Positions 1-5,867 of a stretch of DNA of 5,867 nt are shown here, piece by piece. Made by a program: the position numbers and the translations under genes. Numbering within the stretch: position 1 is the first letter of the stretch; every line of letters starts with the position of its first letter. The notes under the pieces were generated by a model. The model was not told the origin of the DNA and made no database searches. It saw only the letters and a program-made list of their open reading frames with translations. Origin of the DNA: a virus. Taxonomy: Duplodnaviria; Heunggongvirae; Uroviricota; Caudoviricetes. The stretch lies in IMG/VR virus record IMGVR_UViG_2744054675_000002, one strand, 5' to 3'.

Positions 1-539
1 TTAAATACTGCGGCACTCTCTCCAGAGTTAATAGCTGCAGATATCATGTCATAATTTGATATAAAATCATTTGGCGTGATTATTTCTGCGTTTTTATTGT
101 GCTGTGTTCTAAGTTTTGAATTTACATGAACACTTTTAACTGCAATACGGGAGTCGTCAACAAGTATTTCATTACCCTCTGTTGCTAACTCTTGTCTTAA
201 CTGATCCGGGTCATACTTCAGCACATTCGGAAAATAGAATTGCTGAGAACCATACGCATCATAAACAGCCATAGAATGGCCTTGCACAGTTACGAACTTG
301 GCAATCTGTCCGTTATATACCGGGTAACCAGCAGCGTTAATGATGATTGGTTGCGAAACAGGAACGTGAGAGCCGTCTTCATTCTCCACATAAACCTGAA
401 TCTGGTTTTCAGGATTTACCGGATCAGTGTCAATTTTACCGATATAAATTTTGCCATTGGCTACGGCTTTAAAAGAACGCGCCATAGTGAAGAGTTGCGA
501 AGGCATGCTGACCACAACATTGGCTGTAATGTCTGTCAT
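1..539 (-). CDS. Tailspike protein, N-terminal head-binding domain (P22 gp9-like); 5' partial, continues beyond the left window edge
   Basis: Hand translation of the minus strand from ATG at 539..537 gives [130 protein letters not shown]..., open to position 1 (about 179 codons). I recognise this as the conserved head-binding domain of P22/Sf6/HK620-type tailspikes. A GGAG Shine-Dalgarno lies about 8 nt upstream. It is missing from the supplied ORF track, presumably because no stop codon falls inside the window. Confidence 0.9.
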
Positions 540-596
540 TTAATTTGCTCCAGATACAAGGAATCGCCGCAGCGTGGCCACGGTGAATTTTGGGCA

Positions 597-620
597 TAAA
601 AAAACCCAGCCGAAGCTGGG
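597..620 (-). terminator. Rho-independent terminator between ant and the tailspike gene
   Basis: On the minus strand: CCCAGC-UUCG-GCUGGG (plus coords 605..620) followed directly by a U7 tract (plus-strand A-run 598..604). This is a GC-rich 6-bp stem with a UUCG tetraloop. The position matches the known terminator after ant in P22, which late transcription reads through to express the tailspike. Confidence 0.8.
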
Positions 621-639
621 TCGTTGCGTTGGTTATCTG

Positions 640-1542
640 TCAGTAGTTATGTACTGAAGGAGGTAATTCTTTATTCTTAAGTCTCATCCATGCGGAAAGA
701 TTCGTTGGTCCGTCTGGCTCATTGATATCAACATCTCGTGTGTGATTGATTAAAACGTCTCTCGCCATTCCGATAACATACGAGAACTCATGACCATAGT
801 CGTAGCATCTGCCGGAATAGTTCGATTGAATTTGTTTCAGCGCCGGATACAGTTCGCGGAATAATGCCTGTGAGCGGTTGGCATAATCCCATAACCATAC
901 AAGGCTGTTTACTTCTTTTGCAGAAAGCTCGTTGGTTTTCTTCTCTTGTTTGCTAATGAACTCACCTTCAAGCACTACCCTGTGGATGTACTCTACTGCT
1001 TGCGGTATCTGAGATGCATCAAGCTCTTCAATACTTTCCACATTGAAACGCTGATGAATCATTGCATAAGCTTCTGGGTACATTAGATGCTTTTTGCTGA
1101 CCAGCATATTTACAGCATCACGAAGCGGAGTCCTGTCATCAACAGATGTTTTCTTACGTGCATTTTCTGCCTTTCCCTTTGTCCAGTAGTCATGCAGCAC
1201 GGTAAAGCATTCTTCCTGGTACTGAATCAGTTTATCGCGGATGTCAGCACGAACTTTCTCAGGGTTGATGCTGAACAGCCATCCATTTAACTTCTTCAAA
1301 GGAAGGCAGAGTAGCTTACGAAGTTTCCCATCAGCGGCAACCATATTCATATGAATACAGTTGAACTTATCTAGTTGTTTCATAAGTTTTTGTTGCTGAG
1401 TACCCCAGCTCATTCCGAGGTTTTCAACGATTGGCTTCATCGCAACATATGCAACTCCGGCAGCCATGGCGGTGATAATCTGCTGACCATTGAAAGGTAC
1501 GTAAGAGGTGTTCACTGCTTCTAAAATTGCTATACTATTCAT
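640..1542 (-). CDS. ant: Antirepressor Ant (P22 immI-type), 300 aa
   Basis: ORF 640..1608 on the minus strand, but the codon at 1608 is TTG. The first ATG is at 1542..1540 ([21 protein letters not shown]...), with GGAG about 10 nt upstream, giving 300 aa. Size, position directly downstream of an Arc-like gene, and orientation toward the tailspike all match P22 ant. Confidence 0.85.
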
Positions 1543-1614
1543 GTTGGTTTTTCTCCACGGATTTACCGACAACCGAAGCCCTGACTGTTCCAGCAGTTGG
1601 GGCTTCAACTTTTT
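1543..1614 (+). ncRNA. sar: Candidate sar-like small antisense RNA, complementary to the ant RBS/start and the arc-ant intercistronic region
   Basis: Plus strand: extended -10 motif TGcTATACT at 1528..1536, inside the ant 5' coding region, which predicts a start near 1543. A hairpin follows at 1575..1606 (GAAGCCC / GGGCTTC core, extendable with G-U pairs, 6-nt loop), then AACTTTTTG at 1607..1615. The predicted transcript of about 70 nt matches the size and position of the P22 sar RNA. Ends are approximate. Confidence 0.5.
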
Positions 1615-1778
1615 GCTATATTACCTTTAGAACTATCCCGCCTTAAACTATCCACTAACCGCATTACCATCTCGGTATTTATTGAGCGACCATTTTCTTT
1701 CGCTGACTTCTCGATTGCTAACTTAACCTCTAATGGGATGCGCAAAGGGTACTTTGGTGCGTCTGACTTGACTATCAT
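1605..1778 (-). CDS. arc: Arc-family ribbon-helix-helix repressor, 57 aa
   Basis: Minus-strand ORF. The ATG at 1778..1776 is preceded by GGAGGT (revcomp of 1782..1787). Protein [57 protein letters not shown] has the N-terminal beta-strand plus helix pattern of P22 Arc (compare PQFNLRWPREV...ENGRSVNSEIY). The track ORF 1605..1793 begins at a TTG and is taken as an over-extension. Confidence 0.85.
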
Positions 1779-1866
1779 ATTACCTCCAATCAATTTGGTA
1801 TAACCGTTATACCATTGTGATCGCAGTGATGCAATAGTAATATCACCAAAATGCTATGGAGGTGGT
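1779..1866. promoter_or_regulatory. Divergent immI control region (Pant leftward, Pmnt rightward) with operators
   Basis: An 88-bp gap between divergent arc and mnt start codons. Candidate Pmnt on plus: -35 TTGTGA 1815..1820, 17-bp spacer, -10 TAATAT 1838..1843. Candidate Pant on minus: -35 TTGCAT (revcomp of 1829..1834), 17-bp spacer, -10 TATAAC (revcomp of 1806..1811). Promoter hexamers were assigned by eye and are tentative. Confidence 0.6.
1796..1814. promoter_or_regulatory. Perfect 19-bp palindromic operator TGGTATAAC-C-GTTATACCA (putative Mnt-type operator overlapping the Pant -10 and start)
   Basis: Nine-bp perfect inverted repeats around a central C, read directly from the sequence. 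It sits about 18 bp upstream of the arc start codon, overlapping the proposed Pant -10, analogous to O-mnt in P22. Confidence 0.6.
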
Positions 1867-2103
1867 ATGTCACGCGAAGAGCCGCAAATAAATATCAGGA
1901 TTTCCAAAGAGTTAAAGGCAAAGGTTAAAGCCAGGGCGCAACATAACAAGCGTTCCATGAATGCTGAAATAATACAGATTATCGAAGATGCTGTTTGTGG
2001 TAGATCGCTTAATAGCAATGAATTTGCTCAGAAAGAGGCTGACAAATTCAGGGATGCGCTGATTGAAACACTGAAAACCATGTATGGTAAGGATGCAAAA
2101 TGA
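1867..2103 (+). CDS. mnt: Mnt-family ribbon-helix-helix repressor, 78 aa
   Basis: ATG at 1867 with GGAGG at 1858..1862. Protein MSREEPQINIRISKELKAKVKARAQHNKRSMNAEIIQIIEDAV... matches the P22 Mnt N-terminal pattern (compare ...FNFRMPMEVREKLKFRAEANGRSMNSELLQIVQDAL). It is divergent from arc-ant, as in P22 immI. Confidence 0.85.
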   Translation: MSREEPQINIRISKELKAKVKARAQHNKRSMNAEIIQIIEDAVCGRSLNSNEFAQKEADKFRDALIETLKTMYGKDAK

Positions 2104-2309
2104 ATAAAAAACAGTTTATTAAGTCAAAAACATCAAGCAAGGAAGAGCTAGAGAAAGAGCTAAACTCCCTGAAATATGCTCTGTGTCTGGTTTACTCAAG
2201 ACTGCCAATGGAAGATAAAAACGCTATTTACAATGAAATGATTAGCAGCCTTGATTTTAACGATAGAGACCTAGCATCCCACCTCAACAGCTTCCGCGTC
2301 CCTGAGTAA
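2100..2309 (+). CDS. Hypothetical small protein (69 aa), translationally coupled to mnt
   Basis: The ATG at 2100 overlaps the mnt stop in an ATGA arrangement, with AAGGA 6 nt upstream. The protein is hydrophilic and probably helical, with no family I recognise. The region looks AT-rich by eye. Confidence 0.5.
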   Translation: MNKKQFIKSKTSSKEELEKELNSLKYALCLVYSRLPMEDKNAIYNEMISSLDFNDRDLASHLNSFRVPE

Positions 2310-2469
2310 TTCTGTTGCGGATTTGCTTCTTGCGGTGGTTTAGGCTGGAGAGCTTGGCTTCTGCTTCCGATATTTGCGCATCCAGATCTTTAAGTTCAAG
2401 ATCTGAAAGTCGCTGGTCAAGCAGGGTTTGATTCAACTCGATGTTGTTCAGGCGTTCTTCTATGGTCAT
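2284..2469 (-). CDS. Hypothetical coiled-coil-like small protein (61 aa)
   Basis: ATG at 2469..2467 with AAGGTAA upstream (revcomp of about 2476..2482). Codon choice looks coding-like (CTG, CGC, AAC, ATC). The protein has heptad-like hydrophobic spacing and a basic C-terminus. It lies in late-operon orientation and overlaps the 3' end of the 69-aa ORF by 26 bp, so it is uncertain. Confidence 0.35.
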   Translation of the reverse strand: MTIEERLNNIELNQTLLDQRLSDLELKDLDAQISEAEAKLSSLNHRKKQIRNRITQGRGSC

Positions 2470-2494
2470 ATTATTACCTTAGTGGGAGATTGGT

Positions 2495-2794
2495 GTGAAG
2501 CGATGGGTTATAGGTGCATTCTGTTTTCTAATTAGTGGTCTTGCACAATCGCAAGATAAGGATCTGAAATTTGCTAACGACATGTTAGTTACAGCTAAAG
2601 TTGCTGGTATGTGTGGAACATTTAAACAAATGTTTGCTTTTCAAGAAGCAACACAGATGCCCGGCGGAGATGAATTTATTGAACGTTTTTTGAATACGGA
2701 AATTTCTCGCCTAGGAATGTCACTTCAAGAGTTCATGAAGTTGTGCACAGATTCTATAGAGTCATACAATAAATTAAAAAGGATGTCAGAATAG
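2495..2794 (+). CDS. Hypothetical secreted/periplasmic small protein (99 aa) with N-terminal signal peptide
   Basis: GTG start at 2495 with GGGAG at 2484..2488 (6-nt spacer). The N-terminus MKRWVIGAFCFLISGLAQSQ has a basic n-region, hydrophobic core and a likely signal peptidase I site after GLA. There is no lipobox. The mature part of about 79 aa has two Cys. The gene is AT-rich. Confidence 0.6.
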   Translation: MKRWVIGAFCFLISGLAQSQDKDLKFANDMLVTAKVAGMCGTFKQMFAFQEATQMPGGDEFIERFLNTEISRLGMSLQEFMKLCTDSIESYNKLKRMSE

Positions 2795-2808
2795 CCATCC
2801 ATGGCTAT
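2791..2808. repeat. 18-bp palindrome ATAGCCAT-CC-ATGGCTAT straddling the stop codon of the 99-aa ORF
   Basis: Eight-bp perfect inverted-repeat arms with a 2-bp centre, read directly from the sequence. Function unknown (protein-binding site or RNA hairpin). Confidence 0.4.
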
Positions 2809-2820
2809 CGGGAGGTTAAT

Positions 2821-2889
2821 ATGGTAACAGTCGGTTGGATTATTGTTGCCCTGCTTGTTGCTCTGTGGGCAAAGAATCGTTACTACTGA
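2821..2889 (+). CDS. Candidate 22-aa hydrophobic micro-protein ([22 protein letters not shown])
   Basis: ATG at 2821 preceded by GGGAGG at 2810..2815 (5-nt spacer), 26 nt after the 99-aa ORF stop. It encodes a single predicted transmembrane helix with a basic/aromatic tail. Caveat: 50 bp overlap the antisense of the Gln-rich 3' end of the gp16-like gene, which biases toward Leu/Val codons. Confidence 0.25.
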   Translation: MVTVGWIIVALLVALWAKNRYY

Positions 2890-5008
2890 GAAAAGCGATA
2901 ATACCAACGCGGGCTAGATTTTTCTTCTCGTCCGCTGATAGCGTATTTACCCAATCCCTATATGGTTTCACTTTCTGCATTGAAGCATCCACCGATTTCC
3001 TAGATGCTGGGGTGCTGGCGTGACCTGCGGCAATCCTTTTTGAGAGATTTTTAAAAGCCGGAGATGCTATTAATTCATCAGCGGCAGCCATTCTTGAATT
3101 TTTACCAGAACGGAGGAGGCTAAAGAGTACCCCTGCCGTACCGGCTCCAGGCGCTCCGATGGCTGTGGTTAGCCCTTCTGCTTTAGCCACGTCTTTTCCT
3201 ATTCCATATATACGCCCAAGCATTCCCTTCTCTCCTGCGAACTGATTCATCATCCGGTCAATTTGAGAGGAGGAATACACCTTCTCGCTGCCCACCCTTT
3301 GCATGCCAGAAGCCACCTCATAGATGTTTCTCAACCTACGCGTAGCCTGATAGCCAATTGCCCGGCTCAATGCCTGCATATTTGATTTGTTTCTTGATAG
3401 CCCTCCATACCACTTAACAAATCCAGGAACACCAAGTGACTGCCCGGGAGATTTAGCGAACGTAGTGAAAGCCCTATTCATTGCGGTGGCAACAGCTGGT
3501 TGCACCATGTCATCAGGAAGATTTGAAACTAGGCGACGGAAATCACCGCCCTTTCCTTGAGACATATCGACGATAGCTTGCTGTAATTGCGGCACTATTC
3601 CTTTATCCAAGTCTCTGCCAAGATTTTGAACAGCGGCTGCCTGCACTGCGAATCTCTTTCTCCCGATCTCTCTAGCTAAATTCCATGTATCCTCTGCACC
3701 ATATTTGGCAGCAGCGGCTCCCTGATCTTTTATCAGTGCGCTTTCAATAATTCCAAGGTGCCGAGCGTCGATGCCGCTATATGGCCCTTTATCCATCTCT
3801 TTGCCAAGAGCCCTTCCAACCTGCCGTCGAACTGCATCAAGAAGACCATAAGTCGGGGCGGTGTTTGGGTCTATTTGTTCCAAGGTCTTTGACAGTTGAG
3901 GATATAGCGATTTTAGTTTTTCCAGCCCACCGACATCATCTGCAATATCCTCAATGGCGTTAGTGGTATGGGTGGTATCTACGGTAGCTCTTGTTGGAAT
4001 TTTTGCTCTAATTTGATTGTATAGAGTGTCTTCTTGGCGCTTCAGGTTTGATCTTAACTCCTCATAAGAGCTTTTGACCTTTTGATTGATAAAGTCCTTA
4101 TCAACGCTCCCACCAAAATCATTAATAAATTTATCTGCCTGCTCTCCAAGCCTACTAATGGCCTCTCGCTGTGCGTGGAACAGTTTATTCCCTGGGGTTG
4201 CAGCTAAAGCATTTTCAAACGCGCGGTAAGAAGGGTTGCTGGAGTACATGCCGGGAGTTAAGGCATCCTCCATCCCAAGATTGCGGGCGGCCTGTAGCAC
4301 AGAATCATCTGGTGAAACAGCTTCCGCGAGAGCATTTAAACCAGATCTGTTTCCTGTTATTGGATTCACATCTGTAGCTTTCGTTGCAACCCTCGCCATT
4401 CCACTAAGTTCAGATGCCTGAGACATTTCTGCCGATGGAGGCCTAAACCTCTTCGTAACCGCACTGGCTGCTTTGCTAATCACTGGAGATGCCAATTCAG
4501 CAATTGGACCAGCGGCAGCACCTATAGCCGCCCCTGTAGTTACATTGCCACCGGTTCCGTTAGCAACAACACCACCTTCAACCGCACCAAGCCCTGCGGC
4601 GGCAGCCAGCCTTGCCGCCCCTTTCGGAACCTGAGAAATAATCCCACCACCACTAACAAATGGCGCTGCTTGTCCAACAAACTCACCAACATCTTGTGCG
4701 GTTGATGGTTTTGCCGCTAACTTCTGCTGTAGAGACTGAATTGCGGCTTGCTCTTCTGGTGTCATATCCTGAAACAGGCCAACACCTTTACCAACATCCA
4801 TCAATCCACTGAGAACGCCATACATAAAACGGTCGAAACCGTTAGCATTATTAACAACATTTTCCTGTCTGGAATTTTCCTCTGGTGAAACCAAAGGAGA
4901 TTGCTGCTGTTCTGGTTGGGAATCAAGCACAAAGCCATCAGGAAGTTGTGAGTTATCAGGCTGTTCATCCAGAACAAACCCCTCTGGTAAACCTACATTG
5001 GTTGCCAT
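2840..5008 (-). CDS. Ejection (DNA-transfer/injection) protein, P22 gp16-like, 722 aa
   Basis: Long minus-strand ORF with ATG at 5008 and AGGA about 7 nt upstream. It is the last late-operon gene before the immI region, which is the position of gene 16 in P22-like genomes. It has a Gly/Ala-rich segment and a hydrophobic stretch near the N-terminus. The family assignment comes from synteny and composition, not from a verified alignment. Confidence 0.7.
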
Positions 5009-5867
5009 TGTCCGTTCCTGTAAATAATTTTCTGACCAGTTTTAGGATTTTTCGCGGTCATACCTTCTCGAAATGTTTGACCGCCAGATGTTGCTTGTTG
5101 TGTCTGTTGTTGCGCAGGCTGCTGAATATCTTCATACAGCTTGGCTTTTCTGGATTGCAATTGCTTAGTTAGTCCGCTGGGGAGAGAATCTCCATAAGTT
5201 GAAAGATAATCATCCATTTGCTGATTAAACTTTTCGCCTTCAGTATTTGCCATCAGTTTTGAGGTGTTGATTAAGTCTTGGACTTGCTCATTATTCAGCA
5301 TCTTGCCGTTAGATAATTGGCTAACATAGTTACCAAGTGTGCCGAATATTCCATCAGTGCGTTTTACCTGCACTTGCTCACCTTCGCGTACCACAGATTG
5401 CGGATCCAGCGATTTCATATAGTTGAAAATCATTCCCAACTGTGCGGCTGGAGTGTTGCGCTTACCAAGGGCTTGTAGGTTGTCAGCAGCACTGCGCATT
5501 GCAGAATAATTCTTTGAGAACCCATTAATATCACTATTCAGATTTCGAACAAGTTTTGGGTCAATCTTTCCGCTTTCCTGTTGTTTCATCCCTAATTCCT
5601 GCAACTTCAGGGCTACGTTATCATTATGCATTTGTGCCCGCTGAGCCCTGTCTAGTTGAGCGTTTTGGATATTTGCCCATCCTCTCGCGTTCTCCATGTC
5701 AGCCTGACGGATGCTTTCATCCAATCGCCCTTTCTCAAGTTGGCGACCAACCATCTTATCCTGATAATCCAGCATTTTATCCGGACCAACAGCCCCTAGC
5801 GTCATAGTAGTCAGCATGTGTGATAGCTGCTCTGGATTCTGGATACCTGTCTGAATCATCCAGTCAG
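4993..5867 (-). CDS. Ejection protein, P22 gp20-like; 3' portion, N-terminus lies beyond the right window edge
   Basis: The minus-strand frame is open from the window edge (codons upstream of the ATG at 5859 remain open) to the TAG at 4995..4993. It overlaps the start of the gp16-like gene by 16 bp, which is typical late-operon packing. The product call is by synteny only. Confidence 0.6.

What the first reader, a model, noticed from the sequence alone, without database searches (positions are those of the whole stretch)
1528..1614. Candidate sar-like antisense RNA opposite the ant translation start
An extended -10 (TGcTATACT) inside the ant 5' coding region points away from ant, and about 70 nt downstream lies a strong hairpin plus T-tract on the same strand. 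A transcript between them would be fully complementary to the ant SD and start codon and to the arc-ant spacer, the arrangement of P22 sar, which represses ant translation. Position and length are conserved here although the protein sequences have diverged.
Basis: partly seen in the sequence, partly recalled or inferred. Interest (0 to 1): 0.5.

Follow-up and report, generated by a model that had tools for sequence, protein, structure and literature searches.

The report
Known P22-type sar antisense RNA

Summary
TGCTATACT lies at 1528-1536 (+), inside ant codons 3-5. A 14-bp hairpin at 1575-1606 is followed by AAC and TTTTT (1610-1614). Rfam's sar model (RF00262) matches 1543-1610 (+) end to end at 91.8 bits against a gathering score of 43 (E 2.8e-19). 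The segment differs from the annotated P22 sar at 4 of 70 positions and from the epsilon34 sar at 2 of 70. The Psar region is identical to epsilon34's.

The context is a complete immI region: tailspike head-binding domain, ant, sar, arc, a divergent mnt and ejection-protein genes. In other phages and viral contigs the same layout recurs next to many different ant genes. All 66 distinct sar sequences fold into the same two hairpins, with compensatory changes in both stems.

So this is the known sar gene, inferred by homology to block ant translation. Two corrections apply. By the P22 annotation the RNA starts at G1543, next to the ant AUG, so it covers the Shine-Dalgarno sequence but not the start codon. 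Ant is 86% identical to P22 Ant; only Arc (40%) and Mnt (35%) have diverged strongly. A side result: the window is a mosaic joined at the sar terminator. No expression data exist for this locus.

The parts
1508..1536 (+). Psar promoter region, placed by homology with the 29-nt feature annotated in P22. The -35 region is poor; the extended -10 is TGcTATACT at 1528-1536.
   Evidence: The P22 record annotates the sar promoter at the equivalent position. Over window 1508-1542 there is 1 mismatch to P22 and none to epsilon34. TGNTATACT occurs once in the window. TG precedes the -10 in 69 of 74 distinct sar loci.
1543..1612 (+). sar small antisense RNA. The predicted 5' end is G1543. The 3' end falls within the T-run, about 1610-1614, giving 68-72 nt.
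   Evidence: Rfam RF00262 matches 1543-1610 at 91.8 bits (gathering score 43), covering model positions 1-68 of 68. 66 of 70 positions match the annotated P22 sar and 68 of 70 the epsilon34 sar. The model built here scores 99.1 bits over 1543-1614.
1543..1570 (+). sar stem-loop I: GUUGGU pairs with ACCGAC, and the loop carries the anti-Shine-Dalgarno CUCC at 1553-1556.
   Evidence: Shown by the MFE fold and the Rfam consensus structure. In the structural alignment all six pairs change on both sides across relatives and 94.4% of cells are paired.
1575..1614 (+). sar stem-loop II, an intrinsic terminator: 14-bp stem at 1575-1606, AAC, then U5 at 1610-1614.
   Evidence: Found by the terminator scan and the fold. 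97.7% of cells are paired, with 3 compensatory pairs in the MAFFT alignment and 5 in the model-fitted one. P22 annotates the sar terminator at the equivalent position.
640..1542 (-). ant, the antirepressor gene (300 aa). Its leader 1543-1604 is the sar target; the Shine-Dalgarno GGAG is the complement of 1553-1556 and the ATG is at 1542-1540.
   Evidence: Pfam P22_AR_N (E 7e-45) plus P22_AR_C (E 6e-30). 86% identical to P22 Ant. The leader sequence is printed.
1605..1778 (-). arc-like repressor gene (57 aa from the ATG at 1778). Its last codons and TGA stop (1607-1605) overlap the 3' end of sar.
   Evidence: Pfam Arc, E 2e-12. 40% identical to P22 Arc. ORF table. A GGAGG Shine-Dalgarno sequence is the complement of 1783-1787.
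1867..2103 (+). mnt-like repressor gene (78 aa), divergent from arc.
   Evidence: Pfam Arc-like domain, E 6e-13. 35% identical to P22 Mnt.
1784..1826 (.). Inverted repeat between arc and mnt, with a perfect 9-1-9 core TGGTATAAC-C-GTTATACCA at 1796-1814. This is a candidate operator in the Pant/Pmnt region, which controls ant upstream of sar.
   Evidence: the repeat finder pair I1. Its position corresponds to the operators annotated between arc and mnt in P22. Its function is inferred only.
603..622 (-). Intrinsic terminator downstream of ant.
   Evidence: Terminator scan. It corresponds to the ant terminator annotated in P22 and epsilon34.

Best explanation
The segment 1528-1614 (+) is the sar gene of a P22-like (Lederbergvirus-type) phage or prophage immI region. 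An extended -10 promoter, Psar, embedded in ant codons 3-5 fires away from ant. It starts at G1543 and stops at the intrinsic terminator 1575-1614, giving an untranslated RNA of about 70 nt with two stem-loops. The RNA is perfectly complementary to the arc-ant spacer of the arc-ant mRNA, including the ant Shine-Dalgarno sequence. That sequence faces the apical part of stem-loop I. Pairing occludes the ribosome-binding site and blocks Ant synthesis after transcription. This would cover transcripts that escape Arc/Mnt repression of Pant and late-operon read-through transcripts. What is shown here: sequence and structure membership, position, context, and conservation with covariation. What is inferred by homology with P22: transcription of the RNA, its exact ends, and translational repression of ant.
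For: Rfam sar (RF00262) matches full length at 91.8 bits against a gathering score of 43, E 2.8e-19. There are 4 of 70 mismatches to the annotated P22 sar, 2 of 70 to the epsilon34 sar, and 0 of 35 to epsilon34 across Psar. Two hairpins form at -32.4 kcal/mol, z -6.3. The terminator is detected. The immI context is complete: Ant, Arc, Mnt, tailspike head-binding domain and an injectosome protein. Rfam sar scores above gathering in 11 of 13 other phage loci and below it in a twelfth (SEN22, 32.4 bits), including phages with unrelated ant genes. Of 129 usable viral-contig and phage matches to the hairpin-II base, 110 have a TAnnnT hexamer 3-4 nt before a CAT that lies 24-39 nt upstream of the hairpin. 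TG precedes the hexamer in 69 of 74 distinct versions. All 66 distinct sar bodies fold into two hairpins, and in 65 of them stem I starts at +1. In the structural alignment helix I is 94.4% paired with all 6 pairs changed on both sides, and helix II is 97.7% paired with 5 such pairs; 0 of 500 shuffles and no slid register reach this. The -10 motif persists where the Ant N-terminus differs (MNSIAI, MKSIAK, MNIVAK, MSSLAK) and even in another codon phase (MHDHST). So it is kept as a promoter, not only as codons. Literature: sar binds the ant ribosome-binding site and inhibits Ant production post-transcriptionally (PMC10732415). sar is annotated in epsilon34 and forms part of the immI 'ant moron' (PMC2629481). 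sar was detected by RNA-seq in P22 infection (PMC13397905).
Against: There are no transcript data for this window. The -35 region is poor and the consensus promoter scan does not call Psar. The alignment behind the helix I covariation was fitted to the model structure, which biases it toward pairing. The unguided MAFFT alignment shows only 51.5% pairing in helix I because of register shifts. The relatives were collected with a pattern that fixes the base of hairpin II, so its invariance there is partly by construction. The arc/mnt partner module differs from P22's, so the regulatory balance could differ. The primary P22 papers could not be read. Details such as the 68-69 nt size rest on record annotations and on my memory.
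Confidence: 0.93

Rival explanations
1. The element is a sequence relic. It is homologous to sar but no longer expressed or no longer regulatory in this mosaic, where an epsilon34-type ant and sar are joined to a Kapi1-type arc-mnt module.
For: The window is a recombinant whose junction lies at the end of the sar terminator. No expression data exist. From memory, P22 Psar activity depends on convergent Pant transcription, and Pant here belongs to a different module.
Against: The promoter region is identical to epsilon34's, and both hairpins are intact or stronger than in P22. G4-C25 replaces a G-U pair, and U5 replaces U3 in the tail. ant, arc and mnt are all intact ORFs. The same combination occurs in another viral contig, L126, and in E. 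coli prophages at about 97% identity.
Confidence: 0.04
2. The conservation reflects other constraints only, with no functional antisense RNA. These would be Ant N-terminal codons for the '-10', plus a hairpin kept as a recombination linker or as an element of the arc-ant mRNA (stability, processing or attenuation).
For: The -10 lies inside coding sequence. The sar segment is an island of homology between unrelated flanks, and the CUS-3 record labels it a 'boundary sequence'. The complement of hairpin II also folds in the ant leader.
Against: TG-N-TAnnnT is kept with different peptides and in a different codon phase. Its distance to the CAT and to the hairpin is fixed. A T-run follows the hairpin on the plus strand only, and the minus strand gives no terminator call there. 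Stem I, which is not part of the shared linker, keeps pairing through compensatory changes. The ant leader fold is not significant, z -1.7. In P22 the RNA and its repression of ant are experimentally established (cited).
Confidence: 0.02
3. The match is a chance co-occurrence of a -10-like nonamer and a terminator-like hairpin.
For: A single TGNTATACT occurs in 27 of 200 shuffles. The count of terminator-like hits in the region is not above shuffles.
Against: Rfam E-value 2.8e-19. Near identity to annotated sar genes. Recurrence in more than 100 loci.
Confidence: 0.005

Closest known systems
sar RNA of Salmonella phage P22 (Rfam RF00262; BK000583 misc_RNA 15021..15090)
   Same: Same position, starting at the base next to the ant ATG and ending at the arc stop. 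Same Psar -10 (TGCTATACT). Same two-hairpin structure. 66 of 70 bases identical. Same immI context.
   Different: Four substitutions: two in the unpaired interior or loop of stem-loop I and of hairpin II, one turning a G-U pair in stem I into G-C, and one more in the hairpin II loop. The tail is U5 rather than U3. The neighbouring arc and mnt genes are only 40% and 35% identical to P22's, so the RNA's 3' end overlaps a different arc C-terminus.
sar of Salmonella phage epsilon34 (EU570103, gp72) and Escherichia phage N7
   Same: These are the closest annotated relatives. 68 of 70 bases of sar are identical and Psar is identical. ant plus sar are about 94% identical at the DNA level up to window position 1612.
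   Different: Homology stops at 1612/1613. Beyond that the window carries the Kapi1-type arc-mnt module.
sar variants next to unrelated ant genes (Kapi1, CUS-3, PhiR12_4, EC.P3, S135, ES2)
   Same: Same layout and nearly the same terminator hairpin. Rfam sar scores 48-85 bits.
   Different: Stem-loop I and the ant gene are different sequences, with compensated pairing.
Other phage antisense or small RNAs that control antirepressors: the c4 RNA of P1/P7 and the CA RNA of N15
   Same: They work alike: a small RNA prevents antirepressor synthesis in a secondary immunity system. N15 CA is cited in PMC10732415; c4 is from my own knowledge.
   Different: They are not homologous. These RNAs are processed from longer transcripts encoded upstream of their targets, not cis-antisense transcripts from a promoter inside ant. 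No Rfam match to them was found here.
ctRNA_pGA1 (RF00236), a plasmid countertranscript
   Same: Both are small antisense RNAs ending in a long terminator hairpin. There is a sub-threshold hit at 1546-1619.
   Different: 28.9 bits against a gathering score of 45. This is a resemblance in shape only, and the element is not a member.

Membership tests
sar RNA (Rfam RF00262) | Sequence and secondary structure match the family covariance model at or above the gathering score | tested here: met
   91.8 bits against 43, E 2.8e-19, model positions 1-68 of 68, window 1543-1610 +
sar RNA (Rfam RF00262) | Two stem-loops, the second being a rho-independent terminator | tested here: met
   The MFE and centroid structures are identical, at -32.4 kcal/mol, z -6.3. 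The terminator scan hits 1575-1606 followed by AACTTTTTGC.
sar RNA (Rfam RF00262) | Encoded antisense to the arc-ant intercistronic region, covering the ant ribosome-binding site, with its 5' end next to the ant start codon | tested here: met
   ant ATG at 1542-1540 (-), sar +1 at 1543, anti-SD CUCC at 1553-1556, arc stop at 1607-1605. This is the same geometry as in the P22 and epsilon34 records.
sar RNA (Rfam RF00262) | Psar promoter inside the first codons of ant, reading away from ant | tested here: met
   TGCTATACT at 1528-1536. Identical to P22 and epsilon34 over the -10 and spacer. Conserved in 69 of 74 distinct relatives with TG and independent of the Ant peptide.
sar RNA (Rfam RF00262) | Lies in an immI module (ant, arc, mnt) between the ejection-protein genes and the tailspike gene of a P22-like late operon | tested here: met
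   Pfam P22_AR_N/C, Arc (twice), Inj_translocase and Head_binding. Synteny with P22, epsilon34 and Kapi1.
sar RNA (Rfam RF00262) | Transcribed as an RNA of about 68-69 nt | not testable with these tools
   No transcript data exist for this window. In P22 the RNA is annotated and seen by RNA-seq (PMC13397905).
sar RNA (Rfam RF00262) | Represses ant translation by pairing with ant mRNA, acting in trans | not testable with these tools
   Complementarity is perfect by construction. Repression is known for P22 only (PMC10732415; primary papers pmid 2445626, 2445627 and 9042942 could not be read).
ctRNA_pGA1 (RF00236) | Match at or above the gathering score | tested here: not met
   28.9 bits against 45

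The most novel reading that the evidence does not exclude
The roughly 40-bp sar terminator hairpin (window 1572-1612) may act as a constant 'linker' at which ant modules (ant plus sar stem-loop I) and arc/mnt modules are reassorted by homologous recombination among P22-like and other temperate enterobacterial phages. The window would be one such recombinant, an epsilon34-type ant and sar joined to a Kapi1-type arc-mnt. A corollary is that co-resident phages share hairpin II but not stem-loop I, so their sar RNAs could partly pair with each other's ant leaders. The evidence is 20 ant-side by 34 arc-side sequence clusters in 49 combinations around one hairpin, homology breakpoints at 1572 and at 1612/1613, and an island of homology. 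The idea of boundary sequences in lambdoid phages is itself old; the CUS-3 record already labels this stretch 'bsq2'.
Probability: 0.4. Interest if true: 0.25.

Novelty: already known. Interest (0 to 1): 0.08.

Why it matters
It matters little beyond annotation. sar was described in P22 in 1987, has an Rfam family, and is annotated in P22 and epsilon34. The practical value is threefold. (1) The gene is routinely missed: the E. coli RefSeq records and most phage records that matched this region list no sar feature. (2) Missing it leads to wrong ant start codons, as in Kapi1 and in the 322-aa TTG ORF of this window. (3) The comparative data show the family reaches far more ant types, and phage types outside the P22-like group, than the records annotate. 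Its terminator hairpin also marks a mosaic junction.

Tried and rejected
(1) The sigma-70 consensus scan did not report Psar, because it requires at least 4 of 6 matches in the -35 hexamer. I did not count this against the promoter, since the element is an extended -10 type that is identical to the annotated Psar.

(2) The unguided MAFFT alignment of 34 relatives put stem I out of register (51.5% paired), and RNAalifold recovered only hairpin II. I replaced it with alignment-free folding and a covariance-model alignment. The latter is biased toward its own structure.

(3) The primary P22 papers (PMC1369469 and doi 10.1101/gad.1.2.197) are not held. A search for 'Psar/Pant' returned mostly irrelevant papers. 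A search for a paper on the CUS-3 'boundary sequence' found none.

(4) The sub-threshold Rfam hits to ctRNA_pGA1 and snoR113 were rejected as chance or shape-only matches.

(5) I considered whether the hairpin terminates Pant transcripts. No T-run follows it on the minus strand and there is no terminator call there, and the ant leader fold is not significant, so I rejected this.

(6) The RNA-seq interval for P22 sar (104 nt) in PMC13397905 includes the complement of the AUG. It is a read-coverage interval, not a mapped 5' end, and it begins 1 nt after the -10 hexamer, so I did not use it to move the start site.

(7) PMC12111858 states that sar inhibits arc translation. This conflicts with the other sources and with the geometry, and I did not adopt it.

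Full report
WHAT IS IN THE WINDOW. The 5867-bp window is the immunity I ('ant moron') region of a P22-like phage or prophage, read in reverse. On the minus strand, from right to left, lie two ejection-protein genes: 4993-5859, which matches Pfam Inj_translocase, and 2840-5008. They are followed by arc (1605-1778, Pfam Arc), ant (640-1542, Pfam P22_AR_N plus P22_AR_C) and the head-binding domain of a tailspike (3-539). On the plus strand, divergent from arc, is an mnt-like gene (1867-2103, Arc-like domain). The closest annotated relatives are Escherichia phage Kapi1 for most of the window and Salmonella phage epsilon34 for ant. Similar prophages occur in many E. coli genomes, but none of them covers 80% of the window.

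THE OBSERVATION. TGCTATACT lies at 1528-1536 on the plus strand. It is the only such nonamer in the window, where 0.14 are expected. It sits inside ant codons 3-5, since the ant ATG is the CAT at 1540-1542. A 14-bp stem at 1575-1606 is followed by AAC and five T's at 1610-1614. The RNA 1543-1614 folds into two hairpins at -32.4 kcal/mol, z = -6.3 against shuffles.

WHAT IT IS. Rfam's sar family (RF00262) matches 1543-1610 (+) over its full length at 91.8 bits. The gathering score is 43 and the E-value 2.8e-19. The curated P22 record BK000583 annotates a sar promoter, a 70-nt sar RNA and a sar terminator at exactly the corresponding positions, and epsilon34 does likewise. Over the 70 nt the window differs from P22 at four positions and from epsilon34 at two. 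The 35 nt containing Psar are identical to epsilon34 and differ once from P22. One substitution turns a G-U pair of stem I into G-C. The others fall in the hairpin II loop or in the unpaired interior of stem-loop I. The tail has U5 where P22 has U3. The element is therefore a member of the sar family, not merely sar-like.

Rfam sar was found above the gathering score in 11 of 13 other phage loci and below it in a twelfth, SEN22. These include phages whose ant genes are unrelated at the DNA level: Kapi1, CUS-3, PhiR12_4, EC.P3, S135 and ES2. A scan of viral contigs for the base of hairpin II gave 129 usable matches when pooled with the phage loci already fetched. In 110 of these, a TAnnnT hexamer lies 3-4 nt before a CAT that is 24-39 nt upstream of the hairpin. 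There are 74 distinct versions, and TG precedes the hexamer in 69 of them. The hexamer varies (TATACT, TACACT, TAAGCT, TATGAT, TACAAT and others), and so does the encoded Ant N-terminus (MNSIAI, MKSIAK, MNIVAK, MSSLAK). In the MHDHST group the motif sits in a different codon phase. The motif is therefore maintained as a promoter rather than as codons.

STRUCTURAL SUPPORT. All 66 distinct sar bodies fold by MFE into two hairpins, and in 65 of them stem I starts at the first transcribed base. The stem I sequences are very different, for example GUUGGU/ACCGAC, GUCAAUA/UGUUGAU, GUCGU/ACGAU and GACGUUGG/UCGACGUU. In a covariance-model alignment, helix I is 94.4% paired with changes on both sides at all six pairs. 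Helix II is 97.7% paired with five such pairs. No shuffle and no slid register reaches these values. Two caveats apply. That alignment is fitted to the structure, and the plain MAFFT alignment misregisters helix I. The base of hairpin II was also fixed by the search pattern.

HOW IT MOST LIKELY WORKS. Shown here: the RNA would be perfectly complementary to the arc-ant spacer. This includes the ant Shine-Dalgarno sequence (GGAG, complement of 1553-1556, 10 nt before the AUG), which faces the apical part of stem-loop I. It also includes the last codons and the stop codon of arc. Inferred from P22: Psar produces an RNA of about 70 nt that pairs with ant mRNA at the ribosome-binding site and blocks Ant synthesis post-transcriptionally, acting in trans (PMC10732415; PMC13397905; PMC2629481). 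The module sits inside the late operon, with the ejection genes upstream and the tailspike gene downstream on the same strand. sar would therefore also silence ant on read-through transcripts that Arc and Mnt cannot repress. This last point, together with the 68-69 nt size and the activation of Psar by Pant transcription, comes from my memory of Liao et al. 1987 and Wu et al. 1987 (pmid 2445626, 2445627). I could not read those papers.

(1) With the -10 at 1531-1536, and by the P22 annotation, the start is G1543, the base next to the AUG. The RNA covers the Shine-Dalgarno sequence and spacer but not the start codon. An RNA-seq coverage interval for P22 extends 6 nt further upstream, but it is not a mapped 5' end. 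(2) Ant is 86% identical to P22 Ant; only Arc (40%) and Mnt (35%) are strongly diverged. (3) The hairpin starts 39 nt after the -10, not 70 nt. The figure of about 70 nt is the length of the transcript.

RIVALS. Chance is excluded. Conservation through coding constraint or as a recombination linker only is contradicted by four results: the promoter motif is independent of codon phase, a T-run follows the hairpin on the plus strand only, stem I shows compensatory changes, and the P22 genetics are established. A terminator or attenuator role on the ant mRNA strand has no support. A silent relic cannot be excluded without transcript data. It is unlikely, because every element is intact or stronger than in P22.

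SIDE RESULT: A MOSAIC JUNCTION. Homology to epsilon34 and P22 ends at 1612/1613. Homology to Kapi1 begins at about 1572 and continues through arc and mnt. The 41 bp shared by all three are the terminator hairpin. Among 108 sar-bearing loci, 20 ant-side clusters and 34 arc-side clusters occur in 49 combinations. The window's own combination recurs once, in L126. In several phages the sar segment is the only stretch similar to the window, and the CUS-3 record labels it a 'boundary sequence'. This fits the known mosaicism of the ant moron (PMC2629481). It is not a new principle.

VERDICT. The finding is real and was correctly interpreted. It is already known: a sar gene in a P22-like immI region. 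Interest is low.

Noticed in passing
window 1767-1831 compared with L003 (Kapi1, MT813197): Kapi1 lacks these 65 bp. They hold arc codons 1-4, the arc Shine-Dalgarno sequence and the inverted repeat 1784-1826 (candidate Pant/Pmnt operator). That leaves only about 32 bp between the divergent arc and mnt genes. E. coli prophages such as NZ_CM160080 keep the window's version. Control of immI in Kapi1 may be altered.
   Followed up: partly
window 640-1608 (-); L003 638-1582: A 322-aa ORF from a TTG runs in frame through the whole sar region into arc. The Kapi1 record annotates its anti-repressor with such an upstream extension overlapping arc, although the conserved CAT next to sar lies about 66 nt downstream. 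This looks like a start-codon misannotation caused by not annotating sar.
   Followed up: partly
window 1572-1612: The sar terminator hairpin is the only block shared by the epsilon34-type (left) and Kapi1-type (right) halves of the window. Around it, 20 ant-side and 34 arc-side sequence clusters occur in 49 combinations among 108 loci. CUS-3 annotates the stretch as boundary sequence bsq2.
   Followed up: yes
L036 1630-1702 and 2574-2649 (minus strand of the locus): This viral contig has two sar-like elements about 0.95 kb apart. Each starts next to the CAT of a leftward gene and each has its own extended -10 (TGGTATACT and TGCTAAAAT). These appear to be tandem antirepressor-type genes, each with its own antisense RNA.
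   Followed up: partly
L010 1085-1215 (Erwinia phage Midgardsormr38): The layout is the same, TGCTATACT-GTT-CAT followed by a hairpin and a T-run in the 72-nt arc-ant spacer. Hairpin II has a different sequence, and neither Rfam sar nor my model detected it. The family probably extends beyond what RF00262 finds.
   Followed up: partly
L007 (PhiR12_4) and L006 (S135): sar-bearing ant modules also occur outside P22-like podoviruses. One lies between tail tip genes K and L of a 54-kb phage. Another lies next to tandem 'Rha protein' genes in a 50-kb Salmonella phage.
   Followed up: no
window 1784-1826: An inverted repeat with a perfect 9-1-9 core, TGGTATAAC-C-GTTATACCA (1796-1814), lies between arc and mnt. 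It is likely the operator for the Arc- or Mnt-like repressor of this immunity type.
   Followed up: no
window 2100-2309 (+), 2284-2469 (-), 2495-2794 (+): Three small ORFs between mnt and the ejection-protein gene have no Pfam match. Their Kapi1 counterparts are annotated as hypothetical, XhlA-like, and a signal-peptide protein.
   Followed up: no
PMC13397905 Table 2 and PMC12111858 Discussion: The P22 RNA-seq interval called P22J-sar is 104 nt. It is 6 nt longer at the 5' end and about 30 nt longer at the 3' end than the annotated sar. Another paper states that sar inhibits arc translation. Both differ from the record annotations.
   Followed up: no

Follow-up and report, generated by a model that had tools for sequence, protein, structure and literature searches.

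A perfectly symmetric candidate operator for an Mnt-like repressor in a P22-type immI module of an Escherichia coli prophage

In the immI (secondary immunity) region of phage P22, the Mnt repressor reportedly acts through an operator, O-mnt, at the divergent promoters Pant and Pmnt (work of Sauer et al. in 1983 and Vershon et al. in 1985 and 1987), and experiments by Knight and Sauer in 1989 are said to have traced Arc/Mnt specificity to a short N-terminal region. The stretch of DNA analyzed here (5,867 nt in full; the window) raises the question of what, if anything, reads a palindrome that lies between the start codon of an arc-like gene (A at 1778, minus strand) and that of an mnt-like gene (1867, plus strand). 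A sequence-only reading had proposed that this palindrome is a candidate operator of the immI switch. We consider it probable, at roughly 0.7, that the 78-aa Mnt-like repressor uses this site as its operator, as part of a P22-type immI module carried by a P22-like prophage of E. coli.

The window corresponds to the late-operon "ant moron" of a P22-like (Lederbergvirus) E. coli prophage, the nearest sequenced phage being Kapi1, and it contains the following elements.

640–1542, minus strand: ant, P22-type antirepressor, 300 aa (Pfam P22_AR_N 7.4e-45, P22_AR_C 6.1e-30)
1543–1610, plus strand: sar antisense RNA (Rfam RF00262, 91.8 bits against a gathering score of 43, E 2.8e-19, full length 1–68)
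1605–1778, minus strand: arc-like gene, 57 aa (Pfam Arc 2e-12; 40% identity to P22 Arc)
1796–1814, strandless: candidate Mnt operator (O-mnt equivalent), the 19-bp perfect palindrome TGGTATAAC-C-GTTATACCA, proposed from sequence, conservation, position, and single copy
1867–2103, plus strand: mnt-like gene, 78-aa ribbon-helix-helix repressor with a putative Mnt-type C-terminal helix (Pfam Arc PF03869, 5.7e-13)

Open reading frames and Pfam matches, together with the annotation of Kapi1 and P22, place mnt divergent from the arc-ant operon and between the DNA-injection and tailspike genes; the minus strand also carries the head-binding end of the tailspike, and the injection-protein genes lie farther right. 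This is the gene order of P22 immI, which runs mnt, divergent promoters, arc, sar, ant, and then tailspike. The sar RNA spans the ant ribosome-binding site and the arc-ant junction, with a terminator hairpin at 1575–1606. By homology, the locus is a complete P22-type immI module: its Mnt homologue is full length and is accompanied by a homologue of Arc, an Ant of P22 type, and a sar RNA.

The earlier identification of the two flanking genes as Arc- and Mnt-like held up. The 78-aa protein, which carries an N-terminal ribbon-helix-helix domain of Arc/Mnt type (PF03869, 1MNT), has Mnt as its best PDB match (1MNT, E 8.4e-9; Arc only 0.013), whereas the 57-aa protein is closer to Arc (1ARQ, 1e-6) than to Mnt (1.7e-4). 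Against P22 Mnt, the 78-aa protein is 35% identical over residues 1–75 (E 3e-18), and its C-terminal TLK..Y.K aligns with that of P22 Mnt, T68, L69, Y73, and K75 being nearly invariant in the Mnt family. When the C-terminal 34 aa were compared with the PDB by themselves, no informative solved relative emerged by sequence. Judged from these alignments, the 78-aa protein is an Mnt orthologue and more than a generic ribbon-helix-helix protein.

Several further features of the region were observed. The beta-ribbon of the Arc-like protein (residues 9–13) reads KYPLR, with proline at the position of the base-contacting Asn11 of Arc, and Arc-like relatives from Klebsiella, Cronobacter, and metagenomes have Asn there. 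A terminator-like hairpin read by eye (CCCAGC-ttcg-GCTGGG followed by T7) lies right after ant at ~598–630 on the minus strand, which is the place of the annotated ant terminator of P22. Downstream of mnt are a 69-aa open reading frame (2100–2309, plus strand), also present in Kapi1, whose start overlaps the mnt stop (ATGA), a 61-aa coiled-coil frame (2284–2469, minus strand) that is XhlA-like by annotation of its relatives, and a 99-aa frame (2495–2794, plus strand) with a signal-peptide-like N-terminus.

The claimed symmetry of the palindrome is exact: positions 1796–1814 read TGGTATAACCGTTATACCA, with two 9-nt arms that are exact reverse complements flanking a central C. It is the longest perfect palindrome in the window (loop 0–1), the runner-up having 7-nt arms, and the half-site has no additional copies within the window. 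Under a first-order Markov model, 99 of 2000 simulated sequences of 5867 nt (~5%) contained a palindrome with arms of 9 nt or more and a loop no longer than 1 nt; among simulated 89-nt sequences matched in composition to the arc-mnt intergenic region, 230 of 100000 did (0.2%). The palindrome is thus mildly unusual for the whole window and clearly unusual given its location. Its sequence was not found in the literature searched.

To compare its placement with known loci, every locus was set in the mnt-sense orientation and distances were taken from the palindrome center, with BK000583, in which Pant, Pmnt, O-arc, and O-mnt are annotated from experiments, serving as the P22 reference. The promoters predicted in the window are as follows.

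1806–1814, minus strand: predicted Pant extended -10, comprising TG (1814–1813), G, and TATAAC (1811–1806), inside the right half of the palindrome
1829–1834, minus strand: predicted Pant -35, TTGCAT, separated from the downstream -10 hexamer by 17 nt; all 13 variants have TTGCA(T/C)
1815–1820, plus strand: predicted Pmnt -35, TTGTGA, abutting the palindrome at the same offset as in P22 and ST160; TTGT is invariant
1838–1843, plus strand: predicted Pmnt -10, TAATAT, at the same offset as in P22 and ST160; conserved, with TAGTAT in Cronobacter-type relatives

The corresponding offsets from the palindrome center are these.

P22: Pmnt -35 starts at +10 (TTGAGA), Pmnt -10 at +33 (TATCAT)
Window: Pmnt -35 starts at +10 (TTGTGA), Pmnt -10 at +33 (TAATAT)
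ST160 and phage L: Pmnt -35 starts at +10 (TTGTGG), Pmnt -10 at +33 (TATGAT)
L153-type locus (an IMG/VR contig): Pmnt -35 starts at +10

The center-to-Pmnt offsets equal those of P22, and the palindrome therefore fills the O-mnt slot base for base. It is a perfectly symmetric site of odd length that lies between the arc start and Pmnt and directly precedes the Pmnt -35, and the distance from the arc start codon to its center is 27 nt in the window and 25 nt in P22. The predicted Pmnt has a 17-nt spacer between its -35 and -10 and would start at ~1850, while Pant is predicted from sequence to start at ~1799. The Pant hexamers are weak consensus matches (TTGCAT; TATAAC, without the final T), and both the hexamers and their spacing are kept in Klebsiella and Cronobacter relatives while the intervening spacer changes. 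A consensus promoter scan of the window did not report the predicted promoters; the Pant -10 was missed because its hexamer ends in C.

These predictions bear on the earlier claim that the palindrome overlaps the -10 and start of the ant promoter just as the Mnt operator does in P22. The overlap itself is borne out by the predicted Pant -10, which lies inside the palindrome, but the likeness to P22 is not: the annotated Mnt site of P22 (14822–14844) starts just past the Pant -10 (promoter 14793–14821) and covers the start (+1 to +17), so that only the window palindrome would cover a -10. The predicted Pant lies 14 bp nearer arc than in P22, and the candidate operator would therefore cover the extended -10. 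A P22-like placement of Pant, with the -10 at +15 and the -35 at +38, was considered and rejected, as the window has TGCGAT and TGGTGA at these positions and the -10 position is hypervariable.

An alignment of operators across P22-like relatives, which the sequence-only reading had suggested as a check, shows the palindrome to be conserved. The exact 19-mer was present in 19 IMG/VR contigs, 17 of which are immI loci encoding an Mnt-like protein beginning MSREEPQINIR and an Arc-like neighbor; in the remaining two (L014 and L015) it lies inside a 389-aa arginine-rich capsid-like open reading frame and looks like a chance occurrence. Relatives with imperfect palindromes were added by protein-based scans of IMG/VR and metagenomes, giving 13 distinct intergenic sequences from E. 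coli, Klebsiella, Cronobacter, and metagenomes. Across these sequences, in which Mnt identity falls to ~58–64%, 14 of the 19 palindrome positions are invariant, while the 9–10 nt adjoining the palindrome vary in nearly all columns. The palindrome is the most conserved non-coding block among the relatives, its core occurring once per locus at a constant distance from mnt. The substitutions observed are as follows.

Palindrome position 2: G>A in five of 13 sequences
Palindrome position 3: G>A in Cronobacter ES2
Palindrome position 6: T>C in L179
Palindrome center: C>G in L127
Palindrome position 16: A>G in L112 and L118

The flip of the central C to G in L127 is as expected if the center is not read. 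The right half of the palindrome, which coincides with the predicted Pant -10, is better conserved than the left, and part of the conservation could therefore reflect promoter constraint. The left half has lost TG in five relatives, but 6–8 of its 9 positions are still symmetric to the right half, and it would look like a second half-site under weaker constraint. In L112 and L118, IMG/VR loci that share arc, mnt, and the operator with the window but have another antirepressor gene (start MKSIAKAQNDFTIFKF...), the position-16 change makes the predicted Pant -10 CATAAC.

All palindrome-bearing loci encode an Mnt with one and the same N-terminus, MSREEPQINIR. In contrast, the beta-strand of the Arc-like protein varies while the palindrome is unchanged, reading KYPLR in the E. 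coli types and KYNLR or KYNMR elsewhere. An mnt-like gene, an arc-like gene, and the palindrome are found jointly in each intact locus recovered from IMG/VR with Arc-like and Mnt-like queries and from metagenomes with an Mnt query, and the loci that break this linkage, namely L133 (a recombinant) and Kapi1/L123 (a deletion), all lack the palindrome. In L133 (IMG/VR 2684622670_000013), a Cronobacter-type Mnt (MSREEPQINIRVS...) sits beside foreign upstream DNA, with the recombination junction at the Pmnt -10 and another Arc type 395 bp away; this locus is probably a remnant.

Mosaic Mnt proteins extend the association between N-terminus and palindrome. The phiv205-1, PhiR12_5, and 611R6 types share the C-terminal ~30 residues of the Mnt-like protein of the window, but their N-termini differ, and their loci have other upstream repeats and lack the palindrome. 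This pattern fits the N-terminal residues setting specificity, as stated for Arc and Mnt in the passage of PMC3413123 that cites Knight and Sauer (1989). The shared C-terminal segment FAQKEADKFRDALIETLKTMYGKDAK (window 2010–2100, the C-terminal third of mnt) is nearly identical in these three types (L005, L006, and L011), whereas their N-terminal DNA-binding parts are quite different. A search of the Mnt family alignment against genomes of 185,579 species returned only distant relatives (at most 56% identity). In Xenorhabdus and Phlomobacter, proteins whose ribbon reads QINIR have different upstream sites, and no simple ribbon-to-operator code emerged from that comparison. Gene homologies, placement in the O-mnt slot, conservation, and co-occurrence with MSREEPQINIR together lend comparative support to the proposed role as operator of the immI switch.

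Whether this site would be read with the specificity of P22 Mnt is a separate matter. The P22 O-mnt given in the sequence-only reading, AGGTCCACGGTGGACCT, agrees with BK000583, and the half-site does differ from it as claimed. The two operators share an odd-length perfect palindrome, a central C/G, and an AC-N-GT core, but O-mnt is 17 bp in length compared to 19 bp in the window, and with centers aligned (cAGGTCCAC-C-GTGGACCTa for P22) only ~8 of 19 positions match, mainly the AC-N-GT core and a few outer bases. The P22 O-mnt recognition sequence (AGGTCCAC-G-GTGGACCT) is absent from the window palindrome, and a distinct specificity class is therefore proposed. The Mnt N-termini differ as well (SREEPQINIRIS in the window, ARDDPHFNFRMP in P22), the beta-ribbon reading QINIR-IS in the window and HFNFR-MP in P22 (His6 to Gln, Phe to Ile, Pro to Ser). 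Since both the operator and the Mnt N-terminus differ from those of P22, the pair should form its own immI specificity class, and a binding specificity different from that of P22 is plausible. P22 Arc and phage L Mnt have the same Gln/Asn/Arg contact triad as the Mnt-like ribbon yet recognize other sequences, and the differing specificity is therefore not derivable from a simple residue-base code.

Further natural variation occupies the same slot. In phages L, ST64T, ST160, and SE1, whose loci are Mnt-only remnants lacking arc and ant, the same Pmnt offset holds a palindrome of 19 bp that is likewise perfect (TAAGACCAC-G-GTGGTCTTA), and their Mnt ribbon has Gln at position 6, as in the window, but their half-site sequence differs. 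At least four operator types are found in this slot (those of P22, L/ST160, the L153-type locus, and the window), and that of the window is the most divergent of the four, with an AAC-C-GTT core compared to the CAC-N-GTG common to the other three.

The alternative that weighs most heavily is that the 57-aa Arc-like protein reads the palindrome as its operator, alone or along with the Mnt-like protein, with Arc lowering both divergent promoters from this one site. An Arc-like gene always accompanies the palindrome, and no natural recombinant parts the Mnt-like from the Arc-like gene, so co-occurrence alone cannot assign the binder. P22 Arc on O-arc (PDB 1PAR) likewise uses Gln/Asn/Arg ribbon-helix-helix recognition, with two dimers on a ~21-bp site with a central base pair, and the O-arc half-site TGATAGAAG resembles the half-site of the window at 6 of 9 positions; over the full palindrome, the window is nearer to O-arc (12/19, counted by hand) than to O-mnt (8/19). 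Moreover, unlike P22, the window has an Arc-like ribbon KYPLR and no evident O-arc-like 21-mer, and no separate, clearly symmetric Arc operator is seen at the place of P22 O-arc, where positions 1823–1843 are poorly symmetric and partly hypervariable, while in the L153-type locus the O-arc position is occupied by a similar element, CTATCAC-C-GTTATAG.

However, the position of the palindrome is exactly that of O-mnt and not that of O-arc, which in P22 lies between the Pant -35 and -10 (center +28), is only partly symmetric, and is bound by a protein without the C-terminal tetramerization helix. The central contact of the Arc-like beta-strand changes (Pro versus Asn) with the palindrome identical, and the Mnt N-terminus is invariant. 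The arc-less phages also retain a palindrome in this position: phages L and ST160, without arc and ant, keep mnt together with a palindrome in the slot, and at the family level the slot is therefore tied to Mnt and not to Arc. Given this evidence, we consider an Arc operator, or one used by both proteins, unlikely. Candidates for a separate Arc operator were sought and rejected: the near-symmetries GTGAT-N11-ATCAC and GTAATATCAC are weak and shift between relatives, and the Pant spacer is hypervariable. The near-palindrome of L153 (IMG/VR 2848889956_000009), which lies ~+21 to +35 from the palindrome at the Mnt position, has the 9-mer ACCGTTATA in common with the window palindrome; this could be a coincidence or a hint of related ribbon specificity.

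A related, quite doubtful possibility is a switch built on one operator, in which the half-site is the -10 itself (TGgTATAAC), the Mnt homologue, with its Arc-like Gln/Asn/Arg ribbon, would compete directly with sigma-70, and the palindrome would serve both the Mnt-like and the Arc-like repressor. With no separate Arc operator in view, such double use of one site is conceivable.

It is very improbable, by our estimate, that the symmetry arises only because two extended -10 boxes of divergent promoters stand back to back (TGGTATAAC on each strand), with no repressor involved. Each half does read TGnTATAAC on its own strand, and the right half is both the best candidate for the Pant -10 and the better conserved one. 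The left half, however, has no usable -35 (CATATT), and where its TG is lost (5/13 relatives, TAG...) or its hexamer altered (TACAAC in one), the halves stay symmetric at 6–8 of 9 positions. A better-placed, conserved Pmnt with P22 geometry is available at 1815–1843, and in P22, where the operator is experimentally defined, a palindrome occupies the same spot yet is not a -10.

We give almost no credence to an RNA hairpin in read-through (late operon) transcripts or to a functionless chance palindrome: minus-strand RNA from 1824–1786 does fold at -12.6 kcal/mol (z = -3.8), with three of the four natural kinds of substitution G-U tolerated on it as read from the alignment, and for chance the ~5% whole-window rate is not negligible and the same 19-mer occurs within the capsid-like frame of two unrelated contigs, but Pant transcripts are predicted to start inside the palindrome, so the hairpin cannot form in them, no U-run follows the palindrome, compensatory double changes are not seen in relatives, and chance, at 0.2% within the intergenic region, leaves the cross-genus conservation and exact P22 geometry unexplained. 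An imperfect extension of the palindrome is present, with 21-nt arms (1784–1826, 76% complementary) and outer ATCA/TGAT; as an extended element or RNA hairpin it was rejected, there being no consistent covariation among relatives.

Returning to the palindrome as the operator of the Mnt-like repressor, we infer from these comparisons binding by the Mnt-like protein, its tetramer geometry, the promoter positions, and heteroimmunity. By analogy with P22 Mnt, the protein would be a tetramer of two ribbon-helix-helix dimers joined via their C-terminal helices, with the N-terminal beta-ribbon (PQINIR) of each dimer reaching into the major groove at its own half-site (TGGTATAAC). A tetramer on 1796–1814 would cover the predicted Pant extended -10 (TGgTATAAC, 1814–1806) as well as the predicted start (~1799), and would thereby block RNA polymerase at Pant in the lysogen and keep arc and ant silent. 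With arc and ant shut off, the lysogen is proposed to make no antirepressor. The rightward Pmnt, directly beside the site, would stay free and may gain as the competing, overlapping Pant is lost; in P22, Pmnt is active or relieved of competition when the divergent Pant is repressed (PMC11016777). The sar RNA and the Arc-like protein would supply further layers of control, as they do in P22. Repression by this Mnt would not reach a superinfecting phage that carries a different Mnt/operator pair, and this is the sense in which the pair may define a distinct immI type.

A natural deletion in the closest relative bears on this region. Escherichia phage vB_EcoP_Kapi1 (MT813197; L001) is 98.7% identical to the window over the region at the nucleotide level and 97.4% identical in Mnt, and arc, ant, and the flanking genes are shared. 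In both Kapi1 and E. coli MP1, its host, however, a 65-bp deletion corresponds to window 1768–1832 (near position 3196 of the L001 locus), and the lost sequence held the arc start and ribosome-binding site, the whole palindrome, the predicted Pant, and the Pmnt -35. The 261-bp control region was found in 44 of 5426 complete E. coli genomes and is intact in 43 of these 44, MP1 alone being deleted; the intact form seen in the window is ancestral. The authors of the Kapi1 study described its mnt-arc-ant locus as "similar but not identical" to that of P22, and reported with surprise that mnt was not expressed in the transcriptome of Kapi1 lysogens (PMC12922286). The deletion together with the unexpressed mnt fits the deleted region being the control region. 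The 65-bp deletion is a candidate explanation that may account for the silent mnt in Kapi1 lysogens, and it would also account for ant needing no repression in Kapi1. Kapi1 also has an HNH endonuclease gene between ant and tailspike (L001 1482–1982) that is absent from the window (541–639).

Recognition of DNA by ribbon-helix-helix proteins has its classic models in Mnt, Arc, and their operators, but to our knowledge the P22 pair is the only Mnt/Arc-operator pair that has been studied. The known logic of the immI switch is unchanged by these findings. The palindrome and its Mnt-like protein most likely represent a new specificity class within this well-known system, and a natural Mnt with a clearly different, perfectly symmetric candidate operator would provide a second data point beyond P22. 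The Mnt of the window retains the Gln/Asn/Arg-type ribbon that other family members use for other sequences, and comparison among them could show how ribbon-helix-helix specificity is set. Were the one-operator switch true, it would represent a natural re-targeting of a ribbon-helix-helix protein with the three canonical contact residues unchanged. The intact control region offers an explanation for the published puzzle of mnt in Kapi1, and the locus could reveal how P22-like prophages of E. coli, Klebsiella, and Cronobacter come to differ in their secondary-immunity class.

Follow-up and report, generated by a model that had tools for sequence, protein, structure and literature searches.

The superinfection exclusion protein SieA of phage P22, which blocks the entry of DNA through gp16/gp20, is encoded in the slot between gene 16 and mnt, and the sieA gene is carried by just 22 of 66 P22-like phages (PMC10883804). 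In prophage Gally, genes of the same slot are among those best expressed in the lysogen (PMC9928086). E. coli and Salmonella commonly harbour P22-like prophages, and since two thirds of the sequenced P22-like phages do without sieA, the occupants of the slot are a fair place to seek other functions that block phage entry. A single-gene exclusion factor is also encoded by T4: Spackle (gp61.3) is a periplasmic inhibitor of the tail lysozyme of the incoming phage. It is Sec-exported and all-helical, with a mature part of about 75–80 residues and cysteines suited to the formation of a periplasmic disulfide.

The immI region and the flanks of the slot

The window (the whole stretch of 5,867 nucleotides that was analysed, from the IMG/VR virus record IMGVR_UViG_2744054675_000002) is the immI region of a Lederbergvirus (P22-like) prophage of E. 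coli, close to Kapi1. The presence of the sar RNA and of the arc-ant-mnt genes confirms the assignment to immI. Kapi1 is 96.4% identical to the window, covering 78% of its length, and E. coli Res13 is 98.9% identical to the stretch 2050–2950, which holds the island of small open reading frames (ORFs), with an identical gene order. On one side the island is flanked by mnt, arc and ant. The mnt gene (1867..2103, + strand), which is the first gene of the + strand operon, encodes a repressor of the Arc/ribbon-helix-helix type (Pfam Arc, E 5.7e-13) and is 97% identical to Kapi1_063. On the other side, at the position of the ejection protein gene 16, lies a 722-aa gene (2840..5008, − strand), which corresponds to Kapi1 hyp19 (Kapi1_058, 98% identity). 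It matches phrog_6704 (E 2e-232), and gave no match over the threshold in scans of Pfam, NCBIfam and PADLOC. The original prediction had called this flank gp16-like, which is correct as to its position but not as to its similarity, as the BLASTP match to P22 gp16 was not significant (E 0.097).

The island had also been described as distinctly more AT-rich than its flanks. With 40.1% GC it is indeed more AT-rich than the 722-aa gene (47.9%), but not than mnt (40.1%) or arc (40.2%); the GC content of ant is 43.4%, and the 740-nt segment of the lowest GC content in the window begins at 1519, comprising arc, mnt and orfA. Compositionally, orfC alone is distinct (GC 37.0%, GC3 31%). A search of 1500–3200 revealed neither a promoter nor a terminator on the + strand, and no sigma-70-like promoter or terminator for orfC was detected there. 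A promoter-like site on the − strand (2499–2470) was rejected, because the resulting transcript would miss the start codon of orfB; its −10 hexamer is the spacer between the ribosome-binding site of orfB and the ATG.

Genes and cassettes between mnt and the ejection gene

All four small ORFs of the original prediction lie at the coordinates given there. Three of them, orfA, orfB and orfC, are real genes, as judged by their substitution pattern or by the conservation of their families, whereas such support did not extend to orfD. None of the four matched a curated family above threshold in Pfam, NCBIfam or PADLOC, which agrees with the original prediction, where none of them could be assigned to a family; yet orfA, orfB and orfC gave full-length HMM matches to PHROGs 16466, 7586 and 19844, respectively, which are families of unknown function, and annotations of their counterparts exist in Kapi1 and Emek. 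A scan of orfA–D against PADLOC-DB 2.0 returned just coiled-coil noise, namely PbeC (E 7e-4, 16 bits) and JetC. In Kapi1, orfA–C had already been deposited as hypothetical proteins within Kapi1_059–062, with hyp20 corresponding to orfC, hyp22 to orfB and hyp23 to orfA. The orfA, orfB and orfC proteins of Kapi1 and of the Salmonella phage Emek are 99–100% identical to those of the window and their order is conserved, except that Emek, with orf69 (orfA) and orf61 (orfB), lacks orfC. Kapi1 carries between orfB and orfC an additional segment, about 250 bp long, which contains an ORF of 60 aa with a signal peptide and is absent from the window.

The ATG of orfA (2100..2309, + strand; 69 aa; phrog_16466, E 4.6e-51) overlaps the stop codon of mnt as ATGA. 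By this overlap orfA is translationally coupled to mnt, which it follows as second gene of the operon. Its product is hydrophilic, with no signal peptide or hydrophobic segment. Between loci, orfA differs by 10 synonymous and 3 non-synonymous substitutions, and its variation clusters at third codon positions solely in the annotated frame. Its homologues of 75% identity or more are, where named, restricted to Escherichia and Salmonella.

The orfB gene (2284..2469, − strand; 61 aa; phrog_7586, E 3.3e-44) shares its strand with the ejection genes, arc, ant and the tailspike gene (the late operon), and its 3' end overlaps that of orfA by 26 nt. It was found in 130 of 5426 complete E. coli genomes. 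Substitutions between loci are mostly synonymous (24 vs 7 non-synonymous), it is only in the annotated frame that the variation clusters at third codon positions, and residues 1–45 are invariant over 22 distinct nucleotide sequences. Moreover, orfB stays 93–100% identical whether its neighbour is orfA or a C-family paralogue of 47% identity. The product consists of a coiled coil and a basic tail, with no hydrophobic segment. Versions of orfB of 89–92 aa carry the PGAP label of the XhlA family (PF10779), and a weak resemblance (E 0.056) does exist between the orfB coiled coil and the N-terminal region of the XhlA model. However, the XhlA HMM scored 14.1 bits on orfB and 12.3 bits on the 92-aa version of Kapi1, under the gathering threshold of 34.7 bits. 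In XhlA the coiled coil is followed by a C-terminal transmembrane segment, whereas orfB ends in ...HRKKQIRNRITQGRGSC, which is basic and not hydrophobic. The longer forms arise from over-extension in the upstream direction, where they are antisense to another ORF. The low score, the absent membrane segment and the over-extended nature of the long forms together rule out that orfB is XhlA.

The fourth of the predicted ORFs, orfD (2821..2889, + strand), would encode a hydrophobic peptide of 22 aa, and its status as a gene is unproven. It is preceded by a Shine–Dalgarno sequence, GGGAGG (2810–2815), which is the sole 6-nt match upstream of any of the 226 ATGs in the window, with about 0.8 such matches expected by chance according to our own arithmetic. 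No signal of selection was found in orfD, as it has only three variable sites, with no frame preference. Of the 69 nt of orfD, 50 overlap the 3' end of the 722-aa gene in antisense orientation. It was seen solely together with this allele of that gene, and it is annotated in none of the records compared. It is a putative ORF and forms part of the 3' end of that allele. Upstream of it, a short palindrome (AUAGCCA-UCCA-UGGCUAU, 2791..2808) straddles the stop codon of orfC (2792–2794). The similarity to loci with other ejection-gene alleles (L015 and L016) stops at this hairpin, which marks the 3' boundary of the orfC cassette. With a fold energy of −12.3 kcal/mol and a z of −1.4, it is not a strong terminator.

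The slot, which lies between two converging transcription units, is made up of single-gene cassettes that can be exchanged one by one. The four ORFs had been taken for one island and a candidate for one system, and this could not be upheld: orfA is a part of the mnt operon, orfB lies on the opposite strand, orfC is a separate cassette and orfD goes with the ejection-gene allele. In E. coli genomes, orfA with orfB, and orfC with orfD and the 3' end of the ejection gene, occur independently of each other. The junctions are sharp and are located at the ATGA, at the SD followed by GTG AAG, and at the hairpin. The length of the slot varies across loci from 0.76 to 6.0 kb, and its cargo over 29 related loci includes SieA (in P22), lipoproteins, small membrane proteins and secreted proteins, as well as, by sequence inspection only, HicA-like or SocA/Panacea-like proteins. 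At the mnt ATGA junction, other loci hold a paralogue from the C family, which is secreted, or a 129-aa protein, also secreted, whose annotation in phage Emek notes a similarity to Sf6 gene 38, and in yet other phages the small membrane protein c11 comes 2 nt after mnt. Most of the cargo at this position is envelope-targeted. The variety of this cargo bears out the prediction that the slot is the sieA position of P22 and a hypervariable accessory site. None of the four ORFs matches SieA: BLASTP of orfC against P22 SieA gave an E of 0.98, and tblastn of orfA–D against the P22 locus returned nothing.

The orfC family and the possible role of its product

The orfC gene (2495..2794, + strand; phrog_19844, E 2.7e-27) starts with GTG, is preceded by the SD GGGAGA (2484–2489), and encodes a protein of 99 aa, which is predicted to be the precursor of a small Sec-exported periplasmic protein. 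The Sec signal comprises about 19 residues, and the record of Kapi1_059 has a DeepTMHMM signal at residues 1–22, in keeping with the original description of this protein as secreted. The mature part of about 80 residues forms three amphipathic helices in an AlphaFold model (pLDDT 90.1). When 44 diverse members of the family were aligned, K35, C40 and C84 were invariant, each member had an N-terminal hydrophobic signal, and the motif AK.xGxCG..QM..FQ..TKMxGGDEF..RF..TE.ARLG was kept together with both cysteines down to about 30% identity. The letters GGDEF in this motif do not indicate a diguanylate cyclase. They lie at a helix–loop boundary of an 80-residue helical protein, neither orfC nor the 44 members matched a Pfam domain, and the letters were set aside as a coincidence. 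Pfam searches with the 44 members yielded scattered noise only, the family profile found no match below E 0.45 among all PDB sequences, and Foldseek searches with the model of the mature protein retrieved generic helical matches, the best of them at E 3.0 in the PDB (unrelated chains) and at E 1.0 in the viral library.

The family is large, undescribed and carried as stand-alone cargo on mobile elements. It comprises 265 clusters at 50% identity, and its carriers are prophages, an integron-like array, and genomic or integrative islands across several orders of Proteobacteria. Copies sit in the early regions of lambdoid prophages, next to a SAM_4+Phage_integrase integrase in Methylophaga, with a resolvase neighbour in Pseudomonas, and in an integrase+AlpA island in Chromatiaceae; Hyphomicrobium is also among the hosts. 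The allele of the window is rare, as it was present in 7 of 5426 E. coli genomes, and among 50,697 phage records searched by tblastn with orfC, matches were confined to Kapi1 and a single Salmonella phage, a yield so low as to indicate that finished phage genomes under-sample the family. Prophages with two true C-family genes were considered but found no support, the apparent extra copies being unrelated cargo linked through over-extended ORFs that share the upstream region.

The position of orfC and the predicted location of its product suggest a role in exclusion. In the mechanism that we propose, orfA, orfC and perhaps orfD would be made in the lysogen by read-through from Pmnt or from weak local promoters, while orfB would be made late in lytic growth. 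In the periplasm, the orfC product would bind or inhibit, in stoichiometric fashion, a factor that passes through the envelope, and the likeliest target would be a component of the penetration machinery of an incoming phage, such as a cell-wall hydrolase or the ejection-protein conduit. It is possible, by analogy with SieA or T4 Spackle, that orfC confers superinfection exclusion by way of such a target, and we put this forward tentatively. A bolder and somewhat less probable proposal is that the orfC family represents a new widespread class of single-gene periplasmic exclusion/immunity proteins, which neutralise a component on its way across the envelope and, in P22-like phages, take over the function of SieA; on the same reading, the toxicity and/or the O-antigen modification associated with Kapi1 could map to the island. 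Constructs for the deletion of Kapi1 hyp19 that included its flanks were toxic in non-lysogens, and their authors suspected a flanking hypothetical gene (PMC8787464). As hyp20 in this flank is orfC, the toxicity is an experimental hint for orfC. On the other side, transcripts of mnt were under detection in the Kapi1 lysogen (PMC12922286), which weakens the idea of read-through from Pmnt. The failure to detect a promoter or terminator for orfC, and the rarity of its allele in E. coli, likewise count against the proposal. Genes of the C family pair with many ejection-gene alleles, and thus give no sign of co-evolution with a phage-specific target. They also occur outside phages, so a general immunity or envelope function fits at least as well as exclusion.

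Such a function could be that of an orphan periplasmic immunity protein, which occludes the active site of a periplasm-acting toxin (a type VI amidase or muramidase effector, a bacteriocin or an exogenous lysozyme) and is selfish cargo beneficial to its carrier. The orfC protein is small, secreted and helical, with a likely disulfide, and is encoded by a single gene without a conserved partner; its carriage by prophages, an integron-like cassette array and integrative islands of several proteobacterial orders conforms to the distribution typical of orphan immunity genes. However, it matched neither the immunity families of Pfam nor solved folds of immunity proteins, no toxin gene was adjacent in the loci examined, and the recurrent siting next to phage ejection genes and the control by mnt suggest a phage-related role instead, so we consider this reading rather unlikely. 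Another function to be weighed is lysogenic conversion, in which orfC, alone or with orfA, orfB or orfD, would alter the host envelope, e.g., cause the O-antigen/LPS change of Kapi1. Like the small Iap peptides of seroconverting phages, a periplasmic protein or a tiny membrane peptide would then disturb the polymerisation of the O-antigen or the control of its chain length. Kapi1 lysogens show an altered LPS ladder, for which the responsible gene was not found in a study that overexpressed hyp5, hyp19, hyp24 and hyp25 and deleted hyp5, hyp24 and hyp25, with hyp20–23 (orfC, the 60-aa ORF, orfB and orfA) outside this set (PMC8787464). The predicted periplasmic location of orfC, the single hydrophobic helix of orfD and the expression of the slot in lysogens of Gally, a related prophage, would be consistent with conversion. 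We nevertheless hold it to be distinctly unlikely, as the window is not Kapi1 and a modified LPS in its host has no support, the C-family hosts Methylophaga, Pseudomonas and Hyphomicrobium have unrelated O-antigens, no similarity to known seroconversion proteins was found, and conservation evidence for orfD is absent.

The toxicity of the hyp19 deletion constructs in non-lysogens, which was accompanied by destabilisation of the prophage (PMC8787464), could also be ascribed to orfD, as if it were a small membrane toxin restrained by the antisense 3' end of the ejection-gene mRNA or by another antisense transcript. Toxin and antisense RNA would then form a type-I-like module, addictive or abortive, by which the prophage is stabilised. 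The 22 residues of orfD, with one hydrophobic helix and a basic/aromatic tail, have the size and shape of such a toxin, its Shine–Dalgarno match is the best of the window, with a spacing of 5 nt, and the 722-aa gene provides the antisense overlap. Against this stand the lack of frame-specific constraint (one of the three variable sites is a Trp-to-Ser change inside the helix), the absence of orfD wherever the ejection-gene allele differs, and its lack of annotation in every record. Antisense ORFs of 20-odd codons that encode hydrophobic peptides occur commonly (the window has 88 ORFs of at least 20 aa), an Rfam search found no antitoxin RNA, and a full deletion of hyp19 would probably truncate orfD, all of which makes this reading improbable. 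Finally, the small ORFs could be functionless, and the island that separates immI from the ejection genes could be neutral filler or debris left by recombination. Its high mosaicism with abrupt junctions, the rarity of the orfC allele, and the presence of orfD and of several over-extended ORFs, taken here for artefacts of ORF calling, point that way. As an account of the island this is highly improbable, because it is already contradicted for orfA and orfB by the strong synonymous excess in their own frames, for orfB by its invariant first 45 residues, and for orfC by the conservation of its motif and both cysteines in the 44 members; it is possible for orfD only.

To return to the exclusion proposal, an account that joins the cassette patchwork of immI with the roles proposed for its genes is in our view the best explanation of the locus as a whole, and we give it an even chance of being right. 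From the island of four ORFs, the analysis singled out orfC as the one well-supported candidate, and it placed this gene in a fairly large, uncharacterised family whose members are secreted proteins carried by mobile elements of many kinds. It also linked the island to two loose ends of Kapi1, the LPS-modifying gene and the toxic hyp19 flank, and corrected annotation artefacts, namely the name "hemolysin XhlA family" and the over-extended ORFs.

Comparison with morons, Spackle and SieA

If orfC proves to be free of a phenotype, the finding will be one of an ordinary moron slot. Like the morons of Hendrix and colleagues (HK97 gp15, lambda bor/lom), the slot genes are present in some close relatives and absent from others, they lie as insertions between modules that are conserved, and frequently they code for envelope proteins that the prophage expresses. 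A promoter and a terminator of its own and a composition apart from its neighbours characterise the classical moron. In the slot, no such signals were detected other than the weak hairpin at 2791–2808. As to composition, only orfC stands apart (37% GC, GC3 31%); taken as a whole, the island has the GC content of mnt and arc and differs only from the 722-aa gene. Also, a classical moron is an independent unit, whereas orfA is translationally coupled to mnt.

The resemblance of orfC to T4 Spackle is one of analogy only, and consists in a Sec signal, a helical mature protein of about 80 residues and a cysteine pair. No match in fold or sequence between the two was found by Foldseek against the PDB (best E 3.0) or by the PDB profile search, and Spackle comes from a lytic phage, whereas orfC comes from a temperate one. 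SieA, in turn, is a polytopic inner-membrane protein of 164 aa with the motif FxRYPxEAxxFNK, whereas orfC encodes 99 aa and a product predicted to be a soluble periplasmic three-helix protein. In its location, orfC adjoins the ejection gene and is convergent with it, as sieA is in P22. The two genes share their position and orientation, on the mnt strand between the homologues of gene 16 and gene 9, and the products of both are located in the envelope, that of orfC by prediction.

Position and neighbourhood of the slot

The 5867-bp window is the immI stretch of a P22-like prophage, with an orientation reversed relative to the usual P22 map. The ant (640-1608, P22_AR_N and P22_AR_C domains) and arc (1605-1793) genes are on the minus strand, and mnt (1867-2103), encoding an Arc/ribbon-helix-helix domain, is on the plus strand. 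The sar antisense RNA (1543-1610, plus strand; Rfam RF00262, scoring 91.8 bits where 43 is the gathering threshold) overlaps the arc-ant junction, and a terminator-like hairpin is present within the sar region (1575-1606). The gene-16 position is occupied by a 722-aa gene (2840-5008, minus strand; phrog_6704), and beside it lies the 3′ end of an ejection gene resembling gene 20 (4993-5859, minus strand; Inj_translocase domain), which continues past the window end; the 288-aa ORF listed there is the C-terminal portion of a 448-aa protein. The P22 late operon reads through gene 16 to gene 9, and from established P22 biology we take the minus strand of the window to be the late-operon direction.

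The nearest sequenced phage is Escherichia phage Kapi1 (96.4% identity across 78% of the window), and the nearest complete genome for the island that of E. coli Res13-Lact-PEB17-18 (98.9% identity, identical gene order). The 722-aa gene did not reveal a Pfam domain or significant similarity to P22 gp16 (BLASTP E 0.097), and its alleles at related loci are only 23-53% identical. The top BLAST match reported by the Kapi1 authors was a 'putative lytic transglycosylase', with 29% identity (PMC8787464). The gene-20-like allele in related phages is either 99% or 69% identical and in both cases is joined to the same 722-aa gene, indicating mosaicism within the ejection module.

A mosaic of independent cassettes

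The island between mnt and the 722-aa gene is a mosaic accessory segment composed of independent cassettes. An alignment of Kapi1, Res13 and a fox isolate revealed near-identical blocks broken by clean insertions or deletions. In Kapi1, about 250 bp inserted between orfB and orfC carry a 60-aa signal-peptide ORF (Kapi1_060; L001 4245-4427, plus strand; phrog_37095), which the window lacks (between 2469 and 2495) but which other loci also have between the two genes. Among E. coli genomes, matches to 2063-2559 (orfA and orfB) are independent of matches to 2485-2950 (orfC, orfD and the ejection-gene end); in complete genomes, orfB was present in 130 of 5426 and the orfC allele of the window in only 7 of 5426. 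The original prediction of an accessory hotspot at the sieA position was borne out by the variable cargo at 29 loci and by P22 SieA at the equivalent position, but the proposal of one coherent undescribed system is not supported, as the genes assort as separate cassettes.

The survey of these 29 loci showed a general order of mnt, cassette site 1, orfB on the opposite strand, variable cargo, cassette site 2 and the ejection gene on the opposite strand. At site 1, the start codon of the cargo and the stop codon of mnt share an ATGA (window 2100-2103; also L018, L016 and other loci), the cargo being orfA, a 105-aa protein C paralogue with 47% identity or a secreted protein of 129 aa that the Emek record likens to Sf6 gene 38. 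This overlap was found in 11 of the 14 loci checked; of the other three, two had the small membrane gene c11 after a 2-nt gap, and one had orfC after 44 nt. The ATGA appears to be an exact point of cassette exchange at which translation is also coupled. A second precise junction is located upstream of the cargo adjoining the ejection gene (window 2484-2497; L003, L006, L021, L022, L028), where differing cargo begins with a common ribosome-binding site and the opening codons GTG AAG and diverges thereafter. Cargo observed at this site 2 included orfC, the 129-aa protein and two small membrane proteins, and P22 SieA sits at the equivalent position. A short hairpin (2791-2808) is the 3′ end of the orfC cassette; loci with other ejection-gene alleles diverge immediately past it, which assigns orfD to the ejection-gene module and not to the orfC cassette.

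Other slot cargo, recognised by sequence inspection, comprised two lipoproteins, small membrane proteins, a HicA-like 65-aa protein (L015 2573-2770, minus strand) and a SocA/Panacea-like protein of 149 aa paired with one of 140-162 aa (L005 5748-6621, minus strand; L008, L029). The HicA-like and SocA/Panacea-like genes look like toxin-antitoxin-type genes. Additionally, one slot gene is annotated as ClpP-like in one genome record.

The small ORFs of the island

All four ORFs of the original prediction were found: orfA (69 aa, 2100-2309), orfC (99 aa, 2495-2794) and orfD (22 aa, 2821-2889) on the plus strand, convergent, like mnt, with the minus-strand genes, and orfB (61 aa, 2284-2469) on the late-operon strand. 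Substitutions were counted per reading frame in homologous DNA from 30-odd related loci. In orfA, 9 of 13 variable sites were at third codon positions, and its own frame showed 10 synonymous and 3 non-synonymous changes; four of the five alternative frames gave 0-2 synonymous changes and one antisense frame 8:5. In orfB, 20 of 30 variable sites were at third positions (24 synonymous and 7 non-synonymous changes), and amino-acid changes were confined to the last 16 residues, residues 1-45 being invariant among 22 distinct nucleotide sequences. The support for orfC comes from its deep family. These three are real genes. No frame preference was seen in the three variable sites of orfD, one of which changes Trp to Ser within the hydrophobic core, and the ORF is antisense to the final 16 codons of the 722-aa gene. 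No other ribosome-binding site in the window matches as well as its GGGAGG (5-nt spacing), the sole 6-nt match among 226 ATGs; since about 0.8 such matches are expected by chance by our own arithmetic, orfD is still unproven as a gene. A role for it as a type-I-like toxin is improbable.

The predicted AT-richness of the island relative to its flanks held against the 722-aa gene (40.1% versus 47.9% GC), but not against mnt (40.1%) or arc (40.2%), and ant is close (43.4%). Only orfC is distinctly AT-rich (37.0% GC, 31% GC3).

Searches of Pfam, NCBIfam and PADLOC with all four ORFs gave no family, and proteins A, B and C each belong, over their full length, to PHROGs without assigned function. 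Protein A is hydrophilic, lacks a signal peptide and has homologues sharing at least 75% identity, of which the named ones are all from Escherichia and Salmonella. Protein B forms a coiled coil and ends in a basic tail; it is most frequently 61 aa long, with homologues at least 72% identical in Escherichia, Salmonella and Serratia. The 89-92-aa forms of B, annotated by PGAP as 'hemolysin XhlA family protein', arise from upstream over-extension across the antisense strand of the 60-aa ORF, and assignment to XhlA was rejected (model score 14 bits, cutoff 34.7).

Protein C, its family and its possible role

Protein C is secreted and belongs to a large family, so far uncharacterised, on mobile elements. 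Its N-terminal signal, recorded in the Kapi1 entry from DeepTMHMM, has a predicted cleavage site after AQS, and its AlphaFold model consists of three helices (precursor pLDDT 82, mature part 90). An exhaustive profile search yielded 265 clusters at 50% identity, nearly all of about 100 aa. In an alignment of 44 members, 21-45% identical to C, K35, C40 and C84 are invariant, and the conserved motif is AK.xGxCG...QM..FQ..TKMxGGDEF..RF..TE.ARLG. The letters GGDEF (residues 57-61, window 2663-2677) fall inside its most conserved part, MPGGDEF; C as a GGDEF domain was rejected, and these letters are a trap for motif-based annotation.

Distant members occur in early/immunity regions of lambdoid prophages from metagenomes. 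In Methylophaga sp. (L033 4007-8400), the gene is divergent from a SAM_4 and Phage_integrase integrase, with an array of small same-strand ORFs that may be an integron cassette array. One Pseudomonas copy adjoins a resolvase, and another is in a putative prophage, called only by inspecting neighbour ORFs, none with a Pfam match. A Chromatiaceae copy is on an island with an integrase and AlpA, and a Yersinia copy adjoins integrase remnants. This spread indicates that C is stand-alone mobile cargo without a conserved partner. In two metagenomic lambdoid prophage contigs (L030 6001-7537, L031 1340-2876), the same 389-aa gene, without a Pfam domain, comes after the C-family gene and could be its conserved partner in that lineage.

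Proteins A and C would be expressed from the prophage and B late. In the Kapi1 lysogen, mnt transcription is below detection, and Kapi1_059-062, which include the three genes, are absent from the list of silent lysogen genes (PMC12922286). In Gally, a P22-like prophage of strain LF82, the two same-slot genes show some of the highest expression of any prophage genes in broth and are upregulated in macrophages (PMC9928086).

Protein C would be periplasmic, binding something that crosses the envelope, and exclusion of incoming phage ranks first, tentatively, among its possible functions. P22 SieA blocks DNA entry and is escaped by mutations in gp16 and gp20 (PMC10883804). Against exclusion speak the absence of any linkage of C to particular ejection-gene alleles and its occurrence on non-phage elements as well. 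In Kapi1, where hyp19 is the 723-aa gene (30414-32582) and hyp20 is C, hyp19 deletion constructs with flanks were toxic to non-lysogenic cloning and donor strains, for which the authors suspected a flanking hypothetical gene (PMC8787464). That C is an orphan immunity protein against a periplasmic toxin, ranked second, is unlikely. A role in envelope or LPS conversion ranks third and is rather improbable. Kapi1 lysogens have modified LPS, and the responsible gene was not found when hyp5, hyp19, hyp24 and hyp25 were overexpressed and hyp5, hyp24 and hyp25 deleted; hyp19 deletion was not achieved, and hyp20-23 were outside the set tried (PMC8787464).

None of the four ORFs encodes SieA, XhlA, a known defence protein or a known fold, and sieA itself is present in only 22 of 66 P22-like phages (PMC10883804). 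The island genes are already known as deposited hypothetical proteins; new here are the cassette anatomy of the slot and the definition of the C family.

Follow-up and report, generated by a model that had tools for sequence, protein, structure and literature searches.

The DNA examined here, a stretch of 5,867 nucleotides from a virus of the Caudoviricetes (IMG/VR record IMGVR_UViG_2744054675_000002; hereafter called the window), is recognizable by its gene content as part of a P22-like (Lederbergvirus) prophage, of which it forms the right end of the late region. The order across the window is gp20-like, gp16-like, variable small genes, mnt, arc, sar, and ant. The minus strand carries the gp20-like gene (Inj_translocase), the gene for a 722-aa gp16-like ejection protein (PHROG 6704), arc, and ant, and the plus strand carries a 78-aa ribbon-helix-helix (RHH) gene, a 69-aa gene (ORF69), and a gene for a 99-aa protein with a signal peptide (ORF99). 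The antirepressor gene ant (positions 640-1542, minus strand) encodes 300 aa from an ATG at 1542 and matches the Pfam models P22_AR_N (E 8.6e-45) and P22_AR_C (E 7.1e-30). Next to it are the sar antisense RNA (1543-1610, plus strand; Rfam RF00262, 91.8 bits, E 2.8e-19), which marks a complete immI region, and arc (1605-1778, minus strand; Pfam Arc, E 2.6e-12), the likely start of which is the ATG at 1778 with a GGAGG Shine-Dalgarno (SD) sequence and not the TTG at 1793 in the list of open reading frames. To our knowledge, immI is the best-studied secondary immunity region among temperate phages. Among sequenced phages, Escherichia phage Kapi1 is the closest, with 98.5% identity over 89% of positions 1500-2900, and Salmonella phage Emek has in common with the window only the block formed by ORF69 and its convergent neighbor, ORF61.

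The block between gene 16 (ejection protein) and the tailspike gene of P22-like phages is hypervariable and is called the "ant moron" (Villafane et al. 2008, PMC2629481); in P22, it contains immI (mnt, arc, sar, and ant), sieA, orf59a, and hkcC (PMC2629481), and it is a recognized moron with lysogen-expressed genes such as sieA (PMC2629481, PMC10883804). The window is the same in position and layout, and ORF69 is a variable gene on the mnt/sieA strand.

The 78-aa RHH gene (1867-2103, plus strand) is divergent from arc-sar-ant, and its product has an N-terminal ribbon-helix-helix followed by a C-terminal tail resembling that of P22 Mnt. Residues 2-42 match the Pfam Arc domain (PF03869, E 5.7e-13), and BLASTP aligns residues 1-75 with residues 1-81 of P22 Mnt at 35% identity (E 3e-18), in which the C-terminal oligomerization tail is included (ETLKTMYGK against DTLKDLYKK). 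Judged from this alignment and the gene context, therefore, the upstream gene is a genuine mnt homologue. Between arc and mnt, furthermore, lies an operator-like inverted repeat of 17 bp (1797-1813; GGTATAAC-C-GTTATACC), which we take, by analogy, as a candidate counterpart of the 17-bp mnt operator of P22. A candidate promoter, Pmnt, can be read at 1815-1843 on the plus strand, with TTGTGA (1815-1820) and TAATAT (1838-1843) separated by a 17-nt spacer; it agrees with the consensus at 8 of 12 positions and was accordingly not reported by our consensus promoter scan, the threshold of which was 9 of 12.

ORF69 occupies positions 2100-2309 on the plus strand and encodes 69 aa, ending with a TAA stop at 2307-2309. 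The original prediction had claimed an ATGA overlap with mnt and a good SD sequence for this frame, and both claims hold: the ATG of ORF69 (2100-2102) overlaps the TGA of a true mnt homologue (2101-2103) within ATGA (2100-2103), and AAGGA (2089-2093) is placed 6 nt before the ATG, inside the Lys-Asp codons near the end of mnt. The junction reads ...ggtAAGGAtgcaaaATGAataaa (also given as ggtAAGGAtgcaaaATGAat). An ATGA overlap by itself is common in compact phage genomes, and the evidence beyond chance is hence the conservation of the junction. Indeed, the AAGGAT..AAAATGA junction is identical in 42 of 43 loci with close homologues of ORF69; the sole exception (L044) is a copy of about 50% identity with a 92-aa ORF inserted and a 20-nt gap. 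More distant homologues in Proteus (L049 and L050) and Rahnella (L051) and at L056/L057, L064, and L065 also overlap mnt by 4 nt, and the AAGGA-type SD sequence recurs in Proteus and Rahnella. The 4-nt overlap is thus kept at 33-46% identity of the ORF69 protein and in all three subfamilies described below. Failure of the frame to be conserved among related prophages had been named in advance as a ground for rejection; the frame is instead conserved beside mnt homologues.

The family to which ORF69 belongs is small, confined to Enterobacterales, and divided into three subfamilies. Close copies (76-100% identity) are found in E. coli and Salmonella, and the two further subfamilies (33-46% identity) are found in Providencia/Proteus and in Rahnella/Enterobacter/Yersinia. 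ORF69 matches PHROG 16466 along its whole length (E 4.6e-51), its residues 1-69 aligning with positions 1-69 of the 69-position profile. An exhaustive HMMER search returned seven proteins among 1.84 billion representatives, of which two (P0047 and P0050) were judged to be spurious matches to repetitive sequences. Of 5426 complete E. coli genomes, 74 (~1.4%) contain the DNA of ORF69, and the gene occurs in two distinct phages (three records) among 50,697 phage records. PHROG 16466, Emek orf69 (AFM54336), and Kapi1_062 (QOC59578) represent the same protein as ORF69, with 98.6-100% identity, and are all annotated as hypothetical; a literature search by these two accessions found no paper naming them in the library searched. 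Adherent-invasive E. coli NRG 857C, a sister of LF82, possesses mnt-ORF69-ORF61, and Salmonella prophages also carry ORF69.

Given a short frame with no annotated function and so narrow a family (seven matches, two of them spurious), it could be argued that ORF69 is a chance or decaying open reading frame. We give this idea next to no credence, because dN/dS against an 81%-identical homologue is 0.13 (dN 0.10, dS 0.76), the length and a sequence motif are conserved across genera down to 33% identity, the SD sequence and the start are conserved, and a fold is predicted with confidence. In more distant pairs, the synonymous sites are saturated, and dN amounts to 0.2-0.35 within a subfamily and 0.55-1.1 between subfamilies. 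By these measures of sequence change, ORF69 is a real, conserved small gene under purifying selection.

As for the product, the AlphaFold2 model (from an alignment of 16 sequences; pLDDT 82.6, pTM 0.58) has helices at residues 14-33, 37-48, and 53-65 and a disordered N-terminus, with no membrane segment and no signal peptide; ORF69 is hence predicted to be a soluble three-helix bundle. The homology and structure searches proposed earlier yielded the PHROG family and the homologues described above, but no informative match in sequence or fold. The best structural match is YfhH of Bacillus subtilis (PDB 1sf9; 9% identity), which is functionally uninformative, as YfhH has 118 aa with extra structure and is itself uncharacterized; the next matches are generic repeats of the HEAT/TOG type. 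Foldseek found no match to the first ORF69 model in the PDB, and a search of the BFVD structures gave nothing below E 0.6. In sequence searches, Pfam returned sub-threshold noise only, both for the single sequence and for all 16 family members, NCBIfam had no matching family, none of the PADLOC defense models matched at E <= 1, and the ORF69 profile run against all PDB sequences met only short motif coincidences (DC-SIGNR repeats and eIF4A).

An RHH gene followed by an overlapping small gene might also suggest a type II toxin-antitoxin-like pair, in which mnt would supply the antitoxin and ORF69 the toxin. The gene order and the ATGA overlap do resemble those of operons for an RHH antitoxin and its toxin, and the 78-aa protein also matches the Pfam models for FitA-like RHH proteins and HicB. 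We nonetheless consider such a pair very improbable: the similarity of the 78-aa protein to P22 Mnt spans its full length, its gene is accompanied by a complete set of arc, sar, and ant, ORF69 falls into no toxin family of Pfam, NCBIfam, or PADLOC, other prophages combine the same mnt with unrelated genes, and ORF69 is found alone, with no RHH gene, in several prophages, which a toxin gene would not tolerate.

The genes on either side of the junction vary. Among the close loci, the gene upstream of ORF69 is mnt at 31, where the protein falls into four allele classes, distinguished by the DNA-binding half and alike in the tail ..TLKTMYGKDAK, and at 11 it encodes a 77-aa membrane protein with two helices (Emek orf77), ending in ..NRKDAK. 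In many E. coli genomes, the match to the query is limited to 264-288 through 671-701, corresponding to window positions ~2063-2087 to 2470-2500, and different genes stand upstream, which shows that ORF69 and ORF61 move as a block together with the final ~15-40 nt of the gene before them. In the window, this mosaic module (2063-2470), which travels as a unit in E. coli, consists of ORF69, ORF61, and the final ~37 nt of mnt. On the downstream side, the same mnt junction leads to different cargo in other E. coli prophages: at L059, the next gene encodes a T6SS immunity protein of the Rap1a type (Pfam, 9.8e-15); at L060, where the Mnt allele is that of the window, an unknown protein of 193 aa; and at L058, a 105-aa secreted protein 47% identical to ORF99 of the window. 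At L005, a ClpP-like protein (Pfam, 4.3e-12) follows mnt with a spacing of 1 nt. The second gene of L059 was also compared with ORF99, and no relationship was seen.

Because unrelated genes are found at the same junction, the end of mnt is a general socket for cargo in these prophages. From this comparison of loci, the coupling to mnt belongs to the site and not to ORF69 specifically. It had been considered unexpected that mnt should be followed by a coupled gene. This is true of P22, which differs from the window in having no mnt-coupled gene: neither P22 nor epsilon34 has one, and orf59a of P22, for which a comparison showed no relationship to ORF69, starts 100 nt downstream of mnt. It does not extend to many other P22-like prophages, in which the 4-nt overlap is reused. 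In the accessible parts of the cited literature on the ant moron, we found nothing on the mnt stop codon being shared by different cargo genes as their junction.

Homologues of ORF69 also occur outside immI. In L054/L055 and in Yersinia (L062/L063), the homologue stands beside a tailspike or tail-fiber gene with its own SD sequence and without mnt, arc, or ant, and Enterobacter prophages carry a lone homologue within a tail module of the siphovirus type, where it stands between the tape measure gene and DUF6246 and is oriented against the tail genes. The stand-alone copies with no mnt or RHH gene are those of L047, L048, L052, L054, and L062; L053, where immI is absent, was not accepted as an mnt-independent copy, since a remnant of the 3' end of mnt is present, and was counted as a deletion derivative. 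Consensus scans upstream of the mnt-less copies gave no convincing sigma-70 promoter on the plus strand; L054 has a terminator after the gene, and L062 has a bidirectional one before it. In L056/L057, ORF69 is flanked by mnt and by a SieA gene of the same strand, and the neighbor in L056 matches PF26849 (SIEA). ORF69 and the late or structural genes (gp16, gp20, tailspike, and tail genes) are on opposite strands in every context examined, an observation of orientation only. As read from these genomes, ORF69 does not need Mnt, Arc, or Ant.

These observations bear on whether ORF69 is a co-regulator of immI, one of the two alternatives in the original prediction. In such a role, ORF69 would adjust antirepressor expression through binding to Mnt, Arc, Ant, or their operators, and the coupling would fix the ratio of Mnt to ORF69. 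The 4-nt overlap with mnt at 33-46% identity, across genera and types of Mnt including the P22 type, speaks in its favor, and the persistence of the coupling in three diverged subfamilies, which would be unexpected for purely opportunistic cargo, may indicate some functional tie to immI. Homologues are nevertheless found in prophages with no mnt, arc, and ant or behind the membrane protein that replaces Mnt, the same Mnt allele works with other cargo (L005 and L060), and the mnt of P22 and epsilon34 has no coupled gene. Also, the invariant positions of the family (L24, L35, S50, D55, D57, and N63) are acidic or hydrophobic and not basic, and the Lys-rich N-terminus is not conserved. We thus regard a role as a partner of Mnt as decidedly unlikely.

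The most constant neighbor of ORF69 is ORF61 (2284-2469, minus strand), which encodes a 61-aa coiled-coil protein with an MTIEERL.. motif on the strand of the late operon and converges with ORF69, their 3' ends overlapping by 26 nt. ORF61 matches PHROG 7586 (E 3.3e-44), and its dN/dS of 0.05-0.2 for close pairs marks it as a real gene. An ORF61-type gene (55-61 aa), overlapping or abutting the 3' end of ORF69, is found in all 42 close loci of E. coli and Salmonella, and homologues with MTIEERL..LE converge with ORF69 homologues in Proteus (L049) and at L044, L053, L054, and L064, that is, in all three subfamilies. This constancy, the joint travel of the two genes in E. coli as one mosaic block of ~410 bp, and the purifying selection on both would fit a two-gene module, in which ORF69 on the lysogenic strand binds or counteracts ORF61 on the late strand, or in which convergent transcription through the shared 3' ends makes their expression mutually exclusive. 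ORF61 is, however, often found without ORF69 (e.g., L005, L058, and L059), its DNA being present in 130 of the 5426 complete E. coli genomes as compared with 74 for ORF69. Moreover, ORF69 homologues occur with no ORF61 in Rahnella L051, L065, Yersinia L062, and the Enterobacter prophages, and the linkage could follow simply from the overlapping ends. A two-gene module is therefore, in our estimate, unlikely.

Beyond ORF61 lies ORF99 (2495-2794, plus strand; PHROG 19844), on the same strand as mnt and ORF69 and with a signal peptide noted for its Kapi1 homologue; the starts of ORF99 and ORF61 are 25 nt apart. The consensus scan gave no promoter-like site on the plus strand inside mnt, and there is no terminator after ORF69: positions 2295-2500 have neither a terminator nor a stable structure, the RNA fold of this segment being no stabler than that of shuffled sequence (z 0.09). 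With no internal promoter, no terminator, and so short a gap between the two starts, a plus-strand transcript probably spans mnt, ORF69, the antisense of ORF61, and ORF99, and ORF99 is probably the distal gene on the transcript of mnt and ORF69.

Two published transcriptomes bear on this region. In the only lysogen transcriptome for a phage that carries ORF69, that of Kapi1, mnt was not detected (PMC12922286). When Kapi1 is aligned with the window, however, a 65-bp deletion is found to remove the start of arc, the 17-bp palindrome, and the -35 hexamer of the candidate Pmnt, and the Kapi1 data therefore do not speak for the intact arrangement of the window. In Gally, a related prophage of LF82 that has mnt and lacks ORF69, mnt is described as scarcely above background in LB, with a 40-fold higher level in macrophages (PMC9928086).

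In the reading that we favor, and which we hold to be probable, ORF69 is a moron-type accessory gene of the prophage within the ant moron, lysogen-expressed and independent of immI, whose product is a soluble protein-binding factor. This is the other alternative of the original prediction, a lysogen-expressed accessory function, and it is favored by the shared socket and by the copies with no mnt, arc, and ant. As in a moron, the gene is patchily present at a fixed position, other genes taking its place in L005, L058, L059, and L060 and none in P22 and epsilon34, and it is oriented against the late and structural operon, as far as strand alone goes. In the window, ORF69 would have no promoter of its own and would be transcribed from Pmnt. 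The last codons of mnt (..K-D-x-K-stop) would form the socket, with the AAG GAT codons giving the SD sequence ahead of the ATGA overlap, and the ribosomes finishing mnt would translate ORF69 in an amount that roughly tracks Mnt. Transcribed from Pmnt and translated by these ribosomes, ORF69 would be made whenever Mnt is made, presumably at a low level in the lysogen. The product would be soluble and cytoplasmic, its ~55 ordered residues forming a three-helix bundle in which a conserved acidic loop (S-x-D-x-x-D-x-D) precedes helix 3. Most likely, it would benefit the lysogen by binding another protein, belonging either to the host or to an incoming phage. Pmnt itself, the expression of ORF69 in the lysogen, the action by protein binding, and the benefit are all steps that we infer; since no homology or fold match points to a binding target, the benefit in particular is suggested by guilt by association.

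Accessory genes downstream of a maintenance repressor have precedents. In lambda, the prophage genes rexA and rexB are co-transcribed behind the repressor gene cI. In epsilon34, genes 44 and 45 lie behind the prophage repressor (PMC2629481). Like these genes, ORF69 would be placed for expression in the lysogen; it differs from such genes in lying behind a secondary repressor (Mnt), in being joined to it by a translational overlap, and in encoding a 69-aa protein predicted to be a soluble helix bundle. SieA of P22 is likewise encoded in the same region and on the same strand and, by inference, is expressed in the same state. SieA is a multi-pass inner membrane protein and the only gene product of the block outside immI with a demonstrated function (PMC10883804), whereas ORF69 has no membrane segment in the model, no sequence similarity to SieA, and no match to PF26849.

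A bolder proposal, which we put forward as a long shot, is that the last codons of mnt (K-D-x-K-stop, AAGGAT plus ATGA) constitute a conserved plug-in socket that brings a ready-made ribosome-binding site and expression level to exchanged lysogen cargo, and that ORF69 founds a new small-protein family with an unrecognized activity, possibly as an antagonist of ORF61 in the lysogenic phase or as a soluble superinfection-exclusion or anti-defense factor that inhibits, in the cytoplasm, a protein belonging to the host or to an incoming phage.

Taken as it stands, the region is a known moron, the gene has already been annotated as hypothetical in Emek and Kapi1, and there is no sign of a new kind of system. 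Since the coupling is a property of the site, experiments on ORF69 should approach it as cargo of the lysogen that stands outside the Mnt/Arc/Ant switch. The shared junction, furthermore, offers a handle for cataloguing the lysogen-expressed cargo of P22-like prophages, which includes a T6SS immunity protein and a secreted-protein family linked to one type of ejection protein. If ORF69, or the pair of ORF69 and ORF61, has a defined target, a new small-protein function would be added.

In terms of gene starts in the immI region, both arc and ant were made too long by the mechanical ORF list, in which they span 1605-1793 and 640-1608, respectively, on the minus strand. The true start of arc is most likely the ATG at 1778, with a GGAGG Shine-Dalgarno sequence at about 1783-1787 on the minus strand, and that of ant is most likely the ATG at 1542, which would give a protein of 300 amino acids, the same as in P22. 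Between arc and mnt, we noticed a near-perfect palindrome of 17 bp (GGTATAAC-C-GTTATACC, 1797-1813), the size and position of which we take to be those of the P22 mnt operator. Its sequence nonetheless differs from that of the P22 operator, which suggests that the Mnt allele of the window would have an operator specificity unlike that of P22 Mnt.

This control region is not intact in Escherichia phage Kapi1 (L001). Indeed, alignment revealed that 65 bp corresponding to 1766-1830 of the window, which are present in the window and in the loci L005 and L007, are missing at about 3166-3170 of the Kapi1 locus; the deletion leaves arc without its start codon and Shine-Dalgarno sequence and the candidate mnt promoter without its -35 hexamer, and the 17-bp palindrome is lost as well. 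The lack of mnt transcripts reported for the Kapi1 lysogen (PMC12922286) is puzzling, and the deletion may explain it. The immI region of Kapi1 is probably defective.

On the 3' side of ORF69, the 69-aa gene coupled to mnt, lies ORF61 (2284-2469, minus strand, i.e., the late strand), which encodes a coiled-coil protein of 61 amino acids and whose 3' end overlaps that of ORF69 by 26 nt. ORF61 is subject to purifying selection and is commoner than ORF69 in E. coli genomes (130/5426 vs 74/5426). A 92-aa form of ORF61 is labelled "hemolysin XhlA family" in some genome annotations, but the match of ORF61 to Pfam XhlA is weak (E 0.056). The start codons of ORF61 and ORF99 (2495-2794, plus strand) are divergent and only 25 nt apart (2470-2494); since this gap is too short for two promoters, transcription of each gene must, judging from the sequence, cross the antisense of the other. 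A promoter scan gave one promoter-like match on the minus strand (2499 to 2470), from which transcription would begin within ORF61; this match is probably due to chance.

ORF99 itself encodes a secreted protein with a signal peptide and two cysteines. In every locus with both genes, it directly adjoins the gene for a gp16-like ejection protein of 722 amino acids (PHROG 6704), and ORF99 may act in the periplasm as a factor for superinfection exclusion or self-immunity that is matched to this type of ejection protein. Also, in L058, an ETEC prophage, a homologue of ORF99 (47% identical; 2174-2491) shows translational coupling to mnt. The ant moron of this prophage further carries a protein with the antitoxin-type Panacea domain (3500-3943, minus strand) together with a 139-aa partner, a further sign of the ant moron gathering defence or addiction cargo.

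In 11 of 43 loci, mnt and ORF69 are separated by an inserted gene for a 77-aa protein that is predicted to have two membrane helices (e.g., orf77 of Salmonella phage Emek, L002, 2284-2517, and 2290-2523 in L004); this gene shares with mnt its terminal ..KDAK codons and the ATGA junction, as if the junction that receives cargo had been duplicated. In other E. coli P22-like prophages, the mnt junction is occupied by a ClpP-like protease subunit (L005, 2804-3340), a 193-aa protein without a family (L060, 2801-3382), or a Rap1a/Tai T6SS immunity protein (L059, 1746-2081). If expressed with Mnt, such a prophage-borne T6SS immunity gene would shield the lysogen from bacterial competitors.

Follow-up and report, generated by a model that had tools for sequence, protein, structure and literature searches.

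In P22-like phages, the ant moron sits within the late operon, and polymerase that has initiated at PLate crosses it en route to the tailspike gene. The genes of this moron are mostly expressed independently of the late message and their flux is rapid, with ten types found in sixteen genomes (PMC2629481; phage L genome paper). In the RefSeq record of P22, the GTG start codon of sieA is separated by 30 nt from an unannotated, back-to-back ORF of 121 aa on the late strand, which carries an HExxH motif and occupies the position of the gene called hkcC in the literature (the hits for 'hkcC' in a full-text search were all unrelated acronyms). This ORF extends into the mnt terminator, and its convergent neighbour is orf59a, with which the mnt operon ends. 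A putative promoter, PsieA, is annotated within the first ~10 codons of this late-strand ORF. The sieA gene with 85 bp of upstream sequence, including putative PsieA, sufficed for exclusion, and sieA transcription is low in the lysogen and raised on induction (PMC10461980).

An established mechanism is that of overlapping transcription units whose expression is mutually exclusive (PMC7154746, PMC12288877). The locus described here resembles excludons and noncontiguous operons, since orf61 is embedded between the opposite-strand genes mnt-orf69 and orf99 (PMC7154746, PMC11034616, PMC12288877) and since read-through on either strand would produce fully complementary RNAs. However, the excludon class is defined by mapped overlapping transcripts and by reciprocal expression that depends on RNase III or on interference, and of the present arrangement it is the gene layout that is compatible with this class. 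Furthermore, the two strands are probably used here in different phases of the life cycle, unlike those of a steady-state switch.

Gene layout and P22-like setting

The window (the whole stretch of 5,867 nt that was analysed, from IMG/VR record IMGVR_UViG_2744054675_000002) is, judging from its gene content, the immI or "ant moron" region of a P22-like (Lederbergvirus) prophage. The gene order on the minus strand is gp20/gp16-like injection genes, orf61, arc, ant and the tailspike gene, and the plus strand carries sar, mnt, orf69 and orf99. The injection genes comprise a fragment of a gp20-type injection translocase gene (4993..5859; Pfam Inj_translocase) and, upstream of orf61, an ORF of 722 aa (2840..5008) in the position of P22 gene 16, which encodes an injection protein; this assignment is based on the gp20 gene upstream and on relatives that carry a Phage_P22_gp16 match at the same place. 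On the same strand are found an arc-like repressor gene (1605..1793 as listed; Pfam Arc domain, E 3e-12), whose true start is probably the ATG at 1778, the ant antirepressor gene (640..1608 as listed; Pfam P22_AR_N, E 9e-45, and P22_AR_C, E 7e-30) and the 5' part of the tailspike gene, encoding its head-binding domain (3..539; Pfam Head_binding, E 3e-68). Between these last two genes, the terminator scan detected an intrinsic terminator (603..622, minus strand), the counterpart of the one annotated after ant in P22. On the plus strand, the sar antisense RNA (1543..1610; Rfam RF00262, 91.8 bits, gathering score 43) has its terminator at 1575-1606 according to the same type of scan, and a gene encoding a mnt-like ribbon-helix-helix repressor (1867..2103; Pfam Arc PF03869, E 6e-13) is the first of the plus-strand unit. 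Hence, mnt, arc, ant and sar are all present (two Pfam Arc genes, P22_AR_N/C and the Rfam sar match). The region lies between the gene 16 homologue and the tailspike gene on the axis of the late operon, with a flanking order that is constant wherever it was detected. Gene content is strongly variable: over 62 loci, the convergent partners of orf61 fall into four classes, and so do the junctions upstream of it.

Three small genes listed in the ORF table are interlocked in this region. The second gene of the mnt operon, orf69 (2100..2309, plus strand, ATG start, 69 aa; PHROG 16466, E 5e-51), overlaps the mnt stop codon by an ATGA motif (2100-2103). It converges on orf61 (2284..2469, minus strand, ATG start, 61 aa; PHROG 7586, E 3e-44), and the two genes share 26 nt at their 3' ends (2284..2309), both stop codons included. 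On its other side, orf61 lies back-to-back with orf99 (2495..2794, plus strand, GTG start, 99 aa; PHROG 19844, E 3e-27). The 25 nt that separate the two start codons (2470..2494) contain both Shine-Dalgarno (SD) sites: TAAGGT for orf61 (2481..2476, minus strand), 6 nt before the ATG at 2469, and GGGAG for orf99 (2484..2488, plus strand), 6 nt before the GTG at 2495. This anatomy had been described exactly by an earlier reading of the sequence alone (hereafter the sequence-only reading), as regards the overlap, the distance between the start codons and the presence of an SD for each start.

Among sequenced phages, the Lederbergviruses Kapi1 and Emek are the closest. Kapi1 is 98.7% identical over most of positions 1800-2900, with about 250 bp inserted between orf61 and orf99. 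Both phage records annotate orf69 and orf61, with an overlap identical to that of the window. Moreover, in a 99% identical prophage from the chromosome of an E. coli O20:H12 strain, all three genes are called by RefSeq/PGAP and are interlocked as in the window.

Compared with P22, the interlocked genes occupy the same position, between gene 16 and the mnt-arc-ant-sar-gene 9 block. A prophage-expressed gene in P22, and a probably prophage-expressed one in the window, is back-to-back with an ORF on the late strand; this ORF in turn faces the 3' end of the gene with which the mnt operon finishes, and relatives of the window have orf61 located 25-27 nt from a real sieA. Thus, orf99 corresponds to the sieA slot, orf61 to the slot of the late-strand ORF and orf69 to that of orf59a; no sequence similarity was found between these proteins and SieA, the 121-aa ORF and orf59a of P22, respectively. 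The two loci differ at the convergent junction, which in P22 consists of the mnt terminator and a 13-nt gap but in the window is a 26-nt coding overlap with no conserved terminator. The interlocked layout is an ordinary and recurrent organisation of the P22-like ant moron and not a new kind of switch. For P22-like phages, this means that late-strand genes alternating with prophage-expressed ones can be viewed as the normal organisation of the ant moron.

Coding status and conservation of the overlapping genes

The sequence-only reading had considered that, unless both strands are expressed, one of the overlapping ORFs is not real, and had proposed to search for the frame under purifying selection. 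The orf61 sample consisted of 64 IMG/VR loci and three diverged loci from the protein database, partner and junction counts being based on 62 loci, and the orf69 sample comprised 38 loci recovered via orf69 and five diverged loci. Both frames turned out to be selected, each having by far the lowest pN/pS of the six frames, and the idea that one of them is spurious is refuted by values close to 0.09 for orf61 and 0.07 for orf69. For orf61, pN/pS was 0.090 in its own frame against 0.25-3.1 in the other five (43 distinct DNA sequences), and the variable sites within codons were at the third position in 27/43 cases. For orf69, the ratio was 0.066 overall and 0.058 outside the overlap (17 distinct sequences), with 13 of 18 variable sites at codon position 3. 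Since nearly all variable sites are outside the overlap (39/41 for orf61 and 16/18 for orf69), neither selection signal is a shadow of the other gene.

Conservation extends to distant relatives. When orf61 was compared with relatives at 72-76% nucleotide identity, pS reached ~0.65 and pN only 0.12-0.18, and its length of 61 aa was retained down to ~75% identity. Damage to orf61 was found in only two of the 64 loci: a 5' truncation in one of them and, in the other, a change of the start codon from ATG to ACG, with an in-frame ATG three codons upstream. Homologues of orf69 at 69-84% identity keep both its length and its C-terminal tail; one of them, from a Serratia prophage, had not been called as a gene.

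It could be objected that orf61 or orf69 is a chance antisense open frame that is not translated. Indeed, both ORFs are short, lack functional annotation and fall below every curated cut-off of Pfam and NCBIfam, and one or the other goes uncalled by some gene callers (orf61 in loci L111, L112 and L114, orf69 in locus L068). We find this hardly credible, as own-frame pN/pS is at most 0.09 for each gene versus 0.16 to 11 in the other frames, relatives at 72-81% identity retain length and sequence, the synonymous sites of orf61 being near saturation, an SD is found at every type of junction and, as mentioned above, the variable sites are almost all located outside the overlap. The low own-frame ratios, the RefSeq/PGAP calls and the recurrence in diverged relatives indicate that neither ORF is a chance frame. 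Sequence comparison thus establishes the coding status of the pair, and orf61, orf69 and orf99 are all, on this type of evidence, protein-coding genes. Both overlapping short ORFs can therefore be annotated as real genes in a prophage family that is common in E. coli, Salmonella and Serratia.

The orf61 family (PHROG 7586) is narrow and has members only in P22-like prophages of Enterobacterales. When 1.84 billion representatives were searched by profile for remote relatives, nine proteins came up, all from the same family, and a scan of GTDB genomes with degenerate patterns matched 555 stretches, none of which was confirmed by tblastn. Searches for a function by homology in Pfam, NCBIfam and PADLOC and by profile against the PDB gave only coiled-coil noise. 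The AlphaFold2 model of the protein is a single helix (residues 3-59, pLDDT 94) followed by last residues of low pLDDT. The N-terminal half, EERLxxIELNQTLLDQRLSDLELKDLDAQIS, is almost invariant while the underlying synonymous sites vary freely, hence the constraint acts at the protein level. This suggests that the predicted helix may have a specific binding partner. Charged and polar residues are abundant in the 61-aa sequence and no membrane-spanning hydrophobic stretch is evident in it by eye.

Some longer calls of this gene (89-92 aa, extended at the N-terminus) carry the name "haemolysin XhlA family" in RefSeq and in Kapi1, the extension being found at the Kapi1-type junction only. Like XhlA, orf61 is short, helical and coiled-coil-like. 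However, an assignment to XhlA (PF10779) was rejected, since the 61-aa form scored 14.1 bits, below the cut-off of 34.7, and no match was obtained with the longer form of 92 aa. The haemolysin label on the longer call is thus unfounded.

The orf69 product is modelled by AlphaFold2 as three helices (pLDDT 77) and looks soluble by eye; searches for a known fold gave no significant sequence match in the PDB and no Foldseek match. The N-terminus of orf99 has a signal-peptide-like hydrophobic stretch, in agreement with DeepTMHMM signal-peptide notes in the Kapi1 record, and orf99 is apparently a small secreted protein, as predicted from its sequence. No relative of known function and no PDB match were found for orf99. 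It has a paralogue (47% identical) in the mnt operon of other phages, and the pN/pS of the group is 0.05. Similarity to P22 SieA was not detected (BLASTP E = 0.98), the two genes sharing only their slot, leader and GTG start. In two loci (L016 and L040), a P22-type PsieA leader directly precedes orf99 and the same GTG is used, which indicates that orf99 is a replacement of sieA in the sieA slot.

Module edges, promoters and use of the two strands

Four types of junction are found upstream of orf61. In 20 of the 62 loci, an intrinsic terminator (CCCACCGTCAGGTGGG and a T-run) is followed by AAGGAG and the ATG. The window-type back-to-back junction of 25 nt is found in 17 loci, a junction of 33 nt with a 60-aa ORF encoding an apparently secreted protein (Kapi1 type) in 13, and an 11-codon remnant of a signal-peptide gene in the last 12. 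The partners at window-type junctions are orf99, a gene encoding a 74-aa membrane protein and others with signal-peptide-like or hydrophobic N-termini. A common junction block, CTCCCACTAAGG, is shared by loci that differ in their divergent partner gene, and a locus with ~24% nucleotide divergence (L069) has a related junction, CTCCCATTAAGG, adjoining sieA. In diverged relatives, orf61 is 23-30 nt from SieA, from ORFs of 107/108 aa or from ORFs of 149/153 aa. Overall, back-to-back junctions of 23-33 nt recur with at least eight partner genes, mostly encoding secreted or membrane proteins, SieA included. The exact arrangement of the window (orf69, orf61 and orf99 25 nt away) is rare; it was encountered in two IMG/VR loci and, among 5426 complete E. 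coli genomes, in three. A junction of exactly the window type is present in E. coli Res13-Lact-PEB17-18.

Megablast matches in E. coli start at position 2284 or at 2275-2278 of the window and end at 2470, 2481 or 2498. These ends indicate that orf61 and its SD move as a module whose edges are the SD and the stop codon. Upstream of orf61, sequence conservation stops after about 12-30 nt. Modularity and conservation of the layout are in this way demonstrated by comparison between loci, and in this region, whose genes are in rapid flux, orf61 is the most constant one. Furthermore, orf61 has the same direction as the homologues of gp16, ant or the tailspike gene wherever any of these was detected, both among the IMG/VR loci anchored on orf61 and in the three diverged loci.

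According to the sequence-only reading, expression of both orf61 and orf99 would require that each promoter lies inside the other gene. A precedent exists for the plus-strand gene only, namely PsieA in P22 and the leader found in L016 and L040. For orf61, a promoter inside orf99 is not needed, since polymerase that has started at PLate reads through the late-operon strand, where this gene lies (PMC2629481). Moreover, in the 20 loci where the terminator abuts the SD of orf61, there is no room for a promoter, which implies expression by read-through in these loci. In agreement with this, the search for minus-strand terminators from the start of the gene 16 homologue (5008) to the ant stop codon (640) detected only weak hairpins of 6-7 bp inside coding sequence, and none between 2840 and 640. 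On the plus strand, no conserved terminator or structure was found between orf69 and orf99.

The promoter scan found no plus-strand consensus match of at least 9/12 inside orf61; the same scan also misses Psar, Pant and Pmnt. Since it misses these immI promoters and gives fewer matches than shuffled sequence (six promoter-like matches in the window versus 9.7 expected), it is uninformative about positions. A plus-strand candidate read by hand, TTGTTC-17-CATATT (2444-2472), matches at 7/12 and is not conserved in diverged relatives. Suppressed synonymous variation, which would be a sign of an embedded promoter, was not found at the 5' end of orf61, where sites vary freely between diverged relatives.

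The best promoter-like match of the window is on the minus strand (2499..2470, TTCACA-18-AATAAT, 10/12). It might suggest that orf61 is expressed in the prophage from a promoter of its own, located within the 5' part of the gene divergent to it, the junction being a bidirectional promoter core active in lysogens, and the recurrence of 23-33 nt back-to-back junctions with many partners would fit such a core. However, the -10 of this match ends one base before the ATG, so that a transcript would start inside the ORF and the match cannot serve orf61. The 20 loci in which a terminator abuts the SD have no divergent gene, conservation of the upstream sequence extends over only about 12-30 nt and promoter-like matches in the window are below the number obtained with shuffled sequence. 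An own promoter active in lysogens is thus quite unlikely.

We consider it probable that orf61, orf69 and orf99 are three real accessory genes of a hypervariable ant moron, that the two strands are separated by phase and that the tight packing results from module exchange. Orf61 would be translated from the late transcript, synthesized by a Q/gp23-modified polymerase on its way from PLate through this region to the tailspike gene; it would use its own SD, with no promoter of its own where the flanks allow this to be seen. Orf69 would be translationally coupled to mnt and made together with Mnt in the lysogen. Transcription of orf99 in the lysogen would start from a weak PsieA-like promoter in the first codons of orf61 or would result from read-through from Pmnt across orf61 in antisense. 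The plus strand would therefore be used mainly during lysogeny and the minus strand mainly during late lytic growth, and we infer both this timing and the promoter positions by analogy with P22. As the genes are interlocked, the transcripts of the two strands are antisense to each other. With strands used in different phases of the life cycle, the simultaneous collision envisaged by the sequence-only reading would not occur and would be no obstacle to expression of both genes. Late read-through would automatically yield RNA antisense to the prophage genes, as a by-product. The packing itself may come from module exchange at gene boundaries, orf61 and its SD travelling as a unit.

Association between orf61 and orf69

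All 43 orf69-bearing loci (38 from IMG/VR and the five diverged loci, L111-L115), including lineages that are ~25% diverged, carry orf61 and the 26-nt overlap. The reverse does not hold. Among the 62 orf61 loci, 38 have orf69 as convergent partner with the 26-nt overlap, 11 have the paralogue of orf99, as last gene of the mnt operon, at a 9-nt gap, nine have an ORF of 178 aa at a 77-nt gap and four have something else. Hence, 24 loci have orf61 without orf69, and in L069 orf61 is kept while orf69 is reduced to a 25-aa remnant.

The changes seen within the overlap in diverged relatives are conservative for the orf69 tail (LNSFRVPE; V>I, S>T) and radical for the orf61 tail (ITQGRGSC; G>E, R>C). 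These radical changes and the low confidence of the model at this end indicate that orf69 ends inside a tolerant tail of orf61. An imperfect hairpin can be folded across this region (2279-2338, -27.2 kcal/mol, z = -2.4). In an alignment of six sequences, four of which cover the full hairpin, it was not kept in diverged relatives and showed no covariation.

The sequence-only reading had compared the pair with toxin-antitoxin (TA) modules, and there is a likeness in the small adjacent genes, the overlap on opposite strands and the mobile-element setting. This comparison is not supported, since orf61, orf69 and orf99 matched no TA or defence family in Pfam, NCBIfam or PADLOC and since orf61 is so often found without orf69. 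Unlike the co-transcribed partners of type II TA systems, which belong to known families, the window genes converge; the constant association of partners expected for such systems is seen from orf69 to orf61 only. As for type I systems, whose toxins are short hydrophobic membrane peptides, neither protein is a small hydrophobic toxin, orf61 being predicted as a helix rich in charged and polar residues and orf69 as a three-helix protein.

Mosaicism by pure chance does not predict that orf69 is always found with orf61 or that the overlap is fixed at 26 nt, and this hints at a functional or regulatory link. Orf61 and orf69 could thus form a functional two-gene unit, either an excludon-like or noncontiguous-operon switch or a pair of antagonistic proteins. 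In the switch version, the 3' overlap or antisense read-through would make expression of lysogenic mnt-orf69 and of late-strand orf61 mutually exclusive, for which, as mentioned above, there is an established mechanism. In the antagonist version, one protein would be made in the prophage and its antidote made late. The identical overlap in all 43 loci, which extends to proteins of 69-81% identity and to Serratia, and the conservation of both tails within the overlap are in favor of such a unit. However, it is rather unlikely that the two genes work together, given the 24 orf61 loci without orf69, which have unrelated convergent partners at gaps of 9 or 77 nt, the locus that keeps orf61 with only a remnant of orf69, the absence of a TA or defence match and the hairpin that is not conserved across the overlap. 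Moreover, the constant length of the overlap may reflect common descent of a single junction.

A more specific proposal, which we regard as very unlikely, is that orf69 and orf61 are a dedicated convergent module that couples the mnt operon to the late operon, the constant 26-nt overlap being selected and not inherited by chance. In such a module, orf61 would be silenced by transcription running from Pmnt through orf69, and mnt-orf69 together with the gene in the sieA slot by late read-through. The nearly invariant N-terminal helix of orf61 would, instead or as well, neutralise the product of orf69, or else a host factor, when lysogeny gives way to lysis. Should the linkage between orf61 and orf69 prove functional, it would represent a compact natural case of lysogenic and late lytic expression being coupled through strand overlap.

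Divergent gene pairs in P22 and in a related locus

P22 carries a 121-aa late-strand ORF that is unannotated in its RefSeq record (NC_002371, positions 13861-14226 on the plus strand, corresponding to 4862-5227 of locus L071). This ORF encodes an HExxH motif and lies at the position where the literature places hkcC. It is arranged back-to-back with sieA, the two genes being 30 nt apart, and the annotated PsieA promoter is located inside its first 10 codons. The same 121-aa ORF is also found in another related locus, L057, which harbors two tandem divergent pairs (2153-3186). The first one consists of a small membrane-protein gene located back-to-back, at 30 nt, with the 121-aa ORF of the hkcC slot, and the second one of a 74-aa membrane-protein gene located back-to-back, at 25 nt, with orf61, the 61-aa late-strand ORF. 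These tandem pairs indicate that the unit made of a prophage gene and a late-strand gene can be repeated.

Convergent overlaps

In the diverged relative L069, orf69, the second gene of the mnt operon, is reduced to a remnant of 25 aa (MEMSNRFKISDKDLASHLNRFRAPE; 5161-5240, on the minus strand of that locus). This remnant is preceded by a strong SD (AAGGAGG) and retains the 26-nt overlap with the stop of orf61. A second convergent overlap occurs in the window, where the 722-aa gene (stop at 2840) shares 50 nt of its 3' end with a candidate hydrophobic ORF of 22 aa (2821-2889, plus strand) that follows orf99. Conservation of this candidate ORF is seen only jointly with the 722-aa gene.

Annotation and internal features of orf61

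The 'XhlA' of Kapi1 (L001, 3953-4231) and the 'hemolysin XhlA family protein' of RefSeq hits H23-H33 are N-terminally extended calls of orf61 (89-92 aa) that overlap the divergent 60-aa gene. The XhlA identity of these extended calls is without Pfam support. A 58-aa protein from E. coli (P0040) is a fusion in which the first 28 residues of orf61 are followed by the ~30 C-terminal residues of Ant, and looks like the product of a deletion extending from the middle of orf61 through the end of ant.

A near-perfect palindrome (2383-2405; CAGATCTTTAA / TTCAAGATCTG) is located within the most conserved part of orf61, a segment that encodes SDLELKDLD. It is probably incidental, since one of its arms is variable in close relatives and diverged ones lack the palindrome altogether.

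Elements around arc, mnt and ant

In the window, the immI antisense RNA sar is intact (1543-1610, plus strand; 91.8 bits to Rfam RF00262), and its terminator occupies 1575-1606. As is the case in P22, sar overlaps the boundary of arc and ant. The starts of arc and mnt flank an imperfect inverted repeat of 21 nt (1784-1826), at the site where P22 has the overlapping Pant and Pmnt promoters and the Arc and Mnt operators.

In Kapi1, an HNH endonuclease gene (L001, 1787-2287) is located between ant and the tailspike gene; this gene is missing from the window. The interval from the ant stop (640) to the tailspike ATG (539) of the window contains a strong intrinsic terminator on the minus strand (603-622, with a T-run extending to 598). 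It is the counterpart of the post-ant terminator of P22, through which the late antiterminated polymerase must read.

What the first reader, a model, noticed from the sequence alone, without database searches (positions are those of the whole stretch)
2495..2794. Small Sec-exported protein with two cysteines encoded next to the ejection-protein genes
The 99-aa ORF has a canonical signal peptide and no lipobox, so it is probably periplasmic. Its roughly 79-aa mature part carries two Cys that could form a disulfide. P22-type ejection proteins act in the periplasm and envelope during DNA delivery, so a periplasmic protein made by the prophage could block superinfecting phage at that step or modify an envelope receptor. 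I could not match it to Cor, Bor, Llp or SieA families from memory.
Basis: inference. Interest (0 to 1): 0.6.

Follow-up and report, generated by a model that had tools for sequence, protein, structure and literature searches.

The report
Exported small prophage protein, function unknown
The ORF is a real gene for a small protein exported to the periplasm, carried as cargo in the variable region of a P22-like prophage where the exclusion gene sieA sits in P22; it belongs to a widespread uncharacterised family and is a reasonable but unproven candidate for blocking incoming phages.

Summary
Bases 2495-2794 (+) encode a 99-aa protein with a GTG start, a GGGAGA ribosome-binding site 5 nt upstream and a signal peptide without a lipobox. 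Cleavage after Ser19 leaves an 80-aa, three-helix mature protein with two invariant cysteines.

It matches hypothetical protein Kapi1_059 of phage Kapi1 apart from the start codon. That record carries a DeepTMHMM call of signal peptide plus "outside".

The family has about 267 clusters at 50% identity. It has no Pfam, NCBIfam, PADLOC, PDB or fold match.

The gene is an AT-rich, promoterless cassette in the "ant moron" of P22-like prophages. It always lies on the strand of the maintenance repressor (mnt or a CI-like gene), downstream of it, and converges on the gene-16-position ejection gene. P22 has sieA at this position.

More distant relatives sit in other temperate phages, in small integrase islands and in a few plain chromosomal sites.

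Function is inferred only. My best guess (about 0.35) is a periplasmic binder made in lysogens that excludes superinfecting phage, working like T4 Spackle or P22 SieA without being related to either. A serotype-specific O-antigen role is unlikely, because the same gene accompanies three unrelated tailspikes.

This is a moderately interesting, directly testable candidate.

The parts
2484..2489 (+). Ribosome-binding site GGGAGA, 5 nt before the GTG start (AAGGAGG in Kapi1 and E. coli 1506)
   Evidence: The homology shared by the three genomic arrangements begins here, so the mobile unit is a promoterless cassette.
2495..2794 (+). Gene for the 99-aa exported protein (identical to WP_022630937.1; matches Kapi1_059 apart from the start codon; phrog_19844)
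   Evidence: (E 2.7e-27 to phrog_19844)
2495..2551 (+). Signal peptide, residues 1-19 (MKRWVIGAFCFLISGLAQS), signal peptidase I type, no lipobox
   Evidence: DeepTMHMM note in the Kapi1 record. 144 of 146 full-length relatives have a comparable N-terminus.
2552..2791 (+). Mature 80-aa domain with three predicted helices (mature residues 2-34, 39-53, 58-79). The conserved core K-x2-G-x-C-G ... F-Q-x2-T-x-M-P-G-G-D-E-F-x2-R-F ... E-x2-R-L lies in helix 1, the turn and helix 2.
   Evidence: AlphaFold2 model, mean pLDDT 88.5; conservation
2612..2614 (+). Codon of Cys40 (helix 1), invariant
2744..2746 (+). Codon of Cys84 (helix 3), invariant. A disulfide with Cys40 is presumed.
   Evidence: The disulfide is inferred; I could not measure the geometry in the model.
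1867..2309 (+). Upstream genes on the same strand: Arc-family mnt homologue (1867-2103) and a 69-aa ORF (2100-2309). They are the probable source of transcription into the cassette.
   Evidence: No terminator-like site on the + strand between 1610 and 2794. In relatives mnt abuts or overlaps the homologue.
2791..2808 (.). Small palindromic hairpin (7-bp stem) overlapping the stop codon, in the 45-bp gap to the convergent gene. It may be a weak terminator or RNA end.
   Evidence: z = -2.2 on the + strand. It does not meet the terminator scan's T-run rule.
2840..5008 (-). Convergent neighbour: 722-aa protein in the gene-16 (ejection protein) position. It is context, not shown to be a partner.
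   Evidence: (phrog_6704, no Pfam domain)

Best explanation
A prophage accessory (moron) gene makes a small soluble periplasmic protein in lysogens, which most likely protects the cell at the envelope against incoming phage.

Shown: the gene is real and conserved. It encodes a protein with a cleavable Sec signal peptide and an 80-aa three-helix mature domain with an invariant cysteine pair. It is an AT-rich cassette that carries no promoter of its own. In P22-like prophages it always lies in the variable region between the homologues of genes 16 and 9. There it is on the strand of the lysogeny-maintenance repressor, downstream of it, and convergent with the late operon.

Inferred: it is transcribed with the repressor gene in the prophage state. 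It is exported, oxidised to a disulfide and stays soluble in the periplasm. Having no enzymatic features, it acts by binding a target one-to-one. The target would be either a component that superinfecting virions need to cross the periplasm (a virion cell-wall hydrolase or the ejection-protein conduit) or a conserved host envelope protein that they use. That would give superinfection exclusion, as T4 Spackle or P22 SieA do, but with an unrelated protein.

My confidence that it is an exported, prophage-borne accessory protein is about 0.9. The confidence below refers to the exclusion function.
For: - Real and exported.
- Fold: three helices, pLDDT 88.5.
- Base composition: 37.0% GC against 44.4% for the window and 47.9% for the neighbouring ejection gene.
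- Position: the same slot as sieA in P22, which reads mnt -> ORF59 -> sieA, convergent with gene 16. The region is the fast-changing 'ant moron' (PMC2629481). SieA is a proven exclusion protein, and only 22 of 66 P22-like phages carry it (PMC10883804).
- Link to a repressor gene in every phage arrangement checked:
  - start overlapping the mnt stop in E. coli O104:H4 and related prophages
  - 19 bp after mnt in one Morganella prophage
  - 60 bp after a CI-like HTH plus S24 repressor in E. coli 1506
  - directly after Arc-family genes in two non-P22 viral contigs
  - one to three genes after mnt elsewhere
- Cassette boundary at the ribosome-binding site.
- Neighbours in this slot are often envelope or defence-type cargo: a lipoprotein with an LLAGC lipobox, further secreted small proteins and Panacea-domain genes.
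- Kapi1_059 is not among the Kapi1 genes reported as undetected in lysogen RNA-seq (PMC12922286).
- Recombination inside the gene swaps helix 3 while the core is kept: the N-terminal part of P0004 matches the window protein and its C-terminal part is identical to that of P0160. This fits a variable specificity surface, although linkage to the downstream gene also explains it.
Against: - No experiment addresses this protein.
- No similarity to any known exclusion or defence protein:
  - PADLOC gives only an insignificant 13.7-bit hit
  - hhalign probability is 0.9% against Spackle and 0.07% against SieA
- Some relatives are not on obvious mobile elements, for example between scpA and scpB in a Pseudobdellovibrionaceae MAG and near housekeeping genes in an Oceanospirillales MAG. 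The ancestral function may therefore have nothing to do with phage.
- In Kapi1 lysogens mnt itself was not detected by RNA-seq. Simple co-transcription from the mnt promoter is therefore unproven, and spontaneous induction could explain the reads that were detected.
- In the window a 61-aa ORF on the opposite strand (2284-2469) lies between mnt and the cassette.
- The simple scan found no promoter-like site on the + strand.
Confidence: 0.35

Rival explanations
1. It is a periplasmic inhibitor or immunity-type protein against non-phage attack, or a general envelope-stress protectant, that phages have picked up as useful cargo. Candidate threats are type VI amidases or muramidases, lysozymes, bacteriocins and predator enzymes. 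It would bind and neutralise a conserved class of periplasm-acting enzyme.
For: The family spans Gamma- and Betaproteobacteria and a Bdellovibrio-like lineage. It occurs as a stand-alone gene with no conserved partner, sometimes at ordinary chromosomal sites. Tandem two-domain versions exist (P0015, P0139, P0145), as expected for a binding module. The polar residues K35, Q50, T53, E69 and R72 are invariant.
Against: No cognate toxin or effector gene lies next to it in any locus examined. No sequence or fold match to Tai/Tsi-type immunity proteins or to Ivy, MliC or Pli lysozyme inhibitors. In phages it is consistently placed behind the prophage repressor, which points to a phage-related benefit.
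Confidence: 0.2
2. It is a lysogenic-conversion factor that changes the lipopolysaccharide O-antigen, for instance by binding the periplasmic face of Wzy, Wzz or WaaL. That would make it the unidentified O-antigen-modifying gene of Kapi1.
For: Kapi1 lysogens have an altered O-antigen and no responsible gene was found. The candidates tested were hyp5, hyp19, hyp24 and hyp25, and Kapi1_059 was apparently not tested alone (PMC8787464). Constructs carrying the flanks of hyp19 were toxic in non-lysogens. By my count of the annotation hyp19 is the 722-aa Kapi1_058, so one flank includes Kapi1_059 (inference). The periplasm is where O-antigen is polymerised and ligated.
Against: The same gene (99-100% nucleotide identity) occurs with three tailspikes that share only the head-binding domain and have unrelated receptor-binding parts. 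It is therefore not tied to one O-antigen type. The family extends far beyond enterobacteria. It has no transferase or other enzymatic signature. The near-identical E. coli O20:H12 prophage carries its own (pseudogenised) acyltransferase next to the tailspike.
Confidence: 0.12
3. It serves the phage's own lytic cycle, for example by restraining a virion or lysis cell-wall hydrolase in the periplasm. That could control lysis timing or prevent lysis from without by progeny.
For: T4 Spackle has this kind of dual role (PMC7677548). SieA is up-regulated on induction (PMC10883804).
Against: The gene lies opposite to the late operon. Late transcription running through the ant moron to the tailspike gene would be antisense to it. 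It also occurs on small integrase islets with no lysis or virion genes.
Confidence: 0.08
4. It is a spurious or decaying ORF with no function.
For: UMNK88-type prophages keep only a broken 5' stub of it (MKRLIVYALFC*), so it is dispensable.
Against: 267 family clusters with ten invariant residues. It is intact and 99-100% identical in seven complete E. coli genomes with different flanks. The structure prediction is confident.
Confidence: 0.02

Closest known systems
T4 Spackle (gp61.3), periplasmic superinfection-exclusion protein
   Same: Nearly the same gross anatomy. Spackle is a 97-aa precursor with a 22-residue signal peptide and a 75-aa all-helical mature protein with one disulfide (Cys29-Cys81). 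It is soluble in the periplasm and acts by 1:1 binding (PMC7677548). Here the figures are 99 aa, 19 residues, 80 aa and C40/C84.
   Different: No sequence relationship (hhalign probability 0.9%). Spackle entries are absent from all Foldseek PDB matches with E<=10. Spackle is a flat bundle of five short helices, whereas this protein has three long ones. Spackle is an early gene of a virulent phage, whereas this gene is linked to a prophage repressor. No T4-type tail lysozyme is known in P22-like virions.
P22 SieA
   Same: Same slot and orientation in the genome: last gene on the mnt strand, convergent with gene 16. Both are dispensable cargo present in only some P22-like phages.
   Different: SieA is a 162-164-aa inner-membrane protein with three or four membrane-spanning segments, no signal peptide and the motif FxRYPxEAxxFNK. 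This protein is soluble, half the size and unrelated.
Other prophage-encoded periplasmic exclusion proteins (Vibrio phage K139 Glo, P1 Sim)
   Same: From my own knowledge, not checked here: these are signal-peptide-bearing periplasmic proteins made by prophages that block a step after adsorption.
   Different: They are larger (about 14 and 25 kDa). I did not compare their sequences.
Cor, Llp and Bor outer-membrane lipoproteins of lambdoid and T5 phages
   Same: Prophage- or phage-encoded small envelope proteins in moron positions. A lipoprotein gene sits directly after the homologue in O104:H4-type prophages.
   Different: Those proteins need a lipobox cysteine. This protein has none, and only a handful of the relatives examined show a lipobox-like sequence.

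Membership tests
phrog_19844 (uncharacterised phage protein family) | Significant match to the family profile over most of its length | tested here: met
   E 2.7e-27, residues 12-98 against profile positions 15-101 of 105. The family has no known function.
'ant moron' cargo of P22-like phages | [quoted passage not shown] | tested here: met
   Window gene order. sar RNA at 1543-1610, 91.8 bits. Different gene sets at this place in Kapi1, E. coli 1506, UMNK88, O104:H4 and Morganella. Definition taken from PMC2629481.
T4 Spackle family | Cleavable signal peptide plus a helical mature protein of about 75-80 aa with one cysteine pair | tested here: met
T4 Spackle family | Sequence or profile homology to Spackle | tested here: not met
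   hhalign probability 0.9%, with only 6 aligned columns inside the signal peptide
T4 Spackle family | Same fold as PDB 6X6O | tested here: not met
T4 Spackle family | Binds and inhibits a virion tail lysozyme | not testable with these tools
   Needs binding and enzyme assays
P22 SieA (types A-C) | Gene between gene 16 and gene 9 homologues of a P22-like prophage, on the mnt strand | tested here: met
P22 SieA (types A-C) | Integral inner-membrane protein with three or four membrane-spanning segments and the FxRYPxEAxxFNK motif | tested here: not met
   The only hydrophobic segment is the signal peptide, and the motif is absent (sequence). hhalign probability 0.07%.
Cor/Llp/Bor-type phage lipoproteins | Lipobox [LVI][ASTVI][GAS]C at the end of the signal peptide | tested here: not met
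   C10 is preceded by G-A-F, and cleavage is predicted after A-Q-S
Known bacterial lysozyme inhibitors and periplasmic chaperones (Ivy, MliC/PliC, LprI/DUF1311, HdeA, Spy/CpxP) | Match to the Pfam model of the family | tested here: not met
   None of the 42 family members scanned matches any of these at E<=1
Known anti-phage defence systems (PADLOC-DB v2) | Match to a defence protein model | tested here: not met
   Only a 13.7-bit hit over 26 residues to PDC-S48. The homologues P0160 and P0028 have no hit.

The most novel reading that the evidence does not exclude
The protein founds a new, widespread family of soluble periplasmic anti-phage proteins. Prophages and other mobile elements would express it together with their repressor. 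It would block envelope penetration by binding a conserved component, with helix 3 as a recombining specificity surface. In Kapi1 it could also account for part of the unexplained superinfection immunity, or for the toxicity seen with constructs carrying the hyp19 flanks.
Probability: 0.25. Interest if true: 0.65.

Novelty: new member of a known kind. Interest (0 to 1): 0.4.

Why it matters
Few soluble periplasmic exclusion proteins are understood; T4 Spackle is the best-studied example. This gene offers a small, tractable candidate in the slot of P22-like prophages where the proven exclusion gene sieA resides. A diverged copy sits directly behind mnt in the P22-like prophage of the E. coli O104:H4 outbreak lineage. 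An essentially identical copy is in phage Kapi1, a mouse-gut colonisation model whose O-antigen-modifying gene is unknown and whose superinfection immunity is only partly explained. The family has about 267 sequence clusters and no Pfam entry or solved structure, so a function assigned here would annotate many hypothetical proteins. If it proves to do nothing against phage, it is simply one more unexplained moron.

Tried and rejected
- Pfam, NCBIfam and PADLOC scans of the protein, of homologues and of all 42 alignment members gave nothing meaningful.
- A PDB sequence-profile search gave a best E of 0.76, which is noise.
- Three fold searches gave only generic helical hits:
  - Foldseek against PDB on the mature model
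  - Foldseek against BFVD on the mature model
- The AlphaFold database library was not available.
- I tested homology to T4 Spackle and P22 SieA and rejected both.
- I tested whether the 161-aa and 154-aa genes next to homologues are SieA. They are not. The 161-aa one is a lipoprotein.
- I tested whether the adjacent 104-aa Morganella protein is a paralogue. It is not.
A narrower alignment worked.
- A plasmid search found nothing.
- The promoter scan found no + strand promoter. The single - strand hit (2499-2470) is fewer than chance expects.
- Supplementary expression tables of the Kapi1 RNA-seq paper are not held, so I could not get an FPKM value for Kapi1_059.
- A literature search for the protein accessions and the PHROG number found nothing.
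- I looked for a link between the family and one type of gene-16 protein. There is none: relatives sit next to both the Pfam P22_gp16 type and the 707-734-aa type without a Pfam domain.

Full report
**1. The observation**

The window holds a 99-aa ORF at 2495-2794 on the + strand.
- It starts with GTG. GGGAGA lies 5 nt upstream, and an in-frame TAG at 2480-2482 prevents any longer reading frame.
- The N-terminus MKRWVIGAFCFLISGLAQS|QDKD has the three parts of a signal peptidase I signal peptide. The single cysteine in it (C10, preceded by G-A-F) is not in a lipobox.
- The protein is 98/99 identical to Kapi1_059 of Escherichia phage vB_EcoP_Kapi1. The one difference is the start codon.
- That GenBank record carries the depositors' DeepTMHMM result, "signal residues 1-22, outside 23-103", for a version annotated 3 codons longer. 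In window numbering this places cleavage after Ser19.
- The mature protein is 80 aa, 9.2 kDa and pI 5.1, with exactly two cysteines, C40 and C84.

**2. It is a real, conserved protein**

- A word-indexed search found only ten close relatives, in E. coli, Salmonella and uncultured phages.
- A full HMMER profile search of 1.84 billion representatives found 267 clusters with E<=1e-3 and 177 with E<=1e-10. Nearly all are about 100 aa long.
- In a 42-sequence alignment with 33% mean column identity, K35, G38, C40, G41, F49, Q50, T53, E69, R72 and C84 are invariant. G57, G58, F61, R64, F65 and Y91 are nearly so.
- Conservation is concentrated in residues 31-74. In helix 3 only C84 and Y91 are conserved.
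- Of 146 full-length members, 144 have a signal-peptide-like N-terminus. Of 155 motif-bearing members, 152 have both cysteines. Only a few look like lipoproteins.
- A few members are tandem duplications of the domain.

**3. Structure**

AlphaFold2 on the mature sequence with 31 aligned relatives gives mean pLDDT 88.5 and three helices at mature residues 2-34, 39-53 and 58-79. The two cysteines lie on helices 1 and 3. A disulfide is the natural reading for a periplasmic protein, but I could not measure the distance in the model.

None of the three fold searches gave a specific match:
- Foldseek against PDB, best E 1.1
- Foldseek against BFVD, best E 0.87

No Pfam, NCBIfam or PADLOC family matches the protein or its relatives. 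No PDB sequence matches the profile. The only family membership is phrog_19844, which has no known function.

**4. Genomic setting in the window**

The window is the immunity-I / ejection-gene end of a P22-like (Lederbergvirus) prophage. It is 96% identical to Kapi1 over 78% of its length. The features, in order:

| Coordinates | Strand | Feature |
|---|---|---|
| 640-1608 | - | ant |
| 1543-1610 | + | sar RNA (Rfam, 91.8 bits) |
| 1605-1793 | - | arc |
| 1867-2103 | + | mnt homologue |
| 2100-2309 | + | 69-aa ORF |
| 2284-2469 | - | 61-aa coiled-coil ORF |
| 2495-2794 | + | target gene |
| 2840-5008 | - | 722-aa protein in the gene-16 position |
| 4993-5859 | - | C-terminal part of a gp20 homologue |

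- P22 itself reads mnt -> ORF59 -> sieA, convergent with gene 16. The target therefore occupies the sieA slot.
- The region between genes 16 and 9 is the known, rapidly changing "ant moron" (PMC2629481).
- SieA is a proven inner-membrane exclusion protein that only 22 of 66 P22-like phages carry (PMC10883804).
- The target has the lowest GC content in the window: 37.0%, against 44.4% overall.

**5. The gene is a promoterless cassette tied to the repressor strand**

Aligning the window with Kapi1, E. coli 1506 and E. coli O20:H12 shows that shared sequence begins at the ribosome-binding site. What lies upstream differs:
- the 61-aa ORF on the opposite strand in the window and in O20:H12
- a roughly 250-bp insert with another secreted 60-aa protein (Kapi1_060) in Kapi1
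- a CI-like HTH plus peptidase S24 repressor gene, 60 bp away, in strain 1506

More distant homologues (about 37-52% identity) show the same pattern:
- In E. coli O104:H4 2011C-3493 and relatives, the homologue's start overlaps the mnt stop and a lipoprotein gene follows.
- In Morganella prophages it follows mnt by 19 bp, or by two genes.
- In Salmonella-type arrangements it lies two or three genes after mnt.
- In two non-P22 viral contigs an Arc-family gene lies directly upstream.

I found no terminator-like site on the + strand between sar and the target.

From this I infer expression in the prophage state together with the repressor, as with rexAB behind cI in lambda. The evidence on expression is mixed:
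- In favour, weakly: Kapi1_059 is not among the genes listed as undetected in lysogen RNA-seq.
- Against a simple mnt operon: the same study did not detect mnt itself.
- Against a simple mnt operon: an ORF on the opposite strand intervenes in the window.

**6. Turnover at the locus**

- More than 100 E. coli genomes of the UMNK88 type share the mnt / 69-aa / 61-aa block. They keep only a broken stub of the target's first 65 nt (MKRLIVYALFC*), followed by different cargo that includes a Panacea-domain gene.
- The intact gene at 99% identity or more is in 7 of 5,426 complete E. coli genomes. The diverged O104:H4 type is in 18 more.
- Among 50,697 phage records only Kapi1 and Salmonella phage S.Kent 1-2-1 carry a relative. 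No plasmid does.
- P0004 is a chimera. Its N-terminal part matches the window protein, and from T53 onwards it is identical to P0160. It also carries P0160's downstream lipoprotein gene. Recombination therefore occurs inside the conserved core.

**7. Outside P22-like phages**

Relatives occur in several other settings:
- on small islands with an integrase and AAA_25 or AlpA-type genes
- on an element with resolvase, ParB and RepB genes
- next to integrases in Methylophaga and Yersinia aleksiciae
- near a lambda-J-type tail-tip gene in a Pseudomonas prophage
- in early-region or other moron positions of diverse viral contigs
- at sites with no obvious mobile element, for example between scpA and scpB in a Pseudobdellovibrionaceae MAG

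No partner gene is conserved across these. Whatever the protein binds is therefore probably general rather than specific to P22 ejection proteins.

**8. Function**

Nothing here shows the function.

The placement behind prophage repressors, the sieA slot, the envelope- and defence-type neighbours and the periplasmic location make envelope-level protection of the lysogen against incoming phage the best single hypothesis. I put it at about 0.35.

In mechanism it would resemble T4 Spackle, whose anatomy is strikingly similar: a 97-aa precursor, a 22-residue signal peptide, and a 75-aa helical mature protein with one disulfide that binds the tail lysozyme 1:1 (PMC7677548). There is no sequence or fold relationship to Spackle or to SieA. 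The claim is therefore "works like", not "is a member of".

The rivals:
- A general periplasmic inhibitor or immunity-type protein captured by phages (0.2), supported by the chromosomal members.
- The missing O-antigen-modifying factor of Kapi1 (0.12). That gene was never identified. By my count of the annotation, the toxic hyp19 deletion constructs carried Kapi1_059 in one flank; this is my inference. Against it, the same gene accompanies three tailspikes with unrelated receptor-binding domains, and the family is far broader than enterobacteria.
- A role in the phage's own lysis (0.08), which its orientation opposite to the late operon contradicts.
- A spurious ORF (0.02).

**9. Verdict**

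The gene is already in the databases as a hypothetical protein, with a deposited signal-peptide prediction. What this analysis adds:
- the size of the family and its conserved motif
- the promoterless cassette structure
- the consistent placement behind repressor genes
- the equivalence to the sieA slot
- the argument against a serotype-specific role

It is a new, uncharacterised family within a known kind of thing, namely prophage morons that encode envelope proteins. It is of moderate interest because it can be tested directly in an established model, Kapi1 in E. coli MP1.

Noticed in passing
window 2284-2469 (-): A 61-aa predicted coiled-coil ORF (phrog_7586, E 3e-44; WP_000151196.1) lies on the opposite strand. 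Its start is only 25 bp from the target's start, and its 3' end overlaps the 69-aa + strand ORF by 26 nt. It is conserved in more than 100 E. coli genomes. P22 has an unrelated 91-aa ORF on the opposite strand at the equivalent place (L023 4024-4299). If it is real, transcripts from mnt would run antisense to it.
   Followed up: partly
window 1543-1610 (+): Rfam finds a full-length sar antisense RNA (RF00262, 91.8 bits). Its terminator hairpin is at 1575-1606. The P22-type immunity-I circuit (mnt, arc, sar, ant) therefore looks intact.
   Followed up: yes
window 2840-5008 (-): The 722-aa protein in the gene-16 position has no Pfam P22_gp16 domain (phrog_6704 only). It is 28% identical to the 734-aa protein at the same position in Morganella prophages. 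It appears to be a second, uncharacterised type of ejection protein. In the Kapi1 paper this is probably 'hyp19', which could not be deleted.
   Followed up: partly
L024 (E. coli UMNK88) 3796-3860 and 3894-5827: UMNK88-type prophages keep a decayed 5' stub of the target gene (MKRLIVYALFC*). In its place they carry a Panacea (SocA-like antitoxin) domain gene and two unknown genes. This shows cargo replacement at the locus.
   Followed up: partly
L012 8341-8826; L025 3730-4215 (E. coli O104:H4 2011C-3493): A 161-aa lipoprotein (MKKSLLIIPLLLAGC...) is encoded directly after the homologue in the mnt operon of O104:H4-type P22-like prophages. It is not related to SieA and has no family assignment.
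   Followed up: partly
L001 (Kapi1) 6267-6449 and L015 (Morganella) 8336-8650: Further small secreted proteins sit next to the family member: Kapi1_060 (60 aa, cysteine-containing) and a 104-aa Morganella protein. Neither is related to the target. The slot seems to collect envelope-directed proteins.
   Followed up: partly
P0004 versus window ORF and P0160; L026 5859-6675: P0004 is a chimera. Its first 53 residues match the window protein, and from T53 onwards it is identical to P0160, together with P0160's downstream lipoprotein gene. The conserved core of the gene acts as a recombination crossover point.
   Followed up: partly
L001 6501-6509 versus window 2480-2497: The Kapi1 record starts Kapi1_059 three codons upstream of the GTG used here, and one metagenomic relative (P0001) is called 8 codons longer. 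In the window an in-frame TAG excludes both, so the conserved start is the GTG after the ribosome-binding site.
   Followed up: yes
L010 3037-3348 (Pseudobdellovibrionaceae MAG): A family member lies between scpA and scpB, with no mobile-element genes within the 4.9-kb contig. This hints that the family also has a non-phage, chromosomal role.
   Followed up: no
L002 1079-2101 (E. coli O20:H12 prophage): The prophage with the near-identical immunity-I region carries an acyltransferase-family pseudogene (internal stop) beyond the tailspike gene. This is the usual place for an O-antigen-modifying gene, and Kapi1 lacks one there.
   Followed up: no

Follow-up and report, generated by a model that had tools for sequence, protein, structure and literature searches.

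Where the accessory genes of a P22-like prophage meet the 3' end of an ejection-protein gene read from the opposite strand, a strong Shine-Dalgarno sequence precedes a frame of only 22 codons. The question raised by this locus is whether so short a frame is a gene, and what its peptide might do beside gp16, or whether it is an accident of the DNA opposite a gp16 tail.

The micro-ORF and its setting

The window, i.e., the whole 5,867-nt stretch of DNA that was analyzed and to which all positions refer unless another locus is named, covers the immI/ejection-gene region of a Kapi1-like, P22-like prophage (Lederbergvirus). Escherichia phage Kapi1 and a small number of E. coli prophages match it at 98-99% identity. 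On the minus strand lie ant (640-1608) and arc (1605-1793), and on the plus strand mnt (1867-2103), two small ORFs and an ORF for a 99-aa signal-peptide protein (2495-2794), which belongs to PHROG 19844, a family with no assigned function. The remainder is occupied, on the minus strand, by the gene for a 722-aa protein in the gp16 position (2840-5008) and a gp20-like gene (4993-5859). The sar RNA overlapping the arc/ant junction (1543-1610, plus strand; Rfam RF00262, 91.8 bits) confirms a P22-type immI region; it is the only Rfam match in the window, with none in the micro-ORF region. In Kapi1 and two E. coli strains, ~250 bp not present in the window (2400-3100 compared with Kapi1; locus L002, 3602-3784) are inserted between an XhlA-like ORF and the 99-aa ORF, and encode a second small signal-peptide protein, Kapi1_060.

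The micro-ORF (2821-2889, plus strand) consists of 22 codons from an ATG at 2821 to a TGA at 2887-2889. A short hairpin (2791-2808) overlaps the stop codon of the 99-aa ORF and is followed by the Shine-Dalgarno (SD) sequence GGGAGG (2810-2815), which is separated from the ATG by the 5-nt spacer TTAAT. Codons 1-6 lie outside the gp16-position gene, while codons 7-22 are antisense to its tail, giving an overlap of 50 nt (2840-2889). The arrangement described in an earlier, sequence-only reading, in which GGGAGG, 5 nt and an ATG open a 22-codon frame antisense to the 3' end of a gp16-like gene, is thus exact, and its coordinates were confirmed. The predicted peptide starts MVTVGWII and has a GRAVY of 1.23. 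Its residues 2-17 form an uncharged stretch of 16 residues, i.e., of helix length, followed by K/N/R/Y/Y, and the single hydrophobic helix with a KNRYY tail noted in that reading is indeed seen. With an uncharged N-terminus and K/R near the C-terminus, the predicted orientation in the membrane is N-out, C-in.

A terminator scan revealed no terminator-like site between the 99-aa ORF (which ends at 2794) and the micro-ORF, nor further up to the gp16 3' end, so that the proposed co-transcription of the two ORFs is plausible. A promoter scan of the window yielded none for the micro-ORF itself, and a consensus scan of the minus strand near 2800-2950, a type of scan that is insensitive, gave no promoter-like site. 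RNA folding of the region did not differ from shuffled sequences on either strand (z -0.55 and -1.27), and a structured RNA element is therefore not supported. In the text portion of a paper on RNA-seq of Kapi1 lysogens, no signal is mentioned at the micro-ORF position, and mnt is described as not expressed (PMC12922286).

The micro-ORF and Arc are the only two ATG-initiated ORFs of 18-60 aa in the window that follow a GGAG-type SD sequence. Among 500 dinucleotide shuffles, an ORF with SD and ATG and a GRAVY of at least 1.2 occurred in 3.2% of windows. In the antisense frame across gp16 and gp20, 47% of 16-codon windows were free of stop codons; when the gp16 tail was recoded synonymously, an antisense ORF of at least 20 codons arose in 75% of cases, and one that was also hydrophobic in 21%. 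The evidence for a gene from this single sequence is weak and suggestive only, and the weight consequently rests on the comparison with related loci.

A conserved frame and a variable gp16 tail

Among 5,426 complete E. coli genomes, 19 contain the micro-ORF; further copies came from 17 contigs of IMG/VR and from two phages, Kapi1 and the Salmonella phage S.Kent 1-2-1. The check set beforehand was whether ATG, frame and SD are kept in related prophages. In all ten haplotypes, representing five peptide variants, two gp16 classes and four upstream genes, the ATG, an SD-like purine run, the frame and the length of 21-22 codons are intact. The SD varies at other loci (TGGAGG, TGGAGA, TGGGGA) with unchanged spacing, and in one lineage it is weakened to GGGGA. 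The element is rare, as the number of E. coli genomes carrying it indicates; P22 and the gp16 classes C and D lack it, and it was annotated in none of the records examined.

When positions 2770-2960 were used as a blastn query, the part conserved in other E. coli P22-like prophages was confined to 2791-2843, at 85-87% identity. This block runs from the hairpin through SD and ATG to codon 7 or 8. Between class A (that of the window) and class B it is ~86% identical, despite gp16 proteins that are only 53% identical, and it sits behind any of four unrelated upstream genes: the 99-aa ORF, a YobH-family gene, a 140-aa hypothetical gene or another ORF. Past codon 8, about half of the bases differ between classes A and B, and one frame is a codon longer than the other. 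A hydrophobic helix, a W and a basic/aromatic end are nevertheless encoded in both classes; in class B, this part of the peptide reads ...AFLIAFWVGRHWL. The frames of classes B and B' both have 21 codons, and the class B' peptide is less hydrophobic (...SFLVTSFGRRHWL).

The non-overlapping codons differ between classes by the synonymous exchanges GTC/GTT, ATT/ATC and ACA/ACG, with one exception, W6S in the lineage of Kapi1, which is a viable phage. The resulting count of three synonymous changes versus one non-synonymous change (estimated p ~0.05-0.15) is too small for significance, as it derives from only about three independent lineages (A, B and B').

Several of these observations would also fit a junction that is passively conserved as a boundary sequence between modules, or a decayed remnant (for example, the 5' stump of a gene of the 35-42-aa type described below), carried along by recombination and yielding no functional peptide, with a frame open and hydrophobic only as the antisense of a polar, Gln/Asp/Ser-rich gp16 tail. 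Antisense openness is common, as the proportions given above demonstrate; the strongest conservation is at the DNA level, from the hairpin to codon 8, in the manner of a recombination linker, the rest being ~50% diverged; and both the rarity of the element and the W6S change in Kapi1 point in the same direction. Against this stand the ATG, SD and frame, which have been lost in no copy, and the two deeply diverged classes, which retain the same length (to within the one codon) and the same layout of a helix followed by a basic/aromatic end. We consider such a junction or remnant the most serious of the rival explanations, though less likely than a gene, in view also of the properties of the gp16 tail.

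The protein in the gp16 position is a distant relative of P22 gp16. It matched no Pfam family at E<=1, including PF26808 (Phage_P22_gp16), and showed weak collinear similarity to the gp16 of BTP1, which is of the PF26808 type (pairwise E 7e-4). Its tblastn relatives come from non-P22 podophages (Skarpretter, Sf101 and others) and carry annotations such as transglycosylase or DNA transfer protein, while a search with its C-terminal 200 aa returned a single match, a near-identical Salmonella fragment. The class C gp16 carries an N-terminal region of ~150 aa identical to that of the window, with an overall identity of only ~53%, and the gene is thus a mosaic.

The conserved core of these proteins ends in ...GII(A/T)(F/W)LS, and both the length and the sequence that follow are variable. 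In the window, the last 14 codons (2843-2884) after ...IIAFLS constitute the variable tail, which ends in ...PTEQQAGQQ*. The corresponding tails are QQDTTASDDQPKMQ in class B, QQDTTASDGDQKM in class B', SDS in class C and NDPDND in class D. Some 45 extra nt between the ...WLS/FLS motif and the hairpin are found in classes A and B only and are missing in class C, class D and P22, i.e., they occur only where the ORF is present, which speaks against a mere remnant.

Two polymorphisms fall within the overlap. In E. coli Res13-Lact-PEB17-18 (locus L001, ~3941-3956), one G>A change produces V13I in the micro-ORF and a nonsense codon in gp16, so that the gp16 tail ends five residues early (...PTEQ*). 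At a second locus (L011), the change is silent in the micro-ORF (Y21) and causes S>N in gp16. Both (n=2) are thus milder in the micro-ORF frame than in the gp16 frame, again contrary to what a remnant would lead one to expect.

The gp16 tail overlapped by the micro-ORF is dispensable. Since it is unconserved (no class A-like tail exists in classes C and D, and it is cut in L001), it cannot hold an antisense frame open over evolution. Moreover, because the ~45 nt are present only alongside the ORF, the tail looks like micro-ORF DNA read by gp16, rather than the reverse. By this sequence comparison, the tail behaves as an unconstrained read-on into micro-ORF DNA, which argues against an antisense artefact without proving that the micro-ORF is translated. 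The caveat attached to the sequence-only reading, that a Gln-rich tail on the opposite strand might by itself create such a frame, therefore stands with respect to the high chance openness, but is weakened in that the tail itself is not conserved. Considered together, the comparisons suggest that the micro-ORF is a genuine unannotated gene for a predicted single-pass inner-membrane micro-protein of 21-22 residues, a reading to which we assign a probability of about 0.55.

Small membrane-protein genes in the slot beside gp16

A gp16-based scan of the GTDB species genomes found no relatives, and a pattern scan of these genomes with the first eight codons gave only chance matches in unrelated taxa. 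A metagenome scan for the hairpin plus codons 3-7 yielded one identical copy and an unrelated conserved gene. By tblastn against phages, the 22-mer matched Kapi1 only. The five peptide variants were absent from a collection of 15 billion proteins in an exact look-up, as expected from the size of the peptide, and none of the small peptides described here matched Pfam or PHROGs. The candidate explanation that in other places the conserved block begins a longer gene was rejected, as no longer ORF starting with MVTVGWII was found in a P22-like context.

The hairpin at 2791-2808 has the form ATAGCCAT-CC-ATGGCTAT, with a conserved 14-nt core, AGCCATCCNTGGCT (2793-2806). Being weak (-8.6 kcal/mol) and devoid of a U-tract, it is not a canonical terminator. 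In a survey of 194 junctions downstream of gp16, which represent 51 sequence clusters, the core was present in 8 clusters (51 loci), including those of L204 and L240, whether or not the micro-ORF was there. The hairpin marks the boundary between the cargo genes and the end of gp16 in many P22-like phages. Its loop base varies, and in the L042/L047 lineage (GGCCATCCGTGGCC in L042) both closing bases have changed together (GGCC...GGCC). The P22 version, GCCGTCCTTGGC (L095, ~4320-4335), is located between the stop codons of sieA and gene 16.

IMG/VR was scanned for the hairpin and GGAG only, using a pattern that contained no ORF sequence. Two more P22-like contexts emerged, in which a hairpin and SD identical to those of the window precede a different small hydrophobic ORF. 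The first (L099) carries a 23-aa ORF that overlaps gp16 by 12 nt, and the second (L106) a 41-aa ORF with no gp16 overlap. Each of these ORFs belongs to a larger family.

The first family comprises peptides of 23-25 aa (MERDLLNFAFLIFG...LFA), with the consensus M-E/D/N/Q-R-D-L-L-N-F-A-F-L-I-F-G-x-x-V-G-x-x-L-F-A/T. Of the 79 junctions recovered with an L099-type gp16, 75 carry it, 72 of them with an SD. In total, the family is represented by 37 different peptides and, at the DNA level, by 32 different 23-codon sequences. Over the 19 codons outside gp16, pS was 0.73 and pN 0.20 (pN/pS 0.27; dN/dS ~0.09), as opposed to pN/pS values of 1.3 and 2.0 in two control frames. Diversity was highest at third codon positions (0.52), followed by first (0.24) and second (0.15) positions. 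Judged from these substitution patterns, the family unambiguously encodes a protein, with strong purifying selection that is specific to this frame. It has in common with the window's micro-ORF a short hydrophobic ORF with an SD that converges on gp16 and overlaps the gp16 stop; the window peptide, however, has no sequence similarity to it (p 0.26-0.32 in local alignment versus composition-preserving shuffles).

The members of the second family, MITNIILWIIFAVLV...QLSNVTKLLRSI (for example, MITNIILWIIFAVLVTISVQLSNVTKLLRSI... and MITNIILWIIF...), are 35-42 aa long and, in P22-like prophages, always encoded by the last gene before gp16 (L106, 5705-5830, minus strand; L108-L114, 3001-3126, plus strand; proteins P0001-P0015). 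They contain a single helix, and their genes are located behind varied cargo, such as a YafO toxin, and are followed by a GC-rich hairpin of their own. One member carries an organism name, Serratia sp. MF2, the others being encoded on Logan/JGI contigs, and no Pfam or PHROG family was matched. The window's micro-ORF shares with this family the slot, the orientation, an N-terminal single helix and the pattern M[VI]T..WII.A.LV, as well as, in the case of L106 only, an identical context of hairpin and GGAGGTT SD. In contrast, members of the family are twice as long, possess a conserved amphipathic C-terminal half (SVQLSNVTKLLRSI) and their own terminator, and do not overlap gp16. Against shuffles, the similarity of the micro-ORF peptides to this family gave p values of 0.008 for class A, 0.27 for B and 0.07 for B', and the SVQLSNVTKLLRSI segment is absent from the window peptide. 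The class A value, combined with the missing C-terminal half, is a further point in favor of the remnant considered above. An HMM of the 41-aa family run against all window ORFs gave no significant match to the micro-ORF (3.0 bits, E 4.6), and the similarity to this family is statistically unproven.

A third arrangement is found in class C (21 IMG/VR loci), where the micro-ORF is absent and a 75-aa membrane ORF with two predicted helices (MKRWFLIITVFAIIYAIF...KITKVD; L020, 4621-4848, minus strand) overlaps the gp16 stop by 4 nt. P22-type loci carry sieA in the same slot. As far as can be predicted from the encoded proteins, the slot of the micro-ORF is a membrane-protein position across this phage group, occupied by proteins of decreasing size.

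Membrane proteins and toxins of this size are known from enterobacteria, including YpdK (23 aa), YobI (21 aa), IbsC (19 aa) and KdpF (29 aa), and genes of this type are routinely missed by annotation. The window peptide resembles them in its size range and its single hydrophobic helix, whereas they are chromosomal, occur in other contexts and bear no sequence relationship to it according to Pfam; for the window peptide, neither an antitoxin RNA nor a partner complex was identified. The sequence-only reading had likened the peptide to small membrane toxins or small regulatory membrane peptides. A type I toxin-like, membrane-damaging peptide, silenced by pairing with gp16 mRNA or another RNA and serving abortive infection or prophage maintenance, would have the size and hydrophobicity of the Ibs, Ldr, TisB and ShoB-type toxins, and the overlap with a convergent transcript would suit it. 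Nothing toxin-specific was found, however: no dedicated antisense sRNA promoter was seen in the insensitive consensus scan, no Pfam toxin family was matched, and the strong SD is unstructured, with no long structured 5' UTR of the sort typical of type I toxin mRNAs. Furthermore, a lysogen lacks the late mRNA, its only antisense partner, and the toxin would therefore be unrestrained there. We regard a toxin as highly improbable, and a toxin in particular is not supported; the position points instead to a sieA-type slot.

Superinfection exclusion at the same position

SieA, the superinfection exclusion A protein of P22, was reportedly described by Hofer et al. in 1995. Its gene has the slot and the orientation of the micro-ORF: it lies on the anti-late strand, which the prophage expresses, and is the first to run toward the 3' end of gene 16 from the opposite direction. 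SieA is a membrane protein, as is predicted for the window peptide, and P22 retains a related hairpin, as given above. The two differ in that SieA has ~160 aa, several membrane spans and a cytoplasmic FxRYPxEAxxFNK motif, while the window peptide has 22 aa and one span. The motif is not present in the window peptide, which by Pfam and PHROG searches also showed no homology to SieA types A-C. P22 escapes SieA through changes in gp16 (P546S in 8 of 8 mutants, plus G532W) and gp20 (Leavitt et al. 2024, PMC10883804). Exclusion has been demonstrated for SieA, whereas for the window peptide we infer it.

By analogy with SieA, in position and architecture rather than homology, a role of the window peptide as a minimal superinfection-exclusion or ejection-protein-interacting peptide is the most plausible of the functions considered, and is put forward tentatively. 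In the reading as a gene favored above, the micro-gene would be the last on the anti-late strand in the immI/sieA accessory slot of this Kapi1-like, P22-type prophage, and ribosomes would start at its own strong SD on the message shared with the upstream cargo gene. It would be expressed when the late operon is silent, i.e., in the lysogen, and would run convergently into the dispensable C-terminal tail of the last ejection-protein gene, a tail that probably exists only through the gp16 frame reading on into micro-gene DNA. In the exclusion role, the peptide would sit in the cytoplasmic membrane and obstruct the gp16-type channel of related phages entering the cell, in the way that SieA does in P22.

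[quoted passage not shown] 2020, PMC7067206). Plasmid-borne expression of the transcript conferred complete exclusion of BTP1, with prophage induction unaffected, and the SNPs of escape phages fell within 36 bp and were all non-synonymous in gp16 (PMC7067206). It was called non-coding because it contains no ORF longer than 60 aa (PMC7067206). When the published coordinates and primers were mapped, the cloned fragment proved to hold an intact 23-aa ORF of the first family (MERDLLNFVFLIFGLVVGKLLFA) together with its SD (L275, 2501-2572; LT714109.2, 14014-14082 region; D23580, 404250-404321). In gp16, the escape cluster covers residues 61-73 counted from the C-terminus (ILGIGTVTNPALV), and BLASTP aligns P546 of P22 inside this segment. 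Just past the stop codon of the ORF, at TSS + 505 nt, lies a stable hairpin (-17.3 kcal/mol, z -3.0). The main Northern species of ~480-500 nt would end there, upstream of the proposed antisense 'seed'. The BTP1 exclusion factor may thus be the 23-aa protein, rather than STnc6030 RNA, and it is on this possibility that the similar role proposed for the window peptide is founded.

The BTP1 locus and the window share the anti-late strand, an antisense end in the 3' region of gp16 and a small hydrophobic ORF with a strong SD at the gp16 stop. They differ in several respects: the lysogen-expressed STnc6030 is described as a non-coding antisense RNA (PMC7067206); the BTP1 ORF belongs to the other family (MERDLLNF..., p ~0.3 versus the window peptide); its upstream region lies inside the tailspike gene, rather than being a cargo gene; and the gp16 of BTP1 is of the PF26808 type, distant from that of the window.

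The same published precedent, an exclusion-conferring transcript in the same position (PMC7067206), would accommodate an RNA product in the window as well. The transcript of the accessory operon, in which no terminator was detected from the cargo gene to the end of gp16, would extend ~50+ nt into the gp16 3' end and, as has been proposed for STnc6030 in BTP1, act as a cis-antisense RNA on the mRNA of the late operon or of an incoming phage, the ORF at most keeping ribosomes on the message and preventing an early Rho stop. The strong frame-specific purifying selection on the equivalent ORF of BTP1 would be unexpected for a purely non-coding RNA, and a sequence-specific antisense would not need a conserved SD and ATG. 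BTP1 exclusion also spares prophage induction, and every one of its escape SNPs alters a gp16 residue at the site of SieA escape. In addition, the window showed neither significant structure nor an Rfam match in this region, as described above. An RNA as the functional product is accordingly judged unlikely.

More broadly, and with still less assurance than the role suggested for the window peptide, the micro-proteins of 21-25 residues in the sieA slot could all be real exclusion effectors, each matched to the neighboring type of gp16. The window peptide would be the Kapi1-type member, and BTP1 exclusion would arise from the embedded 23-aa ORF, acting on the gp16 segment targeted by SieA; this wider proposal is doubtful as it stands. 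Its BTP1 component, the re-reading of STnc6030 as an mRNA for a 23-aa exclusion protein, is testable, and would explain the unaffected induction, the gp16 escape changes at the SieA-escape site and the abundant ~500-nt transcripts. If true, a blocker of the phage DNA-injection channel with only 22-23 residues would be a very tractable model of exclusion.

If real, the micro-gene would be among the smallest phage accessory genes, and gp16/gp20, the most variable portion of the P22-like virion module, would be paired with a matching set of equally variable tiny membrane peptides on the opposite strand. Genes of such sizes are invisible to annotation pipelines, and even the 23-25-aa gene is unannotated in nearly all records among the tblastn matches listed, including ST64T, ST104, L, BTP1, g341c and SPN9CC.
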